Assembly (NCBI GenBank): GCA_052327205.1
Contig: CM126203.1
Location: 22,072,001 to 22,136,000 of the forward strand
Direction of reading: 5' to 3'
DNA length: 64,000 nucleotides
Source of the DNA: Somniosus microcephalus
Lineage: Eukaryota
Position 1 is the first letter of the stretch. Each line of letters opens with the position of its first letter. The translations under genes and the position numbers were made by a program. This document shows, one piece after another, positions 1 through 64,000 of the stretch. A model generated the notes under the pieces. That model made no database searches, had not been told where the DNA came from, and saw nothing but the letters and a program-made list of their open reading frames with translations.

Positions 1-1780
1 GTCGACATGGACCGGGCGTTCGTTGACACAAAAGGCGCTTTAGCCAACGCAACCATGCTGGCACACCCGCTGCCAGGTGCCACCATCGCCCTTACCACCG
101 ACGCGTCAGACTACGCCATCGGCGCAGTGCAGGAACAGTGGGTGCATGGGACGTGGCAACCGCTGGCGTTTTTCAGCCGTCAACTACGGCGAAACGAACG
201 AAAGTACAACACGTTCGACCGGGAGTTGCTGGCCCTTTTTCTGGCCATCCGCCATTTCTTGCTAGAGGGTCGTCCGTTCATGGCTTTTGTGGACCATAAG
301 CCACTAACGTTCGCTATGGCCAAGACCGCCGAACCGTGGTCAGCTCGGCAACAACGTCAGTTGACGTTTATCTCAGAATTCACCACTGACATTCAGCATG
401 TGTCTGGTAAGGACAACCTGGTAGCGGATTGCCTCTCCCGCGCGACCATTCATGCAGTCCAGCTCGGCATCGACTATGCCCTCATGGCTGCGGATCAAGC
501 CTCGGATCCGGTGGTCCAATCTTACAGAACCAACCCCTCTAGCCTCCAAGCGGCTGATGTCAAATTCCATGCCGTGGGCACTACGCTACTCTGTGACGTC
601 CCCGTAGGAGATCCTCGCCCTATCGTCCCGGTCGCCTGGCGCCGAAAAGCTTTTGACGCCATCCACGGGTTGTCGCACCCTGGCATGAAGGCCTCGCAAT
701 GGTTGATGTCATCCAAATTCGTGTGGCGGGGCATGCACATGGATGTTCGCGACTGGGCCAACACCTGCGTGGTCTGCCAAAAGGCCAAGGTGCAGCGTCA
801 CGTCAAGGCCCCATTGGCCACTTTCGCCATTCCGGAACGTAGGTTTGATCATGTGCATGTGGACCTGGTGGGGCCACTTCCACCTTCACACGGGTTTACT
901 CATCTTCTTACAATGGTGGACCGCACCACTCGATGGCTGGAGGCGGTTCCTCTGTCATCCACCACTTCCGCAGACGTCGCCAGGGTATTCATCTCCTCTT
1001 GGGTTGCCTGTTTCGGGTTACCGGCGGACATCTCGTCCGATCGTGGGCCGCAGTTTTCTTTGGAGCTCTGGAACGCTGTGGCTCAGTGGCTCGGTGTCAA
1101 GCTACATCGCACCACTGCCTACCATCCACAGGCGAACGGTCTGTGCGAACGATTCCACAGGTCGCTCAAAGCCGCACTGCGAGCCAGCCTACAAGGCGTG
1201 GGCTAGGTGGACAGGCTTCCATTGGTCCTTTTGGGTCTTCGTACGGCACCTAAAGAAGATCTTCAATCGTCCTCGGCGGAGCTCGTATATGGCCAGCCGC
1301 TACGCGTACATGGGGATTTCCTTCCGACTCCAACAGAGCCATGGTCCGCGTCCCAGCAGCTCATCAGCCACCAGGAGGCAGCCAGAAGTTTCGCTCCAGT
1401 GCCTACATCGCATCACGGCTTGCAGAGCTCCCACGTCCCAGCTGAGCTGAAGAACGCCGACTATGTGTTTATCCGCCACGACGCTCATCGGGACCCGCTC
1501 AAACCCCCTTACACTGGTCCTTTCCGTGTGATAGAGCCGGGTGATGTCGGAGGTAAACCGGACACATTTTGGTTGACCGGTTGAAGCCGGCTCACTTGGA
1601 CCTTGACCGCCCAGTCGAGATCGCACAACCGCCGAAATGTGGCCGACCGCCCACAGTCGCCGTGCCAGATCAAACGCAACCGCCCGCCAGCTCGCCCGCC
1701 ATCCATCAGCTTCCACTTCAAGGCTACAGAAGTCGATCTGACTGGCTTGTCAGGCCTCCTCGCCATTTTACTTTTGCTAT
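1..1780 (+). pseudogene. Degenerate Gypsy pol (RNase H-integrase)
   Basis: ORF 7-1206 ends in an in-frame TAG, continues as 1207-1584, then frameshifts; small in-frame deletions. Confidence 0.9.
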
Positions 1781-1804
1781 TAAAGACAATTCTGGGGGGG
1801 CGCA

Positions 1805-2180
1805 TGTGGCGGAGCCACTAAGGGACTCCAATCAATTGTATATAATTCCCTTTAATAATATGTTGGCTACAGCCTGAGTCTGTATCTTTGTTTTCACTGT
1901 TTACATGTACAGAGCGCGATCACTTTAATAGCGCGGGTAAATGCGATGACGTCACGCCGTTCATCACGTGATCTCCCACCGGCGGGAAAAACGTGAAGAC
2001 GTCATGACGTCAGCCACGGGACCGCCCAAGCAGTCCTCGTGGAGCCTCCGAACTGACTAGACCTATATTCGATGTTCTCCTGTAGTTATCCGTTAAACTC
2101 TGTTAGTTTTCATTAAACCTCGTTTATTTGATCGCCTGAGTGGACCTCAGTCTTTTGGATAGGAACTAGACATTCCTACA
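1805..2180 (+). repeat. 3' LTR (376 bp)
   Basis: Begins TGT right after TCTGGGGGGGCGCA, ends CCTACA; ATTAAA near 2112; two TGACGTCA (CRE) palindromes. Confidence 0.8.
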
Positions 2181-2512
2181 AGTCTTTCTTTCTTTCTTTC
2201 TAAGTGTCTTAAAAAGTAAACTGTAACCATCTCGAACAAAGTTACACTAAAACATTTTTTTAAACTCTATAGCAGAGGGTTTGTTTAAACATAAGGGCAG
2301 AAAGAGACACAAACGTCTTGCATCAACGCACATGGATAACTCTTAGAGTTGCTGCTTATTTTCTTTGATTCAATGGGATTTATAGGTTTTTGTAGCAGAA
2401 AACAGCAGTAGTGCCTGGGCCCTGGGATAAAGGCAAATCACAGAGTAGAGCTACAGGTCTCTGGTACAACTGCCGCAGTGGTCATGGGACAGGACAAGAG
2501 ATAGAAAAAAAA

Positions 2513-2937
2513 AGGATGTCCCAAAGTGCTTTACAACCAATGAAGTACTTTTGAAGTGTTGTCACTGCTGTAATGTAGGAAACATTGCAGCCAATTTGCA
2601 CACAGCAAGGTCCCACAAACAGCAATGAGATAAAAAAAAAAGCAGATCATCTGTTTTAGTGATGTTGGCTGAGGGATACATATTGGTCAGGACACCAGGG
2701 ATAATTCCCCTGCTCTTCTTGAAAATAGTGCCATGGGATTTTATATGTCTACCTGAGAGGGCAGATGGGGGAGTTTGTAACGTCTCATCCAAAAGACGGC
2801 AACTCTGACAGTGCAGCACTCCCGCAGTACTGCACTGGAGTGTCAGCCTAGTGCCCAAGTCCCTGGAGTGGGACATCAACCCACGACCTTCTGACTCCGA
2901 GGCGAGAGTGCTACCCACTCTGCCAAGGCCGACACCG
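2513..2937 (-). mobile_element. tRNA-derived Deu-domain SINE (SacSINE1/AmnSINE1-like), near full length
   Basis: tRNA-like head (GGTAGCACTCTCGCCTC..GTGGGTT), Deu core (CCCATGGCACTATT..AAGAAGAGCAGGGG), L2-type tail; several other copies in the window. Confidence 0.85.
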
Positions 2938-3213
2938 TAAAGAACAGGACTAGTTGTGAGGGAACAGCTCAGGGGTAGTATTAGGATCAGTTAGTTGCCA
3001 GAATATCAGATTTTCCCTCAAAAATGCCAGTGTGGCTTCACTTTCCAATCTGAGCTGCTCCAGATGGGTAGATACCAAGCAGATAAAGGAAGGGCAGACG
3101 GGAGGGAAAATTGGAACACAGAAGCTTGAGTGGTTCTTTCCAGAAAGCTGGCTGGGGGAAGGGTATTTGTAGGATTCTGCGACCCGGATATTATGGTCTG
3201 ACTCTCCCTTGAG

Positions 3214-3792
3214 TACATAGATACATAGAAGATAGGAGCAGGAGTAGGCCATTCAGCCCCTTGAGCCTGCTCCGCCATTCAACGAGATCATGGCTGATCA
3301 TCCAAATTCAGTACCCGGTCCCTGCTTTCTCCCCATATCCCTTTGGCCTTAAGAAATATATCCAACTCCTTCTTGAATATATTTAATGAATTGGCCTCCA
3401 CTACCTTCTGTGGTAGAGAATTCCACAGGTTCACCACTCTCTGGGTGAAGAAATTCCTCATTTCTGTCCTAAATGGCTTACCCCTTATCCTTAGACTGTG
3501 ACCCCTGGTTCTGGACTCCCCGACCATCGGGAACATCCTTCCTGCATCTAGTCTGTCTAGTCTTGTTAGAATATTATAAGTTTTGATGAGACCCCATCTC
3601 ATTCTTCTAAACTCCAGCGAGTACAAGCCCAATCGACCCAATCTCTCCTCATACATCATTCCTGCCATCCCAGGTATCAGCCTGGTGAATCTTTGCTGCA
3701 CTCCCTCCATGGCAAGAACATCCTTCCTCAGATAAGGTGACCAAAACTGCACACAATACTCAAGGTGTGGTCTCACCAAGGCCCAGTACAGC
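3214..3792 (-). mobile_element. CR1 LINE 3' fragment
   Basis: LVRPHLEYCVQFWSP...NFFTQRVVNLWNSLP, CR1 3' UTR and short-repeat tail. Confidence 0.95.
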
Positions 3793-4224
3793 AGCCAATC
3801 AAACCTGCATGCTCCCACTCCATGCAGCGAAACATTTAGTGATTCAGTGCTCAGGGCTCCCATGATGCTCTTACTCTCCTTCAATTCATATGAACTGAAA
3901 CATCCAAAGTCAGCCCTTTGTTTGAATCAATCATCAGAAGCCACCAACCAGATGCCTGCTTGTTACCTGGCCCCATCTGATGTCCTCCTCGGTCAGGAAT
4001 TAGATTGGAAATTCTGCCAACAATAATGTCTTGCGTTTATATAATGCCTTGCGTTTATATAATGCCTTTAATGTAGAACTTTACAGCGGCGTAATCAGAT
4101 AAAAATAGCCATTTAAAAAATACATCTTACATTTGCACCCACTTCCTGTCAACATTTTCATTATAACCTCTCATGTTGGCATTTATAATGGGAACGTCTC
4201 TATGTAAACTCATCACACTCCAAT

Positions 4225-5258
4225 AGGAAGCAGAGGGTAATGGTTGATGGGTGTTTTTGTGACTGGAAGGCTGTTTCCAGTGGGGTTCTGCGGGGCTCAG
4301 TACTAGGTCCCTTGCTTTTTGTGGTATATATCAACGATCTAGACTTGAATATTAGGGGGTATGATTAAGAAGTTTGCAGATGATACTAAAATCGGCTGTG
4401 TGGTTGATACTGAAGAAGGAAGCTGTAGACTGCAGGAAGATATCAATAAATTGGTCAGGTGGGCAGAACAGTGGCAAATGGAATTCAATCCGGAGAAGTG
4501 TGAGGTAATGCATTTGGGGAGGGCTAACAAGGAAAGGGAATACACATTAAATGGTAGGACACCGAGTAGTGTAGAGGAACAAAGGGACTTTGGAGTGCAT
4601 GTCCACAGATCCCTGAAGGTAGCAGGCCAGGTAGAGAAGGTGGTTAAGAAGGCTTGCCTTTATTAGCCGTGGCATAGAATACAAGAGCAGGGGGGTTATG
4701 CTTCAACTGTATAAAACACTAGTTAGGCCTTAGTTAGAGTACTGCGTGCAGTTCTGGTCACCACATTACAGGGAAGATGTGATTGAATTAGAGAGGGTAC
4801 AGAGGAGATTTACAAGGATGTTGCCGGGAGTAGAGAATCTTAGCTATGAGGAAAGACTGGATAGGCTGGGTTTGTTTTCCCTGGAATAGAGGAGGCTGAG
4901 GGGAGACCTTACTGAGGTGTATAAAATTATGAGGGGCCTAGATAAAGTGGCTATTTCCCTTAGCAGGGGGCACCGATTTAAAGTAATTGGTGGAAGGATT
5001 AGAGGGGATTTGAGGGGAAATTTCTTCACCCAGAGGGTTGGGGGGGTCTGGAACTCACTGCCTGAAAGGGTGGTAGAGGCAGAAACCCTAACCACATTTA
5101 AAAAGTACTTGGATGTGCACTTGGGATGCTGTAACCTGCAGGGCTACGGACCAAGAGCTGGGAAGTGGGATTAGGCTGGATAGCTCTTTGTTGGCCGGCA
5201 CGGACACGGATGGGCCAAAATGGCCTCCTTCCATGCTGTAACTCTCAATGATTCTATA
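4225..5258 (+). mobile_element. CR1 LINE 3' fragment (RT to tail), disrupted
   Basis: KFADDTK, EFNPEKCEVMH, FFTQRV..WNSLP; ATTCTAT-type tail. Confidence 0.95.
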
Positions 5259-6170
5259 ATAACATCTTCCTGCCAGTAGAGGCACTGCAGCACCACCACT
5301 GGACACGGTGTGATTACAGTGTGACAAAGTTTACATAGGCAGTTTCCATTGTAAATGTGGGCATAGGAATTTATAATGAAGATACAAAAATAAAGACACA
5401 CGTATGGTTCTAAAATTGGGAATGAATTATGCCTGCAGGCGCTGGTCCAATTATCCCTCACCCTCTGACCCTGCTTCAGCTGGAGACTACACGGGTCTTG
5501 TTGACCCATGTGCAATACCACAGATCGGCTAGTGAAATGAAATAGTGGATTAAAATAAACAAACAGTCAGCTGGCCTGTAAGTATGAAGAATTAACCGCA
5601 GCAGACTGCCAACGTACTGGCATCCAACCAGTGACATTTCTGGGGCTACCAGAACTGCATGTGCTCAGTGTCGCGATCCAAGAGGAGAACTGTACGGGTA
5701 TTCATTTAAAAACACAGGTGAATACTTTATTTTAAATTAACCATTGCAAACCTAACTGGAGTCTTGATGCAATATGCTGTTTCCAGTTAATTTTGCATAC
5801 CTGGCCACTACTGGAGTCTGAGCGAGCGGACCTGCGGGAGGAACGGAGTCGGAGACTGGGGATAAAGGCAGCGCGGAGCAGAGACCTGGGAGTCTGAGTG
5901 AGCAGACTACCTGCGAGGGAGACAGTTGGCAAGCGACATAACGAAGGAGTGACGTCAGAATTCAAAGGTGTCGCTGGCACAAGGGAATGGAGAGGCGAGT
6001 ATAGGATGAGTATTTGTGGTAAGGTTTTTTTGTTCTGTTTTCAGTATATTTCTGCTAAGTAGTTCATAGCCTATCTAATAGAGGGAGGTGCTGATTGGTA
6101 CGTAGCTGTTGAGTGTTTCTTGTTCAGTTTATTTCTGCTAAATGACCTCCATAGTCTGGTAAATAGAGGC

Positions 6171-7133
6171 ATGGCAGGGCAGCTCAGTCCCGTGATTGGC
6201 ACATCCTGTGCCATGTGGGATATCCTGGACGCTTCTTGCGGCCTGGACGACCACGTGTGCAGGAAGTGTCGCCAACTGCAGCATCTCGAACTCCGAGTTT
6301 CGGAGCTTGAGCGGCAGCTGGAGTCACTACAGTGCATCCATGAGGCCGAGAACTACTTGGAAAGCACGTTTCTAGAAGTGGTCACCCCGAAGCCTCAGAA
6401 TGTGCAGGCAGAGAGGGAATGGGTGACCACCAGACAGAGGAGGAGGACCAGGCAGGTAGGGCAGGAATCCCCAGAGTGCATCTCGCTCGCTAACCAGTTC
6501 ACAGTTCTGGAAACTGGTGGGGGTGATGGCTCCTCTGGGGAGAGCAGCCAGAGCCAAGGCACCATGGGTGGCTCAGCTGTACAGGGGGAAGGAGGGGGGG
6601 GGGGGGGAGGAAGAAGAGTGGAAGAGCAATAGTGGTAGGGGATTCATTGGTTAGGGGAACAGAGAGGCGTTTCTGTGGACGCAGACGTGACTCCAGGAAT
6701 GGTATGTTGCCTCCCTGGTGCCAGGGTCAAGGATGTCACTGAAAAGCTGTAGGCCACTCTGAGGGGGGAGGGTGAACAGCCAGAGGTTGTTGTCCATATC
6801 GATACCAACGACATAGGCAGAAAGAGGGATGAGGTCCTGCAGGCAGACTATAGGGAGCTAGGAAAGAGATTAAAAAGCAGGACCTCAAAAGATAGTATCT
6901 CCAGATTACTCTCGGTGCCATGTACTAATGAATACAGGAATAGGAGGATAGAACAGATGAATGCGTGGCTGGAGAGACAGTGCAGGAGGCAGGGCTTTAG
7001 ATTCCTGAGGCATTGGGACCATTTCTGGGGACGGTGGGACCTGTACAAGCCGTACGGGTTACATCTCAACAGAGCTGGGACCAATATTCTTACAGGGAGG
7101 TTTGCTAGTGCTGTTGGGGAGGGTTTCAACTAG
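6171..7133 (+). pseudogene. CR1 ORF1 (zinc finger/leucine zipper plus esterase-like), frameshifted
   Basis: ORF pieces 6120-6632 and 6915-7133 (GLHLNRAG); intervening GDS.. and VVVHI.TND motifs in other frames. Confidence 0.85.
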
Positions 7134-7287
7134 CTTGGCAGGGGGATGGGCACCAGCATGTAGGAGTGATGGGGAGGAATAGGGTGCATGGAAGAGTGAG
7201 TGTGTTGGATGGTACTGGAGGGGAAGGTAGTGCTGGAGGCAGATGTAGTACCATATTAGATAGGAGCAGACTAAGAAAAACTCAAAA

Positions 7288-9977
7288 ATGGATTTAGAAT
7301 GCATGTACGTAAACGCACAAAGTGTGGTGAATAAGGTTGGTGAGCTACAAGCACAATTAGCCGTGTGGCAATATGATGTTGTGGCAATAACGGAAAGGTG
7401 GCTTAAAAATGGTGAGGACTGGGCATTTAATATTCAAGGGTACAAGGTGTTCAGAAAAGATAGGAAAGGAAAAAAGGGAGGTGGGTGGCAGTGCTGATTA
7501 AGACAGACATTGTAGTGTTGGAAAGGGAGGATGTTCTTGAGGGGGCAAGGACAGAATCCATTTTCTACAGGCCTCCAAATAGTGAGAGGGAGGTAGAGGA
7601 GCAAATCTGCAGGGAAATCGCAGTTTTGCAAGAGCTATAGAGTGGTGATATTGGGGGACTTTAATTACCCAAATATCAATTGGGATAATGCTAGGGTAAA
7701 GGGAAAGGAGGGAGAGGAATTTCTGAAATGTGTTCAGGAGAATTTCCTTGACCAATACGTTCTCGGCCCAACTAGGAAGGAGGCATTGCTGGATCTGGTG
7801 CTGAGGAATGAGGTGGGCCAGGTCGACCAAGTGTCTGTGGGAGAACACTTGGGTACGAGTGATCATCGTATCATAAGATTTAAATTAGCAATGGAGAGGA
7901 GCAAGGAACAATCTAGAGTGGAACTTCTAAACTGGAAGAGAGCTAACTTCAATGGGATGCGAAAGGATCTAGCCAGGGTAAAATGGAACCAAAGACTGAC
8001 AGAAAAAACTGTAACGGAACAATGGGTGATCTTTAAGGAGGAGATGTTCCAAGTACAGGCTAGGTACATTCCAACAAGAGGGAAGAGTAAGGGAACCAAA
8101 GCAAGGGCTCCTTGGATGACGAGGGAGATTGAGAAGATGAAGAAACAAAAAAAGAGGGTGTATGAGGCATGTCAGGTGAATTCTTCAAGGGAGAACCAGA
8201 CCAAATACAATAAGTTGAGAGGGAAGTGATGATGAAAATAAGATTGGCAAAGTGAGAATATGAGAGTAGAATGGCGGTTAACATAAAAGGGAACCCAAAA
8301 ATCTTCTACCGACATGTAAACAGTAAGCGGGTAGTAAGAGGCAGGGTGGGGCCTATTAGGGACAAAGAAGGTGATATGTGCTTAGAGGCACAGGGCCAGG
8401 CTAGAATACTCAATGAGTACTTTGTATTGGTGTTTACCAAGGAGGTGGATCCTGACAAAATATCGGTAGAAGTGAAAAAGGTAGAAGCAATGGAAGGGGT
8501 GAAAATTGATAGGGACGTACTAGAAAGGCTGGGTATGCTTAGAGTGGATAAGTCGCCTGGTCCAGATGGCTTGCATCCCAGGTTGCAAAGGGAATTGGGG
8601 GAGAAGATAGCAGAAGGGCTTGGCATAATTTTCCAATCTTCCCTAGATGCAGGAGAGGTGCCCGAGGATTGGAAAGTGGCAACTGTGACACCATTGTTCA
8701 AGAAAGGGTGTAAGGACAATCCTAGTAACTACAGGCCGGTCAGTTTAACATCAGTGGTGGGTAAAGTTTTAGAAACAATAATCAAGGAAAAAATTAACGG
8801 GCACTTGGAGAGGTTTAAGCTAATTAAGGAGACCAACACGGATTTGTAAAAGGCAGATCATGTTTGACTAATCTAATTGAATTTTTTGATGAAGTAACAG
8901 GGAGGATCGATGGAGGGAATGCAATGGATGTTGTCTACATGGATTTTAGGAAGGCGTTTGACAAAGTACCACATAGAAGGCTGGTTAACAAAATTGAAGC
9001 TCATGGAATAGGTAGGTCAGTGGCAGCTTGGATAAGTAATTGACTTAAGGACAGAAAACAGTGAGTTGTGGTAAATGGCTGTTTTTCAGACTGGGGGATG
9101 GTAGACAGTGGTGTTCCCCAAGGGTCAGTGCTGGGGCCACTGCTTTTTATAAAAATAAATGACCTGGCTATTGGAATACAGAGTAGAATTTCTAAATTTG
9201 CCAATGACACCAAACTTGAGGGTGTGGCAAACAGTGAAGATGATACCAATTGACTGCAACAGGACATAGAAAGGCTAGCAGAATGGGCAGACAAGTGGCA
9301 GATGGAATTTAATACAGAAAAATGAGGTGATGCATTTTGGCAGAAGGAACAGGGAGAGACAATATACACTTAATGGCACAGTTTTAAAGAGTGTGCAGGG
9401 ACAGAGGGACCTGGGAGTTAATGTGCATAGGTCCCTGAAGGTGGCGGGACATAGAGAGTGGTTAGCAACGCATATGGGATCTTGGGCTTCATAAATAGAG
9501 GTATTGAGTACAAAAGTAGAGAAGTTATGCTGAACCTTTATAAAGCGCTGGTTCGGCCACAACTGGAGTATTGCGTCCAGTTCTGGTCACACTTTAGGAA
9601 GGATGTGGAGGCACTTGAGAGGGTGCAGAGGAGATTTACCAGAATGGTTCCAGGGATGGGGGATCTTAGCTACAAGGATAGGTTGGAGAAGCTGGATTTG
9701 TTTATGATGGGTTTGGATAGGCTAGAAAGGGCAAGGCTGTTCCCATTAGTTGATGGTACAAGGACTAGGGGACACAGATTTAGGGTTTTGGGCAAGAGAT
9801 ACTGGGGGAATGTGAGGAAAAACTTTTTTTACACAGCGAGTGGTGATGACCTGGAATTCGCTGCCGACGGAAGTGGTGGAAGCGGAGACACTCAATGTTT
9901 TCAAGGTGAGACTGGATAGGCACTCGAGGGAAATAAACTTGCAGGGCTACGGGGATAGAGTGGGGGAATGGGACTGA
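7288..9977 (+). pseudogene. CR1 ORF2 (APE endonuclease-RT), fragmented
   Basis: Collinear ORF pieces starting at 7288, 7642, 8271, 9068 and 9458. Confidence 0.9.
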
Positions 9978-10051
9978 CTGGATTGCTCTGCAGAAAGCCG
10001 GCATGGACTCGATGGGCTGAATGGCATCCTTCTGTGCCATTATGACTCAAT

Positions 10052-12927
10052 GGGGTCGATTTTCCTGGAGCAGTCAGGTGGGGTTTCAGGCGTGGTGGGG
10101 GGGGGGGGGGAACAACACAAAAGTAGGGGGTCGCGACCCCCCCGTCCGACTTTCACCCCGGCATTTCAATCCGACCCAAATCAGAACCGCCCGCAGCAGG
10201 TGGCAATGGTCGTCGGGAGCCTAATCACCAATAATTGTCATCTTTAATGCCATTTTAGGGGGCCCGTGCTATTTTCAGCCTTTTCCCACGCTAAACACGC
10301 CTGGTGGGAACCCCGCTGATGAAACCTGGCGTGAACAATGTCGGCTTGCTTACTTTCAGCTGCTGGTCAATCAGACAGCATTTGTAGGTTGCAGGACCTT
10401 GTTGTTTCAGGCTTGGGTCAACTTGTTCCAGACTTAGGCACAGCTGTGGAAGGTTGGAGCCTCACACACTTCTCCAGTGTGACCTCCTACGAGACCCCTC
10501 TTGCCACCCTCACTCAGCGCTTCCTCAACTGAGGCACCTACCAGAAGCATGGGAGGCCTTTTTTTCCTTCCCTTCTTGGCATTAGAGGACCTCCAGCCCC
10601 AATCGTGAAATGACAGGCCACAAATTTCAGTTGCCATCTGAAATTTTATTTACAATAACCAACTGATGGCATTTTCAAAATAAACACATTTCACCCAAGT
10701 GACTACCCTTGTGATTAGTGGTGCTTTATTTTTCTCTTACGCGTGCTCCTACGTAGTGGCTCCCCTGTGGCTTCAGCAGATGTGGAGACCCCTTGCTCAC
10801 TTTCCTGCTGCTCCTGCCTCAACACCTTTGGCGGGCGTCCTCTGGGGTGGCGAGCCTGTGAGGGCTTGCCAGCAGTCTGCTGCTCCTGCGGCTGTGCAGG
10901 GGTTGAGACCTCTATCTCTGTTGGGTGTGGACTCCGGCGGGGCTCTGACCAAGGGCTCTGCAGTGGCATGGAAGTGTGAGCGCTTGGAGAGGAGCCCCCA
11001 CTTCCTTGAGGTCTGCCACCAACCTCCCTCTCATGGGTCAGGTCCCCCTCAGTGCCTGCAAGTGGCTTGAGAGCAGCTTGCTGCACATCAGGGGGGCCAT
11101 GGGGACCCGTTTCTACAATGGCAGTCCTACTCAGAGGGACTGCCATGAAGGTCTGGTTTCTCTGTTCAATAGATGCCCATCGCTCCTCCAGAGACGTCAG
11201 TCTATTCTGAACACTCACCATGTTTTCAACACTCTGGTGACTTAGCTCCATGGCTGTAGCCATCCTCTCCTCTACTGTAGCCATCCTTTCCGCAGAGGTT
11301 GCCATCCTTTCCGTGGTGATGCGTTCATGCGCCAATTACTCCACAAAGGCTCTGCTCATGTTCGCTATGGACTCCTCCATTCACTACACACTCGCAGTGA
11401 CCCTGGAGACAAAACCTGCCAGAGACTCCTGCATCTGTGCATGGAGATCCATCACCTCTTCTCTTGCGGATGGACCCAGAGGCAGAGGGTCGACATGCAG
11501 CAGAGCTGAGCTGGCAGAGTCCTGCGCCCTCCGACGGAGGACTCTCCACTGCTGTCCCTGTCTCCACCATCTGCTGATGCTCACTTGTGAGCTGTGATAC
11601 ACCAGGTGACAACACTAATCTATCTTGCGAAGGTCCCACCGAGGTGCGAGTGTCTGCGCTGGTGCTGGGTGCGCCGAATTCTGCTGACGCTGCGCCCTCA
11701 GAGGTGGGAGCTTCCTCTGAGGCGTCTGGCTGCTCAGCCTCCTCTTCCTCCGCAGTGGGGATGGGGGCTTCAGATGGTCCTGTGGGGGAGTAAAGGAAAG
11801 AGTTAGAGATGTGATGCCAAGGTTACATGCACATTGGATTTTGCAGATGTTCATAAGTCCAAATGATGTATCTTCAGAATCATAACAGCGACTCATGCTA
11901 TGTCAATGAGAGAGATGGAAAACTATTCAGTCACCAGCTTGCGGGCCTGACCCTGTCTCTCCTTCCCCAGCTTTCGCAGCCACATCAGTCTCGACAATTT
12001 CCAGGACTCCTTCCTCCCAGGGGGTCAGGTGGGCTATTGAGGGTGGGCCTCCTCCAGTCCTGTCTCGCTCTTTGTTGTTGTGAGCTCTCTTTTCCTGCAA
12101 TGAGGGAGACAAGTGAAGTTTGAGTGAGAATGAAGGAGTGAGTGTAGAGATTGCATAGCATAGATACTTAGAGGGAGACAAAGATGGTGTGAGCATGCAA
12201 GACCCTGTGTGTTGTCAGTTGTGCTCAAAGCATCAGAGTCAGAGGGAGTGTGAGGGCTGCATGGTGGAATAGTTATGTGAACGTGAGCATAGAGAGAGAG
12301 GGAATGGGTAAGGGTGCATGGATGTGACTGTGAAGTGGGATGTGGAGGAAGAGAGTGCTAAAGCTGAGTGCTGTTGGGGAAAGGCAATGGGGATCAGTTT
12401 GAGGGTGATGGAACTTCATACTTACTTTTCCTGTACGGTGAAGGTCATGGAATCGCTTCCGACACTGTATCCAGGTTCTTCTGGTGACTTCCAGCGAGTT
12501 GACATCTGCTGCCACCTGCATCCATGCAGCCTTGGTCTCGGTGGGAGGCCTCTTCCTCCCTGACCTAGGGAAGAGGACCTCCCTGTGGGCCCTCACCCCA
12601 TCCAATAATGCCTGCAGTGAAGCCTCGTCGAATTTGCTGCCAGCTCGGGGTCTGGCACAGGCCACAGCTGCTGCAGGCTCCTCTGCCATCCTGTGTGGTT
12701 CGTATGGAAGCCTGCAGAGGTTGCAATGCTTGCTGTGGACTTTAAAAGCACCACGAATGATGACATCATACTGTGGGGCTTTCTGACTGGAAATAGTCAA
12801 TTAGCAAGGGTTCCCACACGTTGGAAATGAATTGGCCAATTGAGGGAAAATTGCATCAATCTGGCAGACCCATTTACATTCGTGGGGGAACCCGACAATT
12901 CCCCGCACCTGCGGGAAAATCGACCCC
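10052..12927. mobile_element. PIF/Harbinger DNA transposon, non-autonomous (transposase deleted, Myb gene retained)
   Basis: Perfect 14-bp TIR GGGGTCGATTTTCC (10052-10065) / GGAAAATCGACCCC (12914-12927); 3-bp flanks AAT/TAT; internal Myb/SANT gene. Confidence 0.88.
10715..12689 (-). pseudogene. Harbinger Myb/SANT-like (trihelix) DNA-binding protein gene, 3 exons: 12689-12426, 12094-11935, 11779-10715
   Basis: KFDEASLQALLDGV..AAWMQVA..RRTWIQCRKRFHDL then TGGGPP..LTPWEE; GT-AG introns with matching phases; exon 3 has a frameshift near 11540 and in-frame stops. Confidence 0.85.
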
Positions 12928-13127
12928 TATGACTTTGAACAACCATTGAGGACAAATGCTGCAGCCCTTTTGTCCTTTGAGCCGGCAGCATCACCCGAGC
13001 AAGTATTTGATGTCTTCAGTTTAACATTTGGTCCTGTATATTACAGATATCACTTTAATAATTATTAGATACAGGTTTAAAGAGACCACCATTTAAGCAG
13101 GTAATATAAATAGGAACTTATTTTCCA

Positions 13128-13448
13128 GCACAACTAGCAAATCTGGAATAAAAAGCTAGTATCAGTAATGGTGACCATGCAACTATCAATTGTCTTAAAA
13201 ACCCATCTGGTTCACTAATGTCCTTTAGGGAAGGAAATCTGCCGTCCTTACCTGGTCTGGCCTATATGTGACTCCAGACCCACAGCAATGTGGTTGACTC
13301 TTAACTGCCCTCTGAAATGGCCCAGCGAGCCACTCGGTTGTATTCAAGGTGGCGGCTCACTGGCACTTTCTCGAGGGCAATTAGGAATGGGCAATAAATG
13401 CTGGCATTGCTGACGACGTCCATATGCCATGAATAAATTTTTAAAAAA
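13128..13448 (+). mobile_element. SINE, second family (5'-truncated copy)
   Basis: Core ACCCATCTGGTTCACTAATGTCCTTTAGGGAAGGAAATCTGCC and tail GGGCAATAAATGCTGGC shared with 16665-17076 and 24483-24561. Confidence 0.8.
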
Positions 13449-13896
13449 CACGCTGGCTCACTCTGTTTAGCACAAAACGGAATGGCCAAAGCCCAAAGTT
13501 TGGAAGGCCCAGCCAAAAGCCAATTTCACCAAAGTCTTCCCGCTCGCCGACAAATGCCTTCCTTCACTCAATGTACATGGTAGAATTGCATCACTTTACA
13601 CGCTACCTTTGGGAGCCTGTAAAGACAACAAAGTGCTCTCTCACTAAACACAGACCTTCACCGCTTGGGAGTCAGTAAATAAACCTCGTCTTTGTGGCCG
13701 CTACAGTTTAGATGTGTTGTTGGAAGCTGAATGCAATACGTCCTACATTCAGTCAGTCAATCAATCAATGACACTGCCAACCAGAATTCTCAAAGCACCT
13801 GGCTGTTAACCTAATCATCAAAGCTGTCTACATTCTGACAAGTGAGTTTTTAATGTGAGTCCTTCAGATCTGTTGCAGGTATTAAGATGTTTCTAA

Positions 13897-14258
13897 CAAC
13901 CCTCCTTATCGCTAATCTCCTCCAGCCCTATAATTCCCCCAGATCTCTGCGCTCCACCTATTCTGGACTTTTGAACATCCCCGATTTTAATCGCTCCGCC
14001 ATTAGCGGTCATGCCTTCAGCTGCCTAGGCCCTAAGCTCTGGAATTCCCTCCCTAAATCTCTCCGCCTCTCTACTTCTCTTTCCTCCTTTAAGACTCACC
14101 TTAAAGCTACTTCTTCGGCCAAGCTTTTGGTCATCTGCCCTAACATTTCCTTACATGGCTCGGTGTCAATTTTGTTGTTGTTGAAATCACTCCTGTGAAG
14201 CGCCTTGGGACATTTTATATTACATTAAAGACGCTATATAAATACAAGTTGTTGTTGT
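13897..14258 (+). mobile_element. L2 LINE 3' fragment
   Basis: LLQPYNSPRSLRS..AFSCLGPKLWNSLP; tail GCTATATAAATACAAGTTGTTGTTG. Confidence 0.85.
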
Positions 14259-15987
14259 TCTGTATAGCAGCACCTTTGATGTCAGATGTACAGCCTTTTA
14301 CAGGAATCAATGTCAATGCGGCACACACATAATATGCCAGTCATTTTCAGGATATTGCCCATGTTTTTGGTGCTGAGCGAACATGATATTGGCTCATCTT
14401 TGGCGCTCAAAGCAGACCACGGTTAGTAACGGCAAACTAATAGGCAGCACAGCGAGGGGTCTCAGTATAGCGTGTCAAGGGCTGGTATGATGTGGACCCC
14501 CATCGTTATAATTCACCACGTGGTGAATTCCCAATCAGGTCTCCGGGGGGGTGTCCATCTGCAGATTGGACATCCCAATCCATGGCATGCAGCCAGTTTA
14601 TAGAGGAAGGAATCAGCAGACACAGTCCCTCCCACAGGTACAGACCCGTTGTGTGGCACGTGGCACTGGACTAGAGGGAGTGAAAGCCTGTTTTTTTAAT
14701 TTAAAAATGGGTCAGCATTTCAAAATAAATGGGAGTAATTCACTGTCAGCATTGCATAAATCCCTGTCACTACCACCCCTCGAAAATAAAAGGATCAGAG
14801 AGCACGGAGAGGAATTTGTGCAATCCTGGAGATAAAAAAATATTGCTGCACATCTGATTCAGACTTCTGACACTTGCTGGGTTAAATAAACGCTACCAGA
14901 GATATTCCAGGCAGAGTTGCTGACTGGTTAACTAGAATGGAAATGGCACGGTGCTTTAAAACGTTAGTGAGAAGAGAGTTAATAGGGCATAAATCACTTA
15001 CCCTCTCACCAGAAACCTTGTCAGCAGGATTAATTCATATGCTTCTTTGTTAGAATGTTTCCCAAATAAAGCAACAGTCCGGAGAGGATAAACACGAGGC
15101 GCATTAACATACAAGCATTGGAGTGAAGATCCTATCGAAACTACACAGACTCAGGTCTGGGCTGGTGCTCTCAGGAGGTATCTAGATATAGGTAGATAAC
15201 GAGCTTCTCTTTTTTTTTTAAATTAAGTACTTTCTTAAAATGACAAAATCGAGAGTTAAAGCAATCTTCAGGGTGCAACGGCAGTATAAATCAGACAGCG
15301 ATACTGGCCCCAGCCTCTGTGTTAGTTTTAACTTCGAGGGTGCTTGTTAAAGTTGCACCACCGAAGTAAATGCTTCAGTCAGAGGCTCAAAGGCTGACGC
15401 AGGATGAAAGAGTCGCCTTCAGCGCAACTGCTTCTGAAAGCACACAATTCAAAAGGCATCCCATTGCACCTCAGCCCGGCAGAAATCCTCACACCCATAT
15501 CCCGGTGGGACACGGCAAAAAAAACACACAGCCCCAAGCCTGGGCCAACCTGGCTGCCGAGGAAACAGAAAGCAAGCCCTCTTTTCCTTCCAGTATTCCC
15601 TCAAAGGCTCCACTGTGCAGCAGTTAACACAGTGAATACAGTTATCGCGCCGGCTTCAACAACATACTCTGGAGCTGTGTTTCACGGAGCTGGTCACAGC
15701 CAGGCCTGGTCTCTGCGGAGACCAGCTGTACAGTCTCACTTTGCACTGACGGAAGGTCACATGCATATTGATGCCATTCAGTCTGCACGTGTAACGTACG
15801 AGCGTAGACAATCCTCCTGGCGTCTTGAACAAAATGACTCTCTCTGCCCTCGGAGACAGAATGGTGCTTGGCTGCTGTATTGGCTCCAATGACTCCTGTA
15901 AATAGAAGCTTCCTATACATCTCATTAGAGTTTATGGCCAGTTCTCACTTTGCAACACCGCGATAAAAAATAAGTCACTTGAACTGT

Positions 15988-16254
15988 AAAGTAACTGGTA
16001 GAAGGATTAGAGGGGAGTTGAGGAGGACTTTTTTCATCCAGAGGGCGGTGGGGTCTGGAACTCACTGCCTGAAAGGATGGTAGAGGCAGAAACCCTCATC
16101 GCATTTAAAAGGTACTTGGATATGCACATGAAGTGCCGTAACCTACGGACCAAGAGCTGGAGAGTGGGATTGGGCTGGGTAGCTCTTTTTCGGCTGGCAC
16201 AGACAAGATGGGCCGAATGGCCTCCTGTGCCATTAATGTCTATGATTCTATGAA
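15988..16254 (+). mobile_element. CR1 LINE 3' end
   Basis: Similar to 4980-5258; TATGATTC tail. Confidence 0.85.
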
Positions 16255-16664
16255 CTCGATCTGTAATCTGCCACTGATTAGAGGCCACGTTACAAAAGAA
16301 ACGCACCTTAAAAGACAGATTTTACATTACAAGTTACATGCTTAAAGTTCAGCATCGCAAGTCTGATGTCAAATTCATGGTTAGCATTCTGCTCCTCTAT
16401 CACTAGTCAAAGGTAAACCATTGCTGCTACCCGCACAGACACATTTTACCCAGTGAATGAGTTTGCAAAAACTCACCCTTCAAAATAAATCTGGGAAGAA
16501 ACTGGAACTTTAAAGAGATAACGACTGTTGTTCCAACTGCAAACTGCAGTACACACTGACTCGCTTTCCCCATTCAGACTGAAGGCCAAAAAGGGAAGAT
16601 GTTACACAGACGATTGTGCTTCAATCTATCCTTCAAAGAATTCGATAGCCCCAGAAAAGGGAAC

Positions 16665-17076
16665 GGGTGCATTGTGGTAATGTTACTGGATTAGTAACCC
16701 AAAGGCTTGGACTAATGATCTGGAGGCAATAGTTCAAATCCCACCACCGCAGCTGGGGAATTTAAATTCAGTTAAATAAATGAGGAATAAAAAGTTAGTA
16801 TCAGTAGTGGTGACCATGTAACTACCGGATTGTCGTAAGCACCCATCTGGTACACTAATGTCCTTTAGGGAAGGAAATCTGCCATTCTTACCCATACTGG
16901 CCTATATGTGACCCACAGCAATGTGGTTGACTCTTTACTGCCCTCTGAAATGGCCTAGCAAGCCACTCAGTTGTTTAGAAGGCAGCTCACCACCACATTC
17001 TCAAGGGCAATTAGGGATGGGCAATAAATGCCGGCCTCGCCAGTGATGCCCACATCCTGTGATTGAATAAAAATAA
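16665..17076 (+). mobile_element. SINE, second family, near full length
   Basis: tRNA-like head with box B-like GTTCAAATCCC, shared core, A-rich end. Confidence 0.8.
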
Positions 17077-17229
17077 AGGAGCAAGAACCCTCACTTTTAA
17101 AATGTAAACTTTTTATATTTGTAATTGTTCTTTGGGAAATAAATAATTATAGAGCAGGCCTTCTTCAAGGCAAGTTCAAGTGCGATTGTTTCACACGCTC
17201 ACAGTACCTTCCTGCACGCCATTGTTCCT

Positions 17230-17742
17230 CTTTTGGTAGCACCAATCAAAAAATAAACAAATAAGCTGTAACTAATAGAACTTTAAATAAATGTTAACAA
17301 ATCAAATCAGAATTTGGTTATTCAAATCAATTATGCACTCCAGTCCCCGCGGCGCCCACCGGTCGCGGAAGTCCTCGAGTGTGCCGGCGGACACCGCGTG
17401 CTCCATCTCCAGGGCCACCCGGGCACGAACATGGCCGCGGAAGAGAGGGAGGCAATCTGGCCAGACGACCCCCTCGACCGCCCGCTGCCTGGACCAATTG
17501 ATGGCTTTCTTGGCCAGGCCCAGGAGCAGACCCACGAGGAGGTCCTCCAACCCGCCCGCTCCCCTCCGCACCAGGTGACCGTAGATCAAGAGCGTGGGAC
17601 TGAAGTGCAACCAAAAATCGAGGAGCAGCCCCTTCAAATAATGGAAGAGGGGCTGCAACCTCTCACACTCAGCGTAAATGTGAAAAATGGACTCCTCCAG
17701 GCCGCAGAACAAACAGGCGGCCTGGGAGTCCGTGAACCTACT
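17230..17742 (-). mobile_element. Tx1-clade LINE 3' fragment (ORF2 C-terminal zinc finger)
   Basis: CLFCGLEESIFHIYAECERLQPLF...LLLGLAKKAI...FRDRW; CpG-rich and uninterrupted. Confidence 0.85.
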
Positions 17743-18864
17743 TAAAACTATGTTGCTGCACGCCATTGTTACGCGCAGACATTAGCCCATGTAAAATGAA
17801 TCCCTGCGTTAAAAAAAAAATGGAGCACACAGGAATGTGGCACAACCACATTAACCGGTCGTACGTGAACCTCATCAGTCTGAAGTTTTACCCTTGTATT
17901 TAGTTTGGGCTCAAATTACACAGTAAGTAGTAAAGCAAATCCACAGACTGCAGAGTGAATTTTATTGTTACAGCTTCTCCCAGCACCAACTGATTAAAGC
18001 ACACACGACAAAGAGAATTTTACATTTGGTGCCTCAAACATCTCCCAGGTGGCATCCAGGACCAGAATAGATACTGCATGCAGACATTAGAGATCTGAAT
18101 CAATGCACAGGTCATTGTTTGAAGTCATTAAACACAGCAGACTTGTACACCGTCTGGAATATTGCAGTTGACAGGGAGAAATGACCTCATGCTTTCTACA
18201 AGGTTTAAAGGGACCCTTCTCAACACCATTTCTCTCTGTTGTAGCCCAGAATGATACTTATAAGTATAACACTATTCCAAAAGGGCTGGTACCAGCGTCT
18301 GAATTAGCAGCAGTGGCAGAGGAGAATTCAGAGGAGAAGGTAAGTGTAGGAGGAAGTGCTTCCAATACAAATTACGCTCACTCCCAATCTCGACACATCA
18401 AAACAATCGTTTAGAAAGTTCCCGACCTTGTATAAGAGATTCACCTCCATCCTGGAGATGCACAATATTGGGTCTCAGATTCAGCAAGGGGCAGATTAGC
18501 CGTTGTCAATCACAGGACGCAACAGAGAGTGGATCCATTAAAAGGCAGACCAGCATCCTGTCTGATGCTAGATGTCTAAACTGGGACCTATAGTCCTGGC
18601 CAGGTGCAGCCACGTACTTCTGTTTGGCAGGTGTACACGGGGAGGGGTAGTAAATTCTAAAAAAAAAAATCTCATCAAGTAAGTCTTTCCAAATGATTTT
18701 TTTTTAAAAGCTAAGCTAGACTTAAAATTTGGAGGCATTTTCTATGAAATTACTACCCAGAACCTTTACCTTCTCCTTGGAGGATTGCTGCATGCTGGTT
18801 AGCCTCTATGACTATCATGAATAGTTGGATGATATTAAAAATCTTGGACCTGCTCAAAAGAAAA

Positions 18865-20160
18865 TAAAGCACTTGCATTTATATTACGCCTTTCACGACC
18901 TCAGGAAGTCCCAGAGAACTTCACAGCCAATGAAGTACTCTTGAAGTGTCGTCACCATTGTAACGTAGGGAAACGCAGCAGCCAATTTGTACACAGCAAG
19001 GTCCCACAAATAGCATTGAGATAAATGACCAGATAAAAGCATAGAAAGTCATATATCCAAATTTGCCGATGACACAAAGATAGGTGGAATTGTAGGCAGT
19101 ATAGATGGAAGCATAAAATTACAAAGGAATATCAACAGATTAAATGAATGGGCAAAACTGTGGCAAATGGAATTCAATGTAGGCAAATGTGAGGTCCTCC
19201 ACTTTGGACCTATAAAGGATAGAACAGGGTACTTTCTAAATAGTGAAAGGCTAAAAACAGTGGCGGTCCAAAGAGATTTGGGTGTCCAAGTACATAGACC
19301 ATTAAAATGCCATGAACAGGTACAGAAAATAATCAAAAAGGCTAATGGAATGCTGGCCTTTATAACTAGAGGGCTAGAATACAAGGGGGTAGAAGTTATG
19401 CTGCAGGTGTACAAAACCCTGGTTAGACCACACCTGGAGTACTGTGAGCAGTTCTGGGCACCACACCTTAGGAAGGATATATTGGCCTTGGAGGAAGTGC
19501 AGCGTAGGTTTACCAGAAATGATACCTGGACTTCAAGGGTTAAGTTACGAGGAGAAATTACACAAATTAGGGTAGTATTCCCTGGAATTTAGAAGGTTAA
19601 GAGGTGATCTGATTGAAGTTTTCAAGATATTAAGGGGAACAGATACAGTAGATAGAGAGAAACTATTTCCACTTGTTGGGGATTCTAGAACTAGGGGACA
19701 TAGTCTAAAAATTAGAGCCAGACCTTTCAGGAATGAAATTAGGAAGCATAAAATTACAAAGGAATATCAACAGATTAAATTAGGAAACACTTCTACACAC
19801 AAAGGTAGAAGTTTGGAACTCTCTTCTGCAAACAGCAATTGATGCTAGATCAATTGTTAATTTTAAATCGGAGATTGATAGCTTTCTGTTAACCAAAGGT
19901 ATTAAGGGATATGGGCTAATGGCGGGTATATGGAGTTAGGTCGTAGATCAGCCATGATCTCATTGAATGGCGGAGCAGGCTCAAGGGGCTGAATGGCCTA
20001 CTCCTGCTCTTATAATTTGTTTTAGTGATGTTGGTTGAGGGATAACTATTGGCCAGAACACTGGGGAGAACACTCCTGCTCTTCTTCGAATAGTGCCATG
20101 GGATATTTCACGTCCATCTGAGGGGACAGTCAGACCTCGGTTTCACGTCTCATCCGAAAA
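18865..20160 (-). mobile_element. Deu-domain SINE split by a CR1 insertion (pieces 18865-19035 and 20017-20160)
   Basis: SINE sequence breaks at ACCAGATAA and resumes at TGTTTTAGTGATGTTGG. Confidence 0.8.
19049..20012 (+). mobile_element. CR1 LINE 3' fragment nested in a SINE
   Basis: KFADDTKIGG, LVRPHLEYCEQFWAP, CR1 3' UTR. Confidence 0.92.
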
Positions 20161-20397
20161 ACCCCCATCCCTCTCTCCCCTGCCAAGAAAGTACATGTGC
20201 AGTACAAGTCTGTCATTTTCCAAAGGAGTGTCTGGAAAATGTTTAAAAATGGTGGCGAATTTCCGCGGCAAGTCTCCCGTCATCCGTCGTAAATGGCACT
20301 CATACAATTTTTCTGGGGTTTCTGCTGCTCTTCCGACGAAGGTGTGGGGGACAAGCAGGAGAACCGTCAAGAAAACTCACCCCCTATAGTTCCAAGC

Positions 20398-20709
20398 TAG
20401 GGTTGCCAACTCTGGTTGGACGTATTCCTGGAGGTTTAATCACATGACCTCCCAGCTCCCACTGCCCCGCCCCTCCATTGGTCCACCAACACGTTCATCC
20501 TCACAGCACATCACCTTCCCATGGACAATTGAGAAGCAAATGGACTAGAGGATTCTCAACTTCAGTCAAACAGCCTTTTTCCCCATCTCCAATGTCTTTT
20601 CCTAAGAATTTTTTGGAAAAAACACACAATTTATTTAATGTCCCGATGATTTTTCTCCAGGATTGTTTGCAGCAGTGCCCTGGACAATCCCGGAGAGTTA
20701 GCGACCCTA
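20398..20709. mobile_element. hAT-type MITE
   Basis: TIR TAGGGTTGCCAACTCT / AGAGTTAGCGACCCTA (14/16); 8-bp TSD TTCCAAGC/CTCCAAGC. Confidence 0.8.
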
Positions 20710-21377
20710 CTCCAAGCCAGTCCGCAAACTCCCACAGTGCTGCTACCTGTAGGCAACCTGATTCCTGTCCAACCACCCTATTCCATGAAGTTTCTCCTCA
20801 ATGCTCCACAATCATGCATCACGTCAATCCAAATGGTCTATCTGGGACTGTCAGGGAGAAGTACATCTACTGCCCTCACATTATTTACACCTCACCTATT
20901 CCGGTAAGTCCTCATCTTGCTACTTAATGCTGTCATAGTTAATAATGTGATGCTCATTCACACCTCAGGAAATAAGTGACAGGGTTTACAAATGTTCTGA
21001 CCCACTACTAAGTGCTTCAGTCAATGGGCTAATTCAATTTAAACGAGGCTACTGAATGGATTTAATTATGTTTTATCCCAGACCTGTGATGGATAGGGAT
21101 AGACTAGAGATGCGAGGGCCAGTAATTAGTCTGTTGTGCTATTATTAGGTGGACAACACTTCTGAAATAAATGAGTGAGATTTTATCTTTATAAAGGGCT
21201 AGATTTGCAGTTACTGCTTTGTTGAGTTTTCTCTTAGGCACTCTGAGCCACTGCAAGTTATTTCAAGTATCCAGCAAATGAACTAATGTGGACTTTTTGT
21301 GCGAGTGCATTTAAAAGCGGGCGAGGTTGTTTCTTGCTCTCTGACTGTTGAAATGACATAACACAGCTTTAACATCA

Positions 21378-21872
21378 ATACAACAACAACTTGCATTTAT
21401 ATAGCACTTTTAATGTCGTAAAATGTCCCAAGGCACTTCACAGGGAGTGTTATCAAACAAAATTTGACATCGAGCCACGTAAGGAGATATTGGGACAGAT
21501 GACCAATAGCTTGGTGAAAGAGGTAGGTTTTAAGGAGCGTCTTAAAGGAGGAGAGAGAGAGAGAGAGCTAGAGAGGCAGAGAAGTTTAGGGAGGGAATTC
21601 CAGAGATTAGGGCCCAGGCAGCTGAAGGCACGGCCGCCAATGATGGAACGATTAAAACCGGGGTGCACAAGAGGCCAGAATAGGAGGACCGCAGAGATCT
21701 CGGAGGTTTGTAGGACTGGAGGAGATTACAGAGATAGGGAGCGGCAAGGCCATGTTGTGATTTGAAAACAAGGATAAGAATTTTGAAATCGAGGCGTTGC
21801 CGGACCAGAAGCCAATGTAGGTCAATGAGCACAGGGGTGATGGGTGAACAGGGCTTGGTGTGAGTTAGGACA
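21378..21872 (-). mobile_element. L2 LINE 3' fragment
   Basis: LHWLLVRQRLDFKILILVFK, GGRAFSCLGPNLWNSLP; (CAA)n tail on the + strand. Confidence 0.9.
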
Positions 21873-21954
21873 CAGACACAATATCACATTAAAAGTACAG
21901 ATAAAAATTAACTCATTTTATCCCCCCCCCCCAAAAGTCCAGTAAATGTAACTC

Positions 21955-22350
21955 CATGTGGTAGTGAGACACTCAGGACTACACAGTCACTGGTTCACTC
22001 TTTCAGCTATGCTGATCTCTGTTTGGGTGGAAATGAAAATGCTACAATTTGCCTCAGCATCTATAACTCGTGGAGCAGAAGTGCAGGGGGTGGCGTGTGG
22101 TGATAAGGAATCAGCCTCCAGTGACCATGCCTGGAAAGTGCACGAGTGGACATCAGGTAAAGGACAGGAGTAGGCTTGGACATGATGCTCCTTCTGGTTA
22201 AACAGTCTGCTGCCACTCACGCTCAACCCTCACATGTGAAGAATAATCATTTATTTGGATGGGATACAGAAGGGCTGGCAGCCTGAAGCTGTGCACTAGC
22301 ATGAGTCGGCGCCTGAAGGAGAGGAGAGATGAAAACTGGGACAAAAATGT
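21955..22350 (+). mobile_element. Old SINE-like repeat (third family); related decayed copy near 49475-49790
   Basis: Degenerate tRNA-like head and patchy similarity between the two copies, judged by eye. Confidence 0.4.
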
Positions 22351-22910
22351 AATCTTCCTTGTGAATTTGAGAGGAAAACACAGCAGTGCTTTTACTCAGC
22401 CAAAAGGAGCACTTTCAAATAAGCAACACAGACAATACTAGAACATGGCCCAGGCTTAGAAGTGAAATTCCTCTTTTAATGAAAAACAGCAGATTATCCC
22501 ATCTTCCTCCATAATTAAGGCCCTGCTAATGAAATTGTGCAAACACAGACCTTTGAAACATACAATTTCTGAACATGCCATTTCAGTAGTGGGTTATTAA
22601 TTAACAGGCAATCTCCTGTTCTTTGTTAAAAGGGGAGCATCACCACTTAAGATGTTTCAGCCTTCAATGCACTGTGCGCTTTTGTCCTGTGGCTCTTTGT
22701 TCGGAGACTGCCGTGTCAATGTGAAGTGCAATTGAGCACACACAATATCACAGGCAGCACTGCAACACCAGCTGAAAGTGCTACAGCGATGTCGATCACA
22801 TAGAAAATTATGTATCGCACATTTGTACAAATCACGGGTCGCGCACCTGTACAAACCATGCATCGCACCCCTGTATACATCACGCGTCACACATCTGTGC
22901 ACATCGCACA

Positions 22911-23054
22911 TGATGTTCCCTCTAAGCAGCACGCGTGCGCGGCCGTCCAACAATCTGCAAGGTCCCGCGCAGGCCGCTCACCGGCTTTTCCATTGTGAAT
23001 ACCGCGCAGGCGCAGAAATTTAAACAGGCAAAGCGCAGCTCAGAAGAAACACTG
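22911..23054. mobile_element. Small hAT-like MITE inside a degenerate 24-bp tandem repeat (about 22815-23090)
   Basis: Imperfect TIR TGATGTTCCCTCTAAGCAGC / GCAGCTCAGAAGAAACACTG; flanks ATCGCACA/ATCACACC. Confidence 0.5.
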
Positions 23055-23149
23055 ATCACACCTCTGTACACATCATGTATCACAGCTCTTTATAAATCTG
23101 CTTCATGCATATTTATGTCTGCATCACGTATCTTTAGAAATCATGTATC

Positions 23150-23468
23150 TCACCCTCAAAGCCTCCTTGAAAAAGTGCAACATCTCCACCGACACCTGGG
23201 AATCCCTGGCCCAAGATCACACGAAGTGGAGGAGAAGCATCCGGGAAGGCGCCGAACACCTCGAGTCTCTTCGCCGGGAGCAAGCGCAAACAGCGGAAGG
23301 AGCGCACGTCAACCCAAGCACCCCACCCACCCGCCCCTTCAACCACCGTCTGCCCCACCTGTGACAGAGACTGTAGGTCCTGCATTGGACTCATCAGTTA
23401 CCTGAGAACTCATTTTTAATGTGGAAGCAAGTCATCCTCAGTTCCGAGGGACTGCCTAAGAAGAAGAA
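23150..23468 (+). mobile_element. RTE-clade LINE 3' fragment
   Basis: LKASLKKCNI..WESLAQDHTKWRRSIREG, terminal C2H2-like CPTCDRDC..GLISYLRTH, (AAG)n tail. Confidence 0.85.
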
Positions 23469-25294
23469 TTTTAAAACATATCTTTAATTTGCCTAATCTT
23501 TATAAATTTGTGCCACACATCTTTATTTATCTGTAATGTGCAACTTGCTCAGCCATTATAGATCCACCAAATGTAAACCGACCTGGTAGTTAAAAGCCCA
23601 ATACAATATCGCGCCCATTCAAAACCAGAAGGTCCAGTTTCAATCCCCAGTGTGCTGAGTTTGCCGATCTCCCAATTCCAAATGTTCTCGTTGTGGATAT
23701 GGACATTTGATAAAGGAGGAGCTAAAATGAGCTCCCAACACAAAAAGCTCAAGTTATTTGACATGCTTGTTGTTTAGTCAAAACTGAATAAATATAATCG
23801 ACCTCCAAAATGGCATTTATAACCACTGGAATTCCTGGCTGATATTATTCATCTCTGTCAATCCCAAGAGCACTAAGTAAGTTCTTCAATTTTAGGGACT
23901 ACCTATAATTTTTATTGTAAGAATACAAAGGGCTCGCTGGTTTTGGGGGAGGGGAGAGAAATTCTCCATGTATACATTTTCCAATGTTCATCAAGCTGAG
24001 AGAATGGAGCACATTTCCCCAGTGGCACCCCGTCAAACACTTCTAGGTCAGGTGTTGCATAGGTCAGGCATAGAGTTAAAGGTCCATAGGTTCACCATAA
24101 CTAGAATGACCACAAATGTTATGAGGCCTCACCAGCACATTCTTCTTCCTTCCATCTGCTTCACCTATCGTCACTCTTTCCTTCAGGTCGTCCAGTACAA
24201 TCTGAACATCTCCGTTTAGCTGTTCCATGTGGCTTTTGTTCAACTGGGACCCACTCCTTCAGAGAACCAGTCTACAGCCATACAGACTCGTGCTCTATCC
24301 ATCACAATCTCCTTGTTATAATACACTGTCAATGCCCCGGTGCATGGACCACTACTTCCACCTCCTCACCATCAATGTCTCCTTTCTTCAGTCTTCCTCC
24401 ATTCTTCTGTTCTCTTCCTCACACTGTGGGCATCACCAGAGTTTTGGGGAAGCTGATTTTGAGCCCCATTGCTTTCCACCTTCGCGAGGGCAATTAGGGA
24501 TGGGCAATAAATGCTGGCCTTGCCAGCGACGCCCACATCCCATGAACGAATTTTTAAAAAATCAGTCTGTTCCTTTGTCATCATGGTACTGGCAATCAAT
24601 AATACATTGGAGGTGAAATTGGTCTTCAATGGAAAAGAAAATCCAGTACGCTGTGAAAGGGTCTGCCGATTTGCTATCTCCCAATTCACTATTGTCCGTA
24701 TTGCGCTTTTGCCCAAGATTAATTTCTGCAGATGCCAGCTCCTTCAGCAGATCTTGGCCTACCTTTATGTTTTACATAAAATTACATATTACGTACAGCA
24801 CAGAAACAGGCCATTCAGTCCAATTGGTGTATGCCAATGTTTATGTTCCACACGAGCCTCCTCCCACCCTACTTCAGCTAACCCTATATCAAACTCATCA
24901 CCTTCAGTGCCTCTACTTCTCAATGTCCCTTGCTGAAGATATCATCCATGACCATTGTGCCTGATTTCCCTATCTTGTTTCACATCATAAAATATTTTAC
25001 CTTTTATGTTTTTTTTTAAATTAGGCTAAGACACAGAATTTGAAATGGAAATATAATTGACTCCTGCATCATGTGGGGAGAATACACAAGCAACAGCCTG
25101 GAACTGAATCTGGTTTGGGTAGGCTGGTTGTTTGCTGAAGTTACATGAGGTAGTTTGAAGTGAGGCAGTTTTGATGAATTGTGAAGGACTACTTTTCATC
25201 TTGAATTGTGCCAGCTCAGACATCACTTAAGATAATTGGGAAACGAACCGGGGAGAGGGGGTGGGGGGGGTGCGGTGGCGCCGGAGGGGGAGAC

Positions 25295-25540
25295 GAGAAG
25301 AATTTTTTTTTAAACGCAGCGAGTTGTGATGATTTGGAATGCACTACTTGAAAGGGTGGTGGAAGCAGATTCAATAGTAGTTTTCAAAAGGGAAATGGAT
25401 AAATACTTGAAAAGAACACATTTGCAGGGCCTTGGCGAAAGACACAGGGGAGTGGGACTAATTGGATTGCTCTTTCAAAGAGCCGGCACAGGCACGATGG
25501 GTCGAATGGCCTCCTTCTGCAGTGTAAGATTCTATCAATC
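25295..25540 (+). mobile_element. CR1 LINE 3' end
   Basis: WNALLERVVEADSI..FKREMDKYL plus 3' UTR. Confidence 0.85.
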
Positions 25541-26117
25541 ATTCACCTTCACAACAAAGCTGCTGCTGCTACAGGAATCCAGGGTTATGCAGCCTCCCTA
25601 AATTACTGACTGCAAAAAGTAAATAGTTAAAACTGCTAGAAATTGTACTTGCGATGTGGTCATGTAATGGAAAGTCTAGTATGTAGTGCTTAAGGTTACT
25701 ATGGAAACTGGGCAAAAATATTGGACAAATAGATATCTAAGGAGCATTTCAAAACAGCTGCCCAATTGAGGAGACAAAAAGGCATCAGTTCCTCAAGATA
25801 CATTTTGATACCAAAAAGGTATTTTGTTATTGGGTTTACTGTGTTCATGATGAAACTGTTTCAGAAGGGAATTCAACAATATATGCTCTTTAGTTCAGCA
25901 CAGTTATAAACACTCTTTGTTAAGTAACTTTAAAAATAATCATTTACTGATCCTCTCCACTCAATTTGCTCCTGCAGGTTTTGGCTCATTCTGGGCATGG
26001 TTCCATGGGCTTCGGCCAGTCTCCCAGTGCCTCACTCAAGTGAAGCAAGCAACACAGTTTTAGGAGCTCTAGCTGACGCCTTTGCTCCCTCTAGCCACCT
26101 AATAAGTAGGAAACTGG

Positions 26118-26490
26118 AATAAAAACAGAAAGTGCTGCAAAAGCACCAGGCAGGTCAGGCAGCATCTGCGGAGAGAGGAAGGCAGGGTTAACAACTCAGG
26201 TCGACGACTTTTCGTCACAACCGGTTTGGACGTTATCCTTACCTTCTTCACTAAACAGCATCAACTTGCATTTATATAGCGCCTTTGACACAGTAAAATG
26301 TCCCAAGGCGCTTCACAGGAGCGTTATCAGACAAAAAATTGACATTGAGCCACATAAGGAGATATTAGGACAGGTGACCAAAAGCTTGGTGAAAAGTGTC
26401 TCCACAGACACTGCCCGACGTGCTGAGTGTTTCCCGCACTTTCTGCTTTCATTTCAGATTTCCAGCATCTGCAGCATTTTGTTTTATAGC
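26118..26490. mobile_element. Inverted pair of Penelope-like terminal sequences (26118-26215 and 26398-26490) around an L2 tail fragment (26255-26395, minus)
   Basis: AAAACAGAAAGTGCTG..AGGCAGCATCTGCGGAGA is the approximate reverse complement of TCTCCACAGACACTGCC..CACTTTCTGCTTT; family assignment from recall. Confidence 0.55.
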
Positions 26491-26518
26491 AACAAACTGG
26501 CCCTGGCTTCAAAATAGT

Positions 26519-27291
26519 GGCCCAGAATTTGCGGTCAGAAGCGAAGGCGTTCGCCGCTGGCCCCGAAGTAAGCTTCGCACAAAGATCTCACGATCTCTGT
26601 GTTGAGAAGTTTAGGTTTTCCGACGTCCAATTTAAATCAGCAGCGCATAGTGGGGATCCCCTAGTGCGAGCTGCTGTGACCTCAACAGGCTGTCTAAGCA
26701 GCCAATCAAAACGCGGAATTCTCACAGACAGCGAACAAAGAAGTGGGTAAGCTCTTAAAATTCTAAGATTGGGGCTCTCACATGGGGAAAAGGCAAACCT
26801 GAAATAAAGATGGACTTTTTTTAAGTTTCTTAAAAATTAAATTTATTAAAATGGATAAATTTCACACTGCACAAAATTAAAATTAGTTTGTCAGGCCCAT
26901 ATCCTTTGTTTAGCAGTCAATACGTTGTTAAAACCCCCAGTTACACCTAATGACTTTGGGTCTAACTTTTTAGTGGGGAATTTAACAGCGTAATTACTGC
27001 GGAAGAGCCGAAGTTTTTGTCAGTTTCCCTGATTTGTGTGATTTCACTGATTGCCGGCTCTGTGGGAGGGGGCGGGTGAAGGGGGTGAGGTGAGGGGGGG
27101 AGGGGTGAGGGGTGAGGGGTGCAGGGGCACAGCGCAGCCTGTGTTGGGGGGCAGTGAATGACAGACCACAACTTCAGGATTTCCCCATGCACCTGTACAT
27201 GCACTAAATCCCGAAGTTGCGGTCAGTTTCAAAGGCGGAATGACAGCGAACGCAGCCAGTTCGCCGTCAGCCAGACCGCAAATTCCGGGCC
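26519..27291. mobile_element. Harbinger-like MITE (773 bp)
   Basis: TIR GGCCCAGAATTTGCGGTC / GACCGCAAATTCCGGGCC (17/18); 3-bp flanks AGT/ATT. Confidence 0.8.
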
Positions 27292-28871
27292 ATTAGGTTT
27301 AAAAAGTTAAACTGCGCAGTTCACCAGTATACTTTATGTTCAATTTATGAACTTGCTCATCTTTGGAAGCACCGTAGCACAAGCTCCAGCTCGGGGAGAG
27401 GTGGAAGGGCTCAAGGTATGCACGCCATGATTTTTCAAGCCATTGCTTATCCCCAGTCACAAGCAAAGCCTGCCCTTCATTATAAACAGGGCAGCTTTAC
27501 AGGCAAAACTTCAAAGATACGGAGTTGTGCACTGCAAATGAGATAAAGAGACAGTAGCTGCCGTGTCCCAACATCCATACCCAACTCCTGACCTGCTGAA
27601 GAGAGGTGGCCGCTCAACCAATTCATGCACAAGTTGTCTTGTGACTGCAGGACACTTGATCAGACTGAACCACGGGGAAATCATTAATCATAATGCAAGC
27701 TTATAATGCAGGATTTTGTCAACAACTAAAAAAATACGTCACTGGGAAATAAGAGGGTTTATATGGAAAGAATTTAAAACGGGATTTTTTTATTGAAATA
27801 GGAGGAGAAGTGATGTCAAGGGAAAGTCGACTGAATTACACTGCGATTTAAGCTTTCATTTCATGTCAATGATGATGAATGCCTTGCTACACAAAATCCA
27901 AGGAATCATGCAGCTAAATTCAATGTGGTAAAAGTCACCACTCTGTTTGCAGTAGGATTTGTCTGTAGGAAATTCGCTATCATCCTCCTCCCCCGCACAT
28001 TTTTTTTTATTCTCCTGGTTTCAGAGAAGAACGGGCAGCCTGCTCCCAGGTGTCTGCCCATGGGGCTGTGTGAGGGTCAAGGTGAGAGAGAACACTCCGA
28101 GGTGACTCACTCACCCATTGTGGACTTTGGGGAAAACCTAAACTGAATGAACAACCCTTCTGCCTTAAAAGGCATAGATCGAGGAACTACCTGTACTAGC
28201 CTCAGAGTTCATCCTCATTTTACTTCTTCCTCCCATTTGATTCCTTTGTTTGTGCTTATATGGATCCCACTAAATCCAATTCTTCATCCATTGATGTTTG
28301 CAAGCTTAGGCAATCAGCCTGAACATTGATTTTCCTTCTCAATTCTCCCAGTCACATTTCCCTTTGTATTTTGAGCAGTTTCCCTCACCGTCAGTCTTTC
28401 TGAAGACCACTTTACAACCCGTCAAACTAGCCTTCCAGCATTTTTAACCCTCTAGCCTCTCTGTAAAAACCGATATCATGATGCACATTTTCGACGGGAA
28501 CTCCAGAACCAGCAAAAACCACATGCAGCGAGCACAAATCTCAACGAATTCAAGCAGAGCTGTCCTTGTGCTGTTTTCCGGGGTCAGATTATTCAAAAGA
28601 CAAAGCGGGAGTTTCCTGTGGCGATCTCACCTTGCACGGGGAGCTTCAACAATCCTGAGGAGCGTTGTAAATCTCATGGGATGTTCAAAGAGTGATTGCA
28701 TTTGAAGACAAGAACACCATTGTCCTTTGTAAAGGCTTAACATTGATTGAAAAGAGTCAGCAGCTTTTACTGCATCTCAGGCATACTCATATCTCAGTAC
28801 GGCACACATTCAAGTTGCAACTTACAATGGAAAGCCTTACCACTTTCACATCTTCCAAATGGTTCATGTGC

Positions 28872-29430
28872 ACACCTTGAGTATTGTGTGCAGTTTTGGT
28901 CGCCTTATCTGAGGAAGGATGTTCTTGCCATGGAGGGAGTGCAGCGAAGATTCACCAGGCTGATACCTGGGATGGCAGGAATGACGTTTGAGGAGAGATT
29001 GGGTCGATTGGGCTTGTACTTTAGAAGAATGAGAGGTGATCTCATTGAAACTTATAAAATTCTAACAGGACTAGACAGACTAGATGCAGGAAGGATGTTC
29101 CCGATGGCTGGGGAGTCCAGAACCAGGGGTCACCGTCTAAGGATAAGGGGTAAGCCATTTAGGACTGAGATGAGGAGGAATTTCTTCACCCAGAGAGTGG
29201 TGAACCTGTGGAATTCTCTACCACAGAAGGCAGTTGAGGCCAATTCATTAAATATATTCAAGAAGGAGTCAGATATATTTCTTGAGGCTAAAGGGATCAA
29301 GGGGTATGGGGAGAAGGCAGGGACAGGGTACTGAATTTGGATGATCAGCCATGATCTCGTTGAATGGCGGAGCAGGCTTGAGGGACCGAATGGCCTACTC
29401 CTGCTCCTATCTTCTATGTTTCTATGTCTA
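28872..29430 (+). mobile_element. CR1 LINE 3' fragment (same subfamily as 3214-3792)
   Basis: HLEYCVQFWSPYLRKDV...GIKGYGEKAG; TTCTATGT tail. Confidence 0.95.
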
Positions 29431-30274
29431 TCTTTGCAACACAACCTAGCTGCATGATGCACGTTCACTTACACCCTAAATGGCTTTCAGGATGCTATTG
29501 TGCATGTGCTCCTTCCATTTAAAACCAGTCACAACTACTTCTTTGCTTGCATGACAAAATGGCACATACACAAGCAATTGGAGGAGGGCTCAGAAATCAC
29601 AGGGTTTCGACTCATTGGGTGTATCCTGCCAGTGGATGCGGGGTCCAATGTTCTGGCTACCCGGAGGATCCCAGGCCCGGGACAAGGAAGCTCCCAGCCT
29701 GGGGGACCCCTTCTCCTGGCTACTTCCTCTCTGACATGGATAACCATGTTTGGTGTGATGGTCAGGACCAAAAACATATCTGGGACCTGGCCTAATTGGC
29801 TGCAGCCCTTCGAGTCCAATGGAAGCCCCCGCACAAATTTGGGGCCACGTGTCTTTTAATAAAAATTTCAGAGGCACTGAAAAAATTCTCTAATAAAAGC
29901 ACAGTACCAAAAAGGTACTGTAAAAATAGGAAGAAAAAGCACATACAAACCTTATTCCCTTCCAAGAGCTCCATCGCACATAGAGCTTTCTTTAAGACCA
30001 TTGAAAATGGGCTTTGAGATCAAACAGATTTGGTTAAAGGGACATTCCCCCTCTGGCCTATACCAATTTCTAATGATAGGGCTCCACCTGGAATGTTAAT
30101 CCACCTTTTCTCTTTCAGATAAACCTGCTGCCTATTGCCAGCATTTTCTGTGTTTTATTTCAGATTTCCTGCACTTACTTTTTTTTAATCTCTAAGCATT
30201 GGAATTCCGAGGGCTCTGGCTTCTCGTGGAGTTGGAATGGAATACTCAGGGAAAAGGGAAGGAGTCCGAGAAAG

Positions 30275-30600
30275 GAAGAAGAAAGAAACTATTTATACAG
30301 CACATTTCACAACCTTAGGACATCCCAAAGCACTTTACAAGTCAATTAAGTACTTTTGAAGTGTAGTCACTGTTGTAATGTGGGAAACGCAGCAGCCAAT
30401 TTGCGCACAGCAAGCTCCCCCAAAAGCAATGTGATAATAACCAGATAATCTGTTTTAGTGACGTCGGTTGAGGGATAAAGATTGACCAGGACACCGGGGA
30501 GAACGCCCCTGCTCTTCTTCGAAATAGTGCCGTAGGATCTTTTACGTCCACTCGAGAGGCCAAATGGGGCCTCGGTTTAACGTCTCATCTGAAAGATGGG
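30275..30600 (-). mobile_element. Deu-domain SINE, 5'-truncated
   Basis: Collinear with 2513-2800. Confidence 0.85.
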
Positions 30601-31159
30601 TATCACTGGATACAAGATGGAGGGACAAAGAAGCATCCAGCAAGACAAAGATGCACTGGACATAAATGATTCTACATTCACATCAACGTTGGCTAATTAA
30701 TTCACTTCACAGAAATTCCCCGGGGGGCGTCGGCAGAGTGTGTGCATTTTCATTTCCTCATAAATTATTTCTGAACACAACACAGGAGCCCTTCTAATAA
30801 AGAGGTCTCAGGAAATAAAAGGGATAATTGAAGAAATAACCACCTGGAGCACATTAAAAGGTGAACACTTTGCATTTAAAGGACTTATACAGAATGAGGT
30901 AACTGCACAGAACTAAAGTACATTTCTGACGTTATTCTTTCTGAATAGATGCTAGTTTAGCGAGTCCAGTTAGGAAACAATCCCAGAATTAAACTTTAAC
31001 AAAATAGTCGTTTAAAGTCTGTTGAGGGCCTTTCTGTTATAGTTCAATATATACATCCTGGAGTCAAATTTCCTCTCGGCTTACCCAAGAAGCTGGACGC
31101 ATGGACATGCACATTATGAAGGCACACAAATCATGCAGCTGCCATTCACATACAAATCC

Positions 31160-31450
31160 AAAACTAAGGATCATATATATAAGATAATCACTAATAAATC
31201 CAATAAGGAATTCAGGAGAAATGTCTTTACCCTGAGAGTGGTGAGAACATGGAACTCGCTACCACAAGGAATAGTTGAGGCAAATAGCATGGATGCATTT
31301 AAGGGGAAGCTAGGTAAACACCTGAGGGAGAAAGGAATAGAAGGTTATGCTGATAGATGAAAAGGGGTGGGAGGAGGCTCATGTGGAGCATAAACACTGG
31401 CATGGACCAGTTGGGCCAAATGGCCTGTTTCTCTGCTGTAAATTCTATAT
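31160..31450 (+). mobile_element. CR1 LINE 3' end
   Basis: RRNVFTLRVVRTWNSLP..AFKGKL plus 3' UTR. Confidence 0.85.
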
Positions 31451-33408
31451 AAATGGGAGGGTCAAGTTTAAATGGCCGGTTTTCCTGCTGTGATTGGTGG
31501 CACAGCGATTGAGAAGCAGTAAGGGAACCGTCAAAATCAAAAATTCAGCAGCACTTTTTAAAAACATTCGGCCTCTACTTCGGCATCGCGTGTTTCCTCA
31601 CCCACCACCCCCCCCCCCCCAATGCGAGGTGGGCGGCAAGTTGTGCCTTAACTGGCATGGGTGCGCACCTGAAACACCCAACCCTCAGAAGTGGTATAGG
31701 GCCAGAGGCGCACCTAATGGGTCGACAGAATTCCCACCGCGCCACACCTACATCGGCGGAGTGGGACCTGGGGTGATTCGGTGATGAATGGGATCGGAAA
31801 GTCTAGACGTCAAGTGTGAGGTGGACGGGGAACCATCTTTGCTCGTGTGCCACATTTTGAAGTGAGGCCAACTGGAAACTTCTGACATCACTGGCACTGC
31901 CATTCATGATCGGATTGGCTGGCTCTCTTTCACAGGAACTGGAGTAGGCCATTCAGCCTCTCGAGCCTGTTCCGCCATTCAATCAGATCGACGGCCGTCA
32001 GCCTTGCTAAACTCAGGTTGAGCGGATAATGGAACAGGTTAACCAGCATGCTCTGTATCAGCGACTGCCACCATTAGTGATGTGGGGCCTGTTCGTTGGG
32101 TCAGAATCTGCTGACAAAAAAAATGCAGTGCAGACCAAGCCCACCTCCCCTCAGGATCACTCCTACCTGAGTGCGGCTACTAATGGACCAGGCCCAGATC
32201 CCTTTCTCCTCAGTCTGACCCCTACATGAGTTTGGCTACTAATGGACTGGACGCAGTCCCACTCCTAAATGAATCTAACTGTTAATGGACAGTTCCCTGG
32301 CCACATTCCCCTCAACATCACTCCTCGCGTGAGGTCTGACCACTGGATATAAAGTAGGTGGAAATTCTCAAAAGAAGAGGAAATCCCACCTACTGTATAC
32401 AAAGGCTGTATTCACTGCCATTATGTGAGGGGTCCGCATCTGGTCCATTAGCAACTGGACTCAGATAGGAATGGGACAGAGGCATTAGGGGAGGCCAATA
32501 AAGGGCAGAAGGAAGGAGAGAGAGAAATACATTGCAATGAAGGGGATAAGGAACTGGGCAATGAAGAGAAAATGGAAGGGGGCAAAGGATGCAAGAGTGG
32601 GGTTGGAAGGAGAACACCAGCGATTGACAAGGAATGGGAGGGAGCCGGGAGGGAAGTGCCAGCATTAATTGGGAGGGAGGGAAAGAGTGCCAGCTTGAAC
32701 TGAGGGTGCTTAAAGGCGAGTACCAACTTGAATTGGGTTGAAGGGGGAGAAGAGTGCCAGGTCAAACTGAGGAGGGGTGGGGGGTGTGGAGAAAAAGGGA
32801 GGAAAGTGTCAGTATGAACTGGGAGAATTGGGGGAGGAGCATGTCTCTGTGAAAGGGGGGGGGGGCGAGTTGGACAGGGCATGGTCTCTTTCTGAATTGG
32901 GTCTGGAAGGGTCAGAATACCTCCACGAATGGGCAGGGGGTTGGATGTGGAAGGATGACCACTGAGATAACGTTTGGGGAAGTAATTGTCTGGTTGATTT
33001 GTCTCATTGACTACTTGAGTGACCCCGTGAAATAATACCCCAGCAAGGTCAACATCTGCAGAAGAGTGGAGAAATCTGGCAGAAAAGGGAGCTGGATCCA
33101 CTACGTCAGGAGAAATCATCATTAGCACTATTTTTAATAACTTGGTAACACACCTATGTAAACCTCTTGTGCACCTATTTTACACAGGTCATCGACCAGT
33201 TGGCTCAGATACAAACAGTGCAACACATCCTTCTCCAACTGAAGCAGTTCAGATCAAGGTCCCTTTCAAAAACTACCCTACTTGTTTCTGCGGTACACAT
33301 CTCACTCTCTAGGAGTCCCCCAACTAAACAAATAAGAGTCGCAATTTCTAATAGTCAATATACTTTATCAATACCCATGTCATATTGAGAACCATCTCAT
33401 GCATTGCA

Positions 33409-33765
33409 CTCCAGAGACTTGAGCACAAAAATCTAGGCTGACGCTCCAGTGCAGTGCTGAGGGAGTGCTGCACTGTTGGAGGTGCCGCCTTTCAGATGAA
33501 ACGTTAAACCGAGGCCCCGTCTGGTCTCTCAGGTGGACGTAAAAGATCCCATGGCATTATTTCGAAGAAGAGCAGGGGCACTCTCCCCAGTGTCCTGACA
33601 AATATTTATCCATCAATCAACATCACTAAAAAATAGATTATCTGGTCATTATCATATTGCTGTTTATGGGAGCTTGCTGTGCACAAATTGGCTACCACGT
33701 TTCCTACATTGCAACAGTGACTACACTTCAAAAGTACTATATAAATGCAAGTCTTTCTTTCTTTC
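33409..33765 (+). mobile_element. Deu-domain SINE
   Basis: Deu core and tail TATAAATGCAAGTCTTTCTTT. Confidence 0.85.
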
Positions 33766-34239
33766 TATTTCTTTCCAAATTCTCCCTTACTCGGAAATTA
33801 TAAGATGTCAACATTTGCAGCTTTGTTTGTGGAAAAAAAGCACATATTACAAGCGTAGGCATTCAATATCCTTCACATTTCGAGCGTCATGCTCTTTGCT
33901 GTTGTACCAACAATGCCAGCACATTAGCTACTTGAATTTCAAGTGCGTCATTGGGAACGATGGGAATTAGTTTGCTTTCAACAGGGTCAGAATGAAAAGG
34001 ATCAAGCAGAAAATGTATTCAGGACTTGATAATCCCATGGGGATATATTTCTTTTCAAAACTTCGCCAACTTGCTAGTCCACCACAGTTCAGTTATAGTG
34101 CACGCGCACTCATGTAACATGTAAGTCGCACCTTCTCCCAGGTTACCACGAGCTATCGCCCTGGAGCTACAACCTCTGCACAGGTCTGAGAAATATTCTG
34201 CTGCCTGTACATACTGTTTCCCAGTGGCATTTCACAGTA

Positions 34240-34903
34240 CAGGAAACTCTTCTTTATCCGGCACCGACGGGACTGGCGTGTTGCCGGTTGATCAAAAAGT
34301 CCTGATTACAGAGAGGTATACAGGAAACTCTTTCTTATCCGGCACTGACGGGACCGGCGTGGTGCCGGTTTATCAAAAAGTCCGGATTACAGAGAGTTAT
34401 AGTTAAAAGGTACGAGAGCTCCGTACACAGCAACAAATCCAGGCTTCCCTGTTACTTAGCAACAGCTGCAAGAACCCCGGCCACAGACCAAGCGTCCCTG
34501 TTGCTTAGCAACAAGTGCAGAAACCCCCGATTACACAGCCAAGAATCAAGAAACGGCCACTAATATGAAGAAAAACTTAACTGAACCTACTCCTGAATTT
34601 TGCCGGTTAACCGAGATTTCTGGTTGTTTGGGTGCCGGTAAATTGAGAGTTTCCTGTACTTACCAAGGTACGAGAGCCCCGTACACGGCCACAGGTGCAG
34701 GAGCCCCGGTTACACGGCACTTGTGCAGGAGTCCCAGTTACACGGCCACAGATCCAGGAGTCCCTGTTGCACGGCCACAGGTGCAGGAACCCCGGTTACA
34801 CGGCCACTAATATACAGTAAAACTTACCTGAACCTACTCCTGAAATTTGCCGGTTAAGAGAGATTTCCGGATATTTAGGTGCCGGTTAAAAGAGAGTTTC
34901 CTG
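34240..34903. mobile_element. Tc1/mariner (pogo/Tigger-like) MITE, outer copy
   Basis: TA-CAGGAAACTCT ... AGAGTTTCCTG-TA. Confidence 0.8.
34321..34656. mobile_element. Same MITE family, inner nested copy
   Basis: Own TIRs and TA duplication; the outer element resumes afterwards. Confidence 0.8.
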
Positions 34904-35289
34904 TATTCGGGTCTTTCCAATGGGACCTTCCCTCCGAGAGTCGGGAATCAGAAAGCAGTCTGTTGATTGGGTTTAGGTGTAAGAGTGTTGACCGCAAAAC
35001 CTTTACACACACTTACTTCTGTAGCGTTTCCATCTACAAAACTCAGGAAATTACTACACCCCTGTCGCACAATATACTTCCAACGCCACAAGTAAATCTA
35101 AATCCAAATTCTATCTATTTTCTCCCTAACATCTCTCTGCAAATAAATAGAGAGCAGAAATTCATTTGAGTCTTCTGACACAGCTCTGACCCACCTACTG
35201 TAACAAATAGAACTTTAACTGATGTATTATTAATAATTAGCTATTAACTTTTTTATTAATTATCATTAGCACATGAGTAATAGACAGGG

Positions 35290-35525
35290 CAGTATTTAGT
35301 GCCTATCGCTAGTTGTCTGAGGGCATTGAGTCAAGTATGAGACTGGAGTCAGAGATTCCCTTCCTTAAAGGATACTAGTGAACCACTTGGGCTTTTACGA
35401 CACTCCGGCAGTTTTCAATGATCATTTATTCTGGTGCCAGTCCACATACCATCAGATTTATTGAATTCAATTTCACAAGGTGGGATTTGAACTGACAATC
35501 GTGCTCGTCCAGTACCTTAGCCACT
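35290..35525 (-). mobile_element. Decayed SINE, second family
   Basis: Reverse complement of the core (AGATTCCCTTCCTTAAAGGATACTAGTGAACCA) and GGGATTTGAAC. Confidence 0.6.
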
Positions 35526-36039
35526 TTACCCATCCTCAGACATGCACTTCCCACACAACTTTTAATTAGGTGATGAATTTGAAAGACTACAAAATAACCA
35601 CCTAAAGAGGTTTAATTTCCTTTAATAGTGAATTGGTTAATGTATATGCAGTAAAGAAAACCAGGTTAATGACCACCTTAAAAGAGTGTGAAAGAGAGCT
35701 TTACAGGAATGTATTAATCAGTGTACCACGAGAGATAATTCAACCCCTTAGACATTCAGTAAAAATGAATTCTTGTTTCCAAATCAATGATTAAAAATAC
35801 TGAATAATATCAAAAACCAAGAAAGGTAAACTTTAAATAAACATAAGGACTCAAATGTGTATCAGGGACAAGTGATTCAAGTAGCACTGCATTCAATAGG
35901 TATGAGAAATAGGAACAAAAATGTAGTCCATATGCTTAAAAATACATTTTTTCAGTGTTAGCTGACATATATAGCTGACTGCGTACATGACACTGTGGAA
36001 GACACTCGTGTGTTTTATGCAAACTCATTCCGTACACAC

Positions 36040-36208
36040 TGTCTCCATGTACATTATACAGAGAGAGAGACGGTCCCCGTGTATATTATATATACAGAGA
36101 GAGAGACGGTCCCCGTGTATATATTACATACAGAGAGAGAGACGGTCCCCGTGTATATTATATATACAGAGAGAGAGACGGTCCCCGTGTATATTATATA
36201 CAGAGAGA
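36040..36208. repeat. Minisatellite, 28-34-bp unit GAGAGAGACGGTCCCCGTGTATATTATATACA (about 5 units)
   Basis: Directly visible. Confidence 0.95.
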
Positions 36209-37148
36209 GGAGGGGAAAGGGAGAGGGGAGGGGAGGGGGGGAGGAAAGGGGGCGGGGGAGAGGAAAGGGGGAGGGGGAGGGAGGAAAGGGGGAGGGGGAG
36301 GGGGAGGGGGAGGAAAGGAGGAAAGGGGGAGGGGGAGGAGAAGGGGGAAGAAGGGGGGAGAAGGGGGAGGGGGAAGAAGGGGGAGGGGGGAAGAAGGGGG
36401 AGGGGGGAAGAAGGGGGAGGGGGGGAGGGGGAAGAAGGGGAGGGGGGGAGGGGGAAGAAGGGGGGGGAGGGGGAAGAAGGGGGGGAGGGGGAAGGGGGGA
36501 GGGGGAAGAAGGGGGGAGGGGGAAGAAGGGGGGAGGGGGGAAGAAGGGGGGAGGGGGAGGGGGGAAGAAGGGGGGAGGGGGGNNNNNNNNNNNNNNNNNN
36601 NNNNNNNNNNNNNNNNNNNNNNNNNNNNNNNNNNNNNNNNNNNNNNNNNNNNNNNNNNNNNNNNNNNNNNNNNNNNNNNNNNNNNNNNNNNNNNNNNNNN
36701 NNNNNNNNNNNNNNNNNNNNNNNNNNNNNNNNNNNNNNNNNNNNNNNNNNNNNNNNNNNNNNNNNNGGGAGCGGGAGGGGAGGGGGAAGAAGGGGGGGAG
36801 GGGGAGAAGGGGGGGGAGGGGAAGAAGGGGGGGAGGGGGGGAAGAAGGGGGGGGAAGAAGGGGGGGGAGGGGGGGAAGAAGGGGGGAGGGGGGAAGAAGG
36901 GGGGGAGGGGGGAAGAAGGGGGGAGGGGGGGAAGAAGGGGGGGAGGGGGGAAGAAGGGAGGGAGGGGGGGAAGAAGGGAGGGAGGGGGGGAAGAAGGGAG
37001 GGGGAGGGGGGAAGCAGGGGGAGGGGGGAGGGGGGAAGAGGGGAGGGGGGAAGAAGGGGGGGAAGAAGGGGGAGGGGGGAAGAAGGGGGAGGGGGGAAGA
37101 AGGGGAGAGGTGGGAGGGGGGAAGAAGGGGAGAGGTGGGAGAGGGGAG
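36202..37148. repeat. Homopurine (GGGGGAAGAA-like) tract, interrupted by an N gap at 36583-36766
   Basis: Almost only G and A on the + strand. Confidence 0.95.
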
Positions 37149-37189
37149 TGCCCCGTCAGCCCGAGCCCCACCCCCCGCCCTGCCCCCCC

Positions 37190-37570
37190 CCGGTCCCGAG
37201 CCCCGCCCCCCGCCTCCCCGAGCTCCCGAGGCCCGAACTCCCGAGCCCCGCCCCCCCCCGAGGCCCGATCTCCCGAGGCCAGATCTCCCAAGCCCCGCCC
37301 CCCCGATCCCCTGAGGCCTGATCTCCCGAGGCCTGGCCCCCCAGATCTCCCGAGCCCCGGCCCCCCAGATCTCCCGAGCCCCGGCCCCCAGATCTCCGAG
37401 CCCCGCCCCCCACCCTCCCGAGCCCCGATCTCCCGAGGCCCGATCCCCGATCTCCCGAGCCCCGCCCCCCTGATCTCCCGAGGCTCGCCCCCCCGATCTC
37501 CTGAGGCCCCGATCTCCCGAGCCCCGCCCCCCCCCCCCCGAGCCGCCGAACCCCGATCTCCCGAGCCCTG
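37190..37570. repeat. GC/CpG-rich degenerate tandem repeat (about 16-23-bp units with a GATCTCCCGAG core)
   Basis: More than ten recurrences of (C/A)GATCTCCCGAG(G)CCC. Confidence 0.85.
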
Positions 37571-37626
37571 CCCCCCGCCCGAGCCGGCTTCAAGAGCAGA
37601 GAGAGAGATGCCACCGCGCAACCTAC

Positions 37627-37800
37627 CATGAGAGGCCCGGATGGACTCAAGTCACGTGCGCTGACTCCTATCCCACCCGCCTTTACTAAGATGGCGGCGG
37701 TGGCGACGCTCGGCTCAGGCCCGCCCCCTCCAGCCTTCACAAAGATGGCGGCGATCGTGAGCCGCTTGTTGAGCGCGACGGGAGGTGCCTAGCTCGTCGG
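37627..37800 (-). other. Candidate first exon of an unidentified gene, ending ATG|GTAGGT
   Basis: Donor GT at 37626-37625 inside the CpG island; transcription start approximate. Confidence 0.5.
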
Positions 37801-38030
37801 GCATGGTTGGGCAACAGAGGCCCAGGCTTCCAGGCCCGGAAAAAACGGTGAAAGGTAGGAAAAATTCTAGATGTTAGAGAAGAGATTTACAAATTAATTA
37901 ACTTTTTAAAAAAACAATGTGTGTTTTAAAAGCAACTTTTTTTTTTGCTGGAAATGTAGATTTGAAAAGAAACACGCAGAAAGTGGGAAAAAGAAATGAA
38001 CAGTTTGGAATCAAGATGGCGGCCACTCAC

Positions 38031-38110
38031 CTCGGTCAGAATGATAAGGCCCGCCCACACACGCACCGATTGGTCAACCGTCAGGTCACTGAACTGTAGG
38101 ATTGATCAAT
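38031..38110 (-). other. Candidate alternative first exon, donor GAG|GTGAGT
   Basis: Near-consensus donor at 38030 followed directly by a YY1 site; start approximate. Confidence 0.45.
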
Positions 38111-38463
38111 CATCACGTCACTCAACTGTAGGATGGCCGCCCACACACACAATGAACCCGCCCCCACTCGATGCAAATGAGCGGATAATGAGCGGAATTT
38201 TGAAAGTTTTTTGGATACCGTTGGCACAATTTTTGTCCGAGCAAAAAGTAAATACACCTACAAGAGTCCCTAATGATGAGCTTTCTTTTGATATAACATG
38301 TGTGTAGGTCCGTTCTATAACTTTNNNNNNNNNNNNNNNNNNNNNNNNNNNNNNNNNNNNNNNNNNNNNNNNNNNNNNNNNNNNNNNNNNNNNNNNNNNN
38401 NNNNNNNNNNNNNNNNNNNNNNNNNNNNNNNNNNNNNNNNNNNNNNNNNNNNNNNNNNNNNNN

Positions 38464-39143
38464 TACAGAGAGAGAGACGGTCCCCGTGTATATTATATAC
38501 AGAGAGAGACGGTCCCCGTGTATATTATATACAGAGAGAGACAGTCCCCGTGTATATTATATACAGAGAGAGACGGTCCCCGTGTATATTATATACAGAG
38601 CGAGAGATGGTCCCCGTGTATATTATATAGAGAGAGAGAGACGGTCCCTGTGTATATTATATACAGAGAGCGACAGTCCCGTGTATATTATATACAGAGA
38701 GAGATGGTCCCCGTGTATATTATATAGAGAGAGAGACGGTCCCCGTGTATATTATATAGAGAGAGAGACGGTTCCCGTGTATATTATATACAGAGAGAGA
38801 CGGTCCCCGTGTATATTATACAGAGAGGGACTGTCCCCGTGTATATTATATACAGACAGAGACGGTCCCCGTGTATATTATATACAGAGAGAGACGGTCC
38901 CCGTGTATATTATATACAGAGAGAGACGGTCCCTGTGTATATTATATACAGAGAGAGACGGTCCCCGTGTATATTATATACAGAGAGAGAGGGTCCCCGT
39001 GTATATTATAGAGAGAGAGACGGTCCCCGTGTATATTATATACAGAAAGAGAGACGGTCCCCGTGTATATTATATACAGAGAGAGATGGTCCCCGTGTAT
39101 ATTATATACAGAGCGAGACCGTCCCCGTGTATATTATATACAG
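38464..39143. repeat. Minisatellite, same ~30-bp unit as at 36040
   Basis: Directly visible; begins at a gap edge. Confidence 0.95.
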
Positions 39144-39499
39144 TCACTTCAACTCGATCTCAGACTCCAATGGTAGAAAGAATATGCCTGAAGGCTGAAT
39201 TGTTTTGCATTGATTGTTAATAATGCGCATGTATACTCAAGCAATAAATTACTGTACTGCCACCAGACACTATATTCCAACTACTATGATCGGCATACAC
39301 AATCATGGTCGAAGCTTTCATAAAATAAGATGACAGATTCATGATTCAATAGGTAGTAAAGGGAATGGATTTGGTTCCAATGTGAGAGAGAAATGAAATT
39401 GTTTTGAGCTGAACTACAATGAGAGTTTGATGGATTGGAAAGCGGTTTCCCATTTCTGTCTTATTAAACTTTACAATTGTTTGCACCCTTTTTTTTTCG

Positions 39500-40478
39500 T
39501 ACTCTGGTGACACTCGGCTCTCCCTTTCCACCACTTCTGTTAACCCCATAGCCTCCCCCATGCTGGCAGATTTCCTGTCCAATATCAAGTCTTCATTTAA
39601 CTGAACATCGGGAAGACCGAGCCCACTTTTTTCAGTGCCTGCCATAAACTCTGCTCCGCTGCCATTCTCCTCGTTGGCCAGTTGCTCTAACTGAACAAAG
39701 ACGTGTGCAACCTTGGGATCATGTCCAACACAGAGCTGAGATTCAATGATATGCTGATAGAGTTAGATGAAGTAGAGTTGGGCTCATGTGGAGCATAAAC
39801 ACCGCACAGACCAGTTGGGCTGAATGGCCCGTTTCTGTGCTGCAAATTCTACGTAAAAGCACACATCCTTTCCATCAGCAAGACTACCTACTTCTGCCTT
39901 CGCCTCAGAATCCATCACAAATGCTTCTGTCAATCCCTGATTCAATTACTCCCAGCAGTCTCCTTTGGCCTTCTATTTTCTACCCGCCATAAACTAAAGC
40001 TTTGCCAAAACACAGCTACCTATATCCTGTCACCCACTAAGGCCCTGGCTGCCCATCACTCCCAACCTCGCTGACCTATACTGGCTCCCTGTCCCCCAAC
40101 ACATACAAATTAAAATCCTTGTCCTCCTCTTCAATTCCCTCCCACAGTCTTATTCCTCCCTCACTCTGCAACCTCCTCCAGCCTTACAGCCCCTCCCATA
40201 CCTTCCGGTCCTCTGACTCTGGCCTACTGTGCTCGCCACCTCTCTCCACCCCACTACTGGTAGTAGAACCTTAACCCTACTCTCTAGAACTCCTTCCCTA
40301 AATCCTCACTACTGTTCTGTCCTCCTTTAAAAACATCTTCTCAAAACCCAGCTTTTTGACCTGCCTTCAATTAGTTCTCCTAACCCTCGCCTATGGTTCA
40401 TTCCTCTGGTTATTTATCGGTCAAGTGCCTTTGGACATTTTGTACATTGCACGGTGGTATATAAGTGCAAGCTGTTGT
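39500..40478 (+). mobile_element. Decayed L2 fragment with a CR1 tail inside (about 39745-39850); duplicated at about 44967-45945
   Basis: LADLYWLPVPQHIQIKIL motif, L2 tail TATATAAGTGCAAGCTGTTG. Confidence 0.7.
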
Positions 40479-40803
40479 AGTGAGAATTTTGGCTATTTAA
40501 AAGCCTTCAACCAAATGTTAATGATTTATGTTAGTTAACTGAAATAAATGTAGTCTTTGCCTCTACTTTAGCAGATGTTGAACCCAAATCAAGGTTTGCT
40601 TATTTGCTTTGTACAGTGAAGGAAGAGGCAGAATGTAAAAATAGCAAAACAAACTCGAGTGACCACAGCATAGGCTGAATGGCGTTACAGCACAGAAACA
40701 GACCAATGATTCTATTTCAAAAGAAATATCAAGTTAGGTTCCTCTGATGGCTGAGTTGGTAACGCAATGTCCATCATAGAAAAGAAAGACTTGCATTTAT
40801 ATA

Positions 40804-41566
40804 ATCCCAGAACTTCGGGTCTCCACGGGTGAGTATGCATGGGATACTCACCCGTAGGCCCGATGAAGTGCCGGTTTCCTGCATGCACTGCGCATGCGCG
40901 GGAAACCGGCACTTCCGTTCCTCTGAACGAAGAGGTTCAGAGGTTGAATGCGTGCGCGGGGGAGGCTGCGCGTGCGCATCAAACTTATTTTTTTTTTTAC
41001 AGGTTTCTCTGGGATCGTAAGCCTGCAGAAGTTAGAAATATAAAAAGCAGGCATAAGGCCTGCTTTTTACAAAGTAAGTGGTGAATTAATTAAAATTAAA
41101 ACATTTTTCCACACGTTTATTATTTTTAAATACTTTAAAGCAAGGTAAGTTTATTTTTAGCCCCGTTAGAATATAAAATAACTTTTTTCAAAAATTTAAA
41201 TTATTGTTTAAAATAGTTATTTCATGTAATTTATAGTTTATTTTAAAAATGTGATGTTTTTTAAAATTTATTTGAAGGTTTAGTGCTATTTTGGGGCTGT
41301 AGTATTTATAAGTCTTGACAGTTCTTCCTGTCAGACTTATGAATGGAGCATTCCCTGCTCCGATTGGCTGCCCATGGCCCACTTGATCCCAGGGGACGCA
41401 TCAAACTAACTGCGCCCCTGGGATACGCAAGCACTGCGCGCCGGCAGCTGGGCCAGGCTCCGGATCGGAATTCCACGGGACCCTACAGCTCAACTGCCGG
41501 CGCGCAAGGTAAGTGCAGGTTGGGGGCTTGCGCCCACGGGAAGCCCCCGACCCGAATTTCTGGAAT
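40804..41566. mobile_element. Harbinger-like MITE (second copy 46273-47028)
   Basis: TIR ATCCCAGAACTTCGGGT / ACCCGAATTTCTGGAAT (15/17); AT-rich centre; internal hairpin AAAAGCAGGC..GCCTGCTTTT. Confidence 0.7.
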
Positions 41567-41876
41567 ATTTTTCATAACCTCAGGCCATCCCAAAGAGCTT
41601 TACAGTCAATGAAGTACAGTACTTGGGAATTGTAATCACTGTTGTTGTGTAAGAAATGGGGTAGCCAATTTTTAGACAGCAAACTCCCACAATGTGATAA
41701 TGGCCAGATAATCTGTTTTAGTGATGTTGGTTGGCTAGGACAATGGGGAGAACTCCCCTGCTCATCTTCAAATAGTGCCATGGGATCTTTTACATCCACC
41801 TGAGAGAGCAGACGGGGCCTCGTTTAACGTCTCATCCAAAAGACGGCACCTCCAATGGTGCAGCATTCCCTCAGTA

Positions 41877-42211
41877 CAGGAAACTCTCGATTTACCGGCA
41901 CCCAAATAACCGGAAATCTCGGTTAACCGGCAAAATTCAGGAGTAGGTTCAGGTAAGTTTTACTTCATATTACTTGCCTTCCTCAATCTGTTGCTGTGCA
42001 ATCGGGTGTGGCTGCAGCTGTTGCTAAGCTACAGAGAGGCTTGGAACTTGTGGCCATTGTTCTGCTCCTGTTGCTAAGCAACCGGGTTTGTTGCTTTATA
42101 CGGAGCTCTCAGCACTCCGTATCTTTCACTATAGCTCTCGGTTATCCAGAATTTTTGATGAACCGGCACCACGTCGGTCCCGTTGGTGCTGGATAAAAAA
42201 AGAGTTTCCTG
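41877..42211. mobile_element. pogo/Tigger-like MITE, family of 34321-34656, opposite orientation (second copy 47339-47676)
   Basis: TA-CAGGAAACTCT..AGAGTTTCCTG-TA. Confidence 0.8.
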
Positions 42212-43902
42212 TATTGTATTAATGTGTCAGCCTCAGTGGTAAGTACAAATAATGACTTCCTGTTTCCTGTAATGTACAAAGAAATAGGCAATGAGGAAAA
42301 TGGGAGAGAGAAAAAGAGAGTGGGAGAGCAGGAGAGAGAGAGAAGGATAGGGAAAAGGGAGAGAGGAGAAAGAGAGAGAGGAGAATGAGAGAGGAGCGAG
42401 AGAGAGAGAGAGATGGAAAATTCAAACCAGTCCCTGGCCCTTAACTCCACACACCAAAAAAATGTAAATCACATTAAAAAATATCCATTTTAAAACCTTT
42501 CCCCTTAAGATACTTCATTTCTTTCCCTCCTAAAACAAACTCACAGTGTGGCGCTGTATTGCCCGCCTGGGAGTTGCTTAAAGGTGATGTCACGTCTGAC
42601 TAATGCCTGCAGAAGTAAGCACAGCTCCCTTGCCCATTGTCTCGCAATCCAAACTCTGCCCAATTATGATCAATTCCCTGCCCCCTCGCCCCCAGCCCGT
42701 TCTGTAATAAGCACAGACTCTGGGGAATACAGCTTTTAGAAAGATTGATCGGCGCTGCCGCTAAGTGTACCTAACACTAATGGTTGTGGCTTACCGACCC
42801 CAGATGAGTCTGCAGTTCAAGTCCAAGTGCTGCAGTGTCCAACTCATTTATCAGAACAGTGACGGGTTTGGGGCGTTTCTTGGTCAAGCTGCTGGGTAAA
42901 GTGTCTGACACCCAACAGAAGGGGCAAGGACACACAGACTGCCCCGACTTAACGATGCTTCTCCCCTCTGTACCCAGTTACTCTGCTTCTCAGGGTCTTG
43001 CTCCCCCGAGCCTTACTTTTCAGCTCATTGTATAATCCAAGTGGTTAAGGTACCAACAACAATTTGCATTTATATAGCACCCTTTAACGTAAAAGAAAAT
43101 GGCCAATGCGCAGCACAGGAAAATATACAGATACTGTTGATCTTTTTCAGTATGGTTGCTTTCACCAGCAGTCAAGTTTGTGAAATACTTATAAAAAAAA
43201 ATTAGAGGGAGCATTGGTATATGTGCATGGTCCCATTATCTGGCTGCGCGGCTCATTCAAATTTTCACCCGTGCGCAGTTTCTCCCATGTATAAGCCAGA
43301 GACCGGCCTGTGCAAGACCTCCAGACCACTGCGCGGCCACACAGTTTAATGGGGACGTTGATTTATACACGATAGTTGCTCACCACAATACTGTCATCTG
43401 GTNNNNNNNNNNNNNNNNNNNNNNNNNNNNNNNNNNNNNNNNNNNNNNNNNNNNNNNNNNNNNNNNNNNNNNNNNNNNNNNNNNNNNNNNNNNNNNNNNN
43501 NNNNNNNNNNNNNNNNNNNNNNNNNNNNNNNNNNNNNNNNNNNNNNNNNNNNNNNNNNNNNNNNNNNNNNNNNNNNNNNNNNNNNNNNNNNNNNNNNNNN
43601 NNNNNNNNNNNNNNNNNNNNNNNNNNNNNNNNNNNNNNNNNNNNNNNNNNNNNNNNNNNNNNNNNNNNNNNNNNNNNNNNNNNNNNNNNNNNNNNNNNNN
43701 NNNNNNNNNNNNNNNNNNNNNNNNNNNNNNNNNNNNNNNNNNNNNNNNNNNNNNNNNNNNNNNNNNNNNNNNNNNNNNNNNNNNNNNNNNNNNNNNNNNN
43801 NNNNNNNNNNNNNNNNNNNNNNNNNNNNNNNNNNNNNNNNNNNNNNNNNNNNNNNNNNNNNNNNNNNNNNNNNNNNNNNNNNNNNNNNNNNNNNNNNNNN
43901 NN

Positions 43903-46900
43903 GAGAGACAGACTGTTTTATATATACAGATACAGAGAGAGAGACGGTCCCCGTGTATATTGTATACAGAGAGAGACGGTCCCCGTGTATATTATATACA
44001 GAGAGAGACGGTCCCCGTGTATATTATATACAGAGCGAGAGATGGTCCCCGTGTATATTATATACAGAGAGCGACAGTCCCCGTGTATATTATATACAGA
44101 GAGAGATGGTCCCCGTGTATATTATATAGAGAGAGAGACGGTTCCCGTGTATATTATATACAGAGAGAGACGGTCCCCGTGTATATTATATACAGAGAGA
44201 GACGGTCCCCGTGTATATTATATACAGAGAGAGACGGTCCCCGTGTATATTATATACAGAGAGAGAGACGGTCCCCGTGTATATTATACAGAGAGGGACT
44301 GTCCCCGTGTATATTATATACAGAGAGAGACGGTCCCCGTGTATATTATATACAGAGAGAGACGGTCCCCGTGTATATTATATACAGAGAGAGACGGTCC
44401 CTGTGTATATTATATACAGAGAGAGACGGTCCCCGTGTATATTATATACAGAGAGAGACGGTCCCCGTGTATATTATAGAGAGAGAGACGGTCCCCGTGT
44501 ATATTATATACAGAAAGAGAGACGGTCCCCGTGTATATTATATACAGAGAGAGATGGTCCCCGTGTATATTATATACAGAGCGAGACCGTCCCCGTGTAT
44601 ATTATATACAGTCACTTCAACTCGATCTCAGACTCCAATGGTAGAAAGAATATGCCTGAAGGCTGAATTGTTTTGCATTGATTGTTAATAACGCGCATGT
44701 ATACTCAAGCAATAAATTACTGTACTGCCACCAGACACTATATTCCAACTACTATGATCGGCATACACAATCATGGTCGAAGCTTTCATAAAATAAGATG
44801 ACAGATTCATGATTCAATAGGTAGTAAAGGGAATGGAGTTGGTTCCAATGTGAGAGAGAAATGAAATTGTTTTGAGTTGAACTACAATGAGAGTTTGATG
44901 GATTGGAAAGCGGTTTCCCATTTCTGTCTTATTAAACTTTACAATTGTTTGCACCCTTTTTTTTCGTACTCTGGTGACACTCGGCTCTCCCTTTCCACCA
45001 CTTCTGTTAACCCCATAGCCTCCCCCATGCTGGCAGATTTCCTGTCCAATATCAAGTCTTCATTTAACTGAACATCGGGAAGACCGAGCCCACTTTTTTC
45101 AGTGCCTGCCATAAACTCTGCTCCGCTGCCATTCTCCTCGTTGGCCAGTTGCTCCAACTGAACAAAGACGTGTGCAACCTTGGGATCATGTCCAACACAG
45201 AGCTGAGATTCAATGATATGCTGATAGAGTTAGATGAAGTAGAGTTGGGCTCATGTGGAGCATAAACACCGCACAGACCAGTTGGGCTGAATGGCCCGTT
45301 TCTGTGCTGCAAATTCTACGTAAAAGCACACATCCTTTCCATCAGCAAGACTACCTACTTCTGCCTTCGCCTCAGAATCCATCACAAATGCTTCTGTCAA
45401 TCCCTGATTCAATTACTCCCAGCAGTCTCCTTTGGCCTTCTATTTTCTACCCGCCATAAACTACAGCTTTGCCAAAACACAGCTACCTATATCCTGTCAC
45501 CCACTAAGGCCCTGGCTGCCCATCACTCCCAACCTCGCTGACCTATACTGGCTCCCTGTCCCCCAACACATACAAATTAAAATCCTTGTCCTCCTCTTCA
45601 ATTCCCTCCCACAGTCTTATTCCTCCCTCACTCTGCAACCTCCTCCAGCCTTACAGCCCCTCCCATACCTTCCGGTCCTCTGACTCTGGCCTACTGTGCT
45701 CGCCACCTCTCTCCACCCCACTACTGGTAGTAGAACCTTAACCCTACTCTCTAGAACTCCTTCCCTAAATCCTCACTACTGTTCTGTCCTCCTTTAAAAA
45801 CATCTTCTCAAAACCCAGCTTTTTGACCTGCCTTCAATTAGTTCTCCTAACCCTCGCCTATGGTTCATTCCTCTGGTTATTTATCGGTCAAGTGCCTTTG
45901 GACATTTTGTACATTGCACGGTGGTATATAAGTGCAAGCTGTTGTAGTGAGAATTTTGGCTATTTAAAAGCCTTCAACCAAATGTTAATGATTTATGTTA
46001 GTTAACTGAAATAAATGTAGTCTTTGCCTCTACTTTAGCAGATGTTGAACCCAAATCAAGGTTTGCTTATTTGCTTTGTACAGTGAAGGAAGAGGCAGAA
46101 TGTAAAAATAGCAAAACAAACTCGAGTGACCACAGCATAGGCTGAATGGGCGTTACAGCACAGAAACAGACCAATGATTCTATTTCAAAAGAAATATCAA
46201 GTTAGGTTCCTCTGATGGCTGAGTTGGTAAACGCAATGTCCATCATAGAAAAGAAAGACTTGCATTTATATAATCCCAGAACTTCGGGTCTCCACGGGTG
46301 AGTATGCATGGGGTACTCACCCGTAGGCCCGATGGAAGTGCCGGTTTCCTGCATGCGCGGGAAACCGGCACTTCCGTTCCTCTGAACGAAGAGGTTCAGA
46401 GGTTGAATGCGTGCGCGGGGGAGGCTGCGCGTGCGCATCAAACTTATATATTTTTTTTTTACAGGTTTCTCTGGGATCGTAAGCCTGCAGAAGTTAGAAA
46501 TATAAAAAGCAGGCATAAGGCCTGCTTTTTACAAAGTAAGTGGTGAATTAATTAAAATTAAAACATTTTTCCACACGTTTATTATTTTTAAATACTTTAA
46601 AGCAAGGTAAGTTTATTTTTAGCCCCGTTAGAATATAAAATTATATTTTTCAAAAATTTAAATTATTGTTTAAAATAGTTATTTCATGTAATTTATAGTT
46701 TATTTTAAAAATGTGATGTTTTTTAAAATTTATTTGAAGGTTTAGTGCTATTTTGGGGCTGTAGTATTTATAAGTCTTGACAGTTCTTCCTGTCAGACTT
46801 ATGAATGGAGCATTCCCTGCTCCGATTGGCTGCCCATGGCCCACTTGATCCCAGGGGACGCATCAAACTAACTGCGCCCCTGGGATACGCAAGCACTGCG

Positions 46901-48881
46901 CGCCGGCAGCTGGGCCAGGCCCCGGATCGGAATTCCACGGGACCCTACAGCTCAACTGCCGGCGCGCAAGGTAAGTGCAGGTTGGGGGCTTGCGCCCACG
47001 GGAAGCCCCCGACCCGAATTTCTGGAATATTTTTCATAACCTCAGGCCATCCCAAAGAGCTTTACAGTCAATGAAGTACAGTACTTGGGAATTGTAATCA
47101 CTGTTGTTGTGTAAGAAATGGGGTAGCCAATTTTTAGACAGCAAACTCCCACAATGTGATAATGGCCAGATAATCTGTTTTAGTGATGTTGGTTGGCTAG
47201 GACAATGGGGAGAACTCCCCTGCTCATCCTCAAATAGTGCCAAGGGATCTTTTACATCCACCTGAGAGAGCAGACGGGGCCTCGTTTAACATCTCATCCA
47301 AAAGACGGCACCTCCAATAGCGCAGCATTCCCTCAGTACAGGAAACTCTCGATTTACCGGCACCCAAATAACCGGAAATCTCGGTTAACCGGCAAAATTC
47401 AGGAGTAGGCTCAGGTAAGTTTTACTTCATATTACTTGCCTTCCTCAATCTGTTGCTGTGCAATCGGGTGTGGCTGCAGCTGTTGCTAAGCTACAGAGAG
47501 GCTTGGAACTTGTGGCCATTGTTCTGCTCCTGTTGCTAAGCAACAGGGTTTGTTGCTTTATACGGAGCTCTCAGCACTCCATATCTTTCACTATAGCTCT
47601 CGGTTATCCAGAATTTTTGATGAACCGGCACCACGTCGGTCCCGTTGGTGCTGGATTAAAAAAAAAGAGTTTCCTGTACTGTATTAATGTGTCAGCCTCA
47701 GTGGTAAGTACAAATAATGACTTCCTGTTTCCTGTAATGTACAAAGAAATAGGCAATGAGGAAAATGGGAGAGAGAAAAAGAGAGTGGGAGAGCAGGAGA
47801 GAGAAGGATAGGGAAAAGGGAGAGAGGAGAAAGAGAGAGAGGAGAATGAGAGAGGAGCGAGAGAGAGAGAGAGAGAGAGAGATGGAAAATTCAAACCAGT
47901 CCCTGGCCCTAACTCCACACACCAAAAAAATGTAAATCACATTAAAAAATATCCATTTTAAAACCTTTCCCCTTAAGATACTTCATTTCTTTCCCTCCTA
48001 AAACAAACTCACAGTGTGGCGCTGTATTGCCCGCCTGGGAGTTGCTTAAAGGTGATGTCACGTCTGACTAATGCCTGCAGAAGTAAGCACAGCTCCCTTG
48101 CCCATTGTCTTGCAATCCAAACTCTGCCCAATTATGATCAATTCCCTGCCCCCTCGCCCCCCCCCCCCCCCCCACCCCGTTCTGTAATAAGCACAGACTC
48201 TGGGGAATACAGCTTTTAGAAAGATTGATCGGCGCTGCCGCTAAGTGTACCTAACACTAATGGTTGTGGCTTACCGACCCCAGATGAGTCTGCAGTTCAA
48301 GTCCAAGTGCTGCAGTGTCCAACTCATTTATCAGAACAGTGACGGGTTTGGGCGTTTCTTGGTCAAGCTGCTGGGTAAAGTGTCTGACACCCAACAGAAG
48401 GGGCAAGGACACACAGACTGCCCCGACTTAATGATGCTTCTCCCCTCTGTACCCAGTTACTCTGCTTCTCAGGGTCTTGTTCCCCCGAGCCTTACTTTTC
48501 AGCTCATTGTATAATCCAAGTGGTTAAGGTACCAACAACAATTTGCATTTATATAGCACCCTTTAACGTAAAAGAAAATGGCCAATGCGCAGCACAGGAA
48601 AATATACAGATACTATTGATCTTTTTCAGTATGGTTGCTTTCACCAGCAGTCAAGTTTGTGAAATACTTATAAAAAAAAATTAGAGGGAGCATTGGTATA
48701 TGTGCATGGTCCCATTATCTGGCTGCGCGGCTCATTCAAATTTTCACCCGTGCGCAGTTTCTCCCATGTATAAGCCAGAGACCGGCCTGTGCAAGACCTC
48801 CAGACCACTGCGCGGCCACACAGTTTAATGGGGACGTTGATTTATACACGATAGTTGCTCACCACAATACTGTCATCTGGT
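43903..48881 (+). repeat. Copy 2 of the ~5-kb duplication (minisatellite at 43903-44611)
   Basis: Differs from copy 1 by scattered SNPs, homopolymer/microsatellite lengths and one short indel; runs on into unique sequence. Confidence 0.95.
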
Positions 48882-49819
48882 ACTAAACAAAGTGCTTAAG
48901 ATTCCTAATGAACATCCAGGTAAAGCTTACACCAGTCTGCTTCGTGAGCCTTGCCCTGATATCTGGCAGTTTCAATGATCAAACATACAATGGAATGTAC
49001 CCACATTTCCTGGAACGTTTGCTCCTGTCATAACCTCACTCTGAAAGGTCGCGCTCAGGATGTCACACTCATTCCCAAATTGCTACGATGCCTATACTGA
49101 TGTGGGGGGAGCTGGATGTCAATGGAGCACTCTCCAACGTCAGTACTGACCTGAAATAAAATCTTACTGTTACAGACACAGCGGGCAACACTGACTACTT
49201 TCACCATGAGAAGCACAAGAGGACCACCAGCTCGGTGGGAGTTATACTATCACAATACAAGTTGACCTCAGCTCGTCGCTTATATTGGGAGAGGGAGGGA
49301 CTTGGCCTGTGGCACTCCCCTTCATTCAATGTCCTCTTTTGAGCACTGCTGCAATCCAGGAATGAGCATAGGAACATTGTGATGTTCACAATCACCTTGA
49401 TATGCAGGATGGCCATTGAGTTATCTGGTCTCAACCAGTAGTAGGCGCTAGATCCAGTAGCCACTGCTAAAAAGTGTATGCGGTTTAGCATGAGCTTGCA
49501 AGCTGAGCCAGACAGGCAGGAAGATCCTGGGTTCACTCGCAGGTCTGTGGTTGAGCTATTCTCAGTCAGGGCAGCAACATGGGTGCTAGAATCGACCTTC
49601 GCATACCTGGTTCAGGGGCAGAAAAAAAATCAGCCGGAGTTCCTGCTCATGATCACTGACCAGCAATACTGCTGAAAGAGTGTGTGTGTACGTACTCATG
49701 TGCTTGCATACATGCGGGTGTGGGTGTATGGGCAGGCACGAGTGGGCATTCATACTAATGAGGATTCCATATGTAGAGAAACCCCATAAGCATGGATGGA
49801 ATACCGCCAAAAATACACC

Positions 49820-50242
49820 TAGATATCAAATTTTTAAAAATCACATTTAAAATTAATCAAAATGACAGTTAATTAAATATTTAAAACAAAAATGTAACTT
49901 TTTGAAAAATAAATTTACATGTTTTAAACGGGCTAAACAGAAACTTATCTTATTTAACAAGTTTTTAAATGTGTAAATTATTGAAAAAAAATGTTTTTCT
50001 GTTTTTTAAAAATTCTTATTCTGGTAAAAGCAGGCCTTACGCCTGCTTTTATCAGGTGTAAGAATTTCATGGGCATTCGCTGGACAGAAGTTGGGCAAAT
50101 AGCGCAACTCTCCACCCGCGGATGCCCTTTTCCCGGGGATGCGTGCGACCTGCACAGCGCATGGCTAAACCCGGAACTTGCGCAGCACCTACGGGCGCGT
50201 GCGCACCTCGTACGCACCCGTAGGGGCCGCAAATTACAGCCC
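49820..50242. mobile_element. Half of a Harbinger-like MITE related to 40804-41566, reverse orientation
   Basis: Shares the AAAAGCAGGC..GCCTGCTTTT hairpin and AT-rich block; ends GCAAATTACAGCCC. Confidence 0.55.
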
Positions 50243-50317
50243 ATTGTTTCCGCAGATTCGTTTTAAATTTATGTGTCCTCTGGTTTTATTGTTCTGGACC
50301 AGGTGAAACAGCTCGTC

Positions 50318-52410
50318 TTAGAGTCATAGAGTTTTACAGCACAGAAAGAGGCCCTTCGGCCCATCGTGTCTGCGCCGCCCATCCATCCCTGTCCAGTCTA
50401 ATCCCATTTTCCAGCATTTGGTCCATAGCCTTGTATGCAATGGCATTTCAAGTGCTCATCCAAATGCTTCTTGAATGTTGTGAGGGTTCCTGCCTCTACC
50501 ACCCTTTCAGGCATTGAGTTCCACATTCCAACCACCCTCTGGGTGAAGAAGTTCCTCCTCAAATCCCCTCTAAATCTCCTGCCCCTTACCCTGAATCTAT
50601 GCCCCCTTGTTATTGACCCCCCTACTAAGGGGAAAAGTTCCTCTTTATCTACCCTATCTATGCCCCTCATCATTTTGTACACCTCAATCAGGTCCCCCCT
50701 CAGCCTTCTTTGCTCCAAGGAAAACAACCCCAGCCTGTCCAGCCTCTCTTCATAGCTGAGGCGCTCCATCCCAGGTAACATCCTGGTGAATCTTCTCTGC
50801 ACCCTCTCCAAAGCAATCACATCCTTCCTATAGTGAGGCGACCAGAACTGCACACAGTACTCCAGCTGTGGCCTCACCAGCATTTTGTACAGCTCCATCA
50901 TAACCTCCCTGCTCTTATATTCTATGCCTCGGCTAATGAAGGCAAGTATCCCATATGCCTTTTTAACCACCTTATCTACCTGTTCCACTGCCTTCAGGGA
51001 TCTATGTACATGTACACCAAGGTCCCTCTGACCCTCTGTACTTCCTAGGGTCCTACCACTCATTGTGTATTCCCTTGCCTTATTTGTCCGTCCAAAATGC
51101 ATCACCTCGCACTTTTCAGGGTTAAATTCCATTTGCCACTTTTCCGCCCATCTGACCAACCCGTTTATATCGTCCTGTAGCCTGAGGCTTTCCTCCTCGC
51201 AATTTACCACCCCACCAATTTTCGTGTCATCTGCGAACTTACTGATCATACCTTTTACATTCTCATCCAAATCATTTATGTAGATCACAAACAACAAGGG
51301 ACCCAGCACCGATCCCTGAGGTACCCCACTGGACACAGGCTTCCAGTCACAAAAGCAACCTTCGACCATCACCCTCTGCCTCCTGCCACTCAGCCAGTTT
51401 AGGATCCCATGGGCTCTTACCTTCTTGACCAGTCTCCTATGCGGGACTTTGTCAAAAGCTTTACTGAAGTCCATGTAAACCACATCCACAGCATTTCCCT
51501 CATCCACCCCCCTAGTCACCCCCTCGAAAAATTCAATCAGATTTGTCAGACATGATTTACCCTTGACAAAGCCATGCTGACTATCCCCGATTAATCCTTG
51601 CCTCTCCAAGTGGAGACTAATTTTGTCCCTCAGAATTTTTTCCAATAATTTCCCTACCACAGATGTTAGGCTCACTGGCCTGTAATTCCCTGGTTTATCC
51701 CTGCTACCCTTCTTGAATAATGGTACTACGTTAGCTGTTCTCCAGTCCTCTGGTACATCCCCTGTGGCCAGAGAGGTTCTGAAAATTTGTGTCAGAGCCC
51801 CTGCAATCTCCTCCTTTGCCTCCCACAGCAGCCTGGGATACATCTCGTCCGGGCCTGGGGATTTATCCACTTTTTGGCCTGCTAAAACCGCTAGCACCTC
51901 CTCCCTCTCGATGCTAATATGTTCAAGTATGTCACAGTCCCCTTGCCCGATTTCTATGTCTGCATCGTCTTTCTCCATAGTGAACACAGATGCAAAAAAT
52001 TCATTTAAAACCCCGCCTACCTCATCTGGCTCTACACACAGATTGCCACTTTGGTCCCTAATGGGCCCTACCCTTTCCCTGGTTATCCTCTTGCCCTTAA
52101 TATACTTATAAAACATCTTAGGATTTTCCTTTATTTTGCTCGCCAGTGTTATTTCATGGCCCCTCCTCACCCTCCTAATTTCTTTTTTAAGTACGCCCCT
52201 GCACTTTTTATACTCCTCTAGGGCTTCTTCTGTCTTTAGTCTTTTGTAACTGCCAAAAGCCCCCCTTTTATTCCTAATGCATTTTTGTATATCCCTTGTC
52301 ATCCAAGGTTCCCTTTGCTTGTTGGTCCCACCCTTGACCTTTACAGGAACATGTTGGCGTTGTACTCTCTCTATTTCCCTTCTGAAAGTCTCCCACTGTT
52401 TTGATGTCTT
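50318..52410 (-). mobile_element. Young 5'-truncated CR1 LINE nested in an older CR1 fragment (50260-50317 and 52411-52560)
   Basis: Uninterrupted RT reading frame, 3' UTR and tail; older CR1 sequence on both sides. Confidence 0.92.
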
Positions 52411-52419
52411 GGTTGACAT
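50398..52419 (-). pseudogene. CR1 ORF2 fragment, 673 open codons (RT, no endonuclease)
   Basis: [33 protein letters not shown]; short in-frame deletion at AHGI/LNWL. Confidence 0.9.
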
Positions 52420-53289
52420 TATCTAGTCCCTTCAGAATCTTAAAAGCAGCAATCACCTCTCTCAGCCTTCTCTTTTCCAGTGAGAACGGGCCCAAGTTTA
52501 CATAATCGCTCCTCAAAATTCACTCTGCTCAAACAATCTGGCTGCTCTCTTCTGTATCCTTTATATAGAGATCAGTGTCTAACAAAGAATGGTACATGGC
52601 ACATGGGAGGAAGGAATCAACAGGAATCTGAAAACATTGTTTAAAAAAACACAGTGGATAGGTTGTGTTGGGTTGCCAAGATGCAAGCCCAGAGCTTCTC
52701 CATGATCCTCTGGACGCTCCAACAACTACAGTTCAGTAGAAGGTACTAACTCTGTATCTGAACACCTGCAGGCAAGGAACGGAATTCCAGGTGACCGCAC
52801 TGCCTGGAAGACTATTCCGGGGTGGGAAAAGCTGGTGTTTCATACAAACCTTGATGCGGAATGCTGAGGGTCACATACAGCAGAGCTTGCAATTGTGCCA
52901 TGAGTGGGGACATCGGGCAGAAAACGTCGTCGCCGCCGTTTTGGATCAGGGCCTTGCAGAGGACCGACAAAGCAAAGTCTGAGAAGCTGGACTCTAGGGA
53001 GGATGAGCTTTATGCAGCATGGTCTTAACTGAGTCCAGAAGTAATAGAATGGGTTTTCTCTGCAGCAAACACTCATATGATGACACTAACAAGTAACACA
53101 TTGTTTATCTGGACAGCTTTGAAACTATTGCTGTATAACTCAATTAGCAAGAAGATTGGGTAATTGAAATTATGCCTGATGGTGGAGTGGTCAACATACT
53201 TGCTCAAAGATCTCAGTCGCTTTTATTTTATAGTGTTACCTAGCAACAGCTACAATTAATATTTCATACATCAACCATTTGCTGCCCAA

Positions 53290-53461
53290 TTAAACATCTT
53301 CAATACTCTCCTCCTTGGATACAGACTCGGAACTGGGGAACACCATGGAAAGTATAGCAGAGAAACCATGAACCACGAGCCTTGCAGCCCTGAGTGTTAC
53401 AGAAGAAAGTGAGTCCCTGTCAGGAGTCGGAACGTACATTGTGACATTTTGAGGAGCGATC
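53290..53461 (-). CDS. Last coding exon of an unidentified host gene (..IAPQNVTMYVPTPDRDSLSSVTLRAARLVVHGFSAILSMVFPSSESVSKEESIEDV*)
   Basis: Acceptor CACTGCAG|G; phase 2 matches the preceding exon; TAA stop; AATAAA at 53227-53222. Confidence 0.65.
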
Positions 53462-53664
53462 CTGCAGTGACACAACAACAACTTCCATTGATATAGTGCC
53501 CTTAATGCAGTAAAAGGTCCCAAGGCACTTCCTGTAAGCAAGAGCTGCCAAAATCACACACAGGATATGAAAGAAGATCCATCTCCACTCATTTGTGCAG
53601 GCATCCCATTAAACTGATGGAGCTCATTTTTATTTTAAAACTGTAATTACTTCCTTAGATCCAA

Positions 53665-54745
53665 TACACATTGGAGCAGGAGTAGGCCATTCAGCCCCTC
53701 AAGCCTGTTTGCCATTTAATGAGATCTGTATCTTAACTCCATCAACCTGCCTTTGTTCCGTAACCTTTAATACCCTTGCCTAACAAAAATCTATCGATCT
53801 CAGATTTAAAATTATTAAGTGAGGCAGCATCCACTGCTTTTAGTGGGAGAGAGCTCCACACTTCTACCACCCTTTGCATGAAGAAGTGTTTCCTAACTTG
53901 TCTCCTGAATGGCCTGGCTCTGATTTTAAGGTTATGTTCCTTTGTCCTAGACTCCCCAGCAGCAGAAAAAGTTTTTCTCTATCTATCCCATCAATACCCC
54001 TTAACCTTCTGTATTCCAAGGAATACAAGCCTAGTTTCTGTAAACTCTCCTCATAATCTAATCCTTAGACCCCTGGTAACATTCTGCTGAATCTGCGCTG
54101 TACCCCTTTCAAGGCCAATATATCCTTTCTAAGGTACGGGGCCCAAAACTGTACACAGTACTCCAGATGTGGTCTAACCAGGACTTTGTATAGCTGTGGC
54201 AAAAACTTCCTCCCTTTTATATTCAAGCCCTCTAGTTACAAAGGCTAACACTCCATTAGCCTTTTTGATTATTTTTTGTACCTGACCACTACATTTTAGT
54301 GATCTGTGTACATGGACCCCTAAATCTCTTTGGATCGCCACTGTTCCTAGCTTTTCACCATTTAAATAATACTCAGATCTATCCTTCTTTGGTCCAAAAT
54401 GGATGACCTCACACTTACCTGGGTTGACATCCATCTACCACAGTTTCGCCCACTCACTTAGTCTATCAACGTCTCTTTGTATTTTTATGCTCCTGTCTAC
54501 ACTGCGTACTATATCACCAATCTTGGTGTCATTGGCAAACTTGGATACGTGGCTCGCTATTGTGTTATCTAAGTCATTAATAAATATAGTGAATAGTTGA
54601 GGCCACAGCACAGATCCTGTAGGACACCACTAGTCACTTCCTTCCAATTTGAGTACATACCCATTATCCCTACACTCTGTCTTCTACCGCCTAACCAATT
54701 TCCTACCCAGCTCAATAATTTGCCTTCAATTCCATGAGCTGACTT
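53665..54745 (-). mobile_element. CR1 LINE 3' fragment (intronic)
   Basis: NPGKCEVIHFG, KKANGVLAF, CR1 3' UTR. Confidence 0.9.
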
Positions 54746-54834
54746 ATTGGTATAGAAAGTCAGCAACCACAAGACAATGACCCACTTTACAATACTCCAA
54801 GCTTTTGTAACCTCCTTCTGCCTTCCCCCCTTAC

Positions 54835-54887
54835 TCCCACTGCATCTCATAGACAGTCTTCAAATTTGTCGCCAAGCAAATTACACC
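54835..54887 (-). CDS. 53-bp internal coding exon (GVICLATNLKTVYEMQW.)
   Basis: Acceptor T10-GGACAG|, donor GA|GTAAGG; phase 0 in, phase 2 out, bridging the two flanking exons. Confidence 0.65.
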
Positions 54888-55319
54888 CTGTCCAAAAAAA
54901 AAAGCAAGAGCGTGGCGAACATTATCTTGTGATTTTAAAAAACACAGAAAACCTAATCGAGCCTGTTTGAAGTGCCTTCGTTGTTGCCTTCAGGCTCCAA
55001 TGCTATCCTAATTCCTAACTTCCACGACAAAATGGATAGGAGGGAAGGACATAAAAGCTCTTCCTCAACACAAGCTTTGTAATCATAAGAGGCTTCTGGT
55101 GAATGTGGCTAAAAGGAAAGATGTAACCTTCTGATCTTATCTGAAAACAGATGCATTTGATAAAATACTTTTAAACATCCTGTACTGTAATTATGCTCTC
55201 TACTGAAATCAGATTTTTCATTTCCACAGGAAATATTGGAGATACAACTTTTCTTGCATACAATGATTCTTGTGCTACATACAAGTGAACCAGTGTGTGT
55301 GAAAGATTTCAGCAAGCCT

Positions 55320-55607
55320 TTTGGGTGAGACATTATATTCAGTTCCCATCTGCCTGTTCAAGTAGATGCTAAAGATCCCACGGCATAATTTGCAAAAAGC
55401 GGGGGAGTTGTCCCAGTGTCCTAGCCACCATTTAAGCCATAAAGGTACCATAAAGCAGATTAATTCGTCATTTATCTCATTTGCTATTTGTGGGACCTTC
55501 CTGTGCACAAATTAGCTGAGCCATTTGCCTATACAACAACGGTGACTACATTCCAAAAGTACTTCATTGGTTGTGAAGCACTTTAGGACACCATGAGGAT
55601 GTGAAAG
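55320..55607 (+). mobile_element. Decayed Deu-domain SINE
   Basis: Core and tail similarity to the other copies. Confidence 0.7.
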
Positions 55608-56103
55608 AATGAGGAGATTCACTAGAGTGGTACCAGGGACGAGGGACTTCAGTTGTGTGGAGAGACTAGAGTAGGTGGAATTGTTCTCCTTAGAGCAGAG
55701 AACATTAACGGGAGATTTAATAGAGGAGTTCAAAATTATGAAGCTTTTTGATAGAGTAAATAAGGAGACATTGTTTCCACTGACAGGAGGGTCAGTAACC
55801 AGAGGACACAGATTTAACATAATTGGCAAAAGAACCGGGGGGGGGGGGGTGGGGGGGGGGAGTGATGAGAATTTTTTTTATGTAGTGATATGTTACGTTC
55901 TGGAATGCACTGCATGATAGGGTGGTGGAAGCAGATTCAATAGTAACTTTCAAAAGGGAATTGGATATATACTTGAAAAGGAAAAATGTGCAGGGCTATG
56001 GGGAAATGGCAGGGGAGCGGGACTAACTGGATATCTCTTTCAAAGAGCCGGCACAGGCACAATGGGCCGAATGGCCTCCTTCAGCGCGGTATGATTCAAT
56101 GAT
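55608..56103 (+). mobile_element. CR1 LINE 3' fragment
   Basis: LFSLEQRTLTGDLIE..TRGHRF plus 3' UTR. Confidence 0.88.
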
Positions 56104-56365
56104 TGCACATCAACTGACTGAGTTTAGTCACTATGATCTATAACAGAGTTTGTATAAAGGATTCTTGTCGGGCGTAAAAAAAAACCAATTCCTATAAATA
56201 GTGAAGGAAAAAAATGTTTTCATGCATTTTTTTTTACTATCTGGTCAACAGGAGAAAGAGCCGGTGGCAGGCTCTGCTAGTGCCAGCCTGTAGCTAGTTG
56301 TTAAAGAGTGATCAAGTAGAACAGCTGCAGACTTCCTCTCGCTTTCCATGAGCTACGCTCTATAC

Positions 56366-56579
56366 CGGATCAGAGGGTCTGGCTGAGTTCACCCATTCAC
56401 CATCAAAGGCAGACCCTCTGAGCACCATTGTTAGCGGAGGCTGGTATCGGAACACAAGTCCTTCACTACAGTAAATGAATGTGCTCCAACACCCGTAGGG
56501 ATGCCGGAATTTTGAGAACATTGGTTTGCAGGATTTCACACACTCAAAGAGCTGGGAGGGTTGATTATCTTCCCATCTT
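56366..56579 (-). CDS. 214-bp internal coding exon (RWEDNQPSQLFECVKSCKPMFSKFRHPYGCWSTFIYC...GEWVNSARPSDP)
   Basis: Acceptor TCTTCCCATTTCAG|, 71 open codons of non-repeat sequence, donor CCG|GTATAG; phase 2 in, phase 0 out. Confidence 0.68.
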
Positions 56580-57306
56580 CTGAAATGGGAAGACGACACT
56601 GAAATGCTGAAACTCTAGTACAATAACAACGGCCACTGGTCAGCAATCAAGATTTTACCCATGCAGTGGCCTTAACAACTCTAGTAAAACTACTAACCCG
56701 TTAGCTAAATGTTTCATATAGAGGGTGTAAAAAAGTCCTTTTGCTAAACACTCATTTTCCCTGGACGGCCAGGAACTTGCCAGGACAGTGAGCTTGTCAG
56801 TACTCCAGAAATGGAACTGAAAACATCCTGAGCATTTCAAATTGCGACAACAATCAGAGGTACACTTTTACTGGTCTACCGCATGCTCAAAACATAAGAA
56901 TTCTACTTAGCCTTATGACAGATACTCTAAATAATTGGAACGTTTTTGGCCAATTTGAACATCTTGTGCTGGCCTGAGCTACAGGTTTAAAATTTGACAA
57001 ACTTGTGTTGACCTCACTCTCTCTCTCTCTAATGATTTCACAACCCTGGCATTATTTTACATCCCAACCTCCTCTTAGTCTTTCCACGGCCCTGGCCAAT
57101 GCTTCACTTTAAGTTGGCTGTTGCATTTTTATGAATGCCCCAGTTTTCCACCCCTCGCTGTTGGGACAGCATCTGAGAGAGATTACCCAGGAGGATCAAA
57201 GCTGAGTGATCTAAAGCCAAGGGGGGCAAAATTCGGTATCGCCCCCGTTTGGGGCGCAATTATCGGCCGGGCGCAAAGTTTAGTGCCTGGCACTAATTAT
57301 CGCCTC

Positions 57307-57560
57307 TGTAGTGTATGTATCCGTCTACCTTTAAGAAAACCATTGTATGTAACCGTTCACCTTTAAGAGAACTATTTTAGGTGTGGCACTACTTTGTTGG
57401 CTTCTGTATACTGTAATACCGACGGTGACCACACCGGTATATAAGTGCTGTGTCAGGATTTATTTGGCAGATTCGCCCTGACCTTCGAATAGTAAAGTCC
57501 TGTTTTAAGTTACTCTGGTAGTCTGTGTATTAATTAACTAAACAACTCACAGACTTTACA
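57307..57560 (+). repeat. 5' LTR
   Basis: TGTAG...TTACA; TATATAA at 57438; AGTAAA at 57491. Confidence 0.97.
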
Positions 57561-57561
57561 G

Positions 57562-57571
57562 TGGCGACGAG
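57562..57571 (+). other. Primer-binding site TGGCGACGAG (complementary to the 3' end of tRNA-Ser GCU)
   Basis: 1 nt after the 5' LTR; tRNA identity from recall. Confidence 0.75.
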
Positions 57572-58126
57572 TCCGATCGTACCCTGCGGCAACAATACTT
57601 CCGAAGCAGTTAACGAGCGTCGAGAAGAGGCAACCGCCCTCGTCATTCTGCTGGGAGAAAACTCGAGGCTGCAGAACTAGAAAGGAGGAAGAATTCAGAG
57701 ACAAAGACTTCCATCAGCAACAGGCACTGACTGTCCCTTCTGCCACGGTGAGGAGTGAGCCGATCAGCATGAGAAGCAAGCCGGCCACGGTGACTGTGAG
57801 TAAGGGAAAAGTAAAAAAGTAAAAAGAATAACCGGAGGATAAGGGCGGTGCACATGACCACGGTCGAGGGGGAAAGGAGCCGGACAGAAGTCGGGCCCAG
57901 AGGCGCTGAGACTGGGGCAGCGTGGAGCAAGGAAGCCGTGGTACAGACAGGCTGGGGACGCAATGGCGTCGTGAGACAGCTAGACCGTGACCGGCGAAAA
58001 AGGCCGGGCAGCGACCGAAGCCACGAAGCGCTGCGACTGGGAGCGTAGGCGCGGGAAGATATAAAAACTCAGCCACAGCCGGGGAGGGAAGCACCGGACT
58101 GCGAGAGGGCTGGGAGGCGCGATTGG

Positions 58127-58338
58127 GAGCCGAGCGAGCGGGAGAGGCAGAGCCGACCAAGGGAGACTGAGTGAGAGCCAGTCCAGCGGCTGAAACTGTT
58201 CGCCGTCAACGGGGTGTACCCAGCGCCGGTAGAGCCGAGCGAGCGGGAGAGAGACAGAGCCCGAGCAAGGGGAACTGAGCGAGAGCCAGCCCAGCGGCTG
58301 AAACTGTTCGCCGTCAACGGGGTGTACCCAGCGCCGGT
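58127..58338 (+). repeat. ~105-bp tandem duplication in the element's leader
   Basis: Both units end CCAGCGGCTGAAACTGTTCGCCGTCAACGGGGTGTACCCAGCGCCGGT. Confidence 0.9.
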
Positions 58339-58625
58339 TGCCCTGCCGAGAAAAGGGAAAGCACTGAAGCCGACGCGCAGGCTGTGAACCTGAAAGCCAG
58401 CGGCCGTCGCCCGTGGGGAAAGTGTACCCCTCCCGCCAGGGGAAGAAACGCGGGAAGCCGCCATTAGGCGGAGAAGAAGACAGAAGCGGGGAACCGCCAT
58501 TGAAGTGGGCGGGGAGAGAAGATAAGCGCGGGAAACCGCCATTTTCGCGGGAACCGCCATCTTGGAAAAAAAAATAAAAGAAAATTTAAAGAAATAATTC
58601 GTGGTGTTATCAGGAAGAGAGGAAG

Positions 58626-59795
58626 ATGCCTAAGCGTGGTAACATCAACGATTTTAATTCCGAGGTAGAAGACTGGGCCACGTATGTGGAACGCATTGAG
58701 ATCTATTGTGAGGCCAATAAAATAGAAGATGACGACAAAGCTATAACCTTGCTAAACTCGATGGGCGCGAAGACATACGGGCTCTTGAAGCATCTACTAG
58801 CACCAGCTAAACCGGCGGATCAGACTTTCGATGATATTGTGACTGTTCTGAAGGATCACTTGAACCCCACACCGTTGATGTTGGCGGAACGATTCAAATT
58901 CTATGCGAGAACGCAAAGGAAAGACAAAAGCAACGCAGAATACTTGGTCGAACTGCGTAGACTAGCGAAACACTGCCAGTTTGGAGGGAATCTGACAGAG
59001 GCATTGCGAGACAAGTTCGTGTGCAGGTTGTCAAAGGAAGGAACGCAAAAGCGACTACTCGAAGAGAACGACCTTACACTTGACAGGGCTGTCCTTATTG
59101 CAGCATCGCACGAAGCCGCAGCGAAGGGAACTGCGGAAATGCAGCTAAAGGCAGCGGCACTCAGTGTGGATCAAATTACCTCGAGTACAACAAAATGCTA
59201 TCGTTGTGAGAAGACAACACACGACCAGAACCAATGCTGGTTTAAGAACCAGGAATGTAGGAAATGTGGCAAACTGGGTCACATAGCTAAGGTATGCCGG
59301 TCAGGGAAGAAGACCAACAACCAAAGGAAGCCATCACAGGAAAAGTACAACAAGGTACACAAGGTGGCTGAGAAGAGTTCAGACGAACAGAATTCGGACT
59401 CAGACCCAAACGGCCAGGAGCTGGGCAGTCTGAGAATTCACAATGTGAGTAAGGAAGCTGACCTACAAACTATCTGGGTCATGCTAAAAATAGCTGGAGT
59501 CCAAGTGAAAATGGAGTTGGACACTGGATCAGCTCTATCAGTCATAAATCGAAGGGATTACCACCGGCTATTCTCACATATACCCTTAAGAGATACCAAG
59601 TTCGTATTGCAGACATACACGGGGCATAAAGTATACCCCATGGGGAAGATAAGAGTCAAGGTGAGAGATGGGGGTAAAGAACACCCAAGAATGAACTTAT
59701 ACGTACTACCTGAGGGAGGACCACCACTTCTGGGACGGGAGTGGATCAAGAAAATAGACATGGAATGGCACTATCTAAAAGCCATAACGAGTTAG
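58626..59795 (+). CDS. gag: Gypsy Gag-protease (389 aa)
   Basis: WATYVERI, AERFKFY.R.Q, LRDKFV; two CCHC knuckles (CYRCEKTTHDQNQC, CRKCGKLGHIAKVC); protease LDTGSALSVI and LLGREWI. Confidence 0.93.
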   Translation: MPKRGNINDFNSEVEDWATYVERIEIYCEANKIEDDDKAITLLNSMGAKTYGLLKHLLAPAKPADQTFDDIVTVLKDHLNPTPLMLAERFKFYARTQRKDKSNAEYLVELRRLAKHCQFGGNLTEALRDKFVCRLSKEGTQKRLLEENDLTLDRAVLIAASHEAAAKGTAEMQLKAAALSVDQITSSTTKCYRCEKTTHDQNQCWFKNQECRKCGKLGHIAKVCRSGKKTNNQRKPSQEKYNKVHKVAEKSSDEQNSDSDPNGQELGSLRIHNVSKEADLQTIWVMLKIAGVQVKMELDTGSALSVINRRDYHRLFSHIPLRDTKFVLQTYTGHKVYPMGKIRVKVRDGGKEHPRMNLYVLPEGGPPLLGREWIKKIDMEWHYLKAITS

Positions 59796-60029
59796 GACTC
59801 GGTGCAGACAATCAGCTCAGATTCTGAAACGGATGACGATAAGACCAACCCAAATATGAAAGACAAGGCTAAAATGGACTTGCCGACTAAGGTTGGAAGA
59901 ACGAAGGCATGCATAAAGGCTTATGCTCCAGAGAAGAACAAAGTTTCAGAACAGAACTCCACCGAACAACGACAACATAGTTTGACAGAGAATTCTGAGT
60001 CTGTTCAGTTTACGGACATATCCATGACT

Positions 60030-60162
60030 GACGAACTCGGACTCAACTTTATTTCAAATTACGACAGCAAGTAGAACAAGTGAGTTACCGTCTCGAACAA
60101 GAGATGAAAACAATGAAAAAGTTCTATGACACCGAATGGGAGAATCTGGAAAGACAACAGAG
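60030..60162 (+). pseudogene. Captured STK10/SLK coiled-coil (PKK) fragment
   Basis: Frame absent from the ORF track: RTQLYFKLRQQVEQVSYRLEQEMKTMKKFYDTEWENLERQQ, vs STK10 [23 protein letters not shown] (recalled). Confidence 0.75.
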
Positions 60163-61536
60163 CAGCTAGCTCAAGCAGAGAGCAACCATAGAGCCATTGT
60201 GACCAATTACCGATCACATCTCCCTTATGCTGTTCAGGAGTTAGAATATTTGCAGGAAGGAGCAAATGAAGAGGAATCTTCAGGAAGCCAGGATTTTATT
60301 CCCGTTCTTCTCTACGACTCCTTACAAGCAGAGTTTGAGAAGTTGAAGGAACAGTATGAACAGGCCCAGGCTACAATCCTGGAGGGGATTAACTCGGCAA
60401 CCTCCGAAAAGCTAGTTTCAGTAGAAGCATATGAGCAACTGAAGGTTGAACATGAGCAAGAAGTCCAAAGGCTGCAGGAAATTCTTGATGAGCTCAAGGC
60501 CAAGACAGACTCATCGGTAGAAGTTCCATCCATAGATGAGAAATTAGAGGTGAAAGACATGGCAGAACATGAAAGACAAGATGTCCAAGAACTCATAAAA
60601 ATATTGAAGGAAACCCAAGACAAATATGAGGCGGCAATGACTGAGGTTCAACAACTTGAAGAACAGATTCAACTGGGAATCCTTTCAGTGGAAGAAAAGG
60701 AAACTGTAAGAAACACAGAGACTGTAAGAATGGCCCCTGAACATGAGCTAGAGAGCATCAAGGCGCAACTTCTCCGAGCGCTGAAAGCCAAAGTACAAGA
60801 GGAAAAGAAGGTGAAAACATTGGAGGAAAAGGTGGATGAAATGGAGAAGACTCTGATCCACAGTGTTCCCGTGGAAGAGTTAACGGTCAGCCAACTCCTT
60901 CATATGCTGAGGGACAAGACTCTGCAATGGGAACAATCTGAACACGAGCTTCAATCTTCAAAGGGAAGGAGTTCAGAGCTCTCAAAAGTTATGGAAATAG
61001 CTGAGGTTGCAACACAGATTTTACTGGGATGCCAAAAGTATGCTGAATCACGTCTATGTGAACAACAGAATGTTGAAACAGCTGCTCCAGTAGAAGGATT
61101 GAATAGCCTGATCAATCAATCCCCGATGGAAGGGGAAGTATTGAAATCACAAATGAGGTCATTAGTGAAGGATTTGCAGGAAACCCAGGAAGAGCGGGAT
61201 GAATATGAACGCATGAAGAAGTCTCTTCAGGAAAGATGTCTAGGGAGGGAACAACAGTCGGCTAACGTCCAGTTGGGTAAGGAAGAAGTAGCAGGCCCTC
61301 TCGCTAGACTAGTTCAGGACGACACCGAATATTACCATGACCTGTTGAGTGACACGGAATATTACGAGGACTTGGTCTGCCCAGCTTGTGATGAAAACTC
61401 CCAAAGTGCAGTAATCAGGATGAAGCACTTAAAGTCTAAGGAACATAGAGAGATGGTGGTGCTACAGCTGGCAGCTGATAAGGGAACCCCGAGAGTCTCC
61501 AAGAAGCAGAAAAGAAAAAGACGAAGCAGAAGGTGA
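60136..61536 (+). CDS. 466-aa chimeric coiled-coil cargo ORF: ANKRD24-like (60163-60879), OPTN-like (60874 to about 61300), DNAJC21-like zinc finger and basic tail (61321-61533)
   Basis: YRSHLPYAVQ and FIPVLLYDSLQAEF (ANKRD24); EELTVSQLL and MKKSLQERC (OPTN); DLVCPACD..HLKSKEHREMV..SKKQK (DNAJC21); assignments from recall. Confidence 0.8.
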   Translation: MGESGKTTEQLAQAESNHRAIVTNYRSHLPYAVQELEYLQEGANEEESSGSQDFIPVLLYDSLQAEFEKLKEQYEQAQATILEGINSATSEKLVSVEAYEQLKVEHEQEVQRLQEILDELKAKTDSSVEVPSIDEKLEVKDMAEHERQDVQELIKILKETQDKYEAAMTEVQQLEEQIQLGILSVEEKETVRNTETVRMAPEHELESIKAQLLRALKAKVQEEKKVKTLEEKVDEMEKTLIHSVPVEELTVSQLLHMLRDKTLQWEQSEHELQSSKGRSSELSKVMEIAEVATQILLGCQKYAESRLCEQQNVETAAPVEGLNSLINQSPMEGEVLKSQMRSLVKDLQETQEERDEYERMKKSLQERCLGREQQSANVQLGKEEVAGPLARLVQDDTEYYHDLLSDTEYYEDLVCPACDENSQSAVIRMKHLKSKEHREMVVLQLAADKGTPRVSKKQKRKRRSRR

Positions 61537-61914
61537 TAACCATCTAAATCATTATCACTTCTACCAGATCATGTACGTGGGCCCTACGAAGGGAGCCAAA
61601 TCAGTTGGCAAGTAGGAAAAATTACCAAGGCAGTCCAGCTGTTTGTAAAAGTCAGCACTGCTGGTTCAGCAGGACGGAAGTTCAAGCTGTTAAGTCAAGG
61701 GAAAGACTATTGGATGAGTCACGCTAGCAATGTGAACCGGCTACACCACAGAGATGTTGTTCGGACCGAATCAAGACCAGAGACTGAATCTGTGAACTGT
61801 TCCCGCAGAGACTGAATCTGTAAACTGTTTCCCGCATAGATTATACCTGTGAATTGTTTTACATGAAGTTGAATATATGTTATGTTTAATGGGGGACTAA
61901 GTATGTTGTAAGCT

Positions 61915-61926
61915 AAAAAGGGAGGA
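61915..61926 (+). other. Polypurine tract
   Basis: AAAAAGGGAGGA immediately before the 3' LTR. Confidence 0.9.
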
Positions 61927-61927
61927 T

Positions 61928-62181
61928 TGTAGTGTATGTATCCGTCTACCTTTAAGAAAACCATTGTATGTAACCGTTCACCTTTAAGAGAACTATTTTA
62001 GGTGTGGCACTACTTTGTTGGCTTCTGTATACTGTAATACCGACGGTGACCACACCGGTATATAAGTGCTGTGTCAGGATTTATTTGGCAGATTCGCCCT
62101 GACCTTCGAATAGTAAAGTCCTGTTTTAAGTTACTCTGGTAGTTTGTGTATTAGTTAACTAAACAACTCACAGACTTTACA
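61928..62181 (+). repeat. 3' LTR
   Basis: 252/254 identical to the 5' LTR. Confidence 0.97.
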
Positions 62182-63704
62182 GCCTCCGACTGCAAACTTG
62201 GCTTCTATTGCCCCTGGAGGTGATTGGAGCGCTAAATCAGGTGCTACACACCTCTCTTAAGGTGCTAATGCCGAGGAGCGAGGCGCTACCTCAGAGCGTT
62301 GGCGAAACTCATGTGATGTCAGTCAGCAATGGAACACAGACACACTGGCGCCAGCCAGTTCTTAAAGGGGAGGGTCGATCTTGTTCTCCATCCACACCCT
62401 GCTCATTGCAGCCTTGAATCTCGGCCTGGAGAGACCTGTAAATCAAATCTGCTGGAAAGAACAATGGAGAGGCCGAGGGAAAGAGCTCAGAGTGCAGCCC
62501 CCATAGTCTCTTCTAAATCGATGCAAGGAAGGTCAAATCAAAATGAACCTGCAAAGTGCTGCTCAGTACTCAAAGCTCCTTCACACCGCATTGAATCTCC
62601 CCAGAAGTCTCTCTCTCTCAGAATGTGTGGTGCAAAAATGTCGCCGACAAAAAAAGGCAGGAAGCGGTCGCCTTTAAATAGCGCTCCCCCAGTCCCTTCC
62701 CAACTGCAAAATGTTCCCCTCAACTTGTCGTTGCTAGCGGCAGGCGGAAAGGCAGGGGGCGCCACTCAGTATCCGGTCCGGGGCGCTACTGGGGTGTTGC
62801 ACGCTCGACTGATGTCACAATCTGCAGGCGCAGGAGATCGTGGTGGTACTGTTTAGTGCCGCCGCAAAATGTCTGGTCAATTTCGCGAGCGGCGCAAACA
62901 TCGCCGCGCCCGGGCGCTAGTTGCTTTGTAACCCATTAGCGCCCTCTTAGGGTGCTAATGGGAGGCGCAAAGCAACCAAATTTTTCCCCCCAAGGTCTTT
63001 TGACCCTGAGTCTAACACTCAACCGCTGAGTTACTCTACCTGGATTCTGTTTCACTCCTCAATACAAATAGCTATTCTGAGATCTGCAGTATGCAAAGGA
63101 AGATGAGCATGAAGTCCCCTGTTGCACCACTCTTTTGGTGCTGCTACACACCCAGTGAGGGCAGGTCTACTCATAAAACTTGCAAACTGTTCTTCATGGA
63201 GAAAGCTGGTTCCAATGTATGTAAAAACTAGGAGAATCTCTGCATTCTAGCTGTGCTTCTAAATGTATAAAGTTCTCAACTCATGCACAGAGAGTGATCA
63301 TAATATTCAATAAGCCTCACAGTGCAGAGAACTTTTCATCTTCTAGCTGTTGCAATCTCTTCCCAAAGAGAAAGTGGTAAGTTTTGTGCAAATACCATTG
63401 CAAAAATATTCATCTGTTTGTGTTGTAACTGTTTCAGAACTGCAGTAGCAGTTCCACATCAAAATATAAAGCATCACATGTGCCATCGGAGCATAGGAAT
63501 GAACAGGAGTGACATAAGAAAACTACTAGGCACTTGGTCTAAGCGTTAAACAAAGCTTTAATCAACTATTTTACAACATGGAGGTCTAGTTGTCCTTCAC
63601 TAGTTCCTGTTAAGAATGTCCTGCACAAGCTGGGCCCGTACCCGAGTATTTATACTCTCCCTGGACAGCGCCAGCCGCAGGCCGCTCAGATGATTCATGT
63701 CAAG

Positions 63705-63970
63705 GAGTACGCCATTTAGCCCCACAAGCCTGTTCCGTCATTTAAATAGATCACGGCTGATCAACAAACATTTACCCACCTTTGCTCCATATTCCTTGAT
63801 ATTCTTACTCAACAAAAATCTATCAATCTCAGTTTTGAACATTTCAACTAATCCAGCATCCACAGTCTTTTTGGAGATCAGGTTCTGTGTAAAGAATTGC
63901 TTCCTGATTTCACTCCGAAATGGCCTAGCTGTAATTTTGCGCTTATGCTCTCTTGTTCTGGATTCCCCAC
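63705..63970 (-). mobile_element. Decayed CR1 3' end
   Basis: Similar to 53670-53960. Confidence 0.7.
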
Positions 63971-64000
63971 CGCCCCCCCCCCCCCCACCCCCACCAGCAG

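Follow-up and report, generated by a model that had tools for sequence, protein, structure and literature searches.

Organisation of the element in the window

The window (the whole stretch of 64,000 nucleotides analysed here) carries a Gypsy LTR retrotransposon copy that is young but broken, in which the reverse transcriptase (RT)-RNase H-integrase core is swapped for intronless pieces of STK10, an ANKRD24-like gene and OPTN and a presumably intronless piece of DNAJC21. The features located were the following:

57302..57306, no strand: target-site duplication, left copy, GCCTC, 5 bp
57307..57560, +: 5' LTR of 254 bp, sharing 97% identity with that of the pol-bearing copy L213
57562..57571, +: primer-binding site TGGCGACGAG
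57572..58625, +: leader, in which a 78-nt direct repeat occurs; aligned parts 97-99% identical to L213
58626..59795, +: gag, with two CCHC knuckles, followed by aspartyl protease; the terminal stop is absent from other copies
59789..60167, +: 5' portion of the STK10 cargo, in which roughly aa 400-478 are fused to aa 616-663; identity to host exons 81-88%
60160..60237, +: ANKRD24-like, the terminal part of one exon joined by splicing to the entire penultimate exon (60172-60237, 95.5% identical to host)
60237..60238, +: ANKRD24-like back-splice junction, penultimate-exon donor to large-exon acceptor; in the host gene this acceptor lies 11.5 kb upstream of the donor
60238..60880, +: initial 643 nt of the ANKRD24-like large exon, with 97.4% identity to the host
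60874..61290, +: OPTN cargo covering roughly aa 231-384, without introns
61300..61518, +: DNAJC21 zinc-finger piece; the reading frame stops at 61536
61519..61718, +: 3' portion of the STK10 cargo (roughly aa 322-389), where the founder's putative circular lap ends; off the long frame in the window's subfamily
61719..61797, +: remnant of the parent's integrase C-terminal tail, approximate bounds
61915..61925, +: polypurine tract
61928..62181, +: 3' LTR
62182..62186, no strand: target-site duplication, right copy

The LTRs, 254 bp each with TG..CA ends, show 2 mismatches between them and, as the primer-binding site, polypurine tract and duplication were all located, the initial annotation was right in calling the cis elements complete. 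The primer-binding site presumably matches the 3' end of tRNA-Ser(GCU). The pol core is indeed absent, as had been claimed: no RT, RNase H or integrase match was obtained in the five window ORFs scanned (0/5), the Gag zinc knuckle and the protease being present. The set of TG..CA LTRs, target duplication, primer-binding site, polypurine tract, CCHC Gag and aspartyl protease is that of a non-autonomous Ty3/Gypsy element, and the order PR-RT-RNase H-IN, missing here and seen in one frame in the parent copy L210, places the lineage in Ty3/Gypsy. No env ORF was found between cargo and polypurine tract. Two weak Pfam rows, at 61540-61812 (E 0.09) and 57538-57819 (E 0.03), were rejected as chance, the former being STK10 read in another frame.

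The cargo pieces share 79-97% DNA identity with host exons of the same genome, and relative to the host genes the introns are lost in STK10, ANKRD24-like and OPTN, the latter having six exons captured. The order originally proposed (STK10, ANKRD24 C-terminus, ANKRD24 central, OPTN, DNAJC21 zinc finger) is correct, with the ANKRD24/ankycorbin-like cargo made of a C-terminal exon followed by a central one; that inventory named the four genes but overlooked the second STK10 piece and the integrase-tail remnant. Its description of the cargo as mostly coiled coil holds for several pieces, but not for much of the STK10 piece nor for a sister-family insert. The DNAJC21 zinc finger matches weakly in the window copy (Pfam E 0.17); in the sister copy L064 it shows 65% identity over 60 aa to P0142 and a zf-C2H2_jaz match (E 1.2e-6). 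Its host locus was not found: PF21884 led to two exons on contig C17, but neither the cargo nor P0119 matched anything in 55 kb there, and a whole-protein search returned element copies alone. A third cargo with reversed exon order, carried by the sister copy L207, and the insert of copies L063, L070 and L216 had no Pfam or PDB match; we take EVI5 and KMT2A/B as their putative labels. An Atlas search with the third cargo gave generic coiled-coil clusters and nothing else.

A single 984-codon Gag-protease-cargo frame is kept in 16/29 other copies, these being top-scoring matches, which favours intact ones. The window copy is instead broken by a stop at 59793-59795 and by frame breaks near 60040 and 60160, so that the one-frame fusion claimed for it exists only in its relatives.

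Copies, pol-bearing relatives and transcripts

Exact matches in the genome numbered 1,306 for a 21-mer across the ANKRD24 junction and 10,209 for a gag 20-mer, with 0 for the controls. All 40 scored matches were full-length at 99-100%, flanks were distinct and 12 of 13 copies had their own 5-bp target duplication, in accordance with the suspected multicopy family. Among the first 30 gag matches on contig C1, 16 run on into RT and 14 into cargo. Sister subfamilies form a ladder (STK10 alone, then with OPTN, DNAJC21 and ANKRD24 added in turn), whose intermediates are young, with LTR pairs 97-100% identical. Judged from its 97% identity to the host gene, the ANKRD24 capture is recent; together with the young ladder, this does not support the earlier view that capture probably long preceded insertion. 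The tree comprised 51 rows, with four pairs each representing one copy fetched twice and an unsure root; L212, which sits within subfamily A on a long branch, was set aside.

The pol-bearing L213 shares cis sequences with the window copy: identity is 96-99% over the LTR, the leader and the beginning of gag, and just 79-80% over the protease. Such a step points to recombination, implying co-packaging, and for its movement the family likely depends on reverse transcriptase and integrase supplied by co-packaged relatives that carry pol; mobilisation in trans, as initially proposed, is likely. With a stop of its own after 949 codons, L213 may have been the copy that received the recombined sequence. 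L088/L089 was also considered as partner and dropped as too distant.

Two raw-read RNA runs, X8 and X9, were chosen by species label. In X8, sense reads are 100-725 deep along the element, the orientation being verified on host splice joints; X9 shows little strand bias. The window's stop allele at the protease-cargo joint is absent from 340/340 (X8) and 346/346 (X9) reads, indicating an open frame. The STK10 back-splice joint is crossed by 128 RNA reads, which are mostly element transcripts because a nearby diagnostic site carries the element's letter in 134/140 X8 reads. Both sense co-transcription and further retroposition, as in LTR retrocopies, were found.

Constraint on Gag, protease and cargo

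Gag and protease, with dN/dS of 0.1-0.4, are under purifying selection; cargo values are 0.4-0.9. Between an A and a C copy, gag-protease differs by 82 synonymous and 63 nonsynonymous changes and the cargo by 45 and 104 (Fisher p 7e-6). No stop was observed among the 104 cargo changes where about 6 were expected (p about 0.002), in copies picked since both are open. Without transition correction, cargo dN/dS is 0.43-0.57 for STK10 and OPTN; with correction (observed 98:50), it rises to 0.7-0.9 for both, and to 1.1-1.6 for the short DNAJC21 piece. Weak protein-level constraint on the cargo may exist, since the uncorrected values lie below 1.

These values bear on the possibility, which we regard as doubtful though the least so among the alternatives, that the cargo is a working protein part, either a coiled coil serving as dimerising module (for protease activation or as particle scaffold) in place of RT-integrase, or an OPTN decoy against host defence. 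Several cargos are indeed coiled coil, uncorrected dN/dS is about 0.5 and the frame was preserved through every capture. However, besides the corrected values, cargo has been deleted and replaced repeatedly, the OPTN motif DSFVEI, which we take to be a LIR, is present in subfamilies B and C and gone in A, and A-rich coiled-coil codons can give in-frame microhomology without function. A special role for the chimeric protein sequence is not supported, cargo dN/dS being near neutral. Because the cargo is near neutral yet its frame is kept, it likely acts as in-frame filler.

Back-spliced joints and the origin of the cargo

Six STK10 exon pieces (97.5-100% identical to host) make up the founder cargo, which amounts to exactly one lap of 1,245 nt closed by a back-splice, in which the last donor, followed by GT in the host, is joined to the first acceptor, preceded there by AG. 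This junction is present at 23/25 loci. The lap's entry, TATTGGATGAGG, is common to the parent's protease-RT linker and its exit, GATGAG, to the parent's integrase tail; the switch motif occurs in two copies in the pol-bearing parent, at these same places, and once in STK10. Raw match lengths at the switch points are 12 and 6 nt for STK10, 9 nt at the OPTN entry and 7 nt at the ANKRD24 exit. The ANKRD24 junction coincides exactly with a splice donor and a splice acceptor of the host, and in the third cargo a donor is joined to an acceptor 45.5 kb upstream, the two cargo ends being contiguous in the host. On the host side, the STK10 back-splice corresponds to C8:167191933 to 167198433, the ANKRD24-like gene is on C13 and the third gene on C3. 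The host exon of the third cargo was found with a shorter donor motif (20 matches, 19 in an unrelated repeat and one being the exon), a first, longer motif having given no match.

Since donor-to-upstream-acceptor junctions occur in STK10, the ANKRD24-like gene and the third cargo, circular RNAs were likely captured three times. Reversed exon order at true splice sites, circle-only exons and the lack of a poly(A) tail, as in circRNA retrocopies, were all observed. The proposal of host mRNAs serially captured by template switching thus stands as regards serial capture of spliced host RNA and not as regards its source, as two of the four captures bear back-splices and likely come from circular RNAs. 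It is improbable that these junctions arose from linear RNA, by exon repetition through trans-splicing, a rearranged gene or a chance RT jump within one mRNA. Such an origin would be compatible with junction reads that mostly bear element letters, no circle being directly observed, with the 2-3 nt that fit on either side at every joint, and with the warning, in the accessible text of Dong et al. (PMC4897178), that structured linear RNAs can yield back-splice-like junctions. Nevertheless, three independent cargos break precisely at donor and acceptor, each host exon occurs once in the regions fetched (55 kb for STK10, 28 kb for ANKRD24, 200 kb for the third gene), and two cargos entered and left at the same host site, where a linear template would capture nothing.

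Still less probable is host domestication of some copies as new chimeric genes, in the manner of Bs1: the sense transcription and the open joint in all X8 and X9 reads would suit it, but private changes in copies include stops, with pN/pS of 0.4-1.3, the full frame is already missing in 13/29 top copies, and no fused protein was found among 1.84 billion representatives (11 matches, all partial, with the cargo alone as query). An assembly artefact, as which the interval had been flagged for checking, or a one-off chimera is refuted by full-length copies, by 1,306 junction matches with distinct flanks and target duplications, and by five DNA runs under three organism labels that contain 0.52-0.73 of sampled words.

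With a probability of roughly 0.8, we favour a large non-autonomous Gypsy family whose pol core gave way, in frame with Gag-protease, to host exons already spliced, of which two sets are back-spliced and likely from circular RNAs, and which is likely mobilised by pol-bearing relatives. Starting from the short motif shared by the parent's linker, its integrase tail and STK10, reverse transcriptase would have switched to a co-packaged STK10 circle, gone round it once and returned to the parent, so that pol was lost and 1,245 nt were gained. Further switches at microhomologies would then have brought in OPTN, DNAJC21 and a portion of an ANKRD24 circle and, in one sister copy, the complete lap of a third; the structures are observed, and their order is suggested by tree and divergence. 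Gag and protease are conserved, while the cargo drifts near neutrally, with no stop or frameshift fixed until near the 3' end. The element would thus depend on having its own Gag and on a frame whose translation runs nearly to the 3' LTR, and not on any one cargo protein; candidate reasons for the long frame are RNA stability, packaging in cis and genome length.

LTR gene capture and circRNA pseudogenes are each already known, separately. LTR retrocopies of metazoans, in the accessible text of Tan et al. 2016 (PMC5131818), likewise show internal ORFs giving way to incomplete host sequence that lacks introns, together with microsimilarity at switches, chimeras of several genes (four in one case), sense co-transcription and secondary retroposition; they are low-copy cases, 'circ' being absent from that text, whereas the shark family numbers thousands of copies, shares one frame with Gag-protease, has back-splice junctions and preserves every intermediate. 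The circRNA pseudogenes of Dong et al. 2016 (PMC4897178), such as mouse circRFWD2, share the non-collinear junction, circle-only exons, lack of poly(A) and LTR association; there, as far as that text goes, 33 copies arose by a mechanism termed 'mysterious', while in the shark parent element, entry/exit motif and full lap are visible, with three captures in one lineage and a coding, amplifying product. Maize Bs1 also carries fragments of host genes (three, unlinked), but is a plant element that has been presented as a new chimeric gene, and the accessible portions (PMC5131818, PMC7264820) make no mention of circular templates. The crocodilian CrocERV29 (KIT ligand) and CrocERV31 (nectin3) are vertebrate LTR elements amplified with captured host RNA; as described in the accessible text (PMC4299795), they are retroviruses that each carry a single complete gene, exist in six to nine copies and have cargo under purifying selection, in contrast to the many-gene fragments and near-neutral cargo seen here. 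With no env ORF and such cargo dN/dS, the shark element does not resemble a transducing retrovirus. No paper on the family was found in the literature that can be searched without subscription.

We lean, with some reserve, towards a vertebrate LTR lineage that acts as a serial circRNA trap, with circRNAs as the preferred filler for a pol-less, translatable element, since a single microhomology suffices to enter and leave a circle and in-frame circles have no stop; this would be the first worked-out mechanism for circRNA-derived retrocopies. How circRNAs are written back into genomes was left open in the pseudogene work; parent, motif, full lap and three captures can now be read in one genome, making the template-switch model directly testable. 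Shark gene-family counts, RNA-seq for STK10, OPTN, ANKRD24 and DNAJC21, and circRNA calls can be swamped by the elements. The family represents exon shuffling inside a selfish element that numbers thousands of copies, in which Gag is conserved while the cargo can drift freely, and, if the trap reading is true, it would be a thousands-strong natural record of shark germ-line circRNAs.

Structure of the element and its family

The element at 57307–62181 is bounded by two 254-bp LTRs with 2 differences between them, has a GCCTC duplication on both sides and contains a PBS and a PPT. A Pfam scan of 5 ORFs matched the region 58590–59792 to zinc knuckle and aspartyl protease domains, and returned no match to RT, RNase H or integrase, thus confirming the complete cis elements, the gag-protease and the absent pol domains described in the initial annotation. 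Likewise, the four host genes proposed for the cargo, i.e., the spliced pieces standing in place of RT-RNase H-integrase, were recovered by protein searches as STK10, an ANKRD24/ankycorbin-like gene (hereafter ANKRD24), OPTN and DNAJC21, with best matches in the sharks Heptranchias and Pristiophorus, which marks the host as a shark. The match to DNAJC21 is clear in one of the sister copies (65% across 60 aa; E 1.2e-6 in Pfam), but weak in the element of the window. The single fused frame also claimed there was found, with ≥983 codons covering Gag and cargo, in 16 of 29 other copies, top matches and therefore a sample biased to intact copies, but not in the window copy, where it is disrupted by features private to that copy:

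59793–59795, stop codon
near 60040, frame break
near 60160, frame break

The element is nested in a repeat of ~890 bp with short inverted ends, GGGGGCAAAATT..AATTTTTCCCCC (window 57220–62990), probably a non-autonomous DNA transposon, and the empty site of the insertion is visible in RNA reads.

When the cargo was searched in the same genome, all 40 scored matches were full-length with 99–100% identity. Exact-word counts in the genome were 1,306 for a 21-mer spanning the ANKRD24 junction and 10,209 for a gag 20-mer, with 0 for both reversed controls. Among the first 30 gag matches on contig C1, RT follows in 16 and cargo in 14, and the cargo of 4 includes ANKRD24; by hand extrapolation from the gag matches, cargo-bearing copies number roughly 3,000–6,500. 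In a set of 13 completely retrieved copies, 12 are flanked by a separate 5-bp duplication each, and 11 equal-length LTR pairs show 0–5 mismatches. Junction matches and separate duplications bear out the multicopy family. DNA reads from five runs, which carry three different organism labels, contained 0.52–0.73 of the sampled words. Family members are frequently nested in related Gypsy elements (L007, L025/L026, L212, L213, L215).

Transcripts were searched in two raw RNA-read runs picked by species label. In X8, 22,676 reads fell on the stretch, with an internal depth of 100–725 on the sense strand and 10–67 on the other, library orientation being verified at host STK10 splice joints; in X9 the strand bias was small. 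The window stop allele at 59793 was found in 0 reads (340/340 in X8 and 346/346 in X9 lacked it), indicating that other copies are the source of these transcripts.

Sister subfamilies as rungs of a ladder

Searches that used OPTN and STK10 as queries led to the identification of sister subfamilies distinguished by their cargo.

Cargo-bearing subfamilies and element length
S0 (founder): STK10 only; ~3.85 kb
B: shortened STK10 + OPTN aa 131–431 or 131–387
C: as B, + DNAJC21 finger
A (window type): ANKRD24 in place of the STK10-OPTN joint; ~4.9 kb
A + one extra insert: copy L207; 5.2 kb

Length grows up the ladder, toward the 5.1–5.6 kb of the pol-bearing Gypsy relative (the parent). In a gag-protease tree whose root is unsure and in which L212 was disregarded, S0 lies amid the pol-bearing copies, and the successive nesting of C, late C and A has starred support. 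The same order is given by the shared synonymous distance between A and host (STK10 0.25 > OPTN 0.15 > ANKRD24 0.06); S0 is at 0.02 from host STK10. LTR pairs are 97–100% identical on every rung, from which we infer that the lineage changed fast through replication while the genome clock hardly moved.

Patches of higher divergence in the gag of the A copies L012, L014 and L030 suggest, from their sequence, further recombination with other subfamilies. Some S0/B-type copies (L063:3745-4221, L070, L216/L198) carry a further insert of ~155 codons after the protease, without database match, putatively KMT2A/KMT2B around the taspase cleavage sites.

Probable circular templates of the cargo

Host STK10 maps at C8:167.19 Mb, and the S0 cargo consists of six STK10 exon pieces (97.5–100% identity to host) in the order large exon second part, three more exons, upstream exon, large exon first part. 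The resulting back-splice joint, a downstream donor (GT next in the host) joined to an acceptor (AG before) 6.5 kb upstream, as in circular RNA, is present in 23 of 25 loci, and one lap of the putative circle measures 1,245 nt, which is divisible by three. In the pol-bearing parent, the protease-RT linker contains TATTGGATGAGG in 6 of 8 copies examined (a variant in 2), and GATGAG stands at the start of the integrase tail, seen in L222. This switch motif is single in STK10, and the S0 cargo is entered and left there; two switches at one site would yield one lap from a circle and nothing from a linear template. The reverse transcriptase would have jumped to the STK10 circle at the shared motif, copied one lap and jumped back at the same place. 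Reads over the back-splice joint numbered 69 and 59 in two RNA runs, with neighbouring letters mostly of the element type, and thus do not show a present-day host STK10 circle. One host intron within the circle begins with GC instead of GT (G000:C8:167193681).

The ANKRD24 piece of the window has an ordinary splice joint followed by a back-splice, base-exact at both ends, in which the donor of the penultimate exon meets the upstream large exon at its acceptor. A third cargo sits within the ANKRD24 piece of L207:

L207:3864-4352, extra insert, five exons with 88–100% identity to a host gene
G000:C3:347968011-348013503, the host gene, presumably EVI5

Here the acceptor lies 45.5 kb upstream of the donor to which it is joined, and the end of the insert is contiguous with its start in a host exon; its sequence reads as another complete lap that has lost an internal part. 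The OPTN cargo, entered at a 9-nt microhomology, is made of six collinear exons with introns removed, and so fits a circular as well as a linear template. According to a 2026 preprint, host circRNAs are packaged by retroviral Gag, making the circle-capture step plausible.

Two further observations concern the host genes. An A copy (L084:6437-8471; G000:C13, ~62.867–62.869 Mb, minus strand) lies in an intron of the captured ANKRD24-like gene, antisense to it and within the circle span. The host OPTN exon end (G000:C17:85884780-85884795) has one extra A in a short run compared with element copies, which would put it out of frame with the OPTN proteins of other sharks and is possibly an assembly error.

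Mobilisation and role of the cargo

The search for an autonomous partner, as initially proposed, retrieved pol-bearing relatives. L210 encodes Gag-PR-RT-RNase H-IN in one frame, while L213, itself a broken copy, is 95.6–99% identical to the window element in LTR, leader and gag start but only 79–80% in the protease. A mosaic between two retroelements requires both RNAs in one particle, and this one thus supports mobilisation of the family in trans by a pol-bearing relative.

Comparing the A copy L002 with C, B or parent copies, dN/dS was 0.10–0.34 for Gag, 0.17–0.32 for protease and 0.43–0.57 for STK10 and OPTN; at a transition weight of 4, set against the observed 98:50, values were ~0.2 (0.55 in one comparison), 0.3–0.4 and 0.7–0.9, respectively. 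Substitutions differed between gag-protease and cargo (Fisher p 7e-6). No stop was present among 104 nonsynonymous cargo differences (~6 expected), although both copies had been chosen as open, which biases the test; private changes of copies include 11 stops, all groups together. The subfamily joints seen all preserve the frame, with a single exception close to the 3' terminus of A, where the stop is moved up by <300 nt. On these substitution counts, the most economical interpretation is that the element uses its Gag and protease, with the cargo as filler whose translatability has to be preserved; a functional coiled coil is a competing explanation.

Multi-gene chimeras arising from LTR-mediated capture (Tan 2016, PMC5131818; Bs1), circRNA-derived pseudogenes beside LTRs (Dong 2016, PMC4897178) and ERV gene capture in crocodilians (PMC4299795) are already described. 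Within the searchable literature we found no account of a family bearing STK10/OPTN/DNAJC21/ANKRD24, nor of circRNAs captured repeatedly in frame with Gag. The element family is real, and its mechanistic record is unusually complete.

Follow-up and report, generated by a model that had tools for sequence, protein, structure and literature searches.

How does a retrotransposon come to carry two parts of one host gene in the reverse of their genomic order? The question is raised by a 64,000-nucleotide stretch of the Somniosus microcephalus genome (GCA_052327205.1, CM126203.1, positions 22,072,001 to 22,136,000; hereafter the window). A sequence-only reading of the window had recognised, at 60163-60330, a segment from near the C-terminus of an ANKRD24-family protein joined to a segment that lies far upstream in the parent protein, and we reproduced the translation on which this was based. 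We consider it very probable that a reverse transcriptase switched onto an ANKRD24 circRNA, which would explain the block of ANKRD24 sequence in an LTR element without pol.

The ANKRD24 block is enclosed by a young, pol-less LTR retrotransposon (57307-62181, forward strand, as are all of its parts given here), a high-copy setting to which the sequence-only reading had not referred. The two LTRs (57307-57560 and 61928-62181; 254 nt, TG...CA) differ by 2 mismatches and are bordered by a 5-bp target-site duplication (57302-57306 and 62182-62186). The copies L079 and L080 also have 5-bp duplications, and each of the three is distinct. A TGG motif resembling a primer-binding site lies directly inside the 5' LTR (57562-57571) and a polypurine tract precedes the 3' LTR (61915-61927), both recognised by sequence. 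Gag, with a CCHC knuckle, and an aspartic protease occupy 58626-59795 (PF13650, E = 1.3e-6, above the cut-off; PF00098, E = 1e-3, just under the cut-off), and no reverse transcriptase (RT), RNase H or integrase was found after the protease in the window element. The features of a non-autonomous Ty3/gypsy-type element are thus all present (LTRs, target-site duplication, primer-binding-site-like motif, polypurine tract, gag with CCHC, protease), with RT and integrase absent; the element may belong to a Mag-like clade. The 5' leader holds a short tandem duplication of about 105 nt (58127-58338) and the 3' untranslated part one of 28 nt (61778-61832). Elsewhere in the window, 1-1450 and 50401-52422 contain remnants of another gypsy-like pol and a LINE-like reading frame, as judged by eye from the translations.

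The ANKRD24 block has neighbors from other host genes. An STK10-derived cargo remnant (59789-60167), with 81-88% DNA identity to three host STK10 exons, comes before it. An optineurin-derived piece (60874-61290), in frame and colinear at the protein level, comes after it. The frame ends in a C2H2-like zinc finger and basic tail (61300-61536; zf-C2H2_2, E = 0.005, and zf-C2H2_jaz, E = 0.02, both below cut-offs), which may be DNAJC21-like; a PDB search with the basic tail gave no match. The L055 subfamily has a different zinc-finger piece at this place. In the window copy the frame is broken by a stop at 59793-59795, and it has short deletions, near 60036 and 60161, that most other copies lack. 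Eight of 19 other copies, chosen as top matches to the window, have a single frame of 978-991 codons from gag to the basic tail.

When 60163-60840 was compared with known proteins, 24 members of the ANKRD24/ankycorbin family matched, with shark proteins at the top (82%). The names of the matches suggest ANKRD24 rather than RAI14 or UACA: all eight coelacanth and reptile matches carry that name, and the shark matches are named ankycorbin or ANKRD24-like. One shark ANKRD24-like protein (P0002) holds both pieces, as residues 1055-1080 and from residue 493 onward. Searching the host genome with P0002 yielded one host large exon (C13:62861843-62863372), and the other 41 of the 42 scored matches were of the element type. 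The exons at this locus are here called A to E. Exon A ends at C13:62846597 and exon E starts at C13:62875286; between them, each with AG/GT edges, lie exon B (C13:62861849-62863360, 1,512 nt), exon C (C13:62866502-62866666, 165 nt) and exon D (C13:62873348-62873413, 66 nt). Host identity is 95.5% over 67 nt for exon D and 97.4% over 648 nt for exon B, and the two are 11.5 kb apart at one locus. Both pieces therefore come from one parent, and an origin from different paralogues is ruled out. A full ANKRD24-bearing element, 95% identical to the window copy, lies in antisense orientation within the very gene from which its block derives, in the C-D intron (C13:62867070-62871961, L041-L042). With about 1,300 copies and an 11.5-kb target such an insertion is unlikely, but it may be due to chance.

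The block (60161-60880) is 720 nt long, comes from this one ANKRD24-like gene and has 20 mismatches relative to the host. It is made up of the last 11 nt of exon C (60161-60171), the whole 66-nt exon D, which is the penultimate coding exon (60172-60237), and the first 643 of the 1,512 nt of the large upstream exon B (60238-60880). The segment before the non-colinear joint had been correctly assigned to ANKRD24 but was regarded as a single piece, when it is in fact two exons, with 11 nt of C spliced normally to all of D. The C|D joint is exact and the 6.7-kb host intron is missing. At the D|B joint (60237|60238) the exon D donor (in the host GTTCAG|gt, C13:62873413) meets the exon B acceptor (ttcag|GAG, C13:62861849) with no base gained or lost relative to the splice sites. 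The breakpoints had been placed at or near exon boundaries. Mapping onto the exon structure makes this precise: both joined edges are exact splice sites of the host gene, a downstream donor joined to an upstream acceptor. A blastn of the element against 200 kb of the host locus gave matches to B and D and none to exons A and E; the end of C was recognised by inspection. The same D|B joint is present in 31 of 31 element copies compared, and a 25-mer spanning it is matched exactly at 1,283 sites (658 + 625) of the 6.45-Gb genome, with 0 for the reversed control. Near the joint, element copies and host differ at the positions equivalent to 60206, 60224 and 60256.

The outer ends of the block both fall within exons and can be read against relatives that do not carry ANKRD24. 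In a sister subfamily (L053-L077; 417 candidates, 25 loci fetched) STK10 runs into optineurin, and closer relatives (L081-L084), with 86% identity in gag-PR, likewise have no ANKRD24. The direct precursor was not seen, as these nearest relatives found reach only 86%. At the 5' end of the block, 7 nt (60161-60167) are common to ANKRD24 and the STK10 cargo in 5/5 ANKRD24-less relatives. At the 3' end, 7 nt (60874-60880) are common with the optineurin cargo in 4/5 relatives (L081-L084), and 4 nt in L055. Such 7-nt matches inside exons make the outer joints look like template switches by reverse transcriptase. Between the two intact LTRs, the block stands in for 43 nt of the L053-L077 subfamily and, relative to L082, for a longer STK10/optineurin stretch. 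In L081-L084 and further matches, STK10 is interrupted by a long optineurin piece (residues 131-426) and the open frames are 900-1,100 codons long; the STK10 pieces in these optineurin-interrupted subfamilies keep a permuted order. A relative at C13:62971370-62973922 encodes gag, protease and integrase in a single frame of 851 codons that lacks RT and RNase H (by eye).

The two inner joints, C|D and D|B, look like products of the spliceosome. The simplest template that would contain both is a B-C-D circle, and we infer a circular template rather than a scrambled linear RNA. Exons B, C and D together are 1,743 nt, in frame and stop-free. Inverted repeats in introns promote back-splicing. Here, an inverted repeat of about 450 bp (80%, 408 bits) has one arm 0.9 kb upstream of B and the other 1.2 kb downstream of D and is the only inverted match among 10 acceptor/donor pairs within 1.9 kb. 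The 408-bit score is reached by 3 of 150 random pairs of windows, which overlap and are non-independent. The best other matches of the repeat arms are at 91% and 80-89%, against 96-98% between block and host; the arms are thus likely to predate the capture.

We propose that the host made the 1,743-nt circle, probably aided by the inverted repeat in the flanking introns, and that this circular ANKRD24 RNA was co-packaged with element RNA. During minus-strand synthesis, RT would have departed from the element at the match on the optineurin side, copied the first part of B, crossed the back-splice, passed through D, entered C and returned to the element at the match on the STK10 side. Pol-bearing relatives would afterwards have provided RT and integrase in trans, allowing the chimera to spread. 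One such relative lies at C13:62918486-62921914, with the order PR-RT-RH-IN (motifs read by eye). Two RNA runs (X14, X15; 24% and 31% read) gave no reads on exon E, at a coverage too thin to judge circRNA. On exons D-E, runs X14, X15, X11 and X12 gave repeat-derived reads and 8 molecules covering the first 32 nt of D, which are indistinguishable from element RNA.

A second joint of this kind is found in the STK10 cargo. Most of 47 elements scored have STK10 residues 385-709 followed by residues ~290-392. Like most of those 47, the element L085 (C7:143388562-143392563) belongs to an STK10-only subfamily, in which pol is replaced by a full turn of a circle of five STK10 exons (residues 385-709, then 290-388). 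Where the turn is entered and where it is left overlap at one place in the large exon. In L085 this cargo is 98-99% identical to host exons on C8. At its permuted joint, the donor at C8:167191933 and the upstream acceptor at C8:167198433 meet exactly, and they share 2 nt. No inverted repeat flanking the STK10 circle was found within 1.9, 5 or 7.9 kb, so that a repeat is not general, which speaks against regarding it as a requirement. With two genes in one family each giving an exact joint in back-splice order, chance switches or lost duplications are unlikely explanations. An STK10-bearing element apparently lies just upstream of the host STK10 gene (C8:167311797-167318605). A further locus (L091, C3:354658676-354658948) is an intronless stretch in a 277-codon frame that spans an exon border of the STK10 C-terminal region at 97% identity and is possibly another retrocopy or cargo.

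The sequence-only reading had proposed a circular RNA template or an exon-scrambled transcript, and exact splice sites within a single gene support that proposal. A linear exon-scrambled mRNA (B-C-D-B...), from a tandem duplication since lost or collapsed in the assembly or from trans-splicing, would produce the same exact joint, and since the captured part is 720 of 1,743 nt, less than one turn, such a template would also fit. We nevertheless regard it as unlikely. No tandem duplication of B-D was found in this assembly, where 200 kb of the locus hold one copy each of B, C and D, and among the scored candidates D and B are each flanked by intron sequence at a single place only. No repeat is present in the five family proteins read from end to end, the repeats around B-D within 1.9 kb are inverted, not direct, and STK10 would need the same lost duplication.

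It had also been suggested that the templates were switched on shared codons, that is, by a third switch between or within linear ANKRD24 RNAs on the CAG|G shared by the splice sites. This has some footing, in that the family switches templates often and the D-to-B pair has a microhomology of 4 nt with spliced mRNA (the longest of 10 donor/acceptor pairs), which grows to 6 nt if the RNA still contains the intron; a switch there would be favored more than a uniform model assumes. In a six-exon model of the host mRNA, however, 9,335 possible backward jumps share 4 nt or more, 4,377 of them in frame, and in either set a single one, D-to-B, connects a donor exactly with an acceptor. Only 2 nt are shared at the STK10 joint, which is exact nonetheless, and the matches at the two real switch points span 7 nt and lie within exons. 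This route would also take three switches where the circle takes two. We find this explanation highly improbable. Still less credence is given to a route in which D (with its donor) and B (with its acceptor) were taken up separately, from RNA that was unspliced or from DNA, and the element transcript was spliced afterwards. That route would give exactness without a circle, and a family copy does lie inside the host C-D intron, though antisense and already with the block. Against it, the candidates scored (40 of 674 and 40 of 1,159) include no second host copy and no intron-bearing copy or intermediate, and even the most divergent copies examined, L078 and L079, carry the finished joint. A circular ANKRD24 template is thus the reading that we prefer.

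Pairwise divergence among 21 copies has a median of 0.8%, and L078 (C7:161 Mb) and L079 (C1:285 Mb) are about 3% from the others. These two have a host-type base near the joint, but a special status was rejected: they are ordinary full-block copies, as is L080 (C2:85 Mb). Between the single copies L055 and L012, dN/dS is 0.12 in gag, 0.20 in the protease, 0.43 in STK10, 0.54 in optineurin and 0.88 in the tail. The host and L012 blocks differ by 8 amino acids. For 5 of them the change clearly lies with the element, and two of these residues do not vary in 5/5 other sharks. The block differences from the host that are common to the copies are 9 synonymous and 7 nonsynonymous, unpolarised. Neither dN/dS nor the residue comparison points to a function of the ANKRD24 peptide. 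We think it more likely that the cargo is tolerated as in-frame filler than that it has a selected ANKRD24 function, a reading that agrees with the dN/dS values and the element-side changes. More tentatively, and with more doubt than conviction, the LTR family may preferentially package and copy host circRNAs. Stop-free, in-frame circles (STK10 first, ANKRD24 later) would then be interchangeable as filler, holding the gag-protease frame open where pol is missing, and the elements would be a genome-wide fossil record of germline circRNAs.

The closest known case is that of the circRFWD2 pseudogenes of mouse (33 copies), with LTR-rich flanks, for which the mechanism was left open as "mysterious" in the text available to us (Dong et al., 2016, PMC4897178), a view that two reviews repeat. 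As far as that text goes, the two cases share a non-colinear exon-exon junction fixed in the genome, many copies per circle and LTR flanks. The LTR link there is one of enrichment, whereas the shark case has both switch points and relatives without the cargo; the shark block is also in frame with gag-protease and present in at least 1,283 copies. In LTR-mediated retrocopies (Tan et al., 2016, PMC5131818), as in the shark element, host RNA replaces internal sequence in sense orientation, chimeras of several genes form and retrotransposition continues. Microsimilarity at the switch points has a median of 6 bp there and is 7 nt in the shark element. The string "circ" occurs 0 times in the main text of that paper, whereas the RNA captured in the shark is in back-splice order. 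The maize element Bs1 is likewise an LTR element with pieces of three host genes and a chimeric reading frame, but it is from a plant, and no circular template is mentioned in the parts of the two sources available (PMC5131818, PMC13317346). We found no report of circANKRD24 in the literature searched, mostly outside subscription journals, in which the ANKRD24 mentions checked were in mRNA tables only. Likewise, an incomplete search yielded no account of the shark element family, nor of a circRNA captured through template switching at switch points that are resolved; related cases may be listed in the supplements of PMC4897178 and PMC5131818.

The back-splice joint, both switch points and relatives without the cargo are visible together in one genome. 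The route by which circRNAs are retrotransposed was left open in the available text of Dong et al. (2016, PMC4897178); the shark case supports template switching inside LTR particles and makes that route testable. The proposal implies that circANKRD24 was present in shark germline or early embryonic cells. In RNA-seq of this species, false circRNA calls would also arise from the genomic copies of the back-splice junction, which number at least 1,283.
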